64,000 nucleotides of DNA, from NCBI GenBank assembly GCA_043821645.1, contig JBDRCO010000043.1:64001-128000 (forward strand), read 5' to 3'. Of this stretch, positions 1-64,000 are shown one piece after another. Every line of letters begins with the position of its first letter. Within the stretch, counting starts at the first letter, position 1. The stretch comes from Pseudomonadota bacterium. Lineage in GTDB: Bacteria > Myxococcota > JACRCW01 > JAFGSX01. Under the pieces are notes generated by a model. That model saw nothing but the letters and a program-made list of their open reading frames with translations, had not been told where the DNA came from and did not search any database. The translations under genes and the position numbers were made by a program.

Positions 1-2
1 AC

Positions 3-1085
3 TACCTGGGCAATCCTCTGCCGCAGGACTTCTCGGTCAGCTACGGCGCGATCCAGAGCGGCGCACAGCAGACCTCCTACCTGCCAGATCCCCTCAACGC
101 GGGCAGCGTGAGCCCGACCCAGGGCGCCACGGTGGCCGGGGATCAGGTCTTCACCCTGACCTTCTCCAGCAACATGGCGCGTCTCAAGAACCGCATGCTG
201 GCCACCTCGCTCAACAACGCCAGCCTGAGGATGCGTGAGACCGCCTGCCCCGGTGGCGGCGAGCGGGGCGTTCTCAACCAGTCCAACCGTTTCCTCCTCG
301 GCACGCCAGGACAGCCGGACCGGCTGCAGTTCTGGGCCGACGATCTGTTGCGGCACGGCTGCAGCTACGAGATCCGGCTGGTGCAGAGTGAGTTCGCCAA
401 CGTCTACGCCTTCTCCGATGGGGGTTTCAGCGATATCCTCGTCACCGTCACCGCGGAGAGCACGGCACCGACCCTGGCAAGCACGGTCCCTGCCGCGGGT
501 GCCACCAACGTTGCGGCAGACGCCGCACTGGTGGCTCAGTTCAGCGAAGCCATGGACCCGGCGACCTTCGATGCCGCGACCAGCTTCGTGCTCAGTGACG
601 GTGCCCCGGTCAGCGGACAGGTTGTGGTGAGCGGCAGCAGCGCCCGCTTCGAGCCGGACCACGCGCTGCTCGGTGGCGTCAGCTACACCTGGACATTGGG
701 CAACACCCTGACCGACCTGGCGGGAAATGCCTTCGCAGGCGCCACCCGCACCTTCACGGTGGAAGCCATCGCGCCACAGGTGCAGACCATCAGCATCCCC
801 GCGCTCGACAGCCTGCGCGTCACCTTCGACGAGGCCATGGATCCCGCAACCCTCCTCGCGGACGTGGTCGGCAGCGACGGCAGCATCCAGGTTCGCGCCC
901 AGACCGGCGGGGCCACGGTGTGGGGCTGCTGGGAGCTCGACGCGAGCGGTAGCGCGGCCCTCTTCACGCCGCTGGAGCTGTTGAGCCCGGGCGCCAGCTA
1001 CCAGGTGACGGTCACCACCACACTGACAGACCTGGGTGGCACTGCCATCGCTGCCCCGGTGGTGCAGGTCGTGGTCGCGCCCTGA
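3..1085 (+). CDS. Ig-like (SbsA/Big_5-type) repeat surface protein, 5'-truncated
   Basis: Frame is open from position 3 (YLGNPLPQDFSV...). Repeated modules FSEAMDPAT/FDEAMDPAT and TDLAGN/TDLGGT are typical of SbsA-like Ig domains. Confidence 0.75.
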   Translation, partial: YLGNPLPQDFSVSYGAIQSGAQQTSYLPDPLNAGSVSPTQGATVAGDQVFTLTFSSNMARLKNRMLATSLNNASLRMRETACPGGGERGVLNQSNRFLLGTPGQPDRLQFWADDLLRHGCSYEIRLVQSEFANVYAFSDGGFSDILVTVTAESTAPTLASTVPAAGATNVAADAALVAQFSEAMDPATFDAATSFVLSDGAPVSGQVVVSGSSARFEPDHALLGGVSYTWTLGNTLTDLAGNAFAGATRTFTVEAIAPQVQTISIPALDSLRVTFDEAMDPATLLADVVGSDGSIQVRAQTGGATVWGCWELDASGSAALFTPLELLSPGASYQVTVTTTLTDLGGTAIAAPVVQVVVAP

Positions 1086-1193
1086 CCTCACACGTGGTCG
1101 GATCCGGCCGCCCACCATTGCTCACCACCGCCACCAGCCGTACACTGACTCGACGTCACGTGCCGACCTGAACGGATCGCGGGTCTGGCGAGG

Positions 1194-2138
1194 ATGGGCA
1201 TGCGCATGCATGAACGGGCTTTTTTTTCACCCTGGCCCATCGTCGTGGGCGCCCTGGCGCTGGTCCTGGCGCCGCTGCGCCCCGCACTCGCCCAGGACAG
1301 CACCACACCGGCCTCCGTCGCCCCGGCCTCCCTTCCCGACGAGCCCCCCTTCCCTCCACCTGCGCTTGAAGGCGAGGCCCCGCTGCTTGCCGACGAGCCA
1401 GCACCCGCCACCAGCCAGATGGACGCTCCCCCTGCGGCGGTCCCGGTGCCGCCTCCCGCCGACGAGAAAGCCGGCAATCAGGCCGCGCCACGCCGTCCGC
1501 CGGCGGCCAGGAACCCGACCTTTGTACAGCCACCGCCACTGCCCCCGGCACCCGACCAGCCGCGCCCGGCCGGACCCGTGCCCGACGACGTCAAGCACGC
1601 GCGCGGTATCGCGCTGATGATGATGCAGATCCCGATCGGTGCGCTGTGGGGAGCTGCCGTGGCCGGCACCGGTTTCTTCGCCGCCAGCGCCCTGCTCGCG
1701 GCTCCGGGCCTGACCTTGTTCCCGGCTGGTGGCCTGCTCGCGATCGCACCCCTGGCCGTGTCCATCGCCGGCGGCGGCGTGGCCGTGCTGGTCAACCTGG
1801 GCACCGCCGTCGTCGTGGACATGCTGTCCGGACATGCCGCCCCCGAGGGCACCACGGGCAAGCTGCTGCTGTGGAGCAGCCTGTACGCGGGGATGGTGGC
1901 GGTGGTGGCGGGCCTGCCCCTGGCCATCCCGGTGGCTCTCGCGGCCAGCGGCGTGTTCTCCAATGCCGAGGTCAGTAATGTGCTGGCGTACACCCTCGTG
2001 GCCGCCTTGATCCCGGTGGCGGTCGCACCCATGGCGATGCTCGAAGCTGCCAACGAGGCGGGCTACCAGTCTGACCTGCCAGCCTGGTGCTGGCACGCCA
2101 TGTCCATCTGCAGTCTTGGAACCTATGTCTTCTTCTAG
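1194..2138 (+). CDS. Hypothetical membrane protein with signal peptide and Pro-rich N-terminus
   Basis: Signal-like N-terminus ending ALA-Q, a Pro/Ala-rich linker and several C-terminal hydrophobic helices. Confidence 0.6.
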   Translation: MGMRMHERAFFSPWPIVVGALALVLAPLRPALAQDSTTPASVAPASLPDEPPFPPPALEGEAPLLADEPAPATSQMDAPPAAVPVPPPADEKAGNQAAPRRPPAARNPTFVQPPPLPPAPDQPRPAGPVPDDVKHARGIALMMMQIPIGALWGAAVAGTGFFAASALLAAPGLTLFPAGGLLAIAPLAVSIAGGGVAVLVNLGTAVVVDMLSGHAAPEGTTGKLLLWSSLYAGMVAVVAGLPLAIPVALAASGVFSNAEVSNVLAYTLVAALIPVAVAPMAMLEAANEAGYQSDLPAWCWHAMSICSLGTYVFF

Positions 2139-3558
2139 CCGTGGGGCGCTGCTGCTGGGAGTGCTGCTCGTGCTCGTCGCCGCGCGCGGCGCGCAGCACC
2201 CGGCGCGCATCCTCGCCTTCGCGGGGAGCGTGGGTCCTGATCAGACACCCCTTGCCCTCGAGCGCGCTATGCAAGCTCTCGACGACGGCAACCGCGTGCC
2301 GGCAGAGGTCCTGCTGTTTGGCAGCGGTCAAGCGCTCTGGCCGTCGGTGATGGTGGAGCCTGCCGAGCCGTCTCCATCGCTCGTCGAGGAACTCGGCCGG
2401 GTCATGGGCCAGGGCGCCACCCTCGGCGTGCACTACAGGCCCACCAGGCTGCGCGGTGTCGACGGACCGGTCACGCGAGAGGCGCTGCTCGCATCCCTGG
2501 GGGCCATGGCCAGGTCCCTCGATCCGCAGGACACCCTGCTGGTGCTGGGCGCAGGTCACGGGGAGCTGACGCCCGACGGAAGCGGCAGCGAGGTCCTGCT
2601 GTGGGGTGCGGACCGGCTACGGGTCGAGGATCTGACCACCCTGCTCGACGACGTGGCGCCACAGGCCAGGGTCGCCCTGGTCATCGGCCATTGCTTCGGT
2701 GGCGATCTCGCTCGCATCGCCTTTCGCGGTGCAGACCCGGCCTCGCCCCTGGCGCCACGCTGCGGCCTCTTTGCCAGTCCCGGCGATCGCCTGGCCGACG
2801 GCTGCGGTGCCCGCCGTGACGACGCGCCGAACTTCGTCGAGCTGGTGTCCCGGGCCCTAGCGCAGGGAGACGCCCGGCTGGACCTCGACGGCGACGGCGC
2901 CCTGAGTCTGGTCGAGCTGCATCGCCACCTGCTGCAGACCGATCGCAGCATCAACGTGCCGCTGCTCAGCAGCCAGAGCATCCTGCGGCTGCACCTGGAA
3001 CCCGCGCCTCTGGTCCAGACGCGACAGATCGGCGAGGTCCTGGCACACAGCTCCGCGCCCCAGGCCGAGTCTCTGCGTCTCCTCGCACGATCGCTTTTTG
3101 TCGACGACAGCGCGACAGGCGGCGAGCTGCGCGCTCGCCTCGATGGCCTCGGTGAGGCGATGCAGAGCGCGGCCGCACAGCGCGCGCTGCTACAGGAGGA
3201 GCAGGAGCTGTCGCGCCAGGAGCTGGTGGACCGCATCGCCGAGCGCTGGCCATCGCTGCTCAACGCCTACCGCGCGGACTTCGCAGCCACCCTGCACCAG
3301 GCCGAGCCCGAGCTGGCAGGCCTGCTTGACGAGGATCTCGCCGCCGCGACCTGGTACGAGGTCGAGCAGGAGCTGCAGCTCCTCGACCGCTGGCAGGGCG
3401 AGCAAGAACTCGAACAGGCCCTGTTGCTGCGCCTGGTCCATGCGCTCGAGGAGGCCGTCGTCCTCCCCCTGCTCGAGCAGGAGGACCCGGCCTGGCGGCA
3501 TGCCCTGCAACCTGTCCTCGACTGCGAGCACGCTCCCCTGGTGCGCGTTCGTATCTGA
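2125..3558 (+). CDS. Secreted clan CD (caspase/C13-like) cysteine peptidase-like protein
   Basis: Signal peptide. LVLGAGHG and VIGHCFGG match the His-Gly/Cys dyad context. C-terminal coiled-coil region. Confidence 0.55.
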   Translation: MSSSSRGALLLGVLLVLVAARGAQHPARILAFAGSVGPDQTPLALERAMQALDDGNRVPAEVLLFGSGQALWPSVMVEPAEPSPSLVEELGRVMGQGATLGVHYRPTRLRGVDGPVTREALLASLGAMARSLDPQDTLLVLGAGHGELTPDGSGSEVLLWGADRLRVEDLTTLLDDVAPQARVALVIGHCFGGDLARIAFRGADPASPLAPRCGLFASPGDRLADGCGARRDDAPNFVELVSRALAQGDARLDLDGDGALSLVELHRHLLQTDRSINVPLLSSQSILRLHLEPAPLVQTRQIGEVLAHSSAPQAESLRLLARSLFVDDSATGGELRARLDGLGEAMQSAAAQRALLQEEQELSRQELVDRIAERWPSLLNAYRADFAATLHQAEPELAGLLDEDLAAATWYEVEQELQLLDRWQGEQELEQALLLRLVHALEEAVVLPLLEQEDPAWRHALQPVLDCEHAPLVRVRI

Positions 3559-3637
3559 GCGGCGGCGGACGCGAGCACACTGCACGGCTCGACATCTGTC
3601 CGTTGGCAGCCTCGCGCTTTGAGGCTAGCGTCGGGCC

Positions 3638-4978
3638 ATGACCACCCAGGACGTCGACACCCTGATCCTCGGCGCCGGCCTCGCCGGCCTGTCCACCGCC
3701 CTCCACCTCGGCGACGGCTACCGCATCCTCGAACGCGAGGCCCACGTCGGTGGCAAGGCTCATACTTTTGTCGAACACGGCCACCACTTCGACGTCACCG
3801 GGCACTGGCTGCACCTGCGCACCCCCGAGGTGCAAGCCCTGGTGCAGCGCCTGCTTGGCGACGCCATGGTGCAGCGCGCCCGCCGCGCCAGGGTCTACTC
3901 GCACGGCGTGTACACGCTCTATCCCTACCAGGCCAACACCTATGGCCTGCCGCCCGAGGTCGCCGCCGAGTGCGTGACCGGCTTCGTGCGCGCCCGCTGC
4001 TGGGATCGCCTCAGTGACACCGCCCCCGAGCCCCAGCTCGCGCCCACGACCTTTGCCGAGTTCATCCTGCAGCGCCTGGGCGAGGGTATCGCCCACAACT
4101 TCATGTTCCCCTACAACCAGAAGCTGTGGACCGTGCACCCGCGCGAACTCGATGCCTCGTGGTGCGCCCGCTTCGTGCCCGTGCCCTCGCTCGACGACGT
4201 GATCCTGGGCGCACTGGGCCAGTCGCCTCAGGCCCTGGGCTACAACGTGCACTTCCAGTATCCCACCCAGGGTGGCATCGCGCGCCTGCCTCGAGCTCTG
4301 CACGGCGCTCTCGACGGGCCGGTCGAGCTGGGCGCTCAGGTCGCCCGCATCGATCTCGACGCGCGCCAGGCCGTGACCGCCGACGGCCGCCGCCTGGGCT
4401 TTCGCCACCTGGTGACGACGACGCCCCTCAACCAGCTCTTGGCCATGATGACAGCGCTGCCCGACGACGTGCGCGAGGCCGCCACCCACCTGCGCCACAC
4501 CACCATCACTTACTTCGACGTCGCTGCGCGCGGCGCCAACCCCGAGCAGCCGCACTGGGTGTACGTTCCCGAGCCACACTTTCCCTTTTACCGCATCGGC
4601 TCCTTCACCGCGGTCGAACCCACCATGTCGCCGCCCGACACGCGCAGCTTCTACGTCGAGATCTCGCACCAGGGCGACACCCTGTCCCTCGACGACGCCG
4701 AGGGCCAGGTGGTGGCGCAGCTGTGCGAGATGAAGCTCATCGATCACCCCGACGATGTGTTGTTCATCAAGCGCCGCCACATCGACGTGGCCTACGTGCT
4801 CGAGGGCGCCGACGTGGCCCCGGCGCGACGCACCATCCTCGACTACCTTCGCTCGCGCCGCGTGCTCAGCACCGGCCGCTACGGGGCCTGGGTCTACGCG
4901 GCGATGGAGGATGCCATCCTCGACGGCATGCAGGCTGCGGAGCAGGTCAAGGCGTGGCGTGCGGAGCCAGCCGGCTGA
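3638..4978 (+). CDS. FAD-dependent oxidoreductase (protoporphyrinogen oxidase / amine oxidase-like)
   Basis: ILGAGLAGLS Rossmann motif, ERE..VGG, PYNQKLW, C-terminal GRYGAWVYAAME. Confidence 0.8.
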   Translation: MTTQDVDTLILGAGLAGLSTALHLGDGYRILEREAHVGGKAHTFVEHGHHFDVTGHWLHLRTPEVQALVQRLLGDAMVQRARRARVYSHGVYTLYPYQANTYGLPPEVAAECVTGFVRARCWDRLSDTAPEPQLAPTTFAEFILQRLGEGIAHNFMFPYNQKLWTVHPRELDASWCARFVPVPSLDDVILGALGQSPQALGYNVHFQYPTQGGIARLPRALHGALDGPVELGAQVARIDLDARQAVTADGRRLGFRHLVTTTPLNQLLAMMTALPDDVREAATHLRHTTITYFDVAARGANPEQPHWVYVPEPHFPFYRIGSFTAVEPTMSPPDTRSFYVEISHQGDTLSLDDAEGQVVAQLCEMKLIDHPDDVLFIKRRHIDVAYVLEGADVAPARRTILDYLRSRRVLSTGRYGAWVYAAMEDAILDGMQAAEQVKAWRAEPAG

Positions 4979-5043
4979 CGTTGGCCCACCCGTCGGCAGA
5001 TCCGTCTGCTTCGCTTCATTAGGTCTGTCTGGCGGACAAGGTG

Positions 5044-7269
5044 CTACTGGCAGTGCTGCTGCAGGCGACGCGCAAGCGCGCCCTGGAAGGGACTGCTGGG
5101 CAGGCACAGGGGTTCGGCCTGGCGCCAGCGACTGCAGGCCTCGTCCTGTTTTCCGAGCTGCAACGAGATCATCCCGGCGTCGAAGAGCTGCTCGACCTGG
5201 GGATCGAGCGCGCTGGCGAGCTTCTTCATGCGCCGGCCTATCACCGGGTCAAAGGGGTTGATGCCCTGGGCGCGACGCAGTGTCGCTGCAGCCTCTGCCA
5301 GATCATCGCTCTCCTCCTGCTGCTGCGCCTGCGCGAGCAGAGGGGCCACCTCCTGCTGCAAGGCGGCCAGGATCTCGTCGCTGCGCTCGCGTGCCTGGCT
5401 CGCGATCGCGCCGTGCGGAGCTGCGGCAGCGGCCTTTTGAAGTGTGCGCACCGCGGCCACGCGTTCCCCACGCTCGGCCTCGGCCAGACCCTGGTCGAGC
5501 AGGGCCTGGGCCGCGCTGGTGTCGACGGGGACCGCAGGCCGTGGCTCCGCAGGACGCTTCACGGAGCGTGGTGGCCTGGGCCGGACGGGCCTGTCGTCGT
5601 CCACCGCTTTCGCGGGCTCCGCTGACGGGTCCGGTGCGTCCCCGGGCTCGACAGCTGCCGTGGGCCCGACGGCTGCGGCGGGCTCGTCGCCGCTGTGCTC
5701 GGGCGTGTCAGGTTGCGGGATCGCAGCCGCCACCGCAGGTTCCTCGCCATCCCCGGCACCCTCGGCCGGCGGAGTCTCGCCAGCCCCCGGAGCATCCGCG
5801 GGAGGTTGCTCGGCCACCGGCTCGTCCGTCGTGGTCGGCGCGGCGGGTTCCTCCAAAGTGGGAACCGACGTGCCCGGCACGGCAGATGGAACAAGCGCGG
5901 TGGCCTGGGGGGGCGCTCCGCTCAGCAGAGCCTCACCCCACAGCAGGTAGACACCGCCCGCCAGTCCACCCAGCGCCACCAGCACCGCAGCGACGATGCC
6001 CAGGGTGGCCACAGCGGAGCGCCTCGGCACCGAGATCGCCGGGAGTTCCGGATGTGTGGGTTGCGACGCGACCGGGTCGAAGTTCGGCGCCTGCTGCCAG
6101 GGCAGGGACGCGTCCAGGGTGGACTCGGAGGCGTCGAAGATGGGCGGCACGAACAGCGGAGGTCTGCTGTCGGCGCTGTCCTGTGGCGGCTCGGCAGGTC
6201 GCTGCAGCTTGGTCTCGGCGTCGTGCTCGTCATGCTCCGGGTCTGTCTCGTACCCGGGCATCTCCTGCATCGCCGTGGGTGTGAACAGAGGCGCGGGCAC
6301 CGCCGCGGCGGTCTCCATCTCGGCGACCTCAGGTTCGAGAGGTCTGAGCAGCGGAGAATCCATGCGCAGGGAGGGTAGCTCCGGCGCGGTCGGCGCGATT
6401 CGCGCCTCGGGAACAGGCGCCAGGACGGTCTCGGCGTTGACGATGGAGGCGCTGCGCGGCACCGGCACTGGACGCGCTGCGGAGACCGTGTCAGCCGAGG
6501 ACAGGGCGGGCGCCATGACCACGGCTCCCGCAGCCTCGCGAGCCGGCAGCAGGGCCACGCCCTCGCTGCTGTGGACCTCGAACACAGCATTGCCCACCAG
6601 CACCCGATCACCCAGCCCCAGGGTGGTCTGCTCGATGCGCTGGCCGCCAACATAGGTGCCGACGGTGCTGCCGAGGTCGCGCACCACCAGGCTGTCGTGG
6701 CCGAGTTCGAACACGGCGTGGCGCCGACTGACATGGGGTTCTGGCAAGAAGATGTCGCACTCGGCGCCGCGGCCGATGAAGCTCTGGCCAAACTCGAGCG
6801 TGTAGCGATTCTGGGGCGCGCTTCCCTTGACCAGGCGCAGCTCGACCCGGGGCGGCGGCAAGATGCGCGTGGACTCCTCGGTCGCGCGGTCGACCACGGT
6901 GTGCTGCTCGCCTTCGGCGTCGCGCTCGATGCGCGTCAGCTCGAGCTCGAAGGGGGGGATGCCGAGACGCTCGCCAGGCTCGATCTCGGCCAGGCGCACG
7001 CGCTGGCTGCGCCAGATGACCCCGTTGGCCGAGCCCATGTCCTCGATGCCGGCCCCCTCGGCACTGATCGTCAGGTTCGCGTGCATGCGCGATACCGCGT
7101 CATCGTCCAGGCAGATGGCGCAGGAGTCGAGGCGACCAATGGAGTAGGCACCACTGACCAGGTGCAGGGAGCCGATCTTCACCCCGTGGCGGTAGATGGT
7201 CAAAATGTACAGGGCGTTGTCCGAGCTCTCGCCCGTACCACCCACACTGCCGATGCGACCCCCAGACAT
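5044..7269 (-). CDS. Double FHA-domain membrane protein
   Basis: Two FHA motifs (IGR..VSRMHA..DMGSANG; IGR..VSRRHA..DLGSTVG), one TM helix and a TPR-like C-terminus. Start moved to ATG 7269 to avoid overlap with the divergent gene. Confidence 0.8.
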   Translation of the reverse strand: MSGGRIGSVGGTGESSDNALYILTIYRHGVKIGSLHLVSGAYSIGRLDSCAICLDDDAVSRMHANLTISAEGAGIEDMGSANGVIWRSQRVRLAEIEPGERLGIPPFELELTRIERDAEGEQHTVVDRATEESTRILPPPRVELRLVKGSAPQNRYTLEFGQSFIGRGAECDIFLPEPHVSRRHAVFELGHDSLVVRDLGSTVGTYVGGQRIEQTTLGLGDRVLVGNAVFEVHSSEGVALLPAREAAGAVVMAPALSSADTVSAARPVPVPRSASIVNAETVLAPVPEARIAPTAPELPSLRMDSPLLRPLEPEVAEMETAAAVPAPLFTPTAMQEMPGYETDPEHDEHDAETKLQRPAEPPQDSADSRPPLFVPPIFDASESTLDASLPWQQAPNFDPVASQPTHPELPAISVPRRSAVATLGIVAAVLVALGGLAGGVYLLWGEALLSGAPPQATALVPSAVPGTSVPTLEEPAAPTTTDEPVAEQPPADAPGAGETPPAEGAGDGEEPAVAAAIPQPDTPEHSGDEPAAAVGPTAAVEPGDAPDPSAEPAKAVDDDRPVRPRPPRSVKRPAEPRPAVPVDTSAAQALLDQGLAEAERGERVAAVRTLQKAAAAAPHGAIASQARERSDEILAALQQEVAPLLAQAQQQEESDDLAEAAATLRRAQGINPFDPVIGRRMKKLASALDPQVEQLFDAGMISLQLGKQDEACSRWRQAEPLCLPSSPFQGALARRLQQHCQ

Positions 7270-7334
7270 GGTATACAACCTATCGCGGCCAGCCCCGGGA
7301 TGGCCAGCGACTGGATGACAGGAGCGAGGAGACC

Positions 7335-7934
7335 ATGGTCGGACACCGGTTCCACTCAGGGTTCGCTCTGGCACTGGCGACGGTCCTGGGGGCCCTGCCC
7401 GCGACGAGCCGAGCGGCCGAGCCCCTGCGACCGCGCGTCTGTGTGGTGAGTGTGAGCCTGCCCGAAGGGAGCAGCGACAAGGCGACGGCGCAGCTGGTGC
7501 AAGCCCTGGAGCAAGCCCTCGAGCGCAACCGCGACGTTGAACTGGTCAAGCACGAGCGCTTTGTCCAGGTCGCCACCGAGCGCCAGCTGAGTGCCGAGCA
7601 ATGGTCCTCGGCGGAGAACCTGAACCAGCTGGGCAGTGCCCTCGAGTTGAACGCGGTGGTGCTGGCGTGGGTGTCACGCCACGGCAAGAAGTTCCGCTTG
7701 CTGGTCGGAGCCGTGGACCCCCTCGACGGAGGCCAGATGGCGACGGCCTCGACCGTGCTTCCCGCACCACGCGTCGACAAGAAGAACGCCCGCGCGGTGA
7801 CCACCACCCTGGTGCGCGACCTGCGGGCCTGGATCGCGGCAGACCTGGCCACGCCGCCACCTCCACCCGGCGCTGCTGCGCCCGTCGAGGCCACAACACC
7901 GCCCCCGCCCCCACCGCCGCCGGTGGTGCCCTAG
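7335..7934 (+). CDS. Hypothetical secreted protein
   Basis: GGAG RBS, signal peptide, alpha/beta domain and poly-Pro tail. Confidence 0.6.
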   Translation: MVGHRFHSGFALALATVLGALPATSRAAEPLRPRVCVVSVSLPEGSSDKATAQLVQALEQALERNRDVELVKHERFVQVATERQLSAEQWSSAENLNQLGSALELNAVVLAWVSRHGKKFRLLVGAVDPLDGGQMATASTVLPAPRVDKKNARAVTTTLVRDLRAWIAADLATPPPPPGAAAPVEATTPPPPPPPPVVP

Positions 7935-7984
7935 TCTCGACCCGGTATTCGGGATCGCGCCGGGTGTGCCGCCGGCCGGGATGC

Positions 7985-9226
7985 TCAGTCCGACGACGCC
8001 TCGCGCATCGCCGGCACACCGAAACGTCGCTCGACCTCGCTGAAGTAGTCGAGCACCTGGCGCACGTAGCCGCGCTTCGACAGGTAGCTCCCGGGGTAGA
8101 AGCTGCGCTTGAAGCCGTGCAGGATGACGGCGCGCAGATCTTTTTGCGTGAAACCCAGGTGCTCGACGGCCAGTTCCAGCTCTCGGGTCACCGTGGTGCG
8201 GCTCACCGTTCGATTGTCGGTGCAGATCGAGACGCTCAGGCGCGCGGCGCGCTGCTTGCGCAGGCTGTGCTGCGACAGGGTCTCGAGCTGCGGGATGGTC
8301 TGCAGGTTACTGGTCAGGCAGACCTCGAGCATGATGCGTCGGTCCGCGATGTACTGGGCCAGCGCCGTCACGAACTGCTCGCGATCCTTGATGTCCGGGT
8401 CGGTCACGTGGTCCGCCTCGAGCAGGAAGGTGCCGTGACCGATGCGGTCTGCGTGCAGACTGGTGATGGCGAGGAAGATGCTCTCGGGCCCGTAGGCCTC
8501 GCCGGCGTGCACGGTCTTCTTCAGGAAGTGCTGGTGCGCGTAGTCGTAAGCGGCCTTGTGATCGTCCGGAGGGTAGCCTGCCTCCTCGCCTGCGAGGTCG
8601 AAACCCACCACGGCCAGGCCATGCTTGTCGCGCGCCTCGACCGCGGCGCGAGCCAGCTCCAGGGAAGCGGCGGCATACACCTCGCGCTCGGGCGTGAACT
8701 GGTGCGCGCGGATCAGGTTGTTGTAGTACTCGCTGAAGCCTTCGGTGAAGCGGCGCATGGCACAGACGATGATCCCGTAGACAAAGGGCGGCTCCTTGCC
8801 GGCCTGGATCTCGGGCTTGCGATTGAACTCCTCGGCGGCGCGGCGCAGGCCGCGATCCACGGCCTTGAGCACCGGCACGAAGCCCAGGTGCTTGTGCATG
8901 TGCAGCTGTGGCGCGAAGCGCACCTCGACGTAGCGCACGCCCTCCTGCTGGTTGTCCTCGGCCAGCTCGAAGGCAATGCGCTCGAGGGCAGTCTCGGTCT
9001 GCATGACCTTGCAGGTGTAGCTGAAGCCATGCAGATACTCACCGAGCGAAGCGTAGCGCTCCTTGAATACTTTTTCATACAGGCCCTGCTCGGTGTAGGC
9101 CGGCAAGGTCACGCCGTAGTCGCGCGCCAGCTCGATCAGGGTGCTCGGCCGGATCGACCCATCCAGGTGCACATGTAGATCGCTCTTGGGGAGGGCCAGC
9201 AAGAATTCACGGGAGATCTTTTCCAT
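7985..9226 (-). CDS. add: Adenosine deaminase family protein
   Basis: LPKSDLHVHLDGS, GFDLAGEE, TVHAGE, RIGHG, CLTSN and TDN motifs. Confidence 0.9.
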   Translation of the reverse strand: MEKISREFLLALPKSDLHVHLDGSIRPSTLIELARDYGVTLPAYTEQGLYEKVFKERYASLGEYLHGFSYTCKVMQTETALERIAFELAEDNQQEGVRYVEVRFAPQLHMHKHLGFVPVLKAVDRGLRRAAEEFNRKPEIQAGKEPPFVYGIIVCAMRRFTEGFSEYYNNLIRAHQFTPEREVYAAASLELARAAVEARDKHGLAVVGFDLAGEEAGYPPDDHKAAYDYAHQHFLKKTVHAGEAYGPESIFLAITSLHADRIGHGTFLLEADHVTDPDIKDREQFVTALAQYIADRRIMLEVCLTSNLQTIPQLETLSQHSLRKQRAARLSVSICTDNRTVSRTTVTRELELAVEHLGFTQKDLRAVILHGFKRSFYPGSYLSKRGYVRQVLDYFSEVERRFGVPAMREASSD

Positions 9227-9356
9227 GACAGATCTTTAGTCGAAGCGGAGTGGCCGCGCCACTTTCAGGTTGCGGGTACATTCCGAGACCGGGAGCCCCG
9301 GGGTGTTCGCCGCACCGCGCCTTGCATTGGGGGCACTGATCACGGATACCTCGGCC

Positions 9357-10220
9357 ATGCTGCGCATCATCCTCGGATACGTCGGCACCCTCAGTGGCCT
9401 CGTGCTGACCTTCTTCTGGGGCACCCTGGCCGCGCTGGGTTATCCCCTCGGCGGTCAGCGCTTTGCCATCTGGTGCGCCCACATGTGGGGGCGCACGGTG
9501 CTGCGCGCGGGCAACGTGCTGGTGGCCGTGCGCGGCGGCGATCAGCTCGACCTCAGCCGGCCGCACCTGTACGTGTCCAACCACCAGAGCGGCCTGGACA
9601 TCCTGGTGCTGTGCGGGCACCTGCCGCAGCGCGTGGTCTTCGTCGCCAAGAAGGAGCTGGCTCGCGTGCCCTTCGTGGGCTGGGGCCTCAAGCTCGGGGG
9701 CCACGTGCTCATCGACCGCGCGGACCGCAGCCAGTCCTATTCCGCCCTCGAGGCCGCCGGGGCCGAGGTGCGCGCCGGCAAGAGCGTGATCATCTTCCCC
9801 GAGGGCACGCGCAGTCCGCCCCGCGAGCTGTGGCCGTTCAAGCGCGGCGCCATGATGCTGGCGCGGGCCGCGAGGGTGCCCATCGTGCCTGTCGGCATCG
9901 TGGGCTCCGCCGAGCGCATGAAGGCGCGGCAGATTTACACCACCCCGGGTCTGGTGGGTGTGCGCATCGGTCAGCCCATCCTGCCCGAGGACTTTGACGA
10001 CGACGATCACGTGCTGATCGAGCGCGTGCGCACCGAGATCGCCAGGCTGGCCGGGTCCAGCGCCGCCAAGGTGTTGCCGGCGAGGGGGCCGCACAGCAGG
10101 CGCGCGGTGAAGAAGGACCAGGGCGCGCCGGATGAGGGAGGGTCAGAGCAGCCGACGGTGGACAAGACAGGCGACGCCACGGAGCTCAGCGCCGAGGAGG
10201 GATCAACGCCCGTTCCCTAG
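9357..10220 (+). CDS. plsC: 1-acyl-sn-glycerol-3-phosphate acyltransferase
   Basis: SNHQSGLD, IDR, FPEGTRS and FKRG motifs. Confidence 0.9.
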   Translation: MLRIILGYVGTLSGLVLTFFWGTLAALGYPLGGQRFAIWCAHMWGRTVLRAGNVLVAVRGGDQLDLSRPHLYVSNHQSGLDILVLCGHLPQRVVFVAKKELARVPFVGWGLKLGGHVLIDRADRSQSYSALEAAGAEVRAGKSVIIFPEGTRSPPRELWPFKRGAMMLARAARVPIVPVGIVGSAERMKARQIYTTPGLVGVRIGQPILPEDFDDDDHVLIERVRTEIARLAGSSAAKVLPARGPHSRRAVKKDQGAPDEGGSEQPTVDKTGDATELSAEEGSTPVP

Positions 10221-13200
10221 CCGCGCCAGACCGTGGCTGGTCAACACCAGCAGTTCGCCGCGGTGCTCGATCACAGCGTTGACGTCGCGCACCGGCAGGC
10301 TCAGGTGCTCGACCTGCCCCGCCGCATCGACCCGCGCCGCGGGCATGCCCAGGCCCCCCACCCACAGCGTGCCGTCGACGATGGACAGACCCTGCGGCGG
10401 CACCCATTGCGCCTCGAGCCCCGCGATGGGCTCGACCCGAGCTCCGTCATAGCGATGGACGCCGCTGTCATAGGTGCCGATGAACAGGCTGCCGTCGTGA
10501 GCGCGCAGGCTGGTGACCCAGTTCACGCCAAAACCCTGGGCCGCGGTGATCGCGTCGAGGCCCGCGTCCTCGACCACGAACAACCCCTCCTTGGTGCCGG
10601 CATAAAGCTGTCCCTCGACCTCGGCCACGGCCATGAAACTTCGTGAGCCCAGGGCGCTCTGCGCATCCAGGCGTTGCAGAACATCATCGGCCTTCAGCAG
10701 GTAGAGCCCGCGCGCACTCGCCACCGCAAGGCCCTGCGCGGTCGACACCAGATCGTGCACCGCCACCTCGTCCAGCACGGTGCGCACCACCCGATCCTGG
10801 CGCGTGTCCACCGCCAGCAGTCCGCCCTCGCTACCCAGCCACAGCAGCCCGGCGTGCGAGGCCAGCACGTTGAGCCGCCGCTGCATGGGGTTCAGGCCGG
10901 GGGCGACACCCGTCAGCTCCTGCCCGTCGACGCGGAACAGACCCGAGTCGAGACCGGCCACGTACAGGGCGCCGTCGTGGTGCAGGGCGTGGCTCAGGTC
11001 CGGAGCTCCCCGGCGCACGTTGTCGAGGGCGCTGTCCACCGCGTTGAAGCGGCCGCGGTCATCGCGCACGAAGCGCCCGAAGCCACTGTGCACCTCGAGG
11101 CCGTGGGCCGTGCTCCACAGGCCCATCACATGCTTGTGGGCAAAGCGCGTGCGCACCGCGCGGCGTCCCCGCACCTGCCACAGCCCGGTGTAGGCCGTGC
11201 CCACGAACAGCGTGTCGTCGTGCCGCGCCAGGGCCGTGACAAAGCGTGAACCGACCCTGAGCGCGCTCCGCCGCAGTCGCTGGCCCCGCAGCTCGTACAG
11301 ACCCTGGCCCAGCACCGCCACCAGGACCCGACCATTGCCCAGAGGCTCGAGGCCGGTGACCGCGTGGTGCAGGTCCACACCGGCGATGCGGCGGGCTGTG
11401 CAGCGTGCGTCGCGGCAGCTCAGGCGCAACAGATCGCCGCCCTCGGTGCCGAGCAGGATCTCGTCGCGGCCACTGGCGAGCTGCGAACTGAGCTCGAGCG
11501 ATCGCAGGTTCAGGCCATGGTTCGAGAAGCGCCGTGGGCCGCGATCGGTGGTCAGCACCAGCTCGTCTCCGTCGAGGCTCAGCCCGCTCACCGAGTGCAT
11601 GCGCGCGGGGACGGCCAGCACTTTCCCGGTCGGCTCCGGGAGGGACTGCTGCACCGCCTGCACCTCGAGCTCGTCGCCCTGGCGGCGGCACGCAAAGGCA
11701 CTGCGGTTGCCCGCGCGGTCGCGCACATACACCGTGAAGGCCGCGGGCAGATCGGCGATGGCCACCAGCCAGCTCTGGCCCACGGGCGACAAGGTCAGGG
11801 CCTTTTTGTCGTCACCGTGGATGATCACCGAAGCCACCGCCGGGGTCTCGTCGCCGGTGACCACGCTGAGCAGGCCCTGCTCGGGCTCGAACAGCAGCGA
11901 AGCCTGCGGACCGCGCTCGTCGATCTGGTAAAAGGCGTGGGCCAGCTCGACCCGGCCGTCGTCGAAGTGCTTGAACACCTCGATGCGGTAGAAGGTGGCG
12001 CTCCAGCCGCGCGGCACCAGGAAGCGATCGGTGAAAGTGTCGAGCTCGGGGTCGTGCACCAGACGCCGCTTCTCACCAAAGGGATACCAGGCCACCACCT
12101 CGACCAGACCGGGTTCGCCGTGCACGGTGAGCACCGGGTCACCGGGCAGGGTGGCGGCCACGCTCAGCTCGGGGTCCACCGCATGCAGCGAGGTGAAGGC
12201 GGTGGGGATGCGCTCGCGCAGGCTGACCTGGATGATGCGCTGCTTGAGCGCGGCGTCGGGTTCGGCGCGGTACGTCTGCATCCAGCTCGCGAGCAGGCGC
12301 CCGTACACGCTGCGCTGCACCGACGCGGCAGCGTCGCTTCCAGGCTCGGGCGTGGTGATGGCGATGTGGCGCTCGATCTCGTGACCCTCGATGTCGAGCC
12401 GCACCGTGAGGGGCCCCAGCTCGTCGAGGAGCGCGTGCAGGCGCAGCAGTCCGCCCTCGGCCACCTGCAGCGCCGGGCTTCCGATCAGGCGCAGGTCGCG
12501 ACCGGCCTGGCGGATCCCCTGCACCAGCAGCACGGGCAGGGTGATCTGATCGGCGAGCTGCAAAAGCTTCGCCGGTGCGTCCCCTTCGGTCTGGAACAGC
12601 GCGGCGTTCGCCGGTACCTGGTCGGCAAAGAACGCGGCCTCGTGGGCATCCGCGAGCAGGATGGTGCGCAGCTCCGAGCGCGCCAGCTCGGCCAGGTCGG
12701 GCAGCTGCGGGTCGGTGACCAGGGCGCAGCGAACCTCGCTCAGACCACAGCCCAGGCGCTGTGCCGCGCGCTCCAGATCGCTGGCCGAGGTCGCGACCCA
12801 GGGCTGGTCTTGCAGGGCCCGCACCAGGGTATCGGGGTTCTCGCCGTCCAGGTTCTGCAGCAGGCGTTCGCCCACCACGTGCAGCTCCACCGGCACCGGC
12901 GACTGGTCCAGCACCCGCTCGATCAGAGTGCGCAGGCTGGCGCCGCGGCGGCGCAGCGAGGGGGAACCGTCGATGAGCAGGTGCAGCGATGTGTAGGGTG
13001 CCCGCCATTCGCCGCCGTCATACAGGGCGACCTGGATCTGCACGCCGTGGCGTGCGCCTTCCTCGGCCTCACCCTCGATCAGGGACACCGCCGCGGCGCG
13101 GGTCATCAGGGGCGGCATCTCCTCGTTCCACCACAGGTCCAGGGGCGTGCTGGCACTGAGCGCCAGGCTCACCCGCTGCGGCGAGCGCGCCAGCACCTGG

Positions 13201-13796
13201 GGCTTGTGACCCTCGACCCCGAAGCCAGCCAGGCGCGCCGCGGTCTCGATCTCGCACAGCACCGTCGACGGAGTGGCCGCTTGCCCCAGAAAGCTGTCGA
13301 CGGGAAGCGCCAGGTGAAAGCGCCCCATTTCCATCTCCACCGGAATGCTCAGCTCGACCTGGATGCGCTTTTGCTCCCCGGCGCGCAGCGGGAACACCGA
13401 GAAGCTCTGGATGTTGCGCTCCGCGGTGAGCAAGGCCGTGCTGCGACCCGCGGCCGCGGCAGCGTGGTGAGCGGCCTTGGCCTCGTCCTTCTCCTTGAGC
13501 TCGGCGCGCACCAGGCGGCCGTCGGAGTAGAAGCCAAAACCCGTGACCTGGGCGCCCTCGGGCAGCAGCAGCTGGTAGTCGGCCTGCCCAAGCTCCTCGC
13601 CGTCGTTGGCAAAGATCTGGGTCAGCTCGACGCGAGCCTCGTTGCCTGAGATGCGAGCGCGAATGGCCTGGCTCACCAGAGGCAACTGGCGCGCGGTGGT
13701 GAAGAGACCCGCAGGCCTGTCCTCCTGGGCAAGGGCCAGAGCGCAGATCACAAGGGCGACCACGACGACGACGGGGCGCGCGGTGTGGCGGTTCAT
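10203..13796 (-). CDS. Secreted VIT-domain / vWA-like / beta-propeller protein
   Basis: N-terminal VIT-like segment (ARVELTQIFAN..LPEGAQVTGF), DGSPS MIDAS-like motif, C-terminal LWLGSEGGL/LYAGTKEGL/LFIGTYDSG propeller blades. Confidence 0.7.
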   Translation of the reverse strand: MNRHTARPVVVVVALVICALALAQEDRPAGLFTTARQLPLVSQAIRARISGNEARVELTQIFANDGEELGQADYQLLLPEGAQVTGFGFYSDGRLVRAELKEKDEAKAAHHAAAAAGRSTALLTAERNIQSFSVFPLRAGEQKRIQVELSIPVEMEMGRFHLALPVDSFLGQAATPSTVLCEIETAARLAGFGVEGHKPQVLARSPQRVSLALSASTPLDLWWNEEMPPLMTRAAAVSLIEGEAEEGARHGVQIQVALYDGGEWRAPYTSLHLLIDGSPSLRRRGASLRTLIERVLDQSPVPVELHVVGERLLQNLDGENPDTLVRALQDQPWVATSASDLERAAQRLGCGLSEVRCALVTDPQLPDLAELARSELRTILLADAHEAAFFADQVPANAALFQTEGDAPAKLLQLADQITLPVLLVQGIRQAGRDLRLIGSPALQVAEGGLLRLHALLDELGPLTVRLDIEGHEIERHIAITTPEPGSDAAASVQRSVYGRLLASWMQTYRAEPDAALKQRIIQVSLRERIPTAFTSLHAVDPELSVAATLPGDPVLTVHGEPGLVEVVAWYPFGEKRRLVHDPELDTFTDRFLVPRGWSATFYRIEVFKHFDDGRVELAHAFYQIDERGPQASLLFEPEQGLLSVVTGDETPAVASVIIHGDDKKALTLSPVGQSWLVAIADLPAAFTVYVRDRAGNRSAFACRRQGDELEVQAVQQSLPEPTGKVLAVPARMHSVSGLSLDGDELVLTTDRGPRRFSNHGLNLRSLELSSQLASGRDEILLGTEGGDLLRLSCRDARCTARRIAGVDLHHAVTGLEPLGNGRVLVAVLGQGLYELRGQRLRRSALRVGSRFVTALARHDDTLFVGTAYTGLWQVRGRRAVRTRFAHKHVMGLWSTAHGLEVHSGFGRFVRDDRGRFNAVDSALDNVRRGAPDLSHALHHDGALYVAGLDSGLFRVDGQELTGVAPGLNPMQRRLNVLASHAGLLWLGSEGGLLAVDTRQDRVVRTVLDEVAVHDLVSTAQGLAVASARGLYLLKADDVLQRLDAQSALGSRSFMAVAEVEGQLYAGTKEGLFVVEDAGLDAITAAQGFGVNWVTSLRAHDGSLFIGTYDSGVHRYDGARVEPIAGLEAQWVPPQGLSIVDGTLWVGGLGMPAARVDAAGQVEHLSLPVRDVNAVIEHRGELLVLTSHGLARLGNGR

Positions 13797-14785
13797 GATG
13801 CACCTCCGAACTCGACGCGAATGGGAGTGGTGATGGGCAGGCAGCGATCGAGCAGGTACTCGGTGGCGCCGCCCACGCCCTGGGTCAGGTGCAGGCGAAG
13901 CTGCAGGTCGTCGTCGCTGGCCTCGAACACGGGAGCGCCGGCCAGGCCCGTACCCTCGGGCAGCACCAGGCTCACGGTGCAGGGCGCGCCGGTGGCCTTG
14001 CTGTGCGCAGCGTCGAGCCCGCCGTGATAGACCAGCACACCCGGAGCGTTGAGCGTGTCACGCCTGTCCACCTCGCGCGCCGTCACCGCGGTGCGCGGTG
14101 TTGGCTCGGGCTCGCGCGCCAGGGTGCGCATCATGGCCTCGGCCACGCCGCTGGTCTGGGTGCTGACGCGACCTATGTGTTGGTAGCTGCCCTCGCTCTG
14201 GTACGCGATGCGCCTGAAGAAGGCCACGCCCTCGCTGGGCAACGAACGGCAGCCGATGGCGTGGATGGCCACCTGCCTGTCGTGCGCCAGCTGCACGATC
14301 TGCTCGGGGGTCGGGTGCTGGTGGTAGTCGAGGTGCGGCGGCGCGTCGCCGATCAGGAAGATCTGGCGCTCGGTCCCCACACTGCGATCCCAGTTCATGC
14401 CGTTCAGGGCCACGTGCAGGCCAGACAGCACGTCCTCGGGGCCATCGCCGCCGCCGTCGGCCACCAGAGCGGCCAGGAAGCGCTGGCTCTGCTCCACATC
14501 CTCGGTCAGGGGGGCCTGCTTGGTGACGTACTGATCGCCCTGATCGCGGTAGGCCACGACACCCAGCCGCACCCGTTCCTGGGGACGCGAGGCGCGCAGG
14601 GCCTGACTGATCTGGACCACCCGCTCCTTGACCTCGCGCAGCTCGCCCGACATCGAGCCCGTGGTGTCGAGCACGAACACCACATCGAGGTCGGCGCGCG
14701 CTGGCCTCGCACTCGCCAGCACCAGCACCGCGCCCAGCATCGCCAGGCCCGCCCTCACCGCCGCTTGCCTTGCCCCTGCCTGCAT
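13793..14785 (-). CDS. Secreted von Willebrand factor A domain protein
   Basis: LDVVFVLDTTGSM, GGGDGPE and IGDAPPH motifs. Stop overlaps the VIT gene start (ATGA). Confidence 0.85.
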   Translation of the reverse strand: MQAGARQAAVRAGLAMLGAVLVLASARPARADLDVVFVLDTTGSMSGELREVKERVVQISQALRASRPQERVRLGVVAYRDQGDQYVTKQAPLTEDVEQSQRFLAALVADGGGDGPEDVLSGLHVALNGMNWDRSVGTERQIFLIGDAPPHLDYHQHPTPEQIVQLAHDRQVAIHAIGCRSLPSEGVAFFRRIAYQSEGSYQHIGRVSTQTSGVAEAMMRTLAREPEPTPRTAVTAREVDRRDTLNAPGVLVYHGGLDAAHSKATGAPCTVSLVLPEGTGLAGAPVFEASDDDLQLRLHLTQGVGGATEYLLDRCLPITTPIRVEFGGAS

Positions 14786-14963
14786 CGCCCACCTCCTGCC
14801 GCGGATCCGACCGCTGTTTCAGGGGGAAGTAGCGTGGGGCGTGCCAGCCACGCGGCCGCGAATATACGTTGAATGTATTGATGAAATCGCCGTTCCGGCG
14901 GACCCGGGTGTCGGCGTCAGAACACGATAAATGGCTGCGTGATGCTCTTCGTAGATCAAAACC

Positions 14964-14998
14964 AAGCGTTCACGGCGACCGCCGTGGCAGACGCCTTA
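14964..14998 (-). promoter_or_regulatory. Putative SECIS element 2 (after UGA 14999-15001)
   Basis: Minus strand reads TGA TAAGGCGTCTGC CACGGC-GGTC-GCCGTG AACGCTT. 6-bp upper stem, GGUC loop at positions 22-25 from the U of UGA, lower stem AGGCGT/ACGCTT. It could also act as a terminator (TTGGTTTT follows). Confidence 0.6.
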
Positions 14999-15337
14999 TC
15001 AGGAACCGCCCGGCGGGCGCACCGCCGCTCCACCCAGGGCCTGCTGCATGCCCTCCTTGCCCATGACCTGCTCCAGCAGCTGCAGCAGCTTCTTCAGGAG
15101 TTCCTGCAAGCCGTCCTCGCCGCCGCCCTGTGCACCCTGCGCGCCTCCGGCTCCCTGGCTTCCTTGAGCGCTACCTGCGCTCGCGGGAGAGCCTCAGCCA
15201 CCGCTCGCTTTCTTGGCGCTGAGCTGCTCTAGGATGTCCTTCACCTTCTTGACCATCTGCTCGGGTGCCATCTGCGACGGCTTGTGCTTGATGGCCCGCC
15301 GCGCAGCTCCTGCCCTTCCTCCCGCTCCGACTTTCAT
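14996..15337 (-). CDS. Putative small Gly-rich two-helix selenoprotein (113 aa, Sec48 and C-terminal Sec113)
   Basis: GGAGGT RBS 5 nt before ATG 15337. Translation: MKVGAGGRAG...KKASGG-(TGA 15194-15196)-GSPASAGSAQGSQGAGGAQGAQGGGEDGLQELLKKLLQLLEQVMGKEGMQQALGGAAVRPPGGS-(TGA)-TAA. A SECIS-like hairpin follows each TGA. Confidence 0.75.
15157..15193 (-). promoter_or_regulatory. Putative SECIS element 1 (after in-frame UGA 15194-15196)
   Basis: Minus strand reads TGA GGCTCTCCCGC GAGCGC-AGGTA-GCGCTC AAGGAAGCC. Upper stem starts 11 nt after UGA, loop has G22 G23 U24, lower stems GGCT/AGCC and TCC/GGA. Confidence 0.75.
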
Positions 15338-15382
15338 CCCGCACCTCCCGGGCGCAGCCATCGCGCCCTCCGCCTTCGAAGG

Positions 15383-15410
15383 ATATCGCGCACACACACC
15401 TTGAGGTTGC
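15383..15410 (-). promoter_or_regulatory. Putative sigma28 (FliA-like) promoter of the selenoprotein gene
   Basis: GCAAC-N15-CGCGATAT. Same -35 pentamer, spacing and CGATA core as the element at 37816-37843. Confidence 0.45.
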
Positions 15411-15490
15411 TAATATACCAAGAGCCAGTGTCGGGTGTTGTCGCACCACGCGCCGCGAGCCAGGCGCTCGCACGCGCCAAGGGAGGGCCC

Positions 15491-15943
15491 ATGAGCCAGC
15501 GGACCGAAAGGGAGATCGCCTCCACCCGCCTGGAGGATCTGCTCAACCAGCGCGAGACCGAGGACAGCTACAGGTACCCTCGCCACGTCATCCGCGACTT
15601 CATCGCGATGTGCGTGTTCGATCTGGGACTGGAGGTCACACCCCCGCTGCAACAGCCCATGATGGACTTCTTCGAGGAGCTCGGCCTGCCGCCGGAGGCC
15701 AGTGCCACCGAGTACGATGCGCGCATCCGCGAGTACTTTGCACAGCACCCCGTGGATCCGCAGTTGACCCAGGAGCTGGGCAGCCTGGGCCGTGACGTGT
15801 TGCTGGGGCGCGTCGAGGGCTACCGGAGCACCATCGAGGAGATGCGCGCCCTCATCAGTATCGGTGCCCAGCTGGCTACGCGCGCGCCGGTCGACGAGAT
15901 TGCGCGGCCCGTGGCGAAACCCAAAAAGGGCCTCGACTCCTGA
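15491..15943 (+). CDS. Hypothetical acidic helical protein (150 aa), divergent from the selenoprotein gene
   Basis: GGAGG RBS before ATG 15491 and typical codon usage. No family recognised. Confidence 0.7.
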   Translation: MSQRTEREIASTRLEDLLNQRETEDSYRYPRHVIRDFIAMCVFDLGLEVTPPLQQPMMDFFEELGLPPEASATEYDARIREYFAQHPVDPQLTQELGSLGRDVLLGRVEGYRSTIEEMRALISIGAQLATRAPVDEIARPVAKPKKGLDS

Positions 15944-16156
15944 AAAAAGCTGTCCTCGATAAAGCGGCCCCCATGTCCTGCACGGCCTGACTGCGCCCGG
16001 GCCCTAGGCTGGGCCGGACCTGACAGATCTGTCGTGATCTCGGATCGCTCCCTTCTTAATTAAATCATCTTAATATAATTATTTCATAAGGTTAGAGCAC
16101 TGGCCCGATTCCTGTTTAGCATCCTCCCAAGAACGCTTAAGCAGACCGGAGCTGAC

Positions 16157-16435
16157 ATGAAAGCCAAGTGTGCGATCCTGGGCCTGGTGCTTGCGCTGGG
16201 CTGCGCGCCGCGCCCCGACATCCCGACCCAGGACCTAGGCAAGGACTGCCACAGCGACAGCGACTGCGCCCAGGGCCAGAAGTGCACCTCGTACGCGCAT
16301 CCGAGCTGCGACAACCAGCAGTGTCAGAGCTGCGAGATCGCCTGCGACGCAGACAGCGACTGTCCCGAGGGCTTGCATTGCAACCTGCCACCCGTGTTGC
16401 CGGATTCGGTGGTGAACACCTGCATGCAGGATTGA
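16157..16435 (+). CDS. Small Cys-rich lipoprotein
   Basis: GGAG RBS, lipobox LALGC, two CxxDSDCxxGxxC modules. Confidence 0.7.
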   Translation: MKAKCAILGLVLALGCAPRPDIPTQDLGKDCHSDSDCAQGQKCTSYAHPSCDNQQCQSCEIACDADSDCPEGLHCNLPPVLPDSVVNTCMQD

Positions 16436-16518
16436 AAAGGCAAGGCGCCGCGACGCCGCGCGAGGGTTCGCGCCTGCGTTTGGTGAATCATTCAATGACG
16501 CATGATGCTGGAGGAAAA

Positions 16519-18018
16519 ATGACTCGAAGCGAGAACATGGGTGGACTTGGGGGATTCTTCACACGCATCGCCGTCGGCTTGTGGCTGATCGGCGTGCTGG
16601 CGGCCTGCTCCGACATGAGCATGGGCGGCAGCTACCTGGGAGCGACTCCGGGCGGCGCCCAGGACATGAGCCAGGCGCGCGAGATCATCGCGCAGGGAGG
16701 GGTGCCTGGCCCCCAGCAATTCACCGCCGAAGGCCTTTTCAGCGAGCACGACCTGACCCTGGCCAACCAGCCCACCTGCGCACAGGTGCTGTGCCTGGGC
16801 AGCGCGGCCGGCCTCGAGGTCGGGCTCGACGACAACCAGCGCGACCTGTTCGTGCAGATAGGCATGTCCTCCAGCATTCGCGCCGATGCCTTCGAGCGCT
16901 TGCCGCTCAACCTGGGCATCGTCGTCGATACCTCGGGCTCCATGAGCAGCGTGCTACCGGAGCTCAGGCAGGCCCTGCACGCCATGGTCGACGTGCTGCG
17001 GCCCGACGACCGTGTGGCCCTGGTGGTGTTCGAGGCGACGGCGCGCGTGATCCAGGCCTCGACCCTGGGCACCGACGCGGCCGTGCTCCACGCCGCCGTG
17101 GACAGGCTGCAGACCGGCGGCTCGACCAACATGGAAGCCGGCATGCGCCTGGGCTATGCCCAGATCGACGACCACGTCGATGCCGAGCACCTGTCGCGGC
17201 TGATGGTCTTCACCGATGCGCAGACCAACACCGGCGTCACCGACGTCGGCAGCTTCGGCGCCATGACCCAGGCAGCTGCCGCGCGCGGCATCGGTTTCAC
17301 CTTCTTCGGCTTTGGCCAGAACTTCTCGAATGAATTCGTCGACCAGATCGCGCACCTGCGCGGCGGCAACTACCGCTTCGTGCGCGCCGAGGACGTGAAG
17401 CCCATCTTCGAGGACGAGTTCGACTACCTGGTCACGCCCATCGCCTACGACCTGCGCGTGGCCCTGACCGCGACCAGCGGCGTGCAGCGCCGCGCCATCT
17501 ACGGCGTGCCCCAGGTCGACAGCCACGTCGACGGCGAGCTGTTCGACGTCAGCACGGTGTTCCTGAGCAAGCGCAAGGGCGGCATCGTGCTGCGCTTCGA
17601 CGGTCGCGACCTCGAGGCCCTGCGCGACGGTGATCAGCTCAAGCTGGGCGAGGCCGTGATCACATACGACACCGTCGACGGTGTGCCCGTGGAGCAGCGC
17701 TTGGCCGTGACCATGCCGCTGATCGGCAGCGTGGAGCCCGACGCCAGCCACTACCCGGACGTGCACATCCAGCGCACCCTCGCCGTCACCGACCAGTACC
17801 TGGCCATGCAACGGGTGTGCTCGGACTACTGGGGTGAGGGCGCGGATGAGTGGTCCCAAGTACGCGCCACCGACTTCGACCTGGCCGATGCCACCGCTCG
17901 ACTGGACGCCGCCATCGCCAAGGTGCAGGCCTCTCACGCCGTGCTCGACGACCCCAACCTGCAGCGCGAGATCGATCTGCTGACCAAGCTCAAGCAGAAC
18001 GTCGCTGCCGGCGAATGA
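16519..18018 (+). CDS. vWA domain lipoprotein (YfbK-like)
   Basis: GGAGG RBS before ATG 16519, lipobox VLAAC, DTSGSM MIDAS, GGSTNMEAG and FTD motifs. Confidence 0.8.
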   Translation: MTRSENMGGLGGFFTRIAVGLWLIGVLAACSDMSMGGSYLGATPGGAQDMSQAREIIAQGGVPGPQQFTAEGLFSEHDLTLANQPTCAQVLCLGSAAGLEVGLDDNQRDLFVQIGMSSSIRADAFERLPLNLGIVVDTSGSMSSVLPELRQALHAMVDVLRPDDRVALVVFEATARVIQASTLGTDAAVLHAAVDRLQTGGSTNMEAGMRLGYAQIDDHVDAEHLSRLMVFTDAQTNTGVTDVGSFGAMTQAAAARGIGFTFFGFGQNFSNEFVDQIAHLRGGNYRFVRAEDVKPIFEDEFDYLVTPIAYDLRVALTATSGVQRRAIYGVPQVDSHVDGELFDVSTVFLSKRKGGIVLRFDGRDLEALRDGDQLKLGEAVITYDTVDGVPVEQRLAVTMPLIGSVEPDASHYPDVHIQRTLAVTDQYLAMQRVCSDYWGEGADEWSQVRATDFDLADATARLDAAIAKVQASHAVLDDPNLQREIDLLTKLKQNVAAGE

Positions 18019-18029
18019 GGAGGCGTCCC

Positions 18030-18293
18030 ATGGTTCGCACGTGGATGGGGCTTCTGGTTGTGACAAGCATCCTGCTGGGCGGTGCCTGCATCCCGATCGG
18101 ACCCGACGGCCAGCGCGTCTGCGCCGACCCCGTGAGCTGCGCCGAGCTGGTGCGCCTGACCTGCGGCGACGACGATCGCTGCCACGACGAGGGCTCCTGC
18201 ACCGCAGCGCGCCACCTCGAACAGAACGCCGACGCCAGCGCCTGCCAGTCGGCCTGGTGCGACCTGGGCGAGAGCTACCGCGCCTGCCCGTGA
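18030..18293 (+). CDS. Small Cys-rich lipoprotein
   Basis: GAGGAGG RBS, lipobox LGGAC, 8 further cysteines. Confidence 0.65.
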   Translation: MVRTWMGLLVVTSILLGGACIPIGPDGQRVCADPVSCAELVRLTCGDDDRCHDEGSCTAARHLEQNADASACQSAWCDLGESYRACP

Positions 18294-18303
18294 GCGCTCG
18301 ACC

Positions 18304-19482
18304 TCACTGGGGGGTGATGGTCACCAGGTCAAAGAAGGCCGTGCCGATGTTGTCGAAGCAGCTGAGCCCAAGCTGACGCTCGAAGAACTCGAGGAACACG
18401 GTGGCGTGCGGGTGCTGGGCCTGCAAAGAGAACACCATCCATTGCCATCCACTGCCGGTCTGCAGCCACGGGCTCCACTGCACTCCCGGGTCCTGGGCAT
18501 TGGCGCCGCCCTGCAGGTCCACGCCCAGCCTGGCCTTGGACTGCAGCGTCGGGCAGGTGGAGCTGCGATAGATGTGCACGCCGAACAGGTAGCTTGTCCC
18601 GGGCTGCAGGCCCATGGCGACCTGGTAGAGGCCACCTGTGTGCGCGTCCTCGTCGCCCACGCTGAGCGCGCAGCCGTAAAACTGGTCCCCGTTGACGGGG
18701 AGCACATCCGCGTCGTTGCCCGGCGCATGAATCGAGGGGTCGCACTTCTCACCGTAAGGCGTCCACTGCACTGGCTCGCTGCGGTTTTCCTCGAAGCTGG
18801 GGTTGAGCAGGATCACCGGCGGCACGCTGGCGTCGACAGGCGGCGCGGCGTCGACGGGCGGCGCGGCGTCGACGGGGAGTGCGGCATCAAAGGGTGGCGC
18901 GGCGTCAAAGGGCGGTGACGCATCGACGGGTGGCGCGGCGTCGGAGGGCGGTGCGGCATCGACGGGTGGCGCGGCGTCAAAGGGCGGTGTGGCGTCGACG
19001 GGCGGCACCTGGTCCAGCGCACCCGCGTCATCAGGCGGCCCCAGATCACCCCCGGCGAGATCCACACCACCGGCATCGGACAGTACGTCGGAAGGCGCCC
19101 CGTCGAGGCCGCCGCTGGCATCCCCGGCGCCATCGGGCCAGGCTCCATCGACCACGAGCGTGCTGTCGGCAAGCTCGACGTCGGGTGGGGCGCTGGCGTC
19201 GGTGTGACCCCGGTCCTGGTCCAAGCGATCGGCGAGCGTGCGGTCCGTGGTGATGGAGTCCCGGGCACCACCGCCATCGAGGCCGACCGCGTCGAGCGAC
19301 TGCCCGTCGATGGAGCTGGCATCGGCGGCGGGGCGCGCACACTGTCCCTGGATGCACTGAAAGCCTGCCGGGCAATCCTGTGCGACGGTGCACTGGCCAT
19401 CGAGTGAGGACGGCGCACAGTGCAACAACAAGGTGAACCCGAGCAGCCACACCGCCCGCCTGGCGTGTGCCGGGAGACGCAT
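18304..19482 (-). CDS. Putative lipoprotein with Cys module, Asp/Ala/Pro repeat stalk and C-terminal beta-sandwich (CBM-like) domain
   Basis: Hydrophobic leader ending LLHC, CTVAQDCPAGFQCIQGQC, PPVDAA repeats, LLNPSFE...FFD domain. Start uncertain. Confidence 0.65.
   Translation of the reverse strand: MRLPAHARRAVWLLGFTLLLHCAPSSLDGQCTVAQDCPAGFQCIQGQCARPAADASSIDGQSLDAVGLDGGGARDSITTDRTLADRLDQDRGHTDASAPPDVELADSTLVVDGAWPDGAGDASGGLDGAPSDVLSDAGGVDLAGGDLGPPDDAGALDQVPPVDATPPFDAAPPVDAAPPSDAAPPVDASPPFDAAPPFDAALPVDAAPPVDAAPPVDASVPPVILLNPSFEENRSEPVQWTPYGEKCDPSIHAPGNDADVLPVNGDQFYGCALSVGDEDAHTGGLYQVAMGLQPGTSYLFGVHIYRSSTCPTLQSKARLGVDLQGGANAQDPGVQWSPWLQTGSGWQWMVFSLQAQHPHATVFLEFFERQLGLSCFDNIGTAFFDLVTITPQ
18827..19006 (-). 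repeat. About 10 tandem 18-bp coding repeats encoding PP(V/F/S)DA(A/S/T)
   Basis: Visible directly in the DNA (GGCGTCGACGGGCGGCGC-like units) and in the protein. Confidence 0.85.
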
Positions 19483-19688
19483 CGCACGCACAGAGACGCC
19501 AGCGACCATCCGCCCTCGCAGCGCGGGTGATGAGTTCATGGCTGCACGGTCGCCAGCTCGCTGCTGAGCAGGCCAGCAGTGGAGCGAGAGAGCGGCAGAT
19601 ACCTCAGGGGGCTCATGGTGTGCCGGGTTTCACGGAGTGCGCTTTGGCCCCTGGTCCGGTGTGGTCGACGAACCGAGCGGCGCTCGAC

Positions 19689-20843
19689 TCAGTCGATGAG
19701 GGCCCTGGGCTTCCTCCACCAGTCACCGCCGAACAACTTGTCGCCTTTTTCCTCGATGGCCTTGCCGATGCGGTCCGGTGTCTTGGCCAGCTCCCTGAGC
19801 TTTGCCAGCTCGGGATGCTCGGGGCCCAGCTTGCCGCCAACCAGGGCGTTGGCCTGATCCCACTCCTTGACCGTGAGCTCCTTTCCCAGGTCCTTGCGAA
19901 GGTCACGTCCGAAGCGCTGCTGGTACTCCCTTGCCGTTCCATCGAAGCCCTCGGGCCCGACCCTGCTGAGCGCGTCGTACGCTCTCTCCTCGTCGGTGCC
20001 CAAGCCCTTCATCGCATCGTGCAACACCTCAGCAGGTGAGCCCTTGAGCTGAGGGCCCAGCTGGCCGCCCACCGAGGCGTTGGCCTTTTGCCAGTTGCCA
20101 GGGCTGAGCTTCTCCGCCACAGCGTACCGGAGCTCCCGTCCTGTCTCTTTCTTGTACTCCCTGGCGAGCCGCTCGAAATTCTCCGGCCCGGCCCTCTCCA
20201 GGATGTTCTGGATCACTTCTTCGCTTGGCCCCTCGTGCTTGCCTTCAACGGCAAGCTGCAGGGATCGAGCGTCCTGGTTCCACATGCTGTCCCGCAGCGC
20301 CTCGGACATCCGGGCCTGCGAGGCGCCGGAGGTCCCGGTCGCCGAGTTCTGCGCCGCGCCGACGCTCGCGGGTGCATCCGGTCCCGCCAACTCCTTGAGG
20401 AGCTTGTAGGCCCCAGGCTCGAGCTGCCCGCTGTCGAGTGCGCGCTGGGCGAGCTTGGCCTGCGCATCCACCGGTAAATCCTTCACGTCGCGCTGCAGTT
20501 GCTTCGCGGTGTCCAGGGTCACGCCTTCGTCGCGGTCGACCGCTGCCCGGAGGTTCGCCTCGGCTTTGCGGATCTGGCCCTCGGGAGCTGGCGACTTGTT
20601 CTGCAGCAGGCTCAGCACGCCTGTCTGCTTCTTGGCGACCTGGCCCGCTTGCTCGTTTCCGGTCGCAAAGTTGCTGGCGACCTGCGCGGTCTCGCCCAGG
20701 CCAGTCTTCTGCTTGAGCTGCTCGGGGCTCAGGCGCACCTGTCCCTGGTCGAGCGCAGCGGTCTGGGTGGGGTCGCGCAGGATCGGCGTGTCCTGGCTGC
20801 GAACCTGCGGTGTCGTGGTCTGGCCCGTCTTGCGAACGCCCAT
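19689..20843 (-). CDS. Annexin-repeat protein (one canonical and one degenerate repeat)
   Basis: AEVLHDAMKGLGTDEERAYDAL...EYQQRFGRDLRKDLGKELT matches the annexin repeat consensus. Confidence 0.8.
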   Translation of the reverse strand: MGVRKTGQTTTPQVRSQDTPILRDPTQTAALDQGQVRLSPEQLKQKTGLGETAQVASNFATGNEQAGQVAKKQTGVLSLLQNKSPAPEGQIRKAEANLRAAVDRDEGVTLDTAKQLQRDVKDLPVDAQAKLAQRALDSGQLEPGAYKLLKELAGPDAPASVGAAQNSATGTSGASQARMSEALRDSMWNQDARSLQLAVEGKHEGPSEEVIQNILERAGPENFERLAREYKKETGRELRYAVAEKLSPGNWQKANASVGGQLGPQLKGSPAEVLHDAMKGLGTDEERAYDALSRVGPEGFDGTAREYQQRFGRDLRKDLGKELTVKEWDQANALVGGKLGPEHPELAKLRELAKTPDRIGKAIEEKGDKLFGGDWWRKPRALID

Positions 20844-20882
20844 GATGTTCCCCTTGCCGTCCTGTCGACGGAGAATGCCTGC

Positions 20883-23800
20883 CTAGTCCTGTGCGAACAG
20901 CGCCTTGAGCGCCCTGTCCTCGTCGCCGAAGCTCAGCTCGCTGCGCAGGTCCTCGATCAGGTCGCGGTTGTAGGCCTGCTGGTAGGCCTGCAGGATCTCA
21001 CCGCGCTGCTGGCGGTTGCTGCCCTCGAGCAGCTTGAACAGCGTGTCCTCGTCGGTGCCGGGCTTGAAGCCGTAGTTGCCCTTCATCGCCTTGTACAGCA
21101 CCGAGGCGTCGGCGCTGGCGCGGTCGCCCTGCATCAGCGCCATGGCGCGCGCCTCGTCCTGGCCACTGAGCTCGCCCTTGAGATCGGTGGCGAGGTCGCG
21201 ACCGGTCAGGCGCATGTACTCCTGGGACACCGCGGGCATGGCGCCGGGCGGCACGCTCTCGAGGGCCTTGAACAGCCCCTCCTCGTCGGTGCCCATCTTG
21301 AGGCCGTCGTTGCCCTTCATCGCCTGGTTGAGCGCCATGGCGGCGGCACCGGCGTTGTTGCCCTGCAAGCCCTCGTTGGCGCGCTTGAGCTCGGCGCCGC
21401 TGAGCTCGCTGGTCAGGTCGTGCTGCAGGGGCTTGCCCGTGGCGTCCTGGTAGGCCTGCTGCACCGCGGCCAGGTGCTCGGGGCTCTTGCCCTCGAGGGT
21501 CTTGAAGATGGCGTCCTCGTCGGTGCCCAGCTTGACGCCATAATTTCCATCCATGGCCTTGCGCAGGGCCTCGACGTCGGCCTGCACGGCATCGCCGTTG
21601 AGCATGGCCAGGGCGCGCCGCTCGTCGGCGCCGCTGAGGTCGCCCTTGAGGTCGGCCTCGAGGTCGCGGCCGTACATGTCCTGGTAAGCCTGGCGAATGG
21701 CCTGGGCCTGCTCGGGGGTCTTGCCGTCGAGCGCCTTGAAGATGGCGTCCTCGTCGGTACCGAAACCGCGCACGGCCTTGCGCAGCGTGGCGGCCTCGGC
21801 GGCCGGGTCGAAGCGGGCCTGCTGCTCGTCGTCACCCTCGGCCTGCTGGGTGCTGTCCACCGGCTTGTCGACGGGGAGCTCGCCGGGTCGGGTCTGGGTC
21901 GGGGTCTGGCCGGGGGCCTCGTTGACGTAGGTCATCAGCGCCTGGAAGGCCTCGGGGGTGAGCCCGCCCTCCTGCACGGCCGCCTGGTAGGCCTCGGCCT
22001 TGAGCGCCTGCTGCATCTCCGGCGGGAGCTGACGCGCGATGCTGATCAGCTGCTGCATCTCGCCCAGGGCGATCATCTCGCCGCCCTCGCTGTTCGGGTC
22101 CTCGAAGGCCTGGATGGCGCCCTGCAGGTTCATCATCACCTGCTCGACGTCCTGCTGCGCCTGCTCGCCGATGGGCGAGGGGGGGAGCTGCGCACCGGGC
22201 TGGCCCTGCGCGATGGCGGCCTGCTGCTGCGCCATCTGCTGCATGTACTGCATCATCTCGGGCGACATCTGCGACGCGGCCGGGTTGCTCTGGGCCGCGG
22301 GGTTGTAGCCAGGCGTGGCGGAGGGGCTCTGCTGCCCTGGGCCCTGCGGCGCCGCGCCCTGGCCTCCGGCCAGCGCGTTCATCTGCTGCAGGATCTCCTG
22401 CTCCTGGTTCGCGGCGTACTTCATCTGCATCAGGAACATCTGGTCTTCGAACGAGAGCGGCGGCTTCATGCCCATCTGCTGGGCCAGCATGGCGCTCTCG
22501 GGGTCCAGCTGCGACGGCACCTGGCCGTTCATCTGCGCGGCCATGTCCTGCTGCGCCTGCATCATCTGCTGGATGGCCTGTTGCTCGGCCAGGGGCTGGG
22601 CGGGCGCGCCCTGGGCCTGCGCCATGAGCTCGCCGATGGCCTGCTGCAGCTCGGGACTGCGCGCATCGACGGGCACGTTGCCCCAGTCGAAGTTGGGATC
22701 CAGGCCCTGGCTCTGACTCGGCTCCACCGAGGGCTTGGTGCTGGGCTTGTCCACCGGCGCGCTGTCCTGGGCCACGGGCGCGCCTGGCTTGGGCACGGCA
22801 GGCGGTAAAGCGTCGGGCTTGACGCCGAGGAACGCCGACAGGGTCGCGTGGGCCTCTGGCCGGAGCGCGATGCCGTTGTTCTGCAGCGCGTAAAGGAAGT
22901 TGTCCTTGAGCGCGGCCTGCTCCTTGGCCGGGACGCTCTTCAGGTTGTCGACGATCTCGCGCGCCTCCTTGCCGGTGATGGCCTTGCCACCCTCGCTCGA
23001 AGGATCGAGCACGCGCTGCGCGAGGCTCAGGAAACGATCGTTGGCACCCACTGCATCGGCTTGCTGCTGCAGCTCGGCGAGCGCGGCCTTGGGATCGACG
23101 GGTGGCTCCGAGGGCTTGGTGCTGGGTTTGTCGACGGGCAGCGCACCCTTCGTGGCCGGGGCCGCATCGGGAGCACCCAGGCCGTCCATCATCTTCTGCC
23201 AGCTGTCGTCGGAGATGCTGGCGCCCTCGCCCTTGGGCGCCTTCTTCATGAAGTCGTCGTAGACCTGCCACTTGGCCTGGGCCTCGGGCGACAACTTGTC
23301 CATGTTGCGGCCGACGAAGCGCTTGAGGTCCTTGTGGCAGTTGCGCGCCAGCGCGGGATCGGTGTCGCCCTCCACGTCGGTGATGGCCTGGTGCATGGCC
23401 TCGCCGGAGATGGGCTTCTTGTGCTCGCGCAGGTTCTCGACGGCAGCACCCGCGGTCTCGTCCAGGTAGCCGGCCTTGCCCATGTCGGCGACCATCTTGT
23501 CGTAGCGATCGGTGGGGATGCCGGTCAGGCCTTCCTTGTGCGCCTTCTTGGCGGCGTTGGAGTAGACCCTGAAGGTGGCCTTGGCGTCGGGCGACAGCTT
23601 GTCCCAGTTGTTCTTGGCAAAGCCCGCCAGCTGCTGGTACTCGGTGCTCGCCGCCGCGTTGTCGAGGTCCTTGGACCCGTCGACGATGCAGGTCTTCATG
23701 GCCTCGCCGCTGATGGGCTGCGGCGTCTTCTTGAGCTGGTCTATGGCGGCAGTCATGCTGGCGTCGACGACGGGCGACGAGGGCTTGTCGACCGGAAGGT

Positions 23801-24314
23801 CCCCGGGCCTGGGCTCGACAACCTGCTCGGCAGGCTTCTGCTCGATGGCTTGCTCGGTGGGCTGCTGCGCGACGGTCTGCGCGGCAGGCTTTTGCTGCTG
23901 GGCGTCGAGTTCCTTCTTCTGGGCGAGCAGGTTGAGGGCGCCGGTCTTCTTCGGCAGTTCGGGCGCCTTGCCCTTGTTCTCCTCGGCGAAGTTCTGGACC
24001 ACCTCACCCTGCGCGGCGAGGCCGGTCTTCTGCTCGACGCTCTTGTCGTCGAGCTTGCGCTGGCCGACCTCGGGCAAGCGCAGCTGATCGCCGGGGTAGA
24101 GCCGGTCCGGGTTGGGCACCTGCGGATTGAGGTCCGCGATCTCGCCCCAGCGCTGGGCGTCGCCGAGCTTGCTCTCGGCGAGGTTCCACAGGGTGTCGCC
24201 CGCCTCGACCGTGTGCAGTTCGCCAGGTCCCTCGGGCGCCGGGCCGTTGGGCGACTCGAACTGGGTCTGCTTGGGCTGAACCTGCTGGACGCTGGGACCT
24301 GTGACCTTGCCCAT
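20883..24314 (-). CDS. LysM + helical modules + four annexin repeats protein
   Basis: GGAGG RBS before ATG 24314. LysM motif HTVEAGDTLWNLA..WGEIADLNP..LYPGDQLRLP. Four C-terminal GTDE annexin repeats. Confidence 0.85.
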   Translation of the reverse strand: MGKVTGPSVQQVQPKQTQFESPNGPAPEGPGELHTVEAGDTLWNLAESKLGDAQRWGEIADLNPQVPNPDRLYPGDQLRLPEVGQRKLDDKSVEQKTGLAAQGEVVQNFAEENKGKAPELPKKTGALNLLAQKKELDAQQQKPAAQTVAQQPTEQAIEQKPAEQVVEPRPGDLPVDKPSSPVVDASMTAAIDQLKKTPQPISGEAMKTCIVDGSKDLDNAAASTEYQQLAGFAKNNWDKLSPDAKATFRVYSNAAKKAHKEGLTGIPTDRYDKMVADMGKAGYLDETAGAAVENLREHKKPISGEAMHQAITDVEGDTDPALARNCHKDLKRFVGRNMDKLSPEAQAKWQVYDDFMKKAPKGEGASISDDSWQKMMDGLGAPDAAPATKGALPVDKPSTKPSEPPVDPKAALAELQQQADAVGANDRFLSLAQRVLDPSSEGGKAITGKEAREIVDNLKSVPAKEQAALKDNFLYALQNNGIALRPEAHATLSAFLGVKPDALPPAVPKPGAPVAQDSAPVDKPSTKPSVEPSQSQGLDPNFDWGNVPVDARSPELQQAIGELMAQAQGAPAQPLAEQQAIQQMMQAQQDMAAQMNGQVPSQLDPESAMLAQQMGMKPPLSFEDQMFLMQMKYAANQEQEILQQMNALAGGQGAAPQGPGQQSPSATPGYNPAAQSNPAASQMSPEMMQYMQQMAQQQAAIAQGQPGAQLPPSPIGEQAQQDVEQVMMNLQGAIQAFEDPNSEGGEMIALGEMQQLISIARQLPPEMQQALKAEAYQAAVQEGGLTPEAFQALMTYVNEAPGQTPTQTRPGELPVDKPVDSTQQAEGDDEQQARFDPAAEAATLRKAVRGFGTDEDAIFKALDGKTPEQAQAIRQAYQDMYGRDLEADLKGDLSGADERRALAMLNGDAVQADVEALRKAMDGNYGVKLGTDEDAIFKTLEGKSPEHLAAVQQAYQDATGKPLQHDLTSELSGAELKRANEGLQGNNAGAAAMALNQAMKGNDGLKMGTDEEGLFKALESVPPGAMPAVSQEYMRLTGRDLATDLKGELSGQDEARAMALMQGDRASADASVLYKAMKGNYGFKPGTDEDTLFKLLEGSNRQQRGEILQAYQQAYNRDLIEDLRSELSFGDEDRALKALFAQD

Positions 24315-24584
24315 GGATAACCCTCCGGCTGCACAACACACTCGCGGATCGCACGCCTGTTCAGACGTCCATTACCTTATACATGGAGCCGGAGCTTTGG
24401 CGCGATCTCGGCAGCACCCCCCCACGGTCATCGTGCAAACGTGGACCTGCTGTCCACCTTCGCGTAATGTAAGCGCTATCTGCCGTGCGCTCGGCGTCCG
24501 CCTGCGGGGCCCCGGGCGGCCAGGCACGCGCTGAGGGCTGCTCGCCTGGAGCCCCTCCCGGGAGGCATCGTGACCCGACTGGCC

Positions 24585-26030
24585 ATGCCATCATTTCGCG
24601 TCCTGCTTGCGCTGCTCGTCAGCTGTGGCCTGGTGCAGCTGGCACCCATGGCGGCGACCACAGCCCAGGCTTCAAGCCTGATGCCACTGGCGGATCTGGG
24701 TGCGGCCGTCGCCGGCAAGCGCAAGAAGAAGGCAAAGAAGAAAAAGGCGAAGAAGAAGAAGAAGAAAGACAAGGCGCCGACGCCGCCCGCGGCCGTGCCA
24801 AGCACCTCGGTGGCGATCCTGCCCTTCGATGGCGATGGCGGTGGGCAGACCATGGCCGGGCAGGTGCAGGGCGCGATCACCACCATGGCCGCGGCCGATG
24901 GCTACCAGATGGACATTGCCCTCGCCCCGGGTTCGGGCCGCTACCAGCCGCCCTCGGTCAAGGCCGCGATGGCCGCCACCGGAGCCCACGCCCTGGTGCG
25001 CGGCATGGGTGTGCGCGACAGCGACCGGGTCGAGGTCAAGGTCTTTGCCTACTCACCCGACGGTGTGCTGCGCTTTGCCAAGCTGTACACGGCACCTCCT
25101 GGCGAGGTCGACGCGCTGGCCCTGGCCCCGGCGATCGCCCGGGACCTCGACGGGGTGCTGCCCACACTCGCCAGCCGGCCGCCGGTGACCGGAGCCGACG
25201 CCGAGCCCCTGGCCCTGCCTGCCCCGACGCCCGTCGTCACCACCCCAACCCCGACCACCACCACGACGCCAGCGCCGGCCAAGACCGAGCCAACCTCCAC
25301 CGAGAACACCGCGCGCAGCACGCCGCTGTTCGCCATCGGCCTCGGCTTCGACACCCTGTACTGGAGCTACGACCTGCACTCGGCGCAGCTGGTGAGCACG
25401 GTCAACTGGCACCCGCTGGATCCCTACTTCGGCGGCTCGCTGAACCTGGCGCTGTGGCCCATCGAATGGGTGGGGGTGGACCTCGCCGTGCACGGCGGTC
25501 TGCGCAGCTACAGCGTCGATTTGCCGGTGGACCAGTCCGAGATCAGCCTCACCGCGCTCAGCGCCGAGCTCAACCTGCGCGGTCGCTACGTGTTCGGCTT
25601 CGGCGTCGGCGTGGGCGCACACCTGGGCTACCGCTACGACGGCAGCTTCGTCAGCGAGCAGACCCCGGTGGTGGTGGCGCCCGGCTTCGGCGCGCACCAG
25701 GTCAGCCCGGGGCTCGATCTGTACATCACGGCGCTGGCCCCGCTGCTCAGCGCGCGGCTGTCCGCCGACGTCGTGCCCTGGGGGTTGTACGGTGAGTCGC
25801 CCGACCAGCCTGGCGCCAGCGCGTCGATGTGGGGCTGGCGCGTCGACGGCGCCCTACGCTCGACCTTCTTCATGGGAATCTTTGCCGAGCTGAGGCTGTT
25901 TTACGGGAACAGCTACGTGACCTACAGCGGCGCGGGCAAGCGCACCAACTTCGACGGGGCAGCCATCACCGATGGCGAGGTGGTCAACGGTCTGCGCGGG
26001 CTCAGCCTGGGCCTGGGATGGTCGCTGTGA
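24585..26030 (+). CDS. Secreted protein with Lys-rich segment and probable C-terminal outer-membrane beta-barrel
   Basis: Signal peptide, KRKKKAKKKKAKKKKKK tract, alternating beta strands ending LSLGLGWSL. Confidence 0.6.
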   Translation: MPSFRVLLALLVSCGLVQLAPMAATTAQASSLMPLADLGAAVAGKRKKKAKKKKAKKKKKKDKAPTPPAAVPSTSVAILPFDGDGGGQTMAGQVQGAITTMAAADGYQMDIALAPGSGRYQPPSVKAAMAATGAHALVRGMGVRDSDRVEVKVFAYSPDGVLRFAKLYTAPPGEVDALALAPAIARDLDGVLPTLASRPPVTGADAEPLALPAPTPVVTTPTPTTTTTPAPAKTEPTSTENTARSTPLFAIGLGFDTLYWSYDLHSAQLVSTVNWHPLDPYFGGSLNLALWPIEWVGVDLAVHGGLRSYSVDLPVDQSEISLTALSAELNLRGRYVFGFGVGVGAHLGYRYDGSFVSEQTPVVVAPGFGAHQVSPGLDLYITALAPLLSARLSADVVPWGLYGESPDQPGASASMWGWRVDGALRSTFFMGIFAELRLFYGNSYVTYSGAGKRTNFDGAAITDGEVVNGLRGLSLGLGWSL

Positions 26031-26049
26031 CGACGAGGATGGATCGCTG

Positions 26050-27759
26050 GTGAAGCACTGCCACTCGACACCTCGACGCGCTCTCGTTTCCTGGATGCTC
26101 CCGCTTGTGGCCTGCGCCTGCGCCACCACGGACGCGGCTCAGCCGGTCGACCCGGCGCCGCTGTCCAGGGTGGCCGCCGCGCCAGAGATCGCCGCCAGCG
26201 CACCGTCGAGCGCGCCTGACGCGCCCGCCGTCGACGAGGCCCCGAGCGCAGCAGCGAACGCCGATCCTGTCACCGCCTCCAGCGCACCCACCCACGACAA
26301 CCTGGGCGCACCCGACGACGTCACCAGCGCGCAGCCCGGTGACCTGGCCGGGACCGTCCGCGACGAAGACGAGCCCATCGACGACGGCGAACCCGCGACC
26401 GAAGGCGACGAGGTTGACGACGATGCCGTGGTGCTCGAGGGCGCTCCCGAGACCCTGGACATGGCGGTCTCGGCCACGATGTCGCACCACGATCTTGCGG
26501 CCGGCGATTTTGACATTCCCGTCGTCGATCACCCGCGGGTCGACAAGTGGATGACCTACTTCACCGGCCCCGGGGCGCGGCGCTTTCGAACCTGGCTCGA
26601 GCGCCTGACGCGCTACGAGCCCTTGATGCGGCCCATGCTGCGCGAGCGCGGTCTGCCCGAGGACACCATCTACCTGGCGCTCATCGAGAGCGGACTGTCC
26701 CCGCGCGCCTACTCGCGGGCACGCGCCTCGGGCTACTGGCAGTTCATCGAACGCACCGGCGCCGCCTACGGGCTGCACGACGACTTCTGGGTCGACCAGC
26801 GTCGAGATCCGGTGCGCGCCACCGACGCCGCGGCACGCCACCTCAAGGACCTGTACGACGAGTTCGGCCACTGGCACCTGGCCTGGGCCGCCTACAACGC
26901 TGGCGCGGGAAAGATCCGCGAGGCCATCCGGCGCTACGAGACCCGCGACTTCTTCGAGCTCATCGAGCACCCCTACCTGCGGCCCGAGACCAAGGACTAC
27001 GTGCCCAAGCTCATCGCCGCGGCGCGCATCGCCAAGCACCCCGAGCGCTACGGCTTCACCGACATCCCGACGCTGCCGGCCTACGCCCATGCCACCATCG
27101 ACGTCGGTGACGCCACCGATCTGGGGCTGGTGGCCGAGGGCTGCGGCGTCGACATGGAGCTGCTGGTCGAGCTCAATCCCGAGCTCAAGCGCTGGGCCAC
27201 GCCACCCCGCGAGCGCGGCCAGCCCGGCTACCAGGTGCGCGTGCCGCCAGGCCTGGGCGAGCGCTGCCAGCAGGCTCTCGATGCCGTACCCCTGAACAAG
27301 CGGCTGACCTTCCGCCATCATCGCGTGCGCTCGGGTGAGGTACCGGGCCAGATCGCCCGTCGCTACGGCATCAGCCTGGCCACCATGATGCGCATGAACA
27401 AGGTACGCGACGCGCGACGCCTGCGCGTGGGTCAGGACCTGCTCATCCCCATCCCGGCCAGGGTTCCCGAGCGCATGTTCCGCGAGCACCGCGTGCTGCA
27501 GCGCCCCGGTGACGACGGAGAAAAAAAGAAACCGCGCACTGCCGTGGCCAAGCCGCGCGCCCCCAAGCCACCTCCCAGACCCGTGGCGCCGCCTCCGGGC
27601 ACGCACCCGGCGACCCACGTCATCGCCTCTGGCGACAGCCTGTGGACGGTGGCCCAGCGCTACAAGGTCTCGGTCGCGGACCTGCGGGCCTGGAATCACC
27701 TCAAGAAGAACGCCATCCTGCAGCCCGGGCAGGCGCTCACGGTGCATGTCCCGGATTGA
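26050..27759 (+). CDS. mltD: Membrane-bound lytic murein transglycosylase D-like protein (SLT + LysM)
   Basis: LALIESG, SRARASGYWQFI, AAYNAG, ETKDYVPK, LNPEL and LysM repeats. Confidence 0.85.
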   Translation: MKHCHSTPRRALVSWMLPLVACACATTDAAQPVDPAPLSRVAAAPEIAASAPSSAPDAPAVDEAPSAAANADPVTASSAPTHDNLGAPDDVTSAQPGDLAGTVRDEDEPIDDGEPATEGDEVDDDAVVLEGAPETLDMAVSATMSHHDLAAGDFDIPVVDHPRVDKWMTYFTGPGARRFRTWLERLTRYEPLMRPMLRERGLPEDTIYLALIESGLSPRAYSRARASGYWQFIERTGAAYGLHDDFWVDQRRDPVRATDAAARHLKDLYDEFGHWHLAWAAYNAGAGKIREAIRRYETRDFFELIEHPYLRPETKDYVPKLIAAARIAKHPERYGFTDIPTLPAYAHATIDVGDATDLGLVAEGCGVDMELLVELNPELKRWATPPRERGQPGYQVRVPPGLGERCQQALDAVPLNKRLTFRHHRVRSGEVPGQIARRYGISLATMMRMNKVRDARRLRVGQDLLIPIPARVPERMFREHRVLQRPGDDGEKKKPRTAVAKPRAPKPPPRPVAPPPGTHPATHVIASGDSLWTVAQRYKVSVADLRAWNHLKKNAILQPGQALTVHVPD

Positions 27760-27834
27760 GCGTCGCGCGCCGGCATCGCGAATCCCTGAAGTGTGAAGAA
27801 GAACCCATCGCTCGCCTCGGCAGACGAGATCGGT

Positions 27835-28875
27835 TCAGCGCTCCTCGGTCTCGTCGCTGCTGTAGGCGATGCGCCGGCGCTCGGACACGCGCTGGCCGAT
27901 GTACTTGAGCATGCGCTCCAGCCCCTGGCCGGTGACCGCGCTGATGGCGAAGAAGGTGTGGCCATCGTCTTCGACCGCCTGGCGCAAGTGGCTGGCCAGC
28001 ACCTCGCCGTCGTCGAGCTCGCACTTGCTCAACAGCACCACCTGCTCGAGCCGATCCAGGCCTTCGCCGTAGGCCGCCAGCTCGCCGCAAATGGTGCGGT
28101 AGTCGGCTGCCGGATCGCGCTCGACCTCGGGGCTGGCCTCGACCAGGTGCACGATCAGGCCCACGCGCTCGATGTGGCGCAGGAAGCGATGGCCCAGGCC
28201 ATGGCCCTCGGAGGCGCCAGCGATCAAGCCCGGAATGTCGGCGACCACGAAGCTCAGGTCGTCGCCGACGCTCACCACACCCAGGTTTGGGGTCAGGGTG
28301 GTAAAGGGATAGTCCGCGATCTTGGGCTTGGCCGCCGTGATGCGGGCAATGAGCGTGGACTTGCCGGCGTTGGGCATGCCCACCAGACCGACATCGGCGA
28401 GCAGCTTGAGCACCAGGCGGATGCGCAGGTTTTCGCCGGGCAGGCCGGGGTTGGCAAAGTCTGGAGCCTGCCGGGTGGGGGTGGCGAAGTGCTGGTTGCC
28501 CCAGCCGCCGTTACCACCGCGGGCCACCACGAAGCGCGCGTCGTGCGCCACCAGGTCGGCCAGGATCTCGCCGGTGTCGTCGTTGAGCACGGTGGTGCCC
28601 GGGGGCACCTTGACCACGCGGTCCGCGCCGGAGTGGCCGCTGCACTGCATGCCCTGACCCGGCCGGCCGTGCTCGGCGCGCTGGTGCGGGTGGTAGTAAA
28701 GATCGAGCAAGGTGCCGATCTGCGGCTCGACCAGCAGCACCACATCGCCACCCCGGCCGCCATCGCCACCGTCGGGACCTCCGCGCGGTACGTTGGCCTC
28801 GCGACGAAACGACGCCGAGCCGTTGCCGCCGTCTCCGGCGCGCACGTGCAGCACGACTTCGTCCATGAATTGCAT
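27835..28875 (-). CDS. obgE: GTPase ObgE/CgtA
   Basis: GDGGNG..FRRE..PRGGPDGGDGGRGG, ADVGLVGMPNAGKST, YPFTTL, DIPGLI motifs. Confidence 0.97.
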   Translation of the reverse strand: MQFMDEVVLHVRAGDGGNGSASFRREANVPRGGPDGGDGGRGGDVVLLVEPQIGTLLDLYYHPHQRAEHGRPGQGMQCSGHSGADRVVKVPPGTTVLNDDTGEILADLVAHDARFVVARGGNGGWGNQHFATPTRQAPDFANPGLPGENLRIRLVLKLLADVGLVGMPNAGKSTLIARITAAKPKIADYPFTTLTPNLGVVSVGDDLSFVVADIPGLIAGASEGHGLGHRFLRHIERVGLIVHLVEASPEVERDPAADYRTICGELAAYGEGLDRLEQVVLLSKCELDDGEVLASHLRQAVEDDGHTFFAISAVTGQGLERMLKYIGQRVSERRRIAYSSDETEER

Positions 28876-28931
28876 GGTGGTGTGGGTGGCGGTGCCTCGG
28901 GGAACCGCTGCGATCGGTGACGGGCGGTCGA

Positions 28932-29192
28932 TCAGTCGGCGGCGGGCAGCACCACGGCGCGCGTTCGATCGCGACCCGCGCGCTGGTAGCGCACCACGCC
29001 GTCGATCAGGGCAAACAGCGTGAAGTCCCGCCCCAGACCCACGTTGCGACCCGGGTGGATCAGGGTGCCCAGCTGCCGCACCAGGATGTTGCCAGCCTTG
29101 ACGGTCTGGCCGTCGCCACACTTGAGACCTCGAAACTTGGGCTGCGAATCACGACCGTTGCGCGACGAACCCTGACCTTTTTTATGAGCCAT
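28932..29192 (-). CDS. rpmA: 50S ribosomal protein L27
   Basis: [16 protein letters not shown], and rplU-rpmA-obgE synteny. Confidence 0.98.
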
Positions 29193-29292
29193 CGGGGACC
29201 TCCAGCGGCGAGGGATTCCACCTCTTCCGCGTTACCAGGGGAACCTCTGTGGGTCCCGGCCTGGTCCAGGCGCACAGGCGCCGTTGACGTCG

Positions 29293-29601
29293 TCAGCCCT
29301 TGATACCGGTGATCTTGACCTCGGTGAAGGGCTGGCGATGGCCCATCTGCTTGTGGAAGCCCTTGCACTTGCGCTTGTAGACCAGGATCTTCTTGCCACG
29401 GCCGTGGCGGGCGATCTCGCCCTGGACCTGCGCGCCGGCGACCACGGGCTGGCCGATCTTGGGCTCGCCCTCGCCGCCGGTCATGAGGACCTGCTCGAAC
29501 ACGACCTTGTTGCCGACGTCACCCTCGAGCTGCTCGAGGCGCACGAGGTCACCCTCGCTGACGCGGTGTTGCTTGCCACCAGATGCGAAGACAGCGTACA
29601 T
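29293..29601 (-). CDS. rplU: 50S ribosomal protein L21
   Basis: MYAVFASGGKQHRV...GHRQPFT. Confidence 0.98.
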   Translation of the reverse strand: MYAVFASGGKQHRVSEGDLVRLEQLEGDVGNKVVFEQVLMTGGEGEPKIGQPVVAGAQVQGEIARHGRGKKILVYKRKCKGFHKQMGHRQPFTEVKITGIKG

Positions 29602-29652
29602 GAGTCACCTCTTTGGCCCCGGACGCGATCTCCAGGGGGGTGTGAGCCGCCC

Positions 29653-29681
29653 TGAATACTGATCCGGCTGTCAGCTGTCAA
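29653..29681 (-). promoter_or_regulatory. Sigma70-type promoter of rplU
   Basis: TTGACA-N17-TATTCA about 50 nt upstream of rplU. Confidence 0.6.
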
Positions 29682-29743
29682 GGAGTGGGTTACATAGAAA
29701 GATTGATTGCGAGCGGGAACCCCTTTTTTGTGAGTTCGAAATC

Positions 29744-29956
29744 ATGCGCACGATACTCTCTGCCCTGGTCCTGGGCCTGACCCTGGCCTGCGGTGGCAGC
29801 CCTCCGGCCGACCACACCGAGGCCCACGGCCCTTATCTGCACAAGCCGGGCGGCCAGCAGGCGCGCGATAACTGCGTCGCGTGTCATGGCCAGGATCTCA
29901 AGGGTGGCGACCAGGCCCCCTCGTGCCTGTCCTGCCACGGCCAGACCTGGCAGTAG
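29744..29956 (+). CDS. Small di-haem c-type cytochrome lipoprotein
   Basis: Lipobox LTLAC, CVACH and CLSCH haem-binding motifs. Confidence 0.7.
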   Translation: MRTILSALVLGLTLACGGSPPADHTEAHGPYLHKPGGQQARDNCVACHGQDLKGGDQAPSCLSCHGQTWQ

Positions 29957-29973
29957 GGCGCGGCGCGCCGGGT

Positions 29974-32316
29974 TCAGCGCTCGGTGGTCGAGCCCTCGGC
30001 ACGGGCGACACCCGTGGCAACAAGACCCGCCACCGTCGCCAGCTTGAGCGCACACAGCACGCCGGCGGTGCCCACCGCACCCAGCACAGGCAGGCCGATG
30101 AGGCCGGTGAGCAGTGCCCCCACAGCGGCGCCACCGCAGTCCGCAGCGTCTATCCAGCCCGCCACACGCCCGGGCGCTCCGCGCAGACAGGCGGCCGCGG
30201 CCACGAAGCTGAGTCCCACGCCGGTGCCACCCAGAGCCAGCGCGACGCCTAGCAGCAGGGCGCTGGGCACAGGAGCCAGGCCCGCGCTCACCACCATGAC
30301 GCCACCCAGGGCCGCGGCCAGGGCACCGTTGAGCAGCTCGCTGCCGAGCAGCACGCGCCCGGGGAGGCGAAGGCCCGAGCGCAGCAGCCGCTCACCCAGC
30401 AGGCTGCCGGTGGCGAGGCCCAGCATGAACAGGCCCACCAGGGCCGCCAGGGCGGTGTACAGCACACCCACCCTGTTCTGAAAGGCGTACACCAGGGCCA
30501 CCGCCTCGGCGGTACCGAGCAGCCCAGTGGTCGCGATGGCGAACAGTGGTGCCCGCGCCCGGGCCGCGCTCGAGGGCCGTCGGCGTCGCCACAGCGCCAT
30601 TCCGAGCCCACCCAGCAGCAGGCCAGCGACCAGCCAGGCCGCATGCAGGCCGCGCAGAGCGTGCAGCGCCGTGGCCAGCCAGGGCGCGCTGCGGTGGCCG
30701 AGCAGGATCAGGTTGTAAAAGTAGGTCGCGGGCTGCAGATCGGTATTGGCCGGGACCTCGGACGCGCGCAGCATCGCGTCGAGGGCGCGCTGGCGGTCTG
30801 GCGGCAGCAGCAGCGGCAGCTCGTCGACAGAAAAGTAGTCGCTGTGCAGACCGCGAGCGCGCAGGCGCTGCTGCAAGACCTGCGGCTGTGCCGAGACCAC
30901 CTCGTCGCTGTCGCTGGCGGCCAGGAGGGCCTCGGATCCTGGAATCACCGTGCAGTGCGCAAAGGCCTGGCACAGCGCCTTGTAGGTTGCAGCCGCCGGG
31001 CTGACCGAGGCGTCCCCCAGGTAGGCATCCGCCGCAGCAGCGCGCACCACCAGCACCCCTCCAGGCTCCAGGATGCGGCCAAGCTCTGTGAAAAACTCCA
31101 AGGTAAACGCGCGGTTAAGCATGGCGCTTGTTGGATCCGGCACATCTACCAGCGCCAGGTCGTAGCGCAGCTCGGTCGCCCGCACGAAGCGACGCGCATC
31201 CAGGCCACGCAGGGTCAAGCGCGGATCTGCAAGCGCAGCCCGCGCCTCCTCGGGCAGCTCACTGCGCAGCAGATCCAGCACGGCCGGATCCAGATCCAGG
31301 TAGTCGAGCTGGCTCAGACCATGGTCCAGGGCTTCGCCTGGAGCGCCGGGCAGGCCGCCTCCCACCACCAGCACGCGGCGGGGGCGCGGGTGCTGGGCCA
31401 GGGCCAGGTGAATCAGCGGCGCCTGGGTATAGGGATCGGGCACGGTCCAGGCGTGCTGGCCACTGGCAAACAGGCTCACGCTCTCGCGACTGCCCCGCGC
31501 GGCATCGGCCACACCGGCCAGCACCAGATTCTGGTAGGGGGAGTCGAGCTCGCGCAGCCGGCTGTAGCCGGGGCCGTAGTCCGCAAAGCGCCGCTCCCGG
31601 CTGAACTCGCCCAGGGTCTCGGGCGCACCCCACAGGGTGACCAGCCCACCTGCCACGGCCGTGAGGGCGAGCAGCACGGACACGCCACGATGCCTCAGCA
31701 ACCAGGATGCCAGCGCCGCGCAGGCCAGGACCAGCAGCCCGCCCACGGCCAGCGACAGCTCCACGCCGAGCCGCGGCAGGGCTAGCAGCGACAGCGCGAG
31801 CCCCATGGCCAGACAGGCCAGCGCCTCGGCGGCCAGCACCGTGGACAGCGGGCGCTGTGGCCGCCCGGGCGTCACCGGCCACAGCGCGCACAGGCACGGG
31901 AACAAGGCGCCCAGCAGCGCACTCATGGGCAGCACGGCCACGCAGCACAGGGCGACCAGGGCGCCTGGGCCCAGCACTTCACCCGGGATCACCCCGGCCA
32001 GGCTGCGGGCGCTGCGCAACACCAGCAGCCCGGGTGGCACCAGGGCACACAGCAGGGCCAGCAGCAGGGGCGACCACCGCGCCGGGTACGCGGCCAGCCA
32101 GCGCCCCCCGACCAGGGCACCGACCACGATTCCGGCATGCCACACCGCCAGCACCAGCCCGATGACCAGCTCGTTGCCGCCGAACACCACCAGGGCTTCA
32201 CGAGTCCAGATCGCCTGCACCAGCACCGAGGCTGCACCGGTGGCCAGGGCGAGCAGCAGCGCCGCGCTGGCCCGTGACCTCCGCCCGCCTTCGGCTTGTG
32301 TGACGGTGCTCATCAT
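29974..32316 (-). CDS. Membrane-fused spermidine synthase-like (SAM-fold) protein
   Basis: N- and C-terminal TM bundles, SPYQNL, RVLVVGGG, DARRFV, YDLALVDVPDP, FTLEFF. True start is near 32316; the 1594-aa ORF call includes an antisense extension. Confidence 0.8.
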   Translation of the reverse strand: MMSTVTQAEGGRRSRASAALLLALATGAASVLVQAIWTREALVVFGGNELVIGLVLAVWHAGIVVGALVGGRWLAAYPARWSPLLLALLCALVPPGLLVLRSARSLAGVIPGEVLGPGALVALCCVAVLPMSALLGALFPCLCALWPVTPGRPQRPLSTVLAAEALACLAMGLALSLLALPRLGVELSLAVGGLLVLACAALASWLLRHRGVSVLLALTAVAGGLVTLWGAPETLGEFSRERRFADYGPGYSRLRELDSPYQNLVLAGVADAARGSRESVSLFASGQHAWTVPDPYTQAPLIHLALAQHPRPRRVLVVGGGLPGAPGEALDHGLSQLDYLDLDPAVLDLLRSELPEEARAALADPRLTLRGLDARRFVRATELRYDLALVDVPDPTSAMLNRAFTLEFFTELGRILEPGGVLVVRAAAADAYLGDASVSPAAATYKALCQAFAHCTVIPGSEALLAASDSDEVVSAQPQVLQQRLRARGLHSDYFSVDELPLLLPPDRQRALDAMLRASEVPANTDLQPATYFYNLILLGHRSAPWLATALHALRGLHAAWLVAGLLLGGLGMALWRRRRPSSAARARAPLFAIATTGLLGTAEAVALVYAFQNRVGVLYTALAALVGLFMLGLATGSLLGERLLRSGLRLPGRVLLGSELLNGALAAALGGVMVVSAGLAPVPSALLLGVALALGGTGVGLSFVAAAACLRGAPGRVAGWIDAADCGGAAVGALLTGLIGLPVLGAVGTAGVLCALKLATVAGLVATGVARAEGSTTER

Positions 32317-32379
32317 TTTGGCCAAAACCCTGGGATGCCTGCTAAAAACAGAAGACGCATTATCATGGGTCGGCGCGCG

Positions 32380-34851
32380 ATGGTGAAGATCAGGAACTCC
32401 ACAGTGGGATCGGCCTCCATGCAGAGGCTGCAATCGGGGCCCGACGCCCCGGTGCTGCCAAAGGTGCAGGCCCCCGACCTGGAGCAGACGCAGGATCCGG
32501 GGACCGAAAAAGCCCTCGATCAGGTGCTGGGCGAACGCGCCGCGGTGTTCGTCGACAGTACCACCAAGCCCGGTACGGCGGGCGAAGGCAGCAGCCTCGT
32601 CGAGCTGCGCGCGGCCATCGCCGTGGCCGATGCGGGGATCGCCGGCGACCACGCCAAGAGCGCGGCCGACAGCGCACATGGCTCGCTGGAGACCGCCTTC
32701 CTGTACACCAATCCCCCCGGCGAACCCGGCGCCTCGGCGACGCCGGACAAGAGGCTTGACGTCGCTGCGGACGAGCGCACCGCCTCTATCACGGCCAACG
32801 CCGGGAGCCACAGCGTGTCGGCCTCCGTCGATCGCCTGGGCCTCACCATCGACGCCACGCGCCACGACGCCGGCGACAGCATCAACGCCGGCGCCTTCCT
32901 GATGAAGGACTGGGCCATGCTGTGGGTGGCTGGTGGCACCGACCACGCCGACGGCAGCGCCACGGGCTGGGACGTGGGACCCTACTTCGACCCCACAGGC
33001 GGAGGATTGGCCGCGACCCTGTCGCGCAAGAGCGTCGACGGCGGCGTGTACCGCGTGGGCGGTTTCGGCGGCGGAAACGCCAGTCGCAAGCTCGAAGATC
33101 TCGGCCCCTACCAGGGCGAGCAGCCCGCCCTCAAGGGCACGCGCGGCGTCGAGCTGAGGCGCGAGCTGAGCGCGGACTTCACCGCGACGCCAGGCATGAT
33201 CCTGAGCACCGGGCTCGGCATCGGTGGCCGCCTCGGAGTGGCCAAGGAGAGCACCCTCGTCTACCGCACGCACCTGCCGCCGGATCAGGCGCGCAGCCTG
33301 CTGCACGAGGACGGCAACAAGCTGACCCGCGCCCTGCGCAACAACGCCCGGGCCATCGGACTCAAGGACGAGCCGCTGCCGCCGCCAGACCTGTCCAAGC
33401 TCGACCAGCTCAAGGTCGGTGACGAGGTGACGCTGACCACCGTGGGCAGCCTCAACGGTGGCCTGGCCGTCGGCGCCCCCGCAGCCCTGGGCACGGTGAG
33501 CCTGCTGGGCGCCATGCGCGGCGAGTTCGAGATCAGCGTCACACGCACGAGCACCGATCAGCTCGATGTCACCGTGGTGCCGACCAAGGTGCGCGGGCTC
33601 GAGCTGGCCGGCCGCGCTGTGATCCTCGACGCCGCCATTGCGCGGGCCAGCGCGCGCAGCATGGCCCAGCGCTTTCGCTTTGATCTGAACAAGCCCGAGG
33701 CGGTGCAGGCCTACCAGGCTCTGCTGCAGGGCGAGTTGCCCAGCGGTGGCAACACCCACGACGTCGACAAGATCCCCCCGACACGGATCGGGGACGAGGT
33801 GTTGCCCGCCGGCGTGAGCCGCGGCCCCACCGAGCACGTGGCGGGCAGCGGCTGGCGCTCCCACGCGGACATCGGCTTCACCCTGCTGACCCTGGGCGCC
33901 ACCGTGGATCGCACGCGCTGGGAGCGCGACATCGACGTCGGCGACCTGCGCCTGCACGAGTCCGCCCGCGCCGTCGAGAGGCGCCTGACCATCCCGCTGT
34001 CCGGCGACGAGACCCGCGGCGTGCGCGCCAGCGTGATGTCGGCCAGCCGCTACCAGGGCGGTGAGCGCGTCAGCTCGGAGTTCGCGCGGCTGCGCCTGGT
34101 GGCCACGGTCCACGACAGCAAGGCACGCGGCCTCGAGCTCAACCGGGACATCGACGGCATCAACCAGGCCTTTGGCCTCACGCTCAACCACTTCTCCGAG
34201 AAGTCCCTCAAGAAGTCCCGCGGCATCGAGCTGACCTGCGAACTCAAGGCGAGCGACCTCGAGCAGCTCGCCACCACCGACGACGCGACCCTGCGCGACA
34301 CCGCGCGCGAGTCCGGCACCCGCGCCTCGGGCCTGCTGGTGCTCAAGCAGACCCTGGCCGCCAGCAGCGACCCCCTGGTGCGCGCCGAGGCCGTGCAGCA
34401 GTACCTGGTGCGCGCGGGCTTCGACGGCATGGGCGCCCTGGTGCGGCTGCTCGGCGTGGACCGCGTGGCCCTGACCACCAGCGATGGCGCCCGCGACGAG
34501 CACCTGGCCCAGGCCCAGGCCCTGGCCTTCAAGTACGCGCAGCCGCTGGCCGCCGACGCCAGCAACGACGAAGTCAGCACCCGCTTCGAGCAGGTACTCA
34601 AGCTCGACGAGAAGCTGGTCCGCGTGCGCGCCCTCACCGACGACGATCCCCTGCTCAAGCCCGAGCAGCGCAGCCAGGCCCTGGCGCAGGTCGACAAGGC
34701 GCGCGCCGAGCTCACAAGCTGCCTGAATACGGAGCACCTGAGCACGGACCAGCGGCACACGCTCATCGACCAGCTCGAGCGAGGCTGGACCACGCGCTGG
34801 GAATACCGCGCCATCGAGGCGCTTGAGCCGGGTGCGAAATCCAAGGTCTAA
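32380..34851 (+). CDS. Large hypothetical protein (823 aa)
   Basis: Long ORF with strong GC3 bias. No Sec signal peptide; N-terminus MVKIRNSTVGS. Confidence 0.75.
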   Translation: MVKIRNSTVGSASMQRLQSGPDAPVLPKVQAPDLEQTQDPGTEKALDQVLGERAAVFVDSTTKPGTAGEGSSLVELRAAIAVADAGIAGDHAKSAADSAHGSLETAFLYTNPPGEPGASATPDKRLDVAADERTASITANAGSHSVSASVDRLGLTIDATRHDAGDSINAGAFLMKDWAMLWVAGGTDHADGSATGWDVGPYFDPTGGGLAATLSRKSVDGGVYRVGGFGGGNASRKLEDLGPYQGEQPALKGTRGVELRRELSADFTATPGMILSTGLGIGGRLGVAKESTLVYRTHLPPDQARSLLHEDGNKLTRALRNNARAIGLKDEPLPPPDLSKLDQLKVGDEVTLTTVGSLNGGLAVGAPAALGTVSLLGAMRGEFEISVTRTSTDQLDVTVVPTKVRGLELAGRAVILDAAIARASARSMAQRFRFDLNKPEAVQAYQALLQGELPSGGNTHDVDKIPPTRIGDEVLPAGVSRGPTEHVAGSGWRSHADIGFTLLTLGATVDRTRWERDIDVGDLRLHESARAVERRLTIPLSGDETRGVRASVMSASRYQGGERVSSEFARLRLVATVHDSKARGLELNRDIDGINQAFGLTLNHFSEKSLKKSRGIELTCELKASDLEQLATTDDATLRDTARESGTRASGLLVLKQTLAASSDPLVRAEAVQQYLVRAGFDGMGALVRLLGVDRVALTTSDGARDEHLAQAQALAFKYAQPLAADASNDEVSTRFEQVLKLDEKLVRVRALTDDDPLLKPEQRSQALAQVDKARAELTSCLNTEHLSTDQRHTLIDQLERGWTTRWEYRAIEALEPGAKSKV

Positions 34852-34991
34852 TGCGAAATCGCTTTGATTCGATTCTGTCGTGGGGCCCCGCCTTCACCGG
34901 CGAGTCTTTTTGTCCTCGCAAGCTCGGAAAAAAGCCTCACCTGGGCCCCCCACATCACGCCCAATCAAAGCGATTCGGTGTCATCCCCGCC

Positions 34992-35522
34992 ATGCGCCTG
35001 TTGCTCACCCTGCTGCTGGTCGCCAGCACCGGTGCGTGCTCGCACGTGGTCCTGCTCAAGACCACGCCGCCGGGCGCCTCTGTCTACATCGATGGCGAGG
35101 TCAAGGGCGTGACGCCGCTGTTCTTCGAGGAGGGCACGGGCGCTGGCAAGAGCTACGAGCTGAGGCTCGAGCTCGAGGGCTACCAGCCCGAGCGCTTCGT
35201 GCTGCAGCAGGACCAGTGGTGGGCAAGCTGCGTGGCGCCGAGCCTGTGCCTCATCCCCTTCACCCTCGGTCTGTCGGCGAGCGGCCTGCTGTTCGCGCGC
35301 GCGCTGCGCGATGAGTACCACTACCTGTTGAGGCCGGTGGTCAAACCTGCTGTCCCGCCGCTGCCACCGCCCGAGCCTCCGAGGTCCGCGCCGGCGGCTC
35401 CTTTTGTGCCACCCGCAAAGGTGCCGGACACGGCGCCTGGCGTGCCCGCTGCTTCGGCCAGCGCGCCGGCCTCGCCCGGATCGGCACCGACCGAGACCGC
35501 GTCGCCGCCGACGTCACCCTGA
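34992..35522 (+). CDS. PEGA-domain lipoprotein
   Basis: Lipobox TGAC and TTPPGASVYIDGEVKGVTPL..LEGY. Confidence 0.8.
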   Translation: MRLLLTLLLVASTGACSHVVLLKTTPPGASVYIDGEVKGVTPLFFEEGTGAGKSYELRLELEGYQPERFVLQQDQWWASCVAPSLCLIPFTLGLSASGLLFARALRDEYHYLLRPVVKPAVPPLPPPEPPRSAPAAPFVPPAKVPDTAPGVPAASASAPASPGSAPTETASPPTSP

Positions 35523-35553
35523 GTCCGCGCCTGGCGCGCGACGAGGAGTTCGC

Positions 35554-36018
35554 ATGCTCAAGCCCGATCAGCTCAAGCAGGTGGCCTTGTTCGCCGCGCT
35601 GGAGCCCGCGCACCTGGCCCAGGTGGTCTCCCTGGCCGTCGAGGAGGAGTACCCGGCAGGCGCGCGCATCTTCAACGAGGGCGATCCCGGGGACCGCCTG
35701 TTCGTGATCATCGAGGGCCGTGTGCGCATCTCCAAGCTCATCCCCAATGCCGGCGAGGAAGCCCTGACCATCCTCGAGGCTGGCTCCTACTTCGGTGAGA
35801 TGGCGCTCATCGACGAGAGCACGCGCTCGGCCCACGCCATCGCCCACAGCACCGTGCGGCTGGCCAGCATCGAGCGCACCGCCTTCGAGCAGCTGCTCTT
35901 CGTCAACCGCGACCTGGCCTACGACGTGCTGTGGAGCTTCGTGCGCACCCTGTCGTCACGGCTGCGCGAGACCAACGACAAGCTCAAGACCTTCTTCGTG
36001 CTCAGCGGTGGCTTCTAG
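35554..36018 (+). CDS. Cyclic-nucleotide-binding domain protein
   Basis: GAGGAG RBS, IFNEGDPGD, FGEMAL..RSA. Confidence 0.88.
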   Translation: MLKPDQLKQVALFAALEPAHLAQVVSLAVEEEYPAGARIFNEGDPGDRLFVIIEGRVRISKLIPNAGEEALTILEAGSYFGEMALIDESTRSAHAIAHSTVRLASIERTAFEQLLFVNRDLAYDVLWSFVRTLSSRLRETNDKLKTFFVLSGGF

Positions 36019-36149
36019 GCGCCGGGGCTCGAACGCTCAGGACCCATCACCTGTTGTCTCTTCTGAGCGAGTGATCGCAGCGTCCGGGCACCGCCTCTGT
36101 TCAACAGCGGGTGAATGCTCGAGACGGATAGAAAGGGCGAACGTGCGCG

Positions 36150-36788
<639 letters not shown>

Positions 36789-36799
36789 CGCTCGCCTCG

Positions 36800-37033
36800 T
36801 CAGGCCGGGATGACCTCGCCAAGATCGGGCACCCGCTCCTTGAGCACGCGGGTCACACCGTACAGCAGGGTCATGGTGGCGCCGGGGCAGCCGGCACAGG
36901 CCCCCACCAGACGAACATGAACATCATTGCCCTCGAGCTTGACCAGCTCGACGTCGCCGCCGTCGGCCTGCAGGGCCGGGCGGATCTCATCCAGGGCGTC
37001 GCGAACACTTTGCTCGGTGACCATCTCGAACAC
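36800..37033 (-). CDS. NifU/NfuA C-terminal domain Fe-S carrier
   Basis: IRPALQADGGDVEL..GACAGCP. Confidence 0.92.
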   Translation of the reverse strand: MFEMVTEQSVRDALDEIRPALQADGGDVELVKLEGNDVHVRLVGACAGCPGATMTLLYGVTRVLKERVPDLGEVIPA

Positions 37034-37075
37034 TCCAGTCCGTGTGTCTCCTCGACGGGAGAACGGCAGGTACTA

Positions 37076-37100
37076 TTGACATCACGACGTCACCTGTCAA
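37076..37100. promoter_or_regulatory. Inverted repeat TTGACA-N13-TGTCAA / promoter upstream of the NifU-like gene
   Basis: Seen directly. The minus strand also reads TTGACA-N17-AATAGT. Confidence 0.5.
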
Positions 37101-37136
37101 CAGAAGACGCCCCGCGTCATGCACCCTCTATGTAGC

Positions 37137-37170
37137 AAAAAAGCCTGCCCCGCGCAGGGCGAGGCAGGCT
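37137..37170 (-). terminator. Intrinsic terminator after the T3SS rod-like gene
   Basis: AGCCTGCC-loop-GGCAGGCT followed by TTTTT on the minus strand. Confidence 0.75.
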
Positions 37171-37195
37171 CGAGAGAGAAGGGATTCGGTGGACT

Positions 37196-37711
37196 TTAGA
37201 CCTGCGTTTGCATGGTCTGCTTGACACCGCTGGTGGCCTTCTCGACCACCTTCGAGGTCAACTCCAGTTCCTGCGAGTACTTGTACACGCTGGCCTGGAT
37301 CGCGAGCAGCTGCTGCGGGTCGAACTTCTTGCCGCTGGTGGCCAGCTTGATGATGGAATCGAGCTTGCCCTGGCCCTCGACCATGCCGCCAAGCAGGTTC
37401 TTGAAGCCCTTGCCCATGGTCTCCTTGCCCGGCTCCACCGCGTGGGTGGTGTCCGAGGCATTGAGCTTGGCCGCCTTGAGGGTCTCGACAGCCTTGTTGG
37501 GGCTCTCGACCTTGTTGACCTCCGAGACATGCTGCAGCTGACTGACCTGGCTGGCCTGGTTGACCTGGCCGGCCTGCTGCGTGGCCATCACGTCCTGGAA
37601 CTTGTTGACCTGCTGGGTCTGTTGATTCTGAACCTGCTGCTGGGCTTGCTTCTGGATCTCCTCGACGATCTTCTGCGAGGCCTGCCCCAGAGCGCCAACG
37701 GGATTTGCCAT
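37196..37711 (-). CDS. Type III secretion inner-rod/needle-like protein (SctI/SctF-like, myxobacterial type)
   Basis: GGAGG RBS, Gln-rich N-terminus, C-terminal FDPQQLLAIQASVYKYSQELELTSKVVEKATSGVKQTMQTQV helical hairpin typical of rod/needle subunits. Confidence 0.7.
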   Translation of the reverse strand: MANPVGALGQASQKIVEEIQKQAQQQVQNQQTQQVNKFQDVMATQQAGQVNQASQVSQLQHVSEVNKVESPNKAVETLKAAKLNASDTTHAVEPGKETMGKGFKNLLGGMVEGQGKLDSIIKLATSGKKFDPQQLLAIQASVYKYSQELELTSKVVEKATSGVKQTMQTQV

Positions 37712-37815
37712 CACATCCTCCCTCGCGAGATGCGCGCGGCATCTCGGGGTGTGGGGACAGAAATCGGTCCCCGCTCCGCCGCGGTCCATGTACGGTCCCG
37801 CTGCGAACAAGGCCA

Positions 37816-37843
37816 TTATCGGCCGCGGAGGCTGGGGGGTTGC
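37816..37843 (-). promoter_or_regulatory. Sigma28-type promoter
   Basis: GCAAC-N15-GCCGATAA. The -10 is a perfect FliA consensus and lies directly downstream of a FliA-like sigma gene. Confidence 0.65.
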
Positions 37844-37944
37844 GGCAGAACACCGCCGGTCGCTGGGCGATTCTCTCGTGATGATAAGATATTACAAAAA
37901 AGGCAGGCAGACCGGCAGGACGCGAGCACCCATGAAAAGTGGCC

Positions 37945-38733
37945 CTACTCTTCTTCCATGAGCAGATCGCGCAGGATACGCGACATCTTCTCGATGGCCT
38001 TGGCGTGCAGGCGAGAGGTCCAGCTCTTGGACAGGCCCATGCTGTCGCCGACCTCCTGCAGGCTCATCTCCTTGAAGTAGTACATGGTCAGCAGGTTGCG
38101 CTCCTGCTCGGGCAGGCGCGACAGGGCGTCGCGCACGTGGGCCTTGACCTGCACATCGCTGACCTTGATATCGACCGGCAGAGCTTCCAGGTCCTCGACC
38201 TGCAGTCCCTCCATGCCCTCGAGACTGGTCACGAAGATGGTGACCAGGTTTTGCACGGTGTCGGCCAGTTCCTCGACCTCCGCCTCGACCGCCTTGTTGT
38301 CCTCGCCGATGGTCTGGCGGTCGTTGACGTTGGCCAGGTAGGCGTTGGCGCGCTCCTCGAAGCGGAACTTGGCGTACTCGTTGCGCGATACCCAGCCCAT
38401 GTTGCGCAGGCCGTCGTAGATGGCGCCACGGATCCGGTAGTACGAGAAGGTCATGAAGTTGGCGCCGAACTTGGGATCAAAGCGGCCCGCCGCCTCGAGC
38501 AGACCGACCATGCCGTACTCGACCAGGTCGTCGAACTCGATCTCCTTGGCCAGGCTCTTCTTGATCTTGCCGGCGATGGAGCGCACGTAGGGCAGGTACT
38601 GGTCGATCAGCGCCTTTTGGTCCGCCAGGTTGGGGGCGACCGCGCTGCTGGTCCTGGGCTTGCTCGCGCCCAGCCCCTTCTTGGCAGGACTGGCCGTCGC
38701 CCGGTCGCGATCTGTCGACTTGCTGGGCGTCAC
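37945..38733 (-). CDS. FliA/WhiG-family RNA polymerase sigma factor
   Basis: YLPYVRSIA, DDLVEYGMVGLLEAAGRFDP, RIRGAIYDGLR, LPEQER..YY..EMSLQEVG..SRLH. GTG start estimated. Confidence 0.9.
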   Translation of the reverse strand: MTPSKSTDRDRATASPAKKGLGASKPRTSSAVAPNLADQKALIDQYLPYVRSIAGKIKKSLAKEIEFDDLVEYGMVGLLEAAGRFDPKFGANFMTFSYYRIRGAIYDGLRNMGWVSRNEYAKFRFEERANAYLANVNDRQTIGEDNKAVEAEVEELADTVQNLVTIFVTSLEGMEGLQVEDLEALPVDIKVSDVQVKAHVRDALSRLPEQERNLLTMYYFKEMSLQEVGDSMGLSKSWTSRLHAKAIEKMSRILRDLLMEEE

Positions 38734-38847
38734 CCTGCGACCTCGCCTCGGTGCTGGTCCGTCGCCTCGGCGCTGCTCCTGGCACCGTGCCAGACGCAGA
38801 TGAAACGCCGCCGACTCCCCGCGAAGGCGCCGGGGCCACACGCACTC

Positions 38848-38876
38848 ATCTTAGAGAGGGGGTCTCCTAGCGTCAA
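38848..38876 (-). promoter_or_regulatory. Sigma70-type promoter of the FliA-like sigma gene
   Basis: TTGACG-N17-TAAGAT. Confidence 0.6.
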
Positions 38877-38905
38877 CAAAGCGACCGGCGTGGATGGACA
38901 GGTGT

Positions 38906-39283
38906 TCAGGATTTGGCCGGGCGAGCCAGCTGGGATTGCAGGCGCTGCGCCAGGGCCTCATCGCGGTTGATCAGATCCGACACCGCTTCTTCGACGTGCT
39001 TGGCGTCCTTGCCCTTGAGGTTCTTGAAGCGATCCCGCACCACGGCGGACACGAAGCGCTTGGTGGAGTCCTGCTTGTCGCCGGCCTCGGCCAGCTCCTT
39101 GGCCACCCCCATCAACTCCTCGAGCAGGGCCGAGCGCACATTGCGCGCCATGGCCTCGGTGGACTCGGCAGTGCCCACGCGCTCGACCATGCGCGCAAAA
39201 CCGGGCCCCTTGCTGCCCTTGGTCTTCTGGGCGCCCTCGGATCGGGACCCTCGAACAGGCCCTGATGATCGACCGATGCGCAT
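38906..39283 (-). CDS. Hypothetical protein of the T3SS-like mini-cluster
   Basis: GAGG RBS, MRIGRSSGP low-complexity N-terminus followed by a helical domain. Co-oriented with the TPR and sigma genes. Confidence 0.7.
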   Translation of the reverse strand: MRIGRSSGPVRGSRSEGAQKTKGSKGPGFARMVERVGTAESTEAMARNVRSALLEELMGVAKELAEAGDKQDSTKRFVSAVVRDRFKNLKGKDAKHVEEAVSDLINRDEALAQRLQSQLARPAKS

Positions 39284-39359
39284 GCTGGCCTCTTTCCGTT
39301 TCTGCTCAGCCTACAAATGGTGGCGCCCGCAAGCCGGAACCACCGCCCCATTGTTGCCA

Positions 39360-39386
39360 GTATCGGCGCCGGAGCGCTGATGATTC
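39360..39386 (-). promoter_or_regulatory. Sigma28-type promoter candidate
   Basis: GAAT-N15-GCCGATAC upstream of ORF 39283. Confidence 0.5.
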
Positions 39387-39405
39387 GACAAAGTGGAGGG
39401 ACTCT

Positions 39406-39825
39406 TTACAGCTTGCCAAAGCATCCGACGTCATGGGCCTCGATCAAGCTGCGCGCGAAGTCCCCGGCGAGGCCATCGGGCTCCATCTTGATGGCCTGGT
39501 TCAAGGCCTGCAGGCCCTCGTCGAACTTGCGGAGAAACAGCAGGGCCTCGCCGATGTGCGCCTGCGCTAGGGCCGAGCCCGGGGCGACCTTGAGGGCCTC
39601 GCGGTGGGCCTTGAGGGCCTGCTGGAACTTGCCCTGGGCAAAGTACATGTTGCCCATGCCCACGTGGGGCACCTCGCTGTGCGGGATCAGGGCAGCGACG
39701 CCACTGAAGACCTCCTGCGCCTCTTTCCACTTGCCCAGTTCCATGTAGAGGTAGCCCGCCTCGAGCAGCAAGGCGACCTCGCTCTGCGGCACGTCGACGA
39801 TGCCCTTGACGATGTGCTCGGCCAT
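39406..39825 (-). CDS. TPR protein (SycD/LcrH-type chaperone-like)
   Basis: Three TPR motifs, small acidic protein, T3SS-like gene context. Confidence 0.7.
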   Translation of the reverse strand: MAEHIVKGIVDVPQSEVALLLEAGYLYMELGKWKEAQEVFSGVAALIPHSEVPHVGMGNMYFAQGKFQQALKAHREALKVAPGSALAQAHIGEALLFLRKFDEGLQALNQAIKMEPDGLAGDFARSLIEAHDVGCFGKL

Positions 39826-40055
39826 TGTCGTTTCTCACCCGGTGGTTCGACCCGCATCGATTGTGATCGTGAATCGCGCCCGGTCACAAGTTCTTTTTTG
39901 GCGACGGGCGGAGCCACCTCGACGGACAGCGGGTGGGTGCCAGATCCGGCGCCATCGCATCGGGCGGGGATCCCCGTCGGCACCGACGTCGCGCTTGTCC
40001 TCGACACGGCAGAACACGCCGCCCGGGCCGCAGCCGCCTGTGCGCGGAGGCCCTG

Positions 40056-40799
40056 TCACCACTGCAAGGCCGTGCGGGCCGCGAGCGACAGATCGGAGCA
40101 CGGCGTGGTGCACGGTGGACCGTCGACGTGATGCCAGTGCACGGCGCCGGGGGCCGCGCCCAGGCGCAGCAGGGTCGACGAGCGGGTGCCGTAGTTCCAG
40201 CGCGGCGCGTGCACGCACACACCCTCGAAGCCGGGGTCGTCGTGGTGGCTGAGGATGCGCAGCAGGGCCTCGTCGTCCGGCGGCGTGGCGGGGGGCAGGG
40301 CCTGCACCGCGCGCTGCACGAAACCCGGACGCTCGCTGCTGCCGGCGCCGAGGCTGCGCTCGGTGACGACGTGCCAGCCTGGCGCCAGCACCTCGCCCTG
40401 CATGCGCACCCCATCGTGGAACAGCCTGTGCGCACCCTCGCGGTCGGCCAGGATGAGGTGAAAGGGATTGTACGCCGCGGGGTCGAGGGCCGCGGCGTGG
40501 GCCGCTGCGGTGCCGGCGTCGTCGAAATCGAGAAGGTCGCGCACCAGCAGGCCGCGCGATCGCCGCGCGGGATCGGGCGGCGCGCCGAAGCGGTTGGTCA
40601 CACCCACGAACAGCCCGCGCTGGTTGAGGCCCAGCCAGGTGCCACCGGCCACCGCATCCTCTGGGGCAAAGAAGCGCCACCGCTCGCCCTGCCAGGCGCG
40701 GGGAGGCAGGGAGGCGCGGTCGAGTTGCTCGTCGCGGTTGGCCGCCACCAGCAGCGGCCACTGCGGCCACAGGCCCACGGCCACGGTCAAGGTACACAC
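40056..40799 (-). CDS. NRDE (TANGO2) family protein
   Basis: MCT start, AANRDE, GGTWLG, SRG.LV, YGTRSST. Confidence 0.9.
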   Translation of the reverse strand: MCTLTVAVGLWPQWPLLVAANRDEQLDRASLPPRAWQGERWRFFAPEDAVAGGTWLGLNQRGLFVGVTNRFGAPPDPARRSRGLLVRDLLDFDDAGTAAAHAAALDPAAYNPFHLILADREGAHRLFHDGVRMQGEVLAPGWHVVTERSLGAGSSERPGFVQRAVQALPPATPPDDEALLRILSHHDDPGFEGVCVHAPRWNYGTRSSTLLRLGAAPGAVHWHHVDGPPCTTPCSDLSLAARTALQW

Positions 40800-40960
40800 C
40801 TGCCACCTCCTGCCACAGCATGTAGGGGTGTCGGGTCAGCTCGCAAGTGCGCTCGCATCCCCGCGAAAAGGGTAGCTAATTTGCTCTGTTGCAGGTGCCC
40901 GGCTATGCTTCAGGAGGCTTTCCTGATCGCAAGCGCGAGTCGAACCTGGGGGCCTGCATC

Positions 40961-42358
40961 GTGTTCGTTGGTCTGCGCGTGCGCACCGCGGCCCTGGTCA
41001 TCGCCCTGGTGGCGGTGGGGGGCACCGCCTACGCCCTGTTCTCACTGGAGCGCGAGCGCACGGTCCTGGAACAGAGTCTGCGCTCGAATCTCATGGCCAC
41101 GCTGAACGCATTTGCCATCCCCTGCGCCATGGCCATCGCCAACGATCGCGTCGACACCCTGGACAATCTGGTGGCGGCCGTGGCCGAGCGTGCGGACGAG
41201 CTGGGCCTGCTCGAGATCACCGTGGTCGACCACACGGGCCGCGTGCTCGCCGATAGTCGCGTCGAGCGCTTCGGCGAGAACCTGACCGATGCCTTCACGC
41301 TGCAGGCGCTGCACAGCGATGTGCCCGTGTGGCAGGTCGACGGTAGCCGGGCCCTGGCCAGCCACCCCGTGATCAGTGGCCTGCGCTGGGGCACCTTGCG
41401 CGCGGCGCTGACCCTGGATGCCATGCACGCGCGCCTGGCCCAGCGGCAGCGCGATCTCGGGCTGCTCTTCGTCGCCGGCGCCCTGACCATCGCCCTGGTG
41501 CTGATGTTGACCCTGGGCGTGCTGGTGGTGAACCCGGTGTCGGCGCTGGCCGCGACGGCGCAGCGTCTGGGGCAGGGCGACCGCAGCGCGCGCATCGGCC
41601 GCTACCGCCGCGACGAGCTGGGCGAGCTGGGGCGCGCCTTCGACGAGATGGCCGCGCGCATCGCCAGCCACACCGACGACCTCGAGCGCACCGTGGCCGA
41701 GCGAACGGCCCAGCTCGGCGCGACCAACAGCCAGCTCAGCGAGACCAACGCCCGCCTCGAGGCCGCCAACCGCCAGCTCGAGCGCCTGGCCGTCACCGAC
41801 GGGTTGACCACCCTGTACAACCACCGGCACTTCCAGGAACTGCTGGGCCTCGAGCTCAAGCGCGGCACGCGCGCCCCGCACCACTTCGCGGTCATCATGA
41901 TCGATGTGGATCACTTCAAGCACTACAACGACACCCATGGCCACCCTGCGGGAGACGAGGTGCTGCGCCAGCTCGGGCGTCTGCTCGGCCAGAACCTGCG
42001 CGAGACCGACGTGGTGGCGAGGTACGGTGGTGAGGAGTTCGTGGTCATGTTGGTGGACAGCGACCGCGCCGCAGGTCTGGCCACCGCCGAGAAGATCCGC
42101 GCCCTGGTGGCCCAGCATCCCTTTGCTTTTCGCGAACAACAGCCCGGCGGCGCGGTGACCATCAGCGTGGGGGTCGCCTTTTACCCCGACGACGGTCTGA
42201 CCCCGGGTGACCTGATCTTCGCGGCGGACCAGGTGCTGTACGCGTCCAAGCGCGCGGGCCGCAACCAGGTGACCGCCACCGACGCCAGCCGGACACGCAA
42301 CCTGCCCCAGAACGACGGCGCCGCGAGCGCGCAGGATCCCGACGGGGAGGGCGCATGA
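40961..42358 (+). CDS. Membrane diguanylate cyclase (sensor-HAMP-GGDEF)
   Basis: Two TM helices, HAMP (RDELGELGRAFDEM), TDGLT, DVDHFK..ND.HGH..GD, RETD I-site, RYGGEEF. Confidence 0.92.
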   Translation: MFVGLRVRTAALVIALVAVGGTAYALFSLERERTVLEQSLRSNLMATLNAFAIPCAMAIANDRVDTLDNLVAAVAERADELGLLEITVVDHTGRVLADSRVERFGENLTDAFTLQALHSDVPVWQVDGSRALASHPVISGLRWGTLRAALTLDAMHARLAQRQRDLGLLFVAGALTIALVLMLTLGVLVVNPVSALAATAQRLGQGDRSARIGRYRRDELGELGRAFDEMAARIASHTDDLERTVAERTAQLGATNSQLSETNARLEAANRQLERLAVTDGLTTLYNHRHFQELLGLELKRGTRAPHHFAVIMIDVDHFKHYNDTHGHPAGDEVLRQLGRLLGQNLRETDVVARYGGEEFVVMLVDSDRAAGLATAEKIRALVAQHPFAFREQQPGGAVTISVGVAFYPDDGLTPGDLIFAADQVLYASKRAGRNQVTATDASRTRNLPQNDGAASAQDPDGEGA

Positions 42359-43311
42359 GGTCGTGGACCCTTGTCCCCGCTCTGGCCGCGCTGCTCGCGG
42401 GGTGCCGTCCCGAGCCCGAGGTGCCGGGTCCGCCATCCCCGCCGTCGTCGCCAGCGAGACCGGTGAAGGCCAGCGAGTGGCCGAACCAGATCCAGTTCGG
42501 CATCACCCCGGTGCTCGATCTCGAGAGCCTGCGACGAGGCAACCAGGCGCTGTGCGACGAGCTGGGCCACCTGCTGGGGACCGAGGTCAAGCTCGTGGTG
42601 TCGTCGAACTATGGCGAGCTGGGCGAATTGCTGATCCAGGGCCAGGTGACCTTCGCACGCATGTCCCCCCTGGCCTACGTGGTGGCGCGCACCCAGTACC
42701 CGTCGCTGCGGCTGGTGGCGTCGATGATCGCAGACGGTAGCATCGACTACGCAGCCTACATCGTGGCCCGCGCCGACAGCGACATCCTGCGCGTCGACGA
42801 CCTGCGTGGCCGCTCCTTCGGCTTCGTGGATGTCACCTCGGGGTCCGGCTACCTGTACCCACTGGTCTACATCTGGGATCGCTTCGGCAAGCCCGAGCGC
42901 TTCTTCTCGGGCGTGCGCTTTTTAGGCAATCACCAGGCCCTGCTGCGCGCCGTCGAGGAGGGCCACGTCGACGCCGGCGCCACCTTTTCGGCCGCCCTGG
43001 TGACCTATGGCCAGATGGGCCTGGGCTCGCCCTTTCGCATCGTGGCCAAGACCGGCCGCATCCCCTACGACGCCTTCGTGGCGGGTCCGGCCCTCGACGA
43101 CGCGCAGGTGGCCGCGCTGCAGAGTGCGCTGCTGGGCATCGACACGCGCTCGCCGCGCGGGCGCAAGGTGCTGGGCCCCCTGCGCCACATCAACGGCTTC
43201 TTGCCAGCCAATGACGCGCTGTACGACACGGTGCGCACCGTGGTGACCCGCGCCACCATGCATGGCACCCACGTGGGCCCGGATCAGGTGAGCAACGATG
43301 CAGGTCCGTGA
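42355..43311 (+). CDS. PhnD/SsuA-like substrate-binding lipoprotein
   Basis: Lipobox LLAGC, SPLAYV, DLRGRSFGFVD..SGSGYLYP. No permease or ATPase adjacent. Confidence 0.85.
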   Translation: MRSWTLVPALAALLAGCRPEPEVPGPPSPPSSPARPVKASEWPNQIQFGITPVLDLESLRRGNQALCDELGHLLGTEVKLVVSSNYGELGELLIQGQVTFARMSPLAYVVARTQYPSLRLVASMIADGSIDYAAYIVARADSDILRVDDLRGRSFGFVDVTSGSGYLYPLVYIWDRFGKPERFFSGVRFLGNHQALLRAVEEGHVDAGATFSAALVTYGQMGLGSPFRIVAKTGRIPYDAFVAGPALDDAQVAALQSALLGIDTRSPRGRKVLGPLRHINGFLPANDALYDTVRTVVTRATMHGTHVGPDQVSNDAGP

Positions 43312-45037
43312 CGTCGATACCCTGGCCCGGGTGCTGCCCGATCTTGGCGCCGCTCCCGTGCTGGCCGTGGATCTCGAGACCACGGGCCTCGATCCGCTGG
43401 TCGAGCGCACCCTGCTCATCGGCCTCAGCGACGGCCGCCGCACCTGGTTGATCGAGGCCCGGGAGGTGCCCGCCGACGCCCTGCGCACCCTCCTGGGGCC
43501 CGTGCTGCAGCGGACCCCGCTGGTGGTGATGCACAACGCGCGCTTCGATCTGCGCTTCTTGCTGCGTCTGGGTATCCGGGTCGACAACCCGGTGGATACC
43601 CTGCTCAACCAGCAGCTGCTCGAGAACGGCCGCGAGCGCGGACGGCTGTCCCTGGCCGAGGTGTGCCGGCGCATGCTCGGCGTCACCGTCGACAAGAGCG
43701 AGCGCATCAGCTTCACCACCATGGGGGACCAGGCCTTCACCGAGGCGCAGCTCGAGTACCTGCGACGCGACCTGCTGGCGACCTACCAGCTGTTCCGGCG
43801 CCAGGTGGTGGCGCTGGCCCACGACGGGCTGGCCGGGGTCGCGGCCATCGAGGCCAATGCCATCAATGCCTTCGCGAGCATGGAGCAGGCCGGTCTTCCC
43901 GTCGACGTCGCTGCCTGGCGCACCCTCACCGACCAGGCGGAGCGCGCCCGGGGAGAGGCGCGCAAGGTGCTGGACAGTCTGTTTCGCGAGGTCGCGGACC
44001 TGGACCTGTTTCGGGGCGTCAACATCAACTACGACTCGGAGCAGGAGCTCAAGGAGCACCTGCGGCGCCTCGGCATCGAGCTGGAGAGCACGGCGCGGCC
44101 CAGCCTGCTCGGGCTCGAGCATCCGGTGGGGCGCGCCATCATCGACTACCGCGAGGCCGCCAAGATCGTCAGCACCTACGGCGAGGGCTTCCTGTCCCAC
44201 GTGCACCCGGTGAGCGGGCGCATCCACGCGCGCTTCCGGCAGATCGGCGCCTCCACCGGACGGGTCTCGTGCTCGGATCCCAACCTGCAGAACATCCCCA
44301 AGGAGTCGGCGTTTCGGGCCAGCATTCGCGCACCCGAGGGGCGCACCCTGGTCACCGCGGACTACGCCGCCTGCGAGCTGCGCATCCTGGCCCAGGCCTC
44401 GGGCGACCAGGCCTTCGTGCACGCCTTCGCCCGGGGCGACGACCTGCACGCCATGGTGGCGTCGCAGATGTTCGGCAAACCGGTGTCCAAGACCGAGAAC
44501 CCGGAGCTGCGCAACCGCGCCAAGGCCATCAACTTTGGCCTGGTCTACGGCATGGGGGCAGGCGGCCTGGCGCAGGCCGTGGGCTGCGGTCTCGACGAGG
44601 CCGAGCGCCTGCTCACGCGCTACTTCGACACCTACCCGGCGGTGAAGCGCTACCTCGAGCAGCGGGTGCAGATCGCGCTGCGCGAGGGGCACGCGACCAC
44701 CCTGAGCGGACGCCGCCTGTGGTTCAGCGACGAGGACCTGCGCGCCCCCGACGCGGCCGGGCGCATCGGCCGGGTGGCCAAGAACATGCCCATCCAGGGC
44801 ACCAGCGCCGACATCACCAAGCTGGCGATGGCCCACCTGTTCCGACGGCTGCAGGACGAACAACCCGAGGCGCAGATCGTCAACTGCGTGCACGACGAGA
44901 TCGTGGTCGAGACCAGCGACGGCGAGCACGCAGCGCGGCTGGTCACCGAGGCCATGGAGCAGGCCGAGCGCGACCTGCTGCCCGACGTGGTGCCCGCGGT
45001 CGAGGTGGTGGTGGATCGCAGCTGGGCCAAGGGCTGA
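43298..45037 (+). CDS. Family A DNA polymerase (3'-5' exonuclease + polymerase, no 5'-3' nuclease)
   Basis: Exo motifs DLETTG, HNARFD, YLRRD. Polymerase motifs TGRVSCSDPNLQNIP, ADYAACELR, RNRAKAINFGLVYG, VHDE. Confidence 0.92.
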   Translation: MQVRDVDTLARVLPDLGAAPVLAVDLETTGLDPLVERTLLIGLSDGRRTWLIEAREVPADALRTLLGPVLQRTPLVVMHNARFDLRFLLRLGIRVDNPVDTLLNQQLLENGRERGRLSLAEVCRRMLGVTVDKSERISFTTMGDQAFTEAQLEYLRRDLLATYQLFRRQVVALAHDGLAGVAAIEANAINAFASMEQAGLPVDVAAWRTLTDQAERARGEARKVLDSLFREVADLDLFRGVNINYDSEQELKEHLRRLGIELESTARPSLLGLEHPVGRAIIDYREAAKIVSTYGEGFLSHVHPVSGRIHARFRQIGASTGRVSCSDPNLQNIPKESAFRASIRAPEGRTLVTADYAACELRILAQASGDQAFVHAFARGDDLHAMVASQMFGKPVSKTENPELRNRAKAINFGLVYGMGAGGLAQAVGCGLDEAERLLTRYFDTYPAVKRYLEQRVQIALREGHATTLSGRRLWFSDEDLRAPDAAGRIGRVAKNMPIQGTSADITKLAMAHLFRRLQDEQPEAQIVNCVHDEIVVETSDGEHAARLVTEAMEQAERDLLPDVVPAVEVVVDRSWAKG

Positions 45038-45121
45038 CGCCCTGTCCCGGGTCCGGCCGAGCCCGGATCCTGCCCCACATTTCAATGGAACCCGGCTCGT
45101 GGCCGTGGACACTATGGATGG

Positions 45122-46759
45122 ATGAGCGCAGACGGCGAGCCGCAGTTCGATCCCGAACTGCGTGAGCACTACGAGCAGGACCTCGAGATCAGCGAGGAGC
45201 GCTGGCGTTTCGAGCGCCGGGTACAGCGCCTGCTGATCGCCTTCGGCGTGGCCCTGCTGAGCATCATCTTCCTGGCGATCTGGGCCTCGACCCTGCGTTC
45301 GCGCATCGCCGTCGAGGTGTACGGGGATGGCCTGGCTGGGGATGGCTGGCCTAGCTCGCTGCGACTTGTGGCACGCGACCCCAAGAGCGGCGCGATCCTC
45401 AGACCCCTCGGGGTGGAGGTGAGCCTGCAGGTGACCGGCGACGACCCGCAGCAGATCGAGAACCTCGGTCTCACCGCGGAGACCGCGTCCGCCCTGTTTG
45501 TCGTCGACGCCGAGAGGCTGGCCCGGGGTGCCTCGGTGGCGCTGAGCCTGCGCACCGCCGAGGAACCCGATGCTCTCGAACTGGCCCTGCGCTCCCCGGC
45601 GGCCGCGACGGCCTGCGGCGTTCATCTCGTCGACAGCGTGCAGGCCCTGCAGAAGCCCGAGGCGGTGGAGGGTGCGGTGGACGCGCTGCCAGCCCTACCC
45701 GTGGTGGAGTTTGCAGGACGCACGATCACCCTGCGCTTCTATCCCGAGTCCGGGACCCTGGTGCCCGTGCTCATGAACCGGGTGACCGTGCTGGCCCTGG
45801 CCGACGGTGTGCCAGCATCCGGCGTCGCGGTGCGGGTGGATCCCCTGGGCTGGAACCTGCGGACCGACGCCCAGGGCCTCGGCGACTTGCAGTGGACGCC
45901 CGGGCGCGAACTCGGCGCGCTAACACTCACGCCTCTGTCGGGTGACGACGAGCAGCTCGCCACTCCCACCCCGGTCAAGGTCGCCCTGGCCGCTCCCCCC
46001 TCGCAGCTGCTGGCCAAGCCGCGCCGCGCCCACGTGGCCCCTGGCGGCGACATCGTGGTCGACATCCAGTCGGTGCGCCTGCGCACCTTTCTCAGCTACG
46101 AGGTCTGGTATGGCGCGCGCCTGGTGGCGCAAAGTGATCTGGCAGTGGACAGCGGCCATGCGGTGCTCGAGCTGCCGGCGCCCGACAGGCCGCGCGTGCT
46201 GGTAGGGACAAGGGTGCAGCGCGCCCCGCTGGGGGAGGATGTGGTCAGCGATCAGGCTTTTGTGTACGTCGACGACGGGGATGCCCGCAGCGCCCTGGCG
46301 CATCTGCTCGAGGACCTGGCGCCGCAGCTGGGGCGCGATCCGGGCTTGCAGGCCCTGGCGACGATGCCCGTCAACGACGACGACGACGCCGAACGCCGGA
46401 TGCGTCTGCTGTTCTCACGCCTCGAACTCGACGCCCGACCGCAGCTCGTGGCGTCGAGCGGTCCGCGCAACCAGGCCCGCGCCGAGCTCCGCCGCCTGCG
46501 CTGGCAGCGCTGGCTGTTCGCTGGCTACTGGACCCTGGGCTTGGGCGCCCTGGCCCTGGCCTCCTTCGCGGTGGTGCTGCACAACCGCCGGCTGTTCACG
46601 CGCCTCAAGCAAGCCGGCGACGACGATCCGGCCGAGGCCGAAGCCACGGCGCGCTCCATCCGCCATCGCGGCACGCTCGAACTCATTGCCGTGGTCATCG
46701 GCATGGTGTTCGGCCTGTTCATCGTCTACCGCCTGCTCTCCAACCTGTGGTGGGGATAG
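45122..46759 (+). CDS. Hypothetical membrane protein
   Basis: N-terminal TM helix, beta-rich periplasmic part, two C-terminal TM helices. Confidence 0.65.
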   Translation: MSADGEPQFDPELREHYEQDLEISEERWRFERRVQRLLIAFGVALLSIIFLAIWASTLRSRIAVEVYGDGLAGDGWPSSLRLVARDPKSGAILRPLGVEVSLQVTGDDPQQIENLGLTAETASALFVVDAERLARGASVALSLRTAEEPDALELALRSPAAATACGVHLVDSVQALQKPEAVEGAVDALPALPVVEFAGRTITLRFYPESGTLVPVLMNRVTVLALADGVPASGVAVRVDPLGWNLRTDAQGLGDLQWTPGRELGALTLTPLSGDDEQLATPTPVKVALAAPPSQLLAKPRRAHVAPGGDIVVDIQSVRLRTFLSYEVWYGARLVAQSDLAVDSGHAVLELPAPDRPRVLVGTRVQRAPLGEDVVSDQAFVYVDDGDARSALAHLLEDLAPQLGRDPGLQALATMPVNDDDDAERRMRLLFSRLELDARPQLVASSGPRNQARAELRRLRWQRWLFAGYWTLGLGALALASFAVVLHNRRLFTRLKQAGDDDPAEAEATARSIRHRGTLELIAVVIGMVFGLFIVYRLLSNLWWG

Positions 46760-46852
46760 GCGCACGCTGCCTTTGCTGGGTCGCCCCACCGAGCGAAGTT
46801 CCCGCGGCGCTGAACACCTGGATGCTTGCGCCGCCCGGGCTGATTCGCGAAG

Positions 46853-48220
46853 ATGCGCCCACTGCGTGAGGAGGCTTCTGTGCCCTTCGAGCCCGAGCTC
46901 ACTGCTCCCATCGCCACGGCGCGGCTGCAGAGCGCGCTGTCGCTGCGTCGCGTCCGCATCACCCTGCTCGAGGGCCCAGGGCAAGGTGGGCCGCGGGTCT
47001 TCGATCAGCAGACCATCGGCCTGGGCACCCATCCCTCGAACGAGCTGCGCCTCACCGACGAGACCGTGAGCCGCTTTCATGCACGCATCCACCAGGACGC
47101 GCGCGGCTTGAGCGTGCGCGATCTTGGCAGCCTCAACGGCAGCTACCTCGGCGCGCATCGCGTCGAAGTGGGCTATCTCAACGACGACGACGAGCTGCGG
47201 CTGGGGCAGACCCGGCTGCGGGTCGAGCGCCTGGCCGAGGGCTTCGAGGTCGCGCTCAGTCCGAACCCCCGCTTTGGCGATCTCATGGGCCAGAGCGCGG
47301 CCATGCGTCAGCTCTTCGCGGTGCTCGAACGCATCGCGCCCACCGAGGCCTCGGTGGTGCTCGAGGGCGAGAGCGGTACGGGCAAGGACCTCGCCGCGCG
47401 CGGCGTGCACGCCCAGAGCCGTCGCTGCCGCAAACCCTTCGTGGTTTTCGACTGCGGTGCTGCCGCGCCCGGGCTCATCGAGAGCGAGCTGTTCGGACAC
47501 GCCCGCGGTGCCTTCACCGGGGCCGCCAGCGAGCGCCCTGGCGTGTTCGAGGCGAGTCACGGTGGCACCGTGTTCATCGACGAGATCGGCGAGCTGCCCC
47601 TGGATCTACAGCCCAAGCTGCTGCGGGTGCTGGAGCAGCGCGAGGTGCGTCGCCTGGGCGAGAACCAGGTGCGTCCGGTCGACGTGCGGGTCATCGCCGC
47701 CACCAACCGCGACCTCGAGAAGGAGGTCGAGGCCAAGCGCTTTCGCGAGGACCTGTTCTACCGCCTGGCCGTGGTGCGCGTGCACATGCCGCCGCTGCGC
47801 GAGCGGCCCGACGACATCCCCGTGCTCATCGATCACTTCCTCAAGGACCTGGCCACCGATGGCCAGATTCCCGTGCTCAGTCCCGAGGTGCGCGCGGCCC
47901 TGGGTCGGCGGCCGTGGCTGGGCAATGTGCGCGAGCTGCGCAATGCCGTGGCTCGCGCCGTGTACCTGCCCGAGGACGCGCTGCGCTCGCAATCGCTGGC
48001 GCAGACCTCGGTCGACGAGGTCGACACCGAAGTGCCTTACAAGGTGGCAAAGGACAGGCTGCTCGACGCCTTCGAGCGCCGTTACCTGGGCGCGCTCCTC
48101 GCCTCGACCGACGGCAACGTGAGTGCGGCGGCCAAGAAGAGCGGCATCAACCGCACCCACCTGCAGGCCATGCTCAAGAAGCTCGGGATGCGCGGCAACG
48201 ACGACGTCACGCAGCCCTGA
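46853..48220 (+). CDS. FHA-domain sigma54-dependent enhancer-binding protein
   Basis: FHA (VSRFHA..DLGSLNG), [31 protein letters not shown], Fis-type HTH. Confidence 0.92.
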
Positions 48221-48379
48221 ACCCACCGCTCGGATGTGCTGAATTTTTTTTCCAGCGCCCTGCGGCGGCGTTGCAATCGTGATGCAGGAGGGCCGGCCCG
48301 CCCTGCCCCGAACGAGGCGACCTTTGCGAGGTCCCTCCCGGGCAGCGCCTCATCCCGGTGGGATCGAGAGCGACAAGCC

Positions 48380-50320
48380 CTACAAGCTGCGGTCCACCGT
48401 GGTCACGCCCTCGGCCTGGATCTCGACGACGATCTGGCTGTCGATGCCCTTGTCGGGGTTGACCACGCGCAGCTTGATGGGACCGACCGGCAGCTCGACC
48501 TTGAACAGCGGTGTCTCACCCAGTTCGATGCTGCCGTGGTAGACGCGGGTCCAGGGACGCGTGCGCAAGGTGAGCAGTCCGGTCGCCTTGCGGGGTGGCG
48601 AGTCCCCGGACGTGTCGTCGGGAAGTGGGTGGTGAGGTTGCACGGGCCGGTGCCCTGGTCCGGGGCGCGGCCGGGCCTCGCGCGCGGTCAGCTGCAATTC
48701 CAGTTTCTGCGCGTCGCCAGGGCGCAGCAACACGCGCCGCTCCTCGGGCCGGTAGCCGTCGAGCTCCAGCCGCACGGTGCGCTCGACACCGGCCGGCAGG
48801 TCCGCGAGGGTGGCCGGGGTGACCTGGCCCGTGTCCATCCGGTCGAGCAGGATGTGCGCACCCGGGGGCGAGGTCTCGATCTGCAGGCTGGCGACCGTGG
48901 TTACGGGCAAGGTCTCCAGCGCCACGTGCTGCTGCAAGGTGGGGCGGTCCGACGTGACCAGGAGGTTGGCGTGATGGGGTTTGTAGCCTGACGCGGCCAC
49001 CGCCAGGATATAGGCGCGCTCGAACTCGAGCCCATCCACCGTCAGCGGGGTCGTGCCGCGCGACACACCATCCAGGCTCACCTGGGCTCCCACCGGCGCC
49101 GAGGTCAGCACGAGCTGACCGATCTGGGGTGCGGGTTTCCACTGCAAGGCCAGCAGACCGAGACCGGCGAGGAGCGCGGCCAGTGCCAGGGTACCTGCCA
49201 GGACCAGCCGCGACCGACCCCGCCGGTAGCGGGTCTGGGTCATGGTCGGCTGCGGGCTCGACGACGGCGTGCCCATGTCGCGGATGCCCGTCGAGGGAAG
49301 AGCGCGGATCACCTCGGACAGGGATCCCGCCTCGCGCAGGCGATTCTTGCGCTCGATATGGTCCGGGAAGTGCTCCTCGAGCAAGGCGCCCAGCTCCAGC
49401 GAGGTGGCAGGCACACCGAAGTCCGCGATGAAGCTCTCGAGTGCCTGGCGCATCTCCAGGCAGGACTGAAAACGCTCGGCAGCTGGCCGACGCAGCGCAC
49501 GACCCACGATCTCGGTCAGCACCTCGGGCGTGCCGGGCCTGGCCTCGGCCACCGGCGGCGCGTCCTCCTCGGTGATCACGCGCAGGGTCAACAGTTCGCT
49601 GTCGCGCTTGTACAGGCGCCGCAGGGTCAACAGCTCGTGCAGCAAGATACCGACCGCGAACACGTCGCTACGGCGATCCAGGGTCTCACCCAGGCATTGC
49701 TCCGGCGACATGTAGGCGGCCTTGCCCATGATGGTGCCGGTGCGGGTGTGCGCCACCTTGTTGGCTGCCTTGGCGATACCGAAGTCGACGATCTTGATCT
49801 GGCCCTCGTAGGTGACCAGCACGTTCTGCGGGCTCACATCGCGGTGCACGATGTTGAGCGGCTGTCCCTGCTCGTCGCGCTGCTCGTGGGCGTAGTGCAG
49901 CCCGGCGCAGACGTCGGCGGCGATGCGTGCGCACAGCTCGACCGGGAGGATCTGACCGGTCTTGCGCGAACGGGATAGCAGCTGCGCCAGGTCCTCGCCC
50001 TGGATGTACTCCATGGCGATGAAGTAGGCGCTGCCAACGCGTCCCAGGTCGTAGATCTGCACGATGTTGGGGTGGTTGAGTCGCGCGGCGATGCGCGCCT
50101 CGTCGAGGAACATCTCGACAAAATGCTCCTGCTCGCTCAGGTGCGGCAAGATCTTCTTGACCACGCAGAACTTCTTGAAGTCCGCTGCGCCGCTCATGGT
50201 GGCCAGGTACAGCTGAGCCATGCCGCCGGTGGCGATCTTGCGCAGCAGGTTGTAGCGGCCAAAGGGAACGCCCGGCTCGGATGCCGCTCCACTCTCGCCG
50301 TCGCGCTCGCTGTCGCTCAC
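48380..50320 (-). CDS. Ser/Thr protein kinase with TM helix and PEGA domains
   Basis: [24 protein letters not shown], then a TM helix and PEGA repeats. Start uncertain. Confidence 0.92.
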
Positions 50321-50398
50321 GGACTGACCCCTGCCTGCGTCGTCGACGCACGTTCCCCCACTCTGGCAACCACAGACACCTGGGGTCAAGAAGGCTGC

Positions 50399-51358
50399 TC
50401 AGGGGAGCTGGAGGACGGCGCTGACGGCATGCGCGCCCAGACACATCGAAAAGGCGTCTGCGATGCGTGGGTCATCCAGACAGGTCGGGCTCTCGATGAT
50501 GGTGCCATCGCCATCGATGCATCGCACCACCTGGGCCTGGCCATCGAGGTCGTAGCGCTCGAGACCGTCGCCATCCATGTCCAGGTCGGGGTGCTCACCG
50601 ATCAGACGCATGTACTGGGCCAGGCTGATCTCGTCGGGCGTGTTGGGGTTGATGCAGAGGATGGGCATGTAGCGGCAGATGGGGATGCTCACCCGCTGCG
50701 TGTCGCGAATGCGCGCGGATCCCGCGATACGGATCTCCATCAGCTCGCGCAGGGTGTCGGGGATGAATACAGCAAAACGCGTGCGCTCCATGGGAAGGTC
50801 GTCTTCATCCAGCTTGAGCATGATCGTCTGGTCCATGACGGTGGCCAGGCGGCATTGTTGAACCGGCGCAGGTTCGGTGCGGTACAGCGCCTGATCGCCG
50901 TCGAGATCATTGGGATCGAGAACGGCGTGGCCGCATTCGGGCGCGCCGCAGAAGTTGTTGGCCGGATCCTGGTCCGCGTCCTCGCAGGTGAAGTACTTGA
51001 TGGTGACCGAGCGATCGTCACAGCCATAAGGATCGTCGACGCCCACCAGTTCCAGGGCGACACAGATGCGTCCGGTCTGCACCGACGAGCGAAAGGCGTC
51101 GTTGATGGCAGTGGCCATCGGAGCCAGGGCCCGATTGACCGCCGCGTCGGGCAGGCTGTCACCGTCCAGATCCAGGGACTGCTGCACGGGTGTGAGCGCC
51201 ATATCATCGACCAGGAAGCCCAGGCCCGTGGGCACCGGATCGTCGTAGCCGTCCCACTCCGCCGGCTCGGGCGGAGGCCTGGACGCCGGGGGGGCGCAGG
51301 CGGCGCCCAGGAGCACTGCCAGCACCAGACCCAGGCATCGCTGTCGATTCCGTCGCAT
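50399..51358 (-). CDS. Hypothetical Cys-rich lipoprotein
   Basis: Lipobox LGAAC and DLDGD motifs. Confidence 0.65.
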   Translation of the reverse strand: MRRNRQRCLGLVLAVLLGAACAPPASRPPPEPAEWDGYDDPVPTGLGFLVDDMALTPVQQSLDLDGDSLPDAAVNRALAPMATAINDAFRSSVQTGRICVALELVGVDDPYGCDDRSVTIKYFTCEDADQDPANNFCGAPECGHAVLDPNDLDGDQALYRTEPAPVQQCRLATVMDQTIMLKLDEDDLPMERTRFAVFIPDTLRELMEIRIAGSARIRDTQRVSIPICRYMPILCINPNTPDEISLAQYMRLIGEHPDLDMDGDGLERYDLDGQAQVVRCIDGDGTIIESPTCLDDPRIADAFSMCLGAHAVSAVLQLP

Positions 51359-51398
51359 CACAGCTACAATTATCGCACGAAGGCCCACCAGGTGCCGC

Positions 51399-52238
51399 AT
51401 GACCGAGATCACCATCCTGATCGCCCTGCTCACCGCGGCCGCGGTGCCCGTCGATGAGAACGCGGCGCCGGGCTCGGGCGCGCACTGGCTGCAGGTGGCC
51501 AGCGCAGCCTACGAGGAACTGCGCTTCGACGACGCCCGCGTGGCCCTGGACAGAGCCCTGCGCGACCCCAGCAGCCCCCACCCTCAGCTGGTCCAGATTT
51601 ACAGGTTGCAGGGGGTGGTCGAGGCCTCCATGGGTCAGCCCGTGGCCGCCAAGCGCGCCTTCGCGCAGATGCTGGTGCTGGACCCCCAGGCCAGCCCTCC
51701 CGACGAGGTCTCGCCCAAGATCAGCACCGCCTTCGAGGCAGCCCGTGCCAGCTTGCCCGGAGAGCGCGGCATCCTGATCGAGTGCGCGGCGTCCGCCGAG
51801 CTGCGCATGGGCCAGGCCGCCGAGCTCCCCATCCGAATCAGTGACACCCTGGGCATGGTCGAGCAGCTGGTGGTGCGCTACCAGGTGGCTGACGCCGAGC
51901 CTCGGGAGCGTGTGCTCGGACGCGCGGACCAGGGCATGCTCCACATCACAGCGCAGGAGCTGCCAGTGCGCGCAACGCCCTACGTGGTGCGCTTGCAGGC
52001 CGAGGCCCAGAACCTGTACGGCGTCCGCCTGGCCGAGCTCGACAGCACGTCGCCGGGCGCGCAGATCCGCGTGGTGCAGGAACTGAGCGCCGACGAGGAG
52101 CCCTTGACCCGGCAGTGGTGGTTCTGGACCAGCCTGGCCGGTGGCGCGGCCCTGGCGGCGGTGGTGGCCGGAGGACTGACCTGGGCCCTGGCACCCCGGG
52201 ACAGCAGCCCGCGCGATATCGAGGTGCGCGTCGAATGA
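51399..52238 (+). CDS. TPR-like secreted protein with C-terminal membrane anchor
   Basis: TPR-like N-terminus, SPKI motif, WWFW-TM tail common in myxobacterial proteins. Confidence 0.65.
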   Translation: MTEITILIALLTAAAVPVDENAAPGSGAHWLQVASAAYEELRFDDARVALDRALRDPSSPHPQLVQIYRLQGVVEASMGQPVAAKRAFAQMLVLDPQASPPDEVSPKISTAFEAARASLPGERGILIECAASAELRMGQAAELPIRISDTLGMVEQLVVRYQVADAEPRERVLGRADQGMLHITAQELPVRATPYVVRLQAEAQNLYGVRLAELDSTSPGAQIRVVQELSADEEPLTRQWWFWTSLAGGAALAAVVAGGLTWALAPRDSSPRDIEVRVE

Positions 52239-54136
52239 AACGGCTCGTCGCAAGCGCCCTGATCCTGTGTGGTCTGGCCTGCACGGCCCGCGATCGCATC
52301 GCGCTGCACTTCGTCGACGACACCACCCGCGCCGAGGCCACGCGGGCCGAGGTCTATGCCCTGGCCATGGAGACCCGCCGCGGCGATCCCGTGGACTGCG
52401 ATGCCCTCGCGGATGGCCGACGCAGCGTCGACGACGACGAGGTGGTGGTGGCCCAGCACACCAGCCTGACCATCCCGTTGCCCCCAGACGCGGATCCCCT
52501 GCTGGTGCAGCTCCCCCAGGAGCGCTACCTGTTCTTCGCCGAGGCCTTTGATCGTTTTGGCTTCCGCGTGGCCCATGGCTGCACCGTCGACGATGTGAGT
52601 TCGGCGCGGCGCCTCGAGCGAACCATCGCGCTGATCACGGACCCCCCCCTGACTGGCGAGCTCTCGGCGGTGGGTGACACCTCCTGGCTTCAGCATGCGG
52701 GCGCTCCGGGTCTGGAGACGGCGCGTCGCCTCGAGGTCCAGGCCCTGGGGTCAGCGGGCCTGCTGCGCGACGTCGAGGTGCGTACCCTCGTCGAGAGCGG
52801 GGAGGCGGTGGTGCTGGACTCTGTGCTGCGCACCGATGACCTGGGACGCGCGGGCAGCCTGGCGCTCATCGGCAGTGGCGAGGTCAGGCTGCTGGTGCAC
52901 GTGCGCGGTCTGAGCGGCTCGCCGCTGCGCTTCGTGCTGCAGGGTGTCCCCAGTCCGACCTTCCAGACCACGGCGAATCAGATCCTGGGTACGCCAGCGC
53001 AGCTCATCTCGGCGGACCTTCTGCTCGACAGCTTCGAGGCCAGCGATCTCATGGCCGTGATGCAGGATGCTGCCGGGGCCTTTGGCATGGTGTGGCGCGC
53101 CGATGACCAGGGCAGCAGCTTCGTGACCACCCGCCGCATCAGTCTCGGTCTGGCGACCAGCGGCGTGCGCGCGGCCATGCTGGACACCGATCAGCGCACC
53201 GACCTGATCTACGCGGTGCCGTCATCCGCCACCCAGCCCCGTCCCGCGCTGGCCATCGCGCACCACGACCTGGGCCAGGGAGACGATTTCGACCCACCCG
53301 TCGACGAGAGTTTGCCCGCGGACATCGAGCAGATCGAGAGCCTGCAGGTGGCCCGGATCGATGCCGACGCTCTGGACGACGTGGTCGTGGTCGGACACAC
53401 GGCCAGCAGCCGGGTGGTGCTGGTGCTGCTCACGCGCCCTGCGGCGCCCAACGCAGGGCAAGCCGTGCTCTCAGTAAGGCAGCGCTTCGATATCCCGGAG
53501 TTCGCCGCCGACACGGAGGTCCTGCTGGGGGACCTGGACAGCGACGGGGATCACGACCTGCTGCTGGCCTCACCCATCGCCGGTCTGTGGATCGTCCCCT
53601 GCGGTGACGACGTCGAGGGCCGCGGCTCGGGTCGCTACTTCGTGCCTGTCAACGCCGCGCCGGCCGACTGGCCGCACCTCTTCGCCACCATAGGCTTCAA
53701 CCTGACAGCCACCCAGGACGTCGACGAGGACGGCCTGAACGACCTGGTGTGGGTCATCGACAGCTCGGCGCTGGGCATCGGCGTGGGCCTGCGACTGGTG
53801 CGCGGAACCGGACACCTGCTCGACCTGACCCTGGAGCCGCATCGCCAGCTCCCCCTGGACAGCGCCAATCTCCTGGTCGTGGCGGACATCAACGCGGATG
53901 GCCACATGGATGTGCTGGTAAACACCTTGAGCCCGCCACGGCGCGCCCTGCTCATGGGAGGGGACGGCAGCGGGCGCTTCGCCGATCCCCTGCTGCTGCG
54001 CACGGACATGGGCTCGGTGGGCATGGCCGTGGCGGACCTCAACATCGACGGCGTGGCGGACGTGGGCTTCTTGGGCACCACCACCGGTGAAGACCACTTC
54101 CTGCAGGTCCACATGTCCACCGGTCTGTCGCAGTAG
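52235..54136 (+). CDS. FG-GAP/VCBS repeat lipoprotein
   Basis: Lipobox GLAC, repeated GDLDSDGDHDL/ADINADGHMDV/ADLNIDGVADV. ATGA coupling to the upstream gene. Confidence 0.8.
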   Translation: MKRLVASALILCGLACTARDRIALHFVDDTTRAEATRAEVYALAMETRRGDPVDCDALADGRRSVDDDEVVVAQHTSLTIPLPPDADPLLVQLPQERYLFFAEAFDRFGFRVAHGCTVDDVSSARRLERTIALITDPPLTGELSAVGDTSWLQHAGAPGLETARRLEVQALGSAGLLRDVEVRTLVESGEAVVLDSVLRTDDLGRAGSLALIGSGEVRLLVHVRGLSGSPLRFVLQGVPSPTFQTTANQILGTPAQLISADLLLDSFEASDLMAVMQDAAGAFGMVWRADDQGSSFVTTRRISLGLATSGVRAAMLDTDQRTDLIYAVPSSATQPRPALAIAHHDLGQGDDFDPPVDESLPADIEQIESLQVARIDADALDDVVVVGHTASSRVVLVLLTRPAAPNAGQAVLSVRQRFDIPEFAADTEVLLGDLDSDGDHDLLLASPIAGLWIVPCGDDVEGRGSGRYFVPVNAAPADWPHLFATIGFNLTATQDVDEDGLNDLVWVIDSSALGIGVGLRLVRGTGHLLDLTLEPHRQLPLDSANLLVVADINADGHMDVLVNTLSPPRRALLMGGDGSGRFADPLLLRTDMGSVGMAVADLNIDGVADVGFLGTTTGEDHFLQVHMSTGLSQ

Positions 54137-54151
54137 GCTGCGGAGTCCAGC

Positions 54152-55357
54152 TCAGGCCCGGCGACGACGTCGCGCGAAGATCGCGCCAGCCAGGGCCAGC
54201 AGGGGCCAGGCCACCTGGGCGCTGGCCGCGACGCAGCCGCAACCGCCCGGCTCATCCTGCGGCGGCGGAGCGCCGGGCTTGCGGCACAGCCCGTCCTGGC
54301 AGGTGGTGTCTGCGCTGCAAGGAACCACGATGCGCTGCCCCTCGCTGCACAGGATGCGGTAGTAGGGATCCTGGCAACCCGGCGTGCACTCCCCGACGTC
54401 GGCGCCGCCGGTCACGTCGAGAGCTGTCGTCGTGTCCGCGACGGCAGCATCCAGCGCCATCACATGGTCCTGCGCGGTCGCCGTGTCCGCGGGGCTGGCC
54501 TGGTCCTGAGCCACAGCCGCATCGGTGGGCATGGCGTGGTCCTGCCCGACCCCGGCGTCGTGGCCCGGGCTGCTGTCCACACCCACAGCCAGATCCGAGC
54601 CCAGGGAGGAATCGCTGGCCTGGACTGCATCCAGGCCAGAGGCCGCGTCGACGGGGGATGCACTGTCCTGGACCAGGGTCGAGTCCGCCGCCGTGGCCGC
54701 GTCGCTGCCCGAGCTGAGGTCCTGTCCGATAGCAGCGTCGGAAGCCTGGGCGCTGTCCGGCGCGGTGGCCGAGTCCGCCGCCGGGGCCGCGTCGACGGTG
54801 CTTCCCGCGTCCTGGCTGGGGTCCTGCACCGTGTAGCTGAAGACCTCGGCACAGCTGGAACTCATGCACGGGGTACAGCCGCCGCAGATCCCGCTGTTGC
54901 CAAAGATCTCGTCGCCGCCCTGGTCGTGCCAGGCGCTGACGATGTAGCGCACCTGGGTGTTGTGCACCTGCCCGGGCAGGGTGGCGCTGGCGATGTCGAT
55001 GGCATCGGCAAAGGGCGTGTAGGTGCACTGGAACGAGGCCGACACCACCTGGGTGGTGCCGCTGCCCACGCCGAGGGCAGCAGCAGGTGTGCTGCCGTCG
55101 GTGGTGTAGGCCACACGATACTGGTTGGTGTAGTTCTGGAACTCCACCTTGAACCGCAGGGTCACGGCATCGCTCGAGGTCGGAGCCAGGGTGTCGACGT
55201 AGGGTACAGCGCCACCGCAGGTGCTGGTGGCAGCCCCCCCGGTGACGTCGGCGCTGGAGCGCTCGTGGTACACGAAGTTGGCCGTGGCCGAGGCGCCGCG
55301 CGCCATCACCAGGACCCCGAGGAGGGAACTCACCATCAGAGCGTTGCGCATGTTCAT
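54152..55357 (-). CDS. MYXO-CTERM surface protein with 6-aa Asp/Ala/Ser repeat stalk
   Basis: Signal peptide, C-terminal GGCGC + hydrophobic helix + RRRRR. Confidence 0.85.
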   Translation of the reverse strand: MNMRNALMVSSLLGVLVMARGASATANFVYHERSSADVTGGAATSTCGGAVPYVDTLAPTSSDAVTLRFKVEFQNYTNQYRVAYTTDGSTPAAALGVGSGTTQVVSASFQCTYTPFADAIDIASATLPGQVHNTQVRYIVSAWHDQGGDEIFGNSGICGGCTPCMSSSCAEVFSYTVQDPSQDAGSTVDAAPAADSATAPDSAQASDAAIGQDLSSGSDAATAADSTLVQDSASPVDAASGLDAVQASDSSLGSDLAVGVDSSPGHDAGVGQDHAMPTDAAVAQDQASPADTATAQDHVMALDAAVADTTTALDVTGGADVGECTPGCQDPYYRILCSEGQRIVVPCSADTTCQDGLCRKPGAPPPQDEPGGCGCVAASAQVAWPLLALAGAIFARRRRRA

Positions 55358-55437
55358 CTCCACACCGATTTGATGCCCCCAGTCTACCTGAATTCGTGCC
55401 CCTGGGTGCGCGCTCAAAACAGCGCTACAGTATCGCC

Positions 55438-56202
55438 ATGACCGCTGAGGCCCCCAGACCCGCGAACCCGCCCGCGCCAGCGACCGCCACGTCGACGCCT
55501 CGAGACAGCGATCTGGTCTTCGATGATGTGCACCTGACCGACCCCGGGCTCGACACCATCCCGCATCCGTTCTGGCGCAGCTGGAAGGCCTCCTTTGAAG
55601 CGGCGGTCGCAGGTGTGCTGCGCACCGTCGCCACCCAACGCAACATGAAGGTACACACCACGGCAGCCATGATGGTCATGCTGGTTGGCATGGCACTGCC
55701 GCTCAACCTGGCCACGCGCTCGGCCCTGGTGTTCTTGATCGCGGCGGTGATGTTCGCCGAGATCCTCAACACGGCACTCGAGGCCGTGGTCGACCTGTTC
55801 ATCGGCACTTACCACCGTCTGGCCATGCTGACCAAGGACGCGGCTGCGGCCGGCGTGCTCATCCTGGCGGTGGGCGCGGTGGTCATCTTCTTCGACATCC
55901 TCATCGCCAACTGGCGCATGGTGGCCGACAACCTGGACCGCGTGATCCTGTACGCGGGTCTGGGTGTCCCCGTCGTCGTGTTGCAGCTCGTGGTGCTGTT
56001 CGGGCCGCGCAAGGGCGTCCTGCCCTGGTTGCTCACCGTCGTCGGCCTGGCCTTGCTGGTGCCCTTGATCGGACTCAGCCTGGACCCACTGTTCTCGGCG
56101 GGCTCCGTGCTGGTGCTGCTCAGCTCGCGCATCGCGCGGGCGCGCTTTTCTGGCCGCATGCCCCGAGGAGCACCGCGCGGACCTGCCTCGCACGACGGGT
56201 GA
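55438..56202 (+). CDS. Diacylglycerol/undecaprenol kinase (DgkA family) with extra TM helices
   Basis: QRNMKVH, EILNTALEAVVDL, KDAAAAGVL. Confidence 0.85.
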   Translation: MTAEAPRPANPPAPATATSTPRDSDLVFDDVHLTDPGLDTIPHPFWRSWKASFEAAVAGVLRTVATQRNMKVHTTAAMMVMLVGMALPLNLATRSALVFLIAAVMFAEILNTALEAVVDLFIGTYHRLAMLTKDAAAAGVLILAVGAVVIFFDILIANWRMVADNLDRVILYAGLGVPVVVLQLVVLFGPRKGVLPWLLTVVGLALLVPLIGLSLDPLFSAGSVLVLLSSRIARARFSGRMPRGAPRGPASHDG

Positions 56203-56231
56203 ACGCGAGACGTGAGACGAGAACGCGCAGC

Positions 56232-58454
56232 TCAGAGCTTGCCCAGCAGCTCGACGTGCTCGGCGATGATCTGCGCGCTCTGTTCGCGCCGCGAACTTGC
56301 CGCCTTGAGCAGGGCTTCACCAACCCGCGGCTCCTTGGACATCACCTGCAGGATCTGGCGGCGCTCGATGCGCAGCAGCTCGACGTCGCCGATGGAACGC
56401 ACGCTGGCCATGCGAGGCTGCTCCTGGATCACACCGATCTCACCGAAGAAGTCACCCTCGACCAGCTTGTTTAAAAAGATCGGGACCCCGTCGCGCTCGC
56501 TGAAGACCTCGACCTCGCCGTGCTTGATGAAGAAGAAGGAGTCCGAGGCAGAGCCCTCGTGCACCACGATCTCGTCGTCATCGTGGGTCACGAGCACCGC
56601 CTGGGCCAGCAACACTTTGCGCTGGTGTGGCTCCAGCACCGCGAACACCGGGGACTTGGCCATCAGCAATTCGGCCACACGCTCCTTGTAGAAATCGAGC
56701 AGCGCGCCTGCGATCTCCGGCGTCAGGTCCACCAGGGGATCGGCGGCCGCACGCTTCAGCTCGAACACCCAGGCGTCGGTGATGGCCTCGACCGTGGCGG
56801 TCCGCGGGCTACCGGTCAAGAAGCTGAACTCACCGAAGAAATCACCCTCGCTGAGCGAGGACAGGTAGATGCGCCCGTCGTCCCCCAGTTCGCTGTCGCT
56901 GTCGGGGGGGCTGCAGTACACCACCACGCGGCCTCGGCCGACCGCAAACAGAGCATCCCCCTCCTCTCCTTCGCGCACCGCCAGTTCCCCGATGCGCAGG
57001 TGGCGGATGCGTGCCGCGTCGACCAGGCGCACGAAATCGTCGGCCTCGACGTAGCCCAGCAAGGGCGCCGGGGCCGGCAGCACCGTGGCTTCCTCATCGT
57101 CAGCGCCGAGACCCTGGGGATCGGCCTGGCGCATCCACTCCCAGGCTTCCCCTCCGTCGCAGTGCTGGATCGCGTCGAGCAAGGTGCCGCGGGTGCCCAC
57201 GCGCAGTTCGACCAGGGTTCTCAGATCGTCCTCGCGCTGCTCGTCGTCACAAAGATGGCGGATCGGCTCCAGGGCCACCACCGCCTGCACCAGCAGACCC
57301 CGGTGGGCAAACAGATAGGCCGCGACGCGCAGAGTCGACAGGGCGCGCACGCGCTCGTCCACCGCGAGCAGCCGCTCACCGATGTCCACCAGCGTCCACA
57401 GGTTGGGCTCCCGGGCCAGCTGCTGGCGGAGTTCGACCAGGCGCGGGTCTCGCTCCACCCCGGTGTCCTGGACCAGGGCCTGCACCGTGGGCTCCCGACG
57501 ACGACGACCCAGGCGCTCGCGCTCCTCGGCCAGGTCCAGACCGCCCAGGTAGTCGGCGAAGCTCGACTGGTCGTATTCGTTTTGCTGCAGGTAGGCCTCG
57601 AGCGACTGGGCCATCTCGGCACCGCTCTGAAAGCGGTGCTGAACGTCACGCTTGAGTGCCTTCATGGTGACCTGGTCCAGCACCGAAGGGACACCGGCGT
57701 TGATCCAGGACGGTGGCTCGATGGTGGCCTCGAGCACCTTGGTGATGGTCTGCACCGGGGAATCCGCGCCGAACAGCCGCTGGCCGCTGAGCATCTCGTG
57801 CAGCACCACGCCGAGCGAGAAGAGATCGGAGCGATGATCGATCTCCTCGGCCATGGCCTGCTCGGGCGACATGTAGGCGAACTTGCCCATCACCGTGCCA
57901 GGCATGGTGTGGGTCAGCTTGTTCTTGGCCTGGGCGATGCCGAAATCGGTGATCTTGACGTCGCCGACGAAGCTGATGAGCACGTTGTGCGGAGAGATGT
58001 CCCGGTGCACCACTCCCAGGCGCCGGCCCAGGTGATCGCACAGGCAGTGTGCGTGGTGCAGGCCACTGGCCATGCCTCGCACCAGGTAGGCTGCGGCCAG
58101 AGGCGCCACACCGTTGCCGGCCTGCGACACCTTGCGCAGTACCGTCACCAGATCGAAGCCGTTCACGTACTCCAGGGCCATGAAGTAGGAGCCAGCGATC
58201 TGGCCAAAGTCGAGCAGCTTGACCACGTTGGGGTGGTCGAGGCCGATCATGATGCGCGCCTCGTCGATGAACATCGAGACGAAGTGCCGATTGGCGCAGT
58301 GCTGCGGCAGGATGCGCTTGATCACGCAGGTGCGGACCACGCCACCAAGGGACATGGAGCGGGCGAGAAAGATCTCCGCCATGCCGCCCACGGCCAGCCG
58401 TTCGAGCAGCTCGTATTTGCCAAACAGGCTGGGTTTTGCCTCGGCCTGCACCAT
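56232..58454 (-). CDS. Ser/Thr protein kinase with two cNMP-binding domains
   Basis: [30 protein letters not shown] and FFGEIG..RMASV. Confidence 0.9.
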
Positions 58455-58561
58455 GGCTCTGCAATTCCTCGTCGAGACGATCGCCTGCGTCAGCATACCC
58501 GTCGCGCCGGCGGCATCAAAGGGTCCGCGTGGGTCGAGCGCAGCCGGGGGCCCGGCGGTGC

Positions 58562-59248
58562 TCAGGGTGCCTTGTTGCAGCTGCCGGGGATGGGCATGAC
58601 CTGCACGTCGGGCGGCGCACTGTAGGTGAAGTGATCCCGGGCCAGCTTGTTGTCGAACAGCGCCTTCGAGAACACGAAGCGGTTCAGGTTGCCCTGGCTA
58701 TCGACCACGGTGCTGGCCTCGACGCGCGAGGTCTTCGGGTTCACATCCAGCAGCAACCGCTGGTACGCCGCCTGGGCCTTTTTGGGTACCAGCACCAGCC
58801 GCTGCAGGCCCTCGGGCGCCTTCTGGCCCGGCTGCACGTCGAACTGCGCGCTCAGATCACCCTGACCGAACAGGAAGGTCAGCGACGAGGTCATGGCATC
58901 GGCCTTGAAACAACGATCCACCAGTGCCTGGTGATCCGCAGGCTGGATCACCCACAACGCGCTGCCGTCGACCAGGAAGGTCTTGTTTGTCGGCGTCGCG
59001 TAGTCGAAGCGCATCAGGCCGGGCCGCTGGTAGCTGACATGCCCGGTGGAGCGCTCGGTGCGCTTGAAGATGCGGCTTTGGTAGGTCTGCTCGAACTCCG
59101 CCTCGAAGCTCTGAGTGTTGTCGTAACTGCGTTGCACGGCGCGCACCAGGGCAGCGGTGGCGTCCTCGGCAGGGGCCGCCGCGGGGACAGGGGCAGCAGC
59201 CACCGGTGTCCAGGCAAGAACGTGCAGGAATGGCAGGACGAAAAGCAT
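58562..59248 (-). CDS. lolA: Outer-membrane lipoprotein carrier LolA
   Basis: FEAEFEQ, RPGLMRFDY, VDGSALW, DSQGN motifs. Confidence 0.85.
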   Translation of the reverse strand: MLFVLPFLHVLAWTPVAAAPVPAAAPAEDATAALVRAVQRSYDNTQSFEAEFEQTYQSRIFKRTERSTGHVSYQRPGLMRFDYATPTNKTFLVDGSALWVIQPADHQALVDRCFKADAMTSSLTFLFGQGDLSAQFDVQPGQKAPEGLQRLVLVPKKAQAAYQRLLLDVNPKTSRVEASTVVDSQGNLNRFVFSKALFDNKLARDHFTYSAPPDVQVMPIPGSCNKAP

Positions 59249-59296
59249 GGCAGTCCTCGCTGGGCGACCTGGGTGTTGGACGCGCCGCGGTACAGG

Positions 59297-64000: not shown

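Follow-up and report, generated by a model that had tools for sequence, protein, structure and literature searches.

The locus described here raises the question of whether a small open reading frame on the reverse strand of the window (the whole stretch of 64,000 nucleotides that was analysed) ends at its first in-frame TGA, as its 47-codon annotation has it, or continues through that codon, and through a second one, by insertion of selenocysteine (Sec). The first-pass annotation had proposed the latter, describing a hidden gene for a 113-residue, Cys-free protein with two Sec residues, each backed by a hairpin behind its UGA codon. Direct reading of the sequence located every element of this layout where it had been placed: the GGAGGT motif and the ATG (15337-15335), the in-frame TGA at codon 48 (TGA#1), the 64 sense codons 49-112, and the terminal TGA (TGA#2, codon 113) with its adjoining TAA (Table 1). 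Translation of the read-through product gave 113 residues without Cys, and the prediction that gene callers would truncate the frame was borne out by a 47-residue call (P0003) in a public protein set. Judged from the sequence of this one genome, translation of the gene probably extends past one or both UGA codons by reading them as Sec, and the original interpretation is supported in part.

Table 1. Features of the candidate selenoprotein locus (positions in the window; hairpin offsets counted from the U of UGA)
Feature	Position	Strand	Remark
Divergent gene for the 150-residue partner	15491..15943	+	153 bp from the candidate
Shine-Dalgarno-like GGAGGT	15343..15348	-	5 nt 5' of the ATG; read directly
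Codons 1-47, basic Gly/Ala-rich start and helix 1, PEQMVKKVKDILEQL	15197..15337	-	identical to P0003, 47 aa
TGA#1, codon 48, SGG-TGA-GS, proposed Sec48	15194..15196	-	read directly; kept in the X1 contig
Codons 49-73, Gly/Ser/Ala/Gln-rich linker	15119..15193	-	in frame, without stop or start codon
Hairpin 1, GAGCGC-AGGUA-GCGCUC, proposed SECIS 1	15166..15182	-	nt 15-31
GAGGA then TTG (codon 77), possible separate start of the C-terminal block	15107..15120	-	read directly
Codons 74-112, helix 2 and tail, LQELLKKLLQLLEQVMGKEGMQQALGGAAVRPPGGS	15002..15118	-	codon log-odds +0.74
TGA#2 (codon 113, proposed C-terminal Sec) and TAA	14996..15001	-	TGA 15001-14999, TAA 14998-14996; read directly
Hairpin 2, CACGGC-GGUC-GCCGUG, proposed 3' SECIS	14971..14986	-	nt 16-31

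The codon log-odds per codon were +0.55 over codons 13-47 and +0.74 over codons 74-112, and a value of 0.55 was attained by 0.025% of out-of-frame 39-codon windows; the other segments scored -0.83 (codons 1-12), -0.52 (codons 49-63) and 0.0 (codons 64-73). TGA#1 is followed by 25 codons of poor usage and then, in the same frame and without a stop, by a strong signal. Among real windows of 25 codons, the GC3 of these linker codons (0.64) ranks at percentile 1.2-1.4. The 12 codons behind five checked Sec codons of the genome, belonging to four verified genes and one weakly supported HesB-like gene, scored +0.32 to +0.75, unlike those of the candidate. The unusual codons at hairpin 1 had been attributed to RNA-structure constraint; six of the 12 codons 49-60 do end in A or T, and such a constraint explains the pattern in part, but the rare codons run on past the hairpin and occupy codons 2-12 as well. 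No reliance is placed on an origin of the frame by tandem duplication: the two halves gave an alignment score of 44 versus 26.2 +/- 4.4 for shuffled sequences (6 of 2000 reached it), BLASTP detected nothing, and the DNA similarity was matched by 64 of 500 shuffles.

Among the strain variants, codons 1-47 carried two synonymous changes, one at codon 11 (in L041) and one at codon 36 (in both L041 and X1), and no non-synonymous change. In a relative (90-95%) from run X7, the C-terminal block had two synonymous changes and one M-to-V, and the non-coding stretch 14886-14964, with ten listed changes, was more variable than this block; over the whole ORF there were four synonymous changes versus one conservative change. 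In the X1 variant, TAG replaces TAA behind TGA#2, so that the stop is retained. The sole close homologue, P0005 (39 residues), covers the C-terminal block only: it is 62-69% identical to codons 74-112, shares their end point and begins with ATG at the border of the block. On the evidence of the codon score, the common end point of P0005 and the strain variants, the C-terminal block is evidently under selection. These observations bear on the view that the frame is no gene but has arisen by chance in GC-rich intergenic DNA, a view favoured by the frequency of long open frames at 69% G+C and by the lack of any match of the ORF in Pfam and NCBIfam. Against it stand the two high codon scores, the existence of a protein homologue, the preponderance of synonymous changes beside a more variable non-coding flank, and the position kept beside a conserved partner gene; we find it barely credible.

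No full-length homologue was found in the genomes of relatives, in the protein sets or in the phylum-wide searches. When the read-through product was compared with 61 relatives in six frames, the window itself alone lay below E 0.0048, and a C-terminal profile searched against 401 genomes of the phylum retrieved the window and two weak partial matches. An exhaustive search of 1.84 billion representatives gave four matches, namely P0003, the strain variant P0002, P0005 and a 2282-residue repeat protein, the last of which was set aside as compositional. The word-indexed protein search yielded one of 165 candidates at near lengths (P0002) and none of 1164 at longer lengths, while the C-terminal profile yielded P0005 alone out of 22 at near lengths; for the N-terminal half, proteins of at least 62 residues were covered, and residues 1-47 may have shorter homologues. 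None of the 594 pattern matches in the metagenome scan and none of the 364 in the genome-contig scans was confirmed, and a degenerate pattern gave no match in the latter. TGA#1 is covered by the window and one other assembly; runs X2, X6 and X7 do not reach it, and none of the sequencing runs listed for the locus was an RNA run. This other assembly, a separate X1 contig with three differences from the window in 504 nt, also carries the TGA; the X1 run may be the source sample, and its contig is therefore not independent proof. The metagenome contig of P0002 (1345 bp) was discarded as a test of TGA#1: as far as 15225 it shares 98.4% identity with the window, and it then passes into unrelated, lower-GC radical-SAM DNA that is absent from the candidate's genome, and we read it as a chimeric assembly and hence as uninformative.

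The 150-residue product of the divergent partner gene belongs to no Pfam or NCBIfam family and had no usable neighbour in the ESM Atlas. Its homologues in four other genomes (G001, G034, G142 and G150) and elsewhere in the candidate's own genome (G000 C68) each adjoin a small Gly-rich ORF, and the five small proteins form an unnamed family (alignment A3) without a Pfam match. The candidate appears to be a very divergent relative of this rare Gly-rich two-helix family beside the 150-residue partner, the statistical similarity being weak: hhalign gave P 0.0012 (probability 19.7%) and P 0.0028, BLASTP gave E values of 0.033 (G001 member) and 2.7 (C68 member), and a search with the family profile to a limit of E 1e-4 did not retrieve the window. 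Common to both are the homologous neighbour, an architecture in which a Gly-rich start leads into a helix, a Gly-rich linker, a second helix and a short tail, and the short motifs LGGAA, GGAQG and L-x-x-LKKL, seen by eye. The family members differ in being 73-84 residues long, Met-rich and uninterrupted, with neither Sec nor Cys. Because both helices and the Gly linker between them lie within a single ORF in these relatives, the linker of the candidate would descend from translated sequence; the Gly linker of the paralogue (C68) has a codon score of +0.59, compared with the poor usage of the candidate linker. In the ESM Atlas, the small G001 protein had composition-like neighbours alone (harpin-like, score 0.79).

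The search for homologues with Cys or TGA at either Sec position, suggested in the first-pass annotation, found none, the five distant relatives having an uninterrupted Gly-rich linker. Homologues with an ordinary residue at codon 48 had been named there as speaking against Sec, and these relatives appear, in form, to be of that kind. The other anticipated objection, a genome lacking the Sec machinery, falls away: selA (531.3 bits), selB (256.3 bits), selD (387.7 bits) and a tRNA-Sec (78.6 bits) with a UCA anticodon are all present above their cut-offs, SelB has wing_2 and wing_3 (winged-helix) domains, and selD has an in-frame TGA of its own. At least five selenoprotein genes were verified in the genome, with domains spanning the TGA in AhpC, Prx, a DsbA-like protein and a glutaredoxin. 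The glutaredoxin matched UXX-star family 1 (NF041114) at 111 bits (cut-off 72), the match including the tail GGS-U-GV-stop, and the TGAs of this family member lie at 243916 and 244093 of G000:C37. An FmdB tail found in three genomes keeps the TGA-GGN-TGA arrangement, the GGTC loop and the distance on three different stems.

Both hairpins were confirmed in sequence and register, hairpin 1 beginning 11 nt past TGA#1 and hairpin 2 beginning 12 nt past TGA#2, with G22-G23-U24 in each loop. They look like the genuine SECIS elements of this genome. The SECIS element of Escherichia coli fdhF has G23/U24 in its loop and a bulged U17. The candidate hairpins resemble it in that the upper stem-loop starts 11-12 nt past the UGA and has G-G-U at nt 22-24 in the loop; unlike it, their stems consist of six perfect pairs without a bulged U, and hairpin 2 lies behind the stop codon, outside the coding sequence. 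The lower stem of hairpin 1 can be extended across 15193-15149. The outer stem of hairpin 2 covers 14996-14964 and is followed by UUGGUUUUGAUC, and for this reason hairpin 2 may double as a terminator; the promoter and terminator scan of the locus returned nothing, with no call at hairpin 2 either, and Rfam gave no meaningful match. In the bSECIS model, as set out in the legend to Fig. 2 of PMC13188914, the loop has 3-9 nt with a G within its first two positions, the upper stem has 4-16 bp, the UGA lies 16-37 nt from the loop and the MFE is at most -7.5 kcal/mol. In our own implementation of this model, both hairpins fell within all four published criteria (hairpin 1, with a 6-bp stem and the loop AGGUA 17 nt from the UGA, at -9.5 kcal/mol; hairpin 2, with a 6-bp stem and the loop GGUC 18 nt from the UGA, at -9.3 kcal/mol). 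The specificity of the model is low, with 102 of 1000 sampled ordinary gene-end TGAs passing (10.2%), and the fold z-scores against dinucleotide shuffles were ordinary (-0.96 and -0.80 for hairpins 1 and 2). The stability of the hairpins on its own is no more than chance.

The geometry of the hairpins was rare in the genome, as counted in classes that were set after the hairpins had been seen. A perfect 6-bp stem with a loop of 4-5 nt and GGT at nt 22-24 occurred behind 15 of 157,534 TGAs, only three of which come after open frames of at least 60 codons with a GC3 of at least 0.8: both candidate TGAs and the end of one FmdB-family gene. A GGT loop starting at nt 20-23 occurred behind 47 of 157,477 TGAs and behind 1 of 2612 gene-end TGAs. 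In a looser class (R3), 143 TGAs have their next in-frame stop at least 12 codons off, and in the candidate ORF alone is this stop itself a TGA of the class, making it the only double site (1 of 143), with approximately 0.13 expected by chance from arithmetic on the class rates; the site itself had been chosen in the first pass from a very large scan. The genome contains 45 perfect GGTC-loop hairpins, 13 of them with a TGA 18-37 nt ahead of the loop. Coding-like sequence precedes the TGA in four of these 13, namely AhpC, the tail of the UXX-star glutaredoxin, the FmdB tail and candidate TGA#2, and the three sites other than the candidate are genuine Sec sites. At the canonical distance, GGTC hairpins had four TGAs in three offsets, against about 1.9 expected, numbers too small to establish a peak of TGAs there. 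Four other GGT-loop matches behind coding frames were chance-like.

The first-pass view that the protein resembles no known selenoprotein family holds for its sequence but not for its tail. Searched against NCBIfam, the read-through product gave one meaningless match (E 0.076, 11.9 bits, cut-off 500), and it matched none of the 'star' models NF041114, NF041211, NF041212 and NF033934. Its tail, GGS-U-stop, is like that of the known 'star' families, which have Sec 0-3 residues before the stop and the SECIS 3' of it; in the candidate, TGA-TAA is followed by the GGUC hairpin. As in the glutaredoxin-like UXX-star family 1, there are two proposed Sec residues, one of them at the C-terminal end in GGS-U, and as in the member of that family in this genome, a GGUC-loop hairpin sits behind the real stop; the candidate lacks the glutaredoxin fold and the U-x-x-T redox motif, and its Sec would be the last residue, whereas two residues follow the C-terminal Sec in UXX-star. 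The KCU-star family (NF033934) appears in a review table (PMC13188914). Judged from its name, it has Sec as the last residue before the stop, as proposed for the candidate, and its SECIS would therefore need the 3' untranslated region; as far as the table entry goes, it differs in its Cys-Sec motif and in belonging to the unrelated DUF466 family, the candidate having no NCBIfam match.

Sec forms of the FmdB-family zinc ribbon (TIGR02605/PF09723) with a CxxU motif are described from ocean metagenomes in PMC2398784. The FmdB members of this genome and two others end in a Gly/Ser-rich-U-G-stop tail with a GGUC hairpin at the distance of hairpin 2, and the core CGGC-GGTC-GCCG is common to hairpin 2, the G000 FmdB copy and the AhpC SECIS; these proteins differ from the candidate in being Cys-rich zinc ribbons of unrelated sequence. 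Selenobacteriocins (TIGR04081) are entered in the table of PMC13188914 with an SGUG motif and two Sec residues; their model did not match at E up to 1, and neither a maturase nor a transporter gene was found at the two flanks examined.

Two further readings dispense with one or both Sec residues. The gene may be split, TGA#1 being the true stop of a 47-residue protein and TTG77 the start of a 36-residue block that acquires Sec113 via hairpin 2, with hairpin 1 a by-product of a Ser-Ala-Gly-Ser-Ala coding repeat. With GAGGA placed 4 nt ahead of TTG77 at the border, the C-terminal block could be translated alone, and this TTG is the only one among the eight Leu codons of codons 74-112, in a genome that uses TTG for 5.6% of its Leu codons. 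P0005 has its ATG start at the same border, codon usage in the linker is poor, the SECIS evidence is stronger for hairpin 2 than for hairpin 1, and the arms of hairpin 1 derive from a repeat of self-complementary AGCGC[A/T]. Hairpin 1 nevertheless lies at the canonical distance and presents GGU in its loop, a class with a chance rate in this context of 1.3e-4 to 2.2e-4 (linker shuffles) or 5.2e-3 (peptide kept, codons at genome usage), and it depends on the rare codons GGT and GCT; moreover, the linker is stop-free in frame for 28 codons, and the relatives translate theirs. We regard a split gene with a single Sec as unlikely.

A reading without any Sec, which seems to us doubtful, takes TGA#1 as a nonsense mutation, arisen for instance from a GGA codon of the Gly linker, or as the point at which a small ORF naturally ends, with TGA#2-TAA as an ordinary tandem stop, hairpin 2 as terminator-like and hairpin 1 as chance. 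It accords with the Gly-rich, Cys-free relatives without an internal TGA, two of which end in TGA-TAG with no SECIS-like hairpin seen behind either; such a hairpin was found behind none of the stops in the four folds inspected (G001, G000 C68, G034 and G150). It also accords with the presence of UUGGUUUU after hairpin 2, with the ordinary z-scores and the 10.2% pass rate, with the chance-like GGT-loop matches and with the choice of the site from a very large scan. On the other side, two independent rare hairpins would be required, each at about 3e-4, in the only double site of the genome, and the other GGTC-loop sites behind coding frames were genuine Sec sites in three of three cases. The block behind TGA#1 is apparently still translated, because it is conserved in P0005 and changes mostly by synonymous substitution, and the terminator scan was negative.

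That at least one of the two UGA codons specifies Sec is, in our estimation, fairly likely, and that both do so has about an even chance; a real, mis-annotated gene for a small 113-residue candidate selenoprotein, the reading that we prefer, is likewise evenly poised. Under this preferred reading, SelB with Sec-tRNA(Sec) would bind the GGU-containing loop of hairpin 1, 11 nt past UGA48, Sec48 would be inserted in the flexible linker, and translation would go on through helix 2. Hairpin 2, with its GGUC loop behind the stop, would direct Sec at UGA113 as the last residue, with termination at UAA; an immediate stop behind the TGA is the arrangement of known Sec tails. Without selenium, synthesis would be limited to the 47-residue product or to the short one started at TTG77. 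The two Sec residues might, speculatively, bind a metal or form a diselenide. It is highly unlikely that the gene is a selenium-gated switch built from scratch, with Sec at non-Cys positions, namely a Gly-linker codon and an old stop; whether a 47-residue product or a 113-residue Sec-ended one is made would then depend on the supply of selenium. Since hairpin 2 would, on that reading, combine a SECIS with a terminator-like stem just upstream of the VWA/VIT operon, ribosomes and SelB located there could also tune transcription into that operon.

As a practical filter, a GGUC-loop hairpin behind an in-frame TGA that follows coding-like sequence marked genuine or candidate Sec sites in four of four cases in this one genome. 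According to PMC12013277, nearly all selenoprotein search methods depend on Cys/Sec pairs, and proteins such as this candidate would therefore be missed systematically. If the proposed reading is true, the gene would represent a new family of bacterial selenoproteins, in which one Sec lies in a disordered Gly/Ser linker and a further Sec is the very last residue, its insertion signal lying behind the stop codon; as neither Cys nor Sec occurs at those positions in the relatives, Sec would have been gained outright rather than in replacement of Cys.

The candidate is a minus-strand ORF of 113 residues if both of its TGA codons, at codons 48 and 113, are read as selenocysteine (Sec). Its description in the first-pass annotation was right in each detail checked, namely the start, both TGAs, the TAA, the hairpins, their spacing, and the G-G-U at nt 22–24 from the U of each UGA. 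A VWA-domain gene and a divergent gene for a 150-aa protein (the partner gene) flank the ORF, with ~700 bp between them. Two AT-rich stretches with TATATT-like motifs bracket it (14786–14960 and 15380–15440, minus strand; the genome has 69% G+C) and may be promoters of the candidate ORF and the VWA/VIT operon; a consensus promoter scan made no call at either. Nearby, a 92-aa Cys-rich open frame (16157–16435, plus strand; CHSDSDC...CTSYAHPSC...), for which all Pfam matches were sub-threshold, may encode a small secreted disulfide-rich protein.

Features of the candidate ORF, its neighbours and other genes discussed in the text (window positions unless a contig, C, of the window's own genome, G000, is named; L, loci)
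Feature	Position	Strand	Remark
GGAGGT 5' of ATG	15348–15343	minus	read from sequence
Candidate ATG	15337	minus	start of 47-codon frame before first TGA
First TGA	15196–15194	minus	ends 47-codon frame; 64 sense codons then in same frame
Hairpin 1, GAGCGC-AGGTA-GCGCTC	15182–15166	minus	starts 11 nt past first TGA
Second TGA	15001–14999	minus	TAA directly 3'
Hairpin 2, CACGGC-GGTC-GCCGTG	14986–14971	minus	starts 12 nt past second TGA
VWA-domain gene	13793–14785	minus	neighbour of candidate ORF
150-aa partner gene	15491–15943	plus	divergent neighbour of candidate ORF
AhpC Sec gene	C112:7306	minus	codon-score screen
Prx Sec gene	C132:42988	plus	codon-score screen
DsbA-like Sec gene	C3:122618	minus	codon-score screen
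HesB-like Sec gene (weak)	C51:147244	minus	codon-score screen
Glutaredoxin-like gene, two in-frame TGAs	C37:243916 and 244093 (L053)		NF041114 match
FmdB-family zinc-ribbon gene (PF09723, TIGR02605)	C63:77846–78075 (L055/L056); L057 (genome G001); L061 (genome G015)		

The Sec machinery, whose presence the first-pass annotation had left to be checked, was found in full in the genome: selA, selB (with SelB winged-helix domains), selD, which itself has an in-frame TGA (GAG-U-ASKL), and a tRNA-Sec with anticodon UCA. The organism can decode UGA as Sec. A Pfam domain extended across the TGA in the genes for AhpC, Prx, a DsbA-like protein and a glutaredoxin-like protein, the HesB-like case being weak. 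Over its full length the glutaredoxin-like protein matched NF041114 (UXX-star selenoprotein family 1; 111 bits, cut-off 72). It is a known double selenoprotein, here with a second SECIS that has a GGTC loop beyond the stop; the candidate tail, PPGGS-U-stop, resembles its tail, GYGGS-U-GV-stop. More in-frame TGAs amid coding-like sequence, at C68:266952(-) (RYC-U-GD), C51:96011(+) (GS-U-GC), C36:42751(-) (TQ-U-GC) and C134:1729(+) (IW-U-AC), may mark further selenoprotein genes.

Both hairpins agreed with the published bacterial SECIS model (−9.5 and −9.3 kcal/mol for hairpins 1 and 2) in our own implementation of the criteria given by PMC13188914 (Fig. 2, legend), a permissive model that was also passed by 102 of 1000 ordinary gene-end TGAs and by 4 of 6 Sec sites checked. 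Their fold z-scores were ordinary, and false SECIS-like structures increase with G+C content according to PMC12013277. AGGUA, the loop of hairpin 1, is similar to that of the verified SECIS in Prx, AGGCU. We defined a rare class by a perfect 6-bp stem and a GGT-containing loop of 3–5 nt starting at nt 20–23; it occurred past 47 of 157,477 TGAs and past one of 2,612 gene-end TGAs in the genome. Local shuffles gave chance rates of 1.3e-4 to 2.2e-4 at site 1 and 1.3e-4 at site 2. With the linker peptide fixed and codons drawn from genome usage, the site 1 rate rose to 5.2e-3, because Ser-Ala codons are self-complementary. The candidate was the only frame in the genome (1/143) in which a hit of a looser GGT-loop class preceded, by at least 12 codons, a TGA stop that also belonged to this class; in the loosest, GG-loop class, doubles occurred at about the chance rate (5/791). 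These rarity figures are weakened by two facts: the classes were set after the hairpins were seen, and the site was chosen from a very large scan. Both hairpins by pure chance are improbable, with an estimated ~4e-4 to 7e-3 doubles after coding frames per such genome, as derived from the rates of the rare class and of the doubles. Perfect 6-bp GGT-loop hairpins also lie past TGAs of coding-like frames at C87:219136(+), C134:105887(+), C136:20152(-) and C85:1401(-), and were taken as chance because no codon score downstream exceeded 0.0 and three were below it.

The most telling control was provided by the 45 perfect 6-bp GGTC-tetraloop hairpins of the genome, 13 of which had a TGA placing the loop start at nt 18–37. 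A coding-like frame preceded the TGA in only four of these: AhpC (a verified Sec site), the UXX-star tail (from a known family), the 3' terminus of a zinc-ribbon gene of the FmdB family, and the second TGA of the candidate. In this genome all the other GGTC hairpins of this kind past coding frames thus mark Sec codons, two of the three being C-terminal tails with the SECIS beyond the stop. Comparison supports the FmdB case: the gene ends in ...GGSSGFS-TGA-GGC-TGA, with the GGTC loop at nt 22–25, and in G000, G001 and G015 the tail is Gly/Ser-rich-TGA-GGN-TGA with the loop at nt 21–25 and differing stems (CGCGGC, GCGGCC and CTCCCC). Other members of the family had assorted stops and Cys-x-x-Cys-His/Gly/Arg ends, with no such hairpin. 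This tail looks like a C-terminal -U-G-stop Sec with a 3' SECIS.

The ORF itself appears to be coding. Codon log-odds, trained on 1,930 long ORFs of the genome, were +0.55 per codon over codons 13–47, a score attained by 0.025% of 39-codon windows in out-of-frame sequence, and +0.74 over codons 74–112, against a median of 0.63 for real genes. Codons 1–47 are already on record as a 47-aa call. A 39-aa protein from a 4,082-bp NCBI contig, the sole such protein among the 1.84 billion representatives searched, is 62–69% identical to codons 74–112, and its end coincides exactly with the second TGA. The first TGA was present in one other assembly only, perhaps from the same sample, which counts against Sec. 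A strain variant kept the stop after the second TGA, as TAG. Two synonymous changes fell at codons 11 and 36, in a Logan contig and in a metagenome contig of 98.4% identity; in a 90–95% relative, codons 95–104 carried one Met-to-Val and two synonymous substitutions, against 10 listed changes in the non-coding stretch 14886–14964. This mostly synonymous pattern supports translation, and we consider it very improbable that the candidate is not a gene. For the block past the first TGA, conservation and the mostly synonymous changes disfavour a pseudogene. The 1345-bp metagenome contig (L041) matches the window (98.4% identity) as far as position 15225; at its positions 563–1345 it has a lower G+C content and encodes a protein resembling radical-SAM activating enzymes that is absent from the genome, and it is probably an assembly chimera.

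We give about an even chance to Sec at both TGAs. Against Sec, codon usage collapses over the 25 codons past the first TGA (codons 49–73: −0.52, then 0.0; GC3 0.64); past five checked Sec codons of the genome the score stayed positive (+0.32 to +0.75), and the Gly linker of a paralogue in the same genome scored +0.59. The first-pass annotation had ascribed the odd codons to RNA-structure constraint, which accounts for only part of them: the poor usage outlasts the hairpin, and codons 2–12 have the same GGA-rich bias as the linker (codons 1–12, −0.83). A split gene, in which only Sec113 is decoded and translation restarts at TTG77, accounts for both the poor usage and the TTG. The ATG of the 39-aa homologue falls at the border of the conserved C-terminal block, where the window has GAGGA-N4-TTG (no other of the eight Leu codons is TTG), making an independent start of a 36-residue product a real alternative. 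This reading leaves hairpin 1 to chance, and we regard it as unlikely.

Sec at neither position, which we also judge unlikely, is favoured by the homologues: the Cys or TGA for which the first-pass annotation proposed to search them was found at neither position in any, and PMC12013277 states that Cys homologues exist for almost all known selenoproteins. Downstream of hairpin 2 lies UUGGUUUU, and the hairpin could be no more than a weak terminator, although a terminator scan did not call it. Against Sec at neither TGA stands the improbability of two hairpins by pure chance.

Homologue searches found no full-length homologue of the candidate. Across 401 genomes of the phylum, 13 carried homologues of the partner gene, one of these homologues being a paralogue of that gene in G000 itself, and five of the homologues were adjoined by a small Gly-rich ORF (73–84 aa) laid out as in the candidate: Gly-rich start, helix, Gly-rich linker, helix and short tail. 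These five ORFs were uninterrupted and had no Cys; four stop at TGA, two of these as TGA-TAG, and no SECIS-like hairpin was seen downstream in the four folds examined (G001, G000 C68, G034 and G150). Similarity to the candidate was weak (hhalign P 0.0012 and 0.0028; BLASTP E 0.033), and a profile of the small family did not recover the window. The candidate is probably a very divergent member of this two-helix family; if so, its linker descended from translated sequence, with the first TGA where relatives have Gly. The Gly/Met-rich two-helix protein and the ~150-aa protein form a conserved gene pair (window 15491–15943(+), C68:108489–109451, L070, L074, L075 and L076). The two genes diverge in G000 and G001 and run in the same direction in G034, G142 and G150; five of these 401 genomes had the small protein.

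With Sec at both TGAs, SelB carrying Sec-tRNA(Sec) would bind each GGU loop with the ribosome on the UGA 11–12 nt upstream; Sec48 would enter a flexible linker, Sec113 would be the C-terminal residue, and UAA would then terminate. At low selenium, the 47-residue product would result. A review (PMC13188914) suggests that 'star' family proteins bind metals or substrates; by analogy, the two Sec residues here may serve as metal ligands or be joined in a diselenide. Neither the decoding mechanism nor a C-terminal Sec is new: both are known from UXX-star and KCU-star entries in a table of that review. No curated selenoprotein model matched the candidate, and literature searches directed at SECIS models and the 'star' families, rather than at this protein, turned up nothing similar. 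It is a probable new selenoprotein of an already known decoding type; the lack of a Cys counterpart and the placing of Sec within low-complexity sequence would set it apart.
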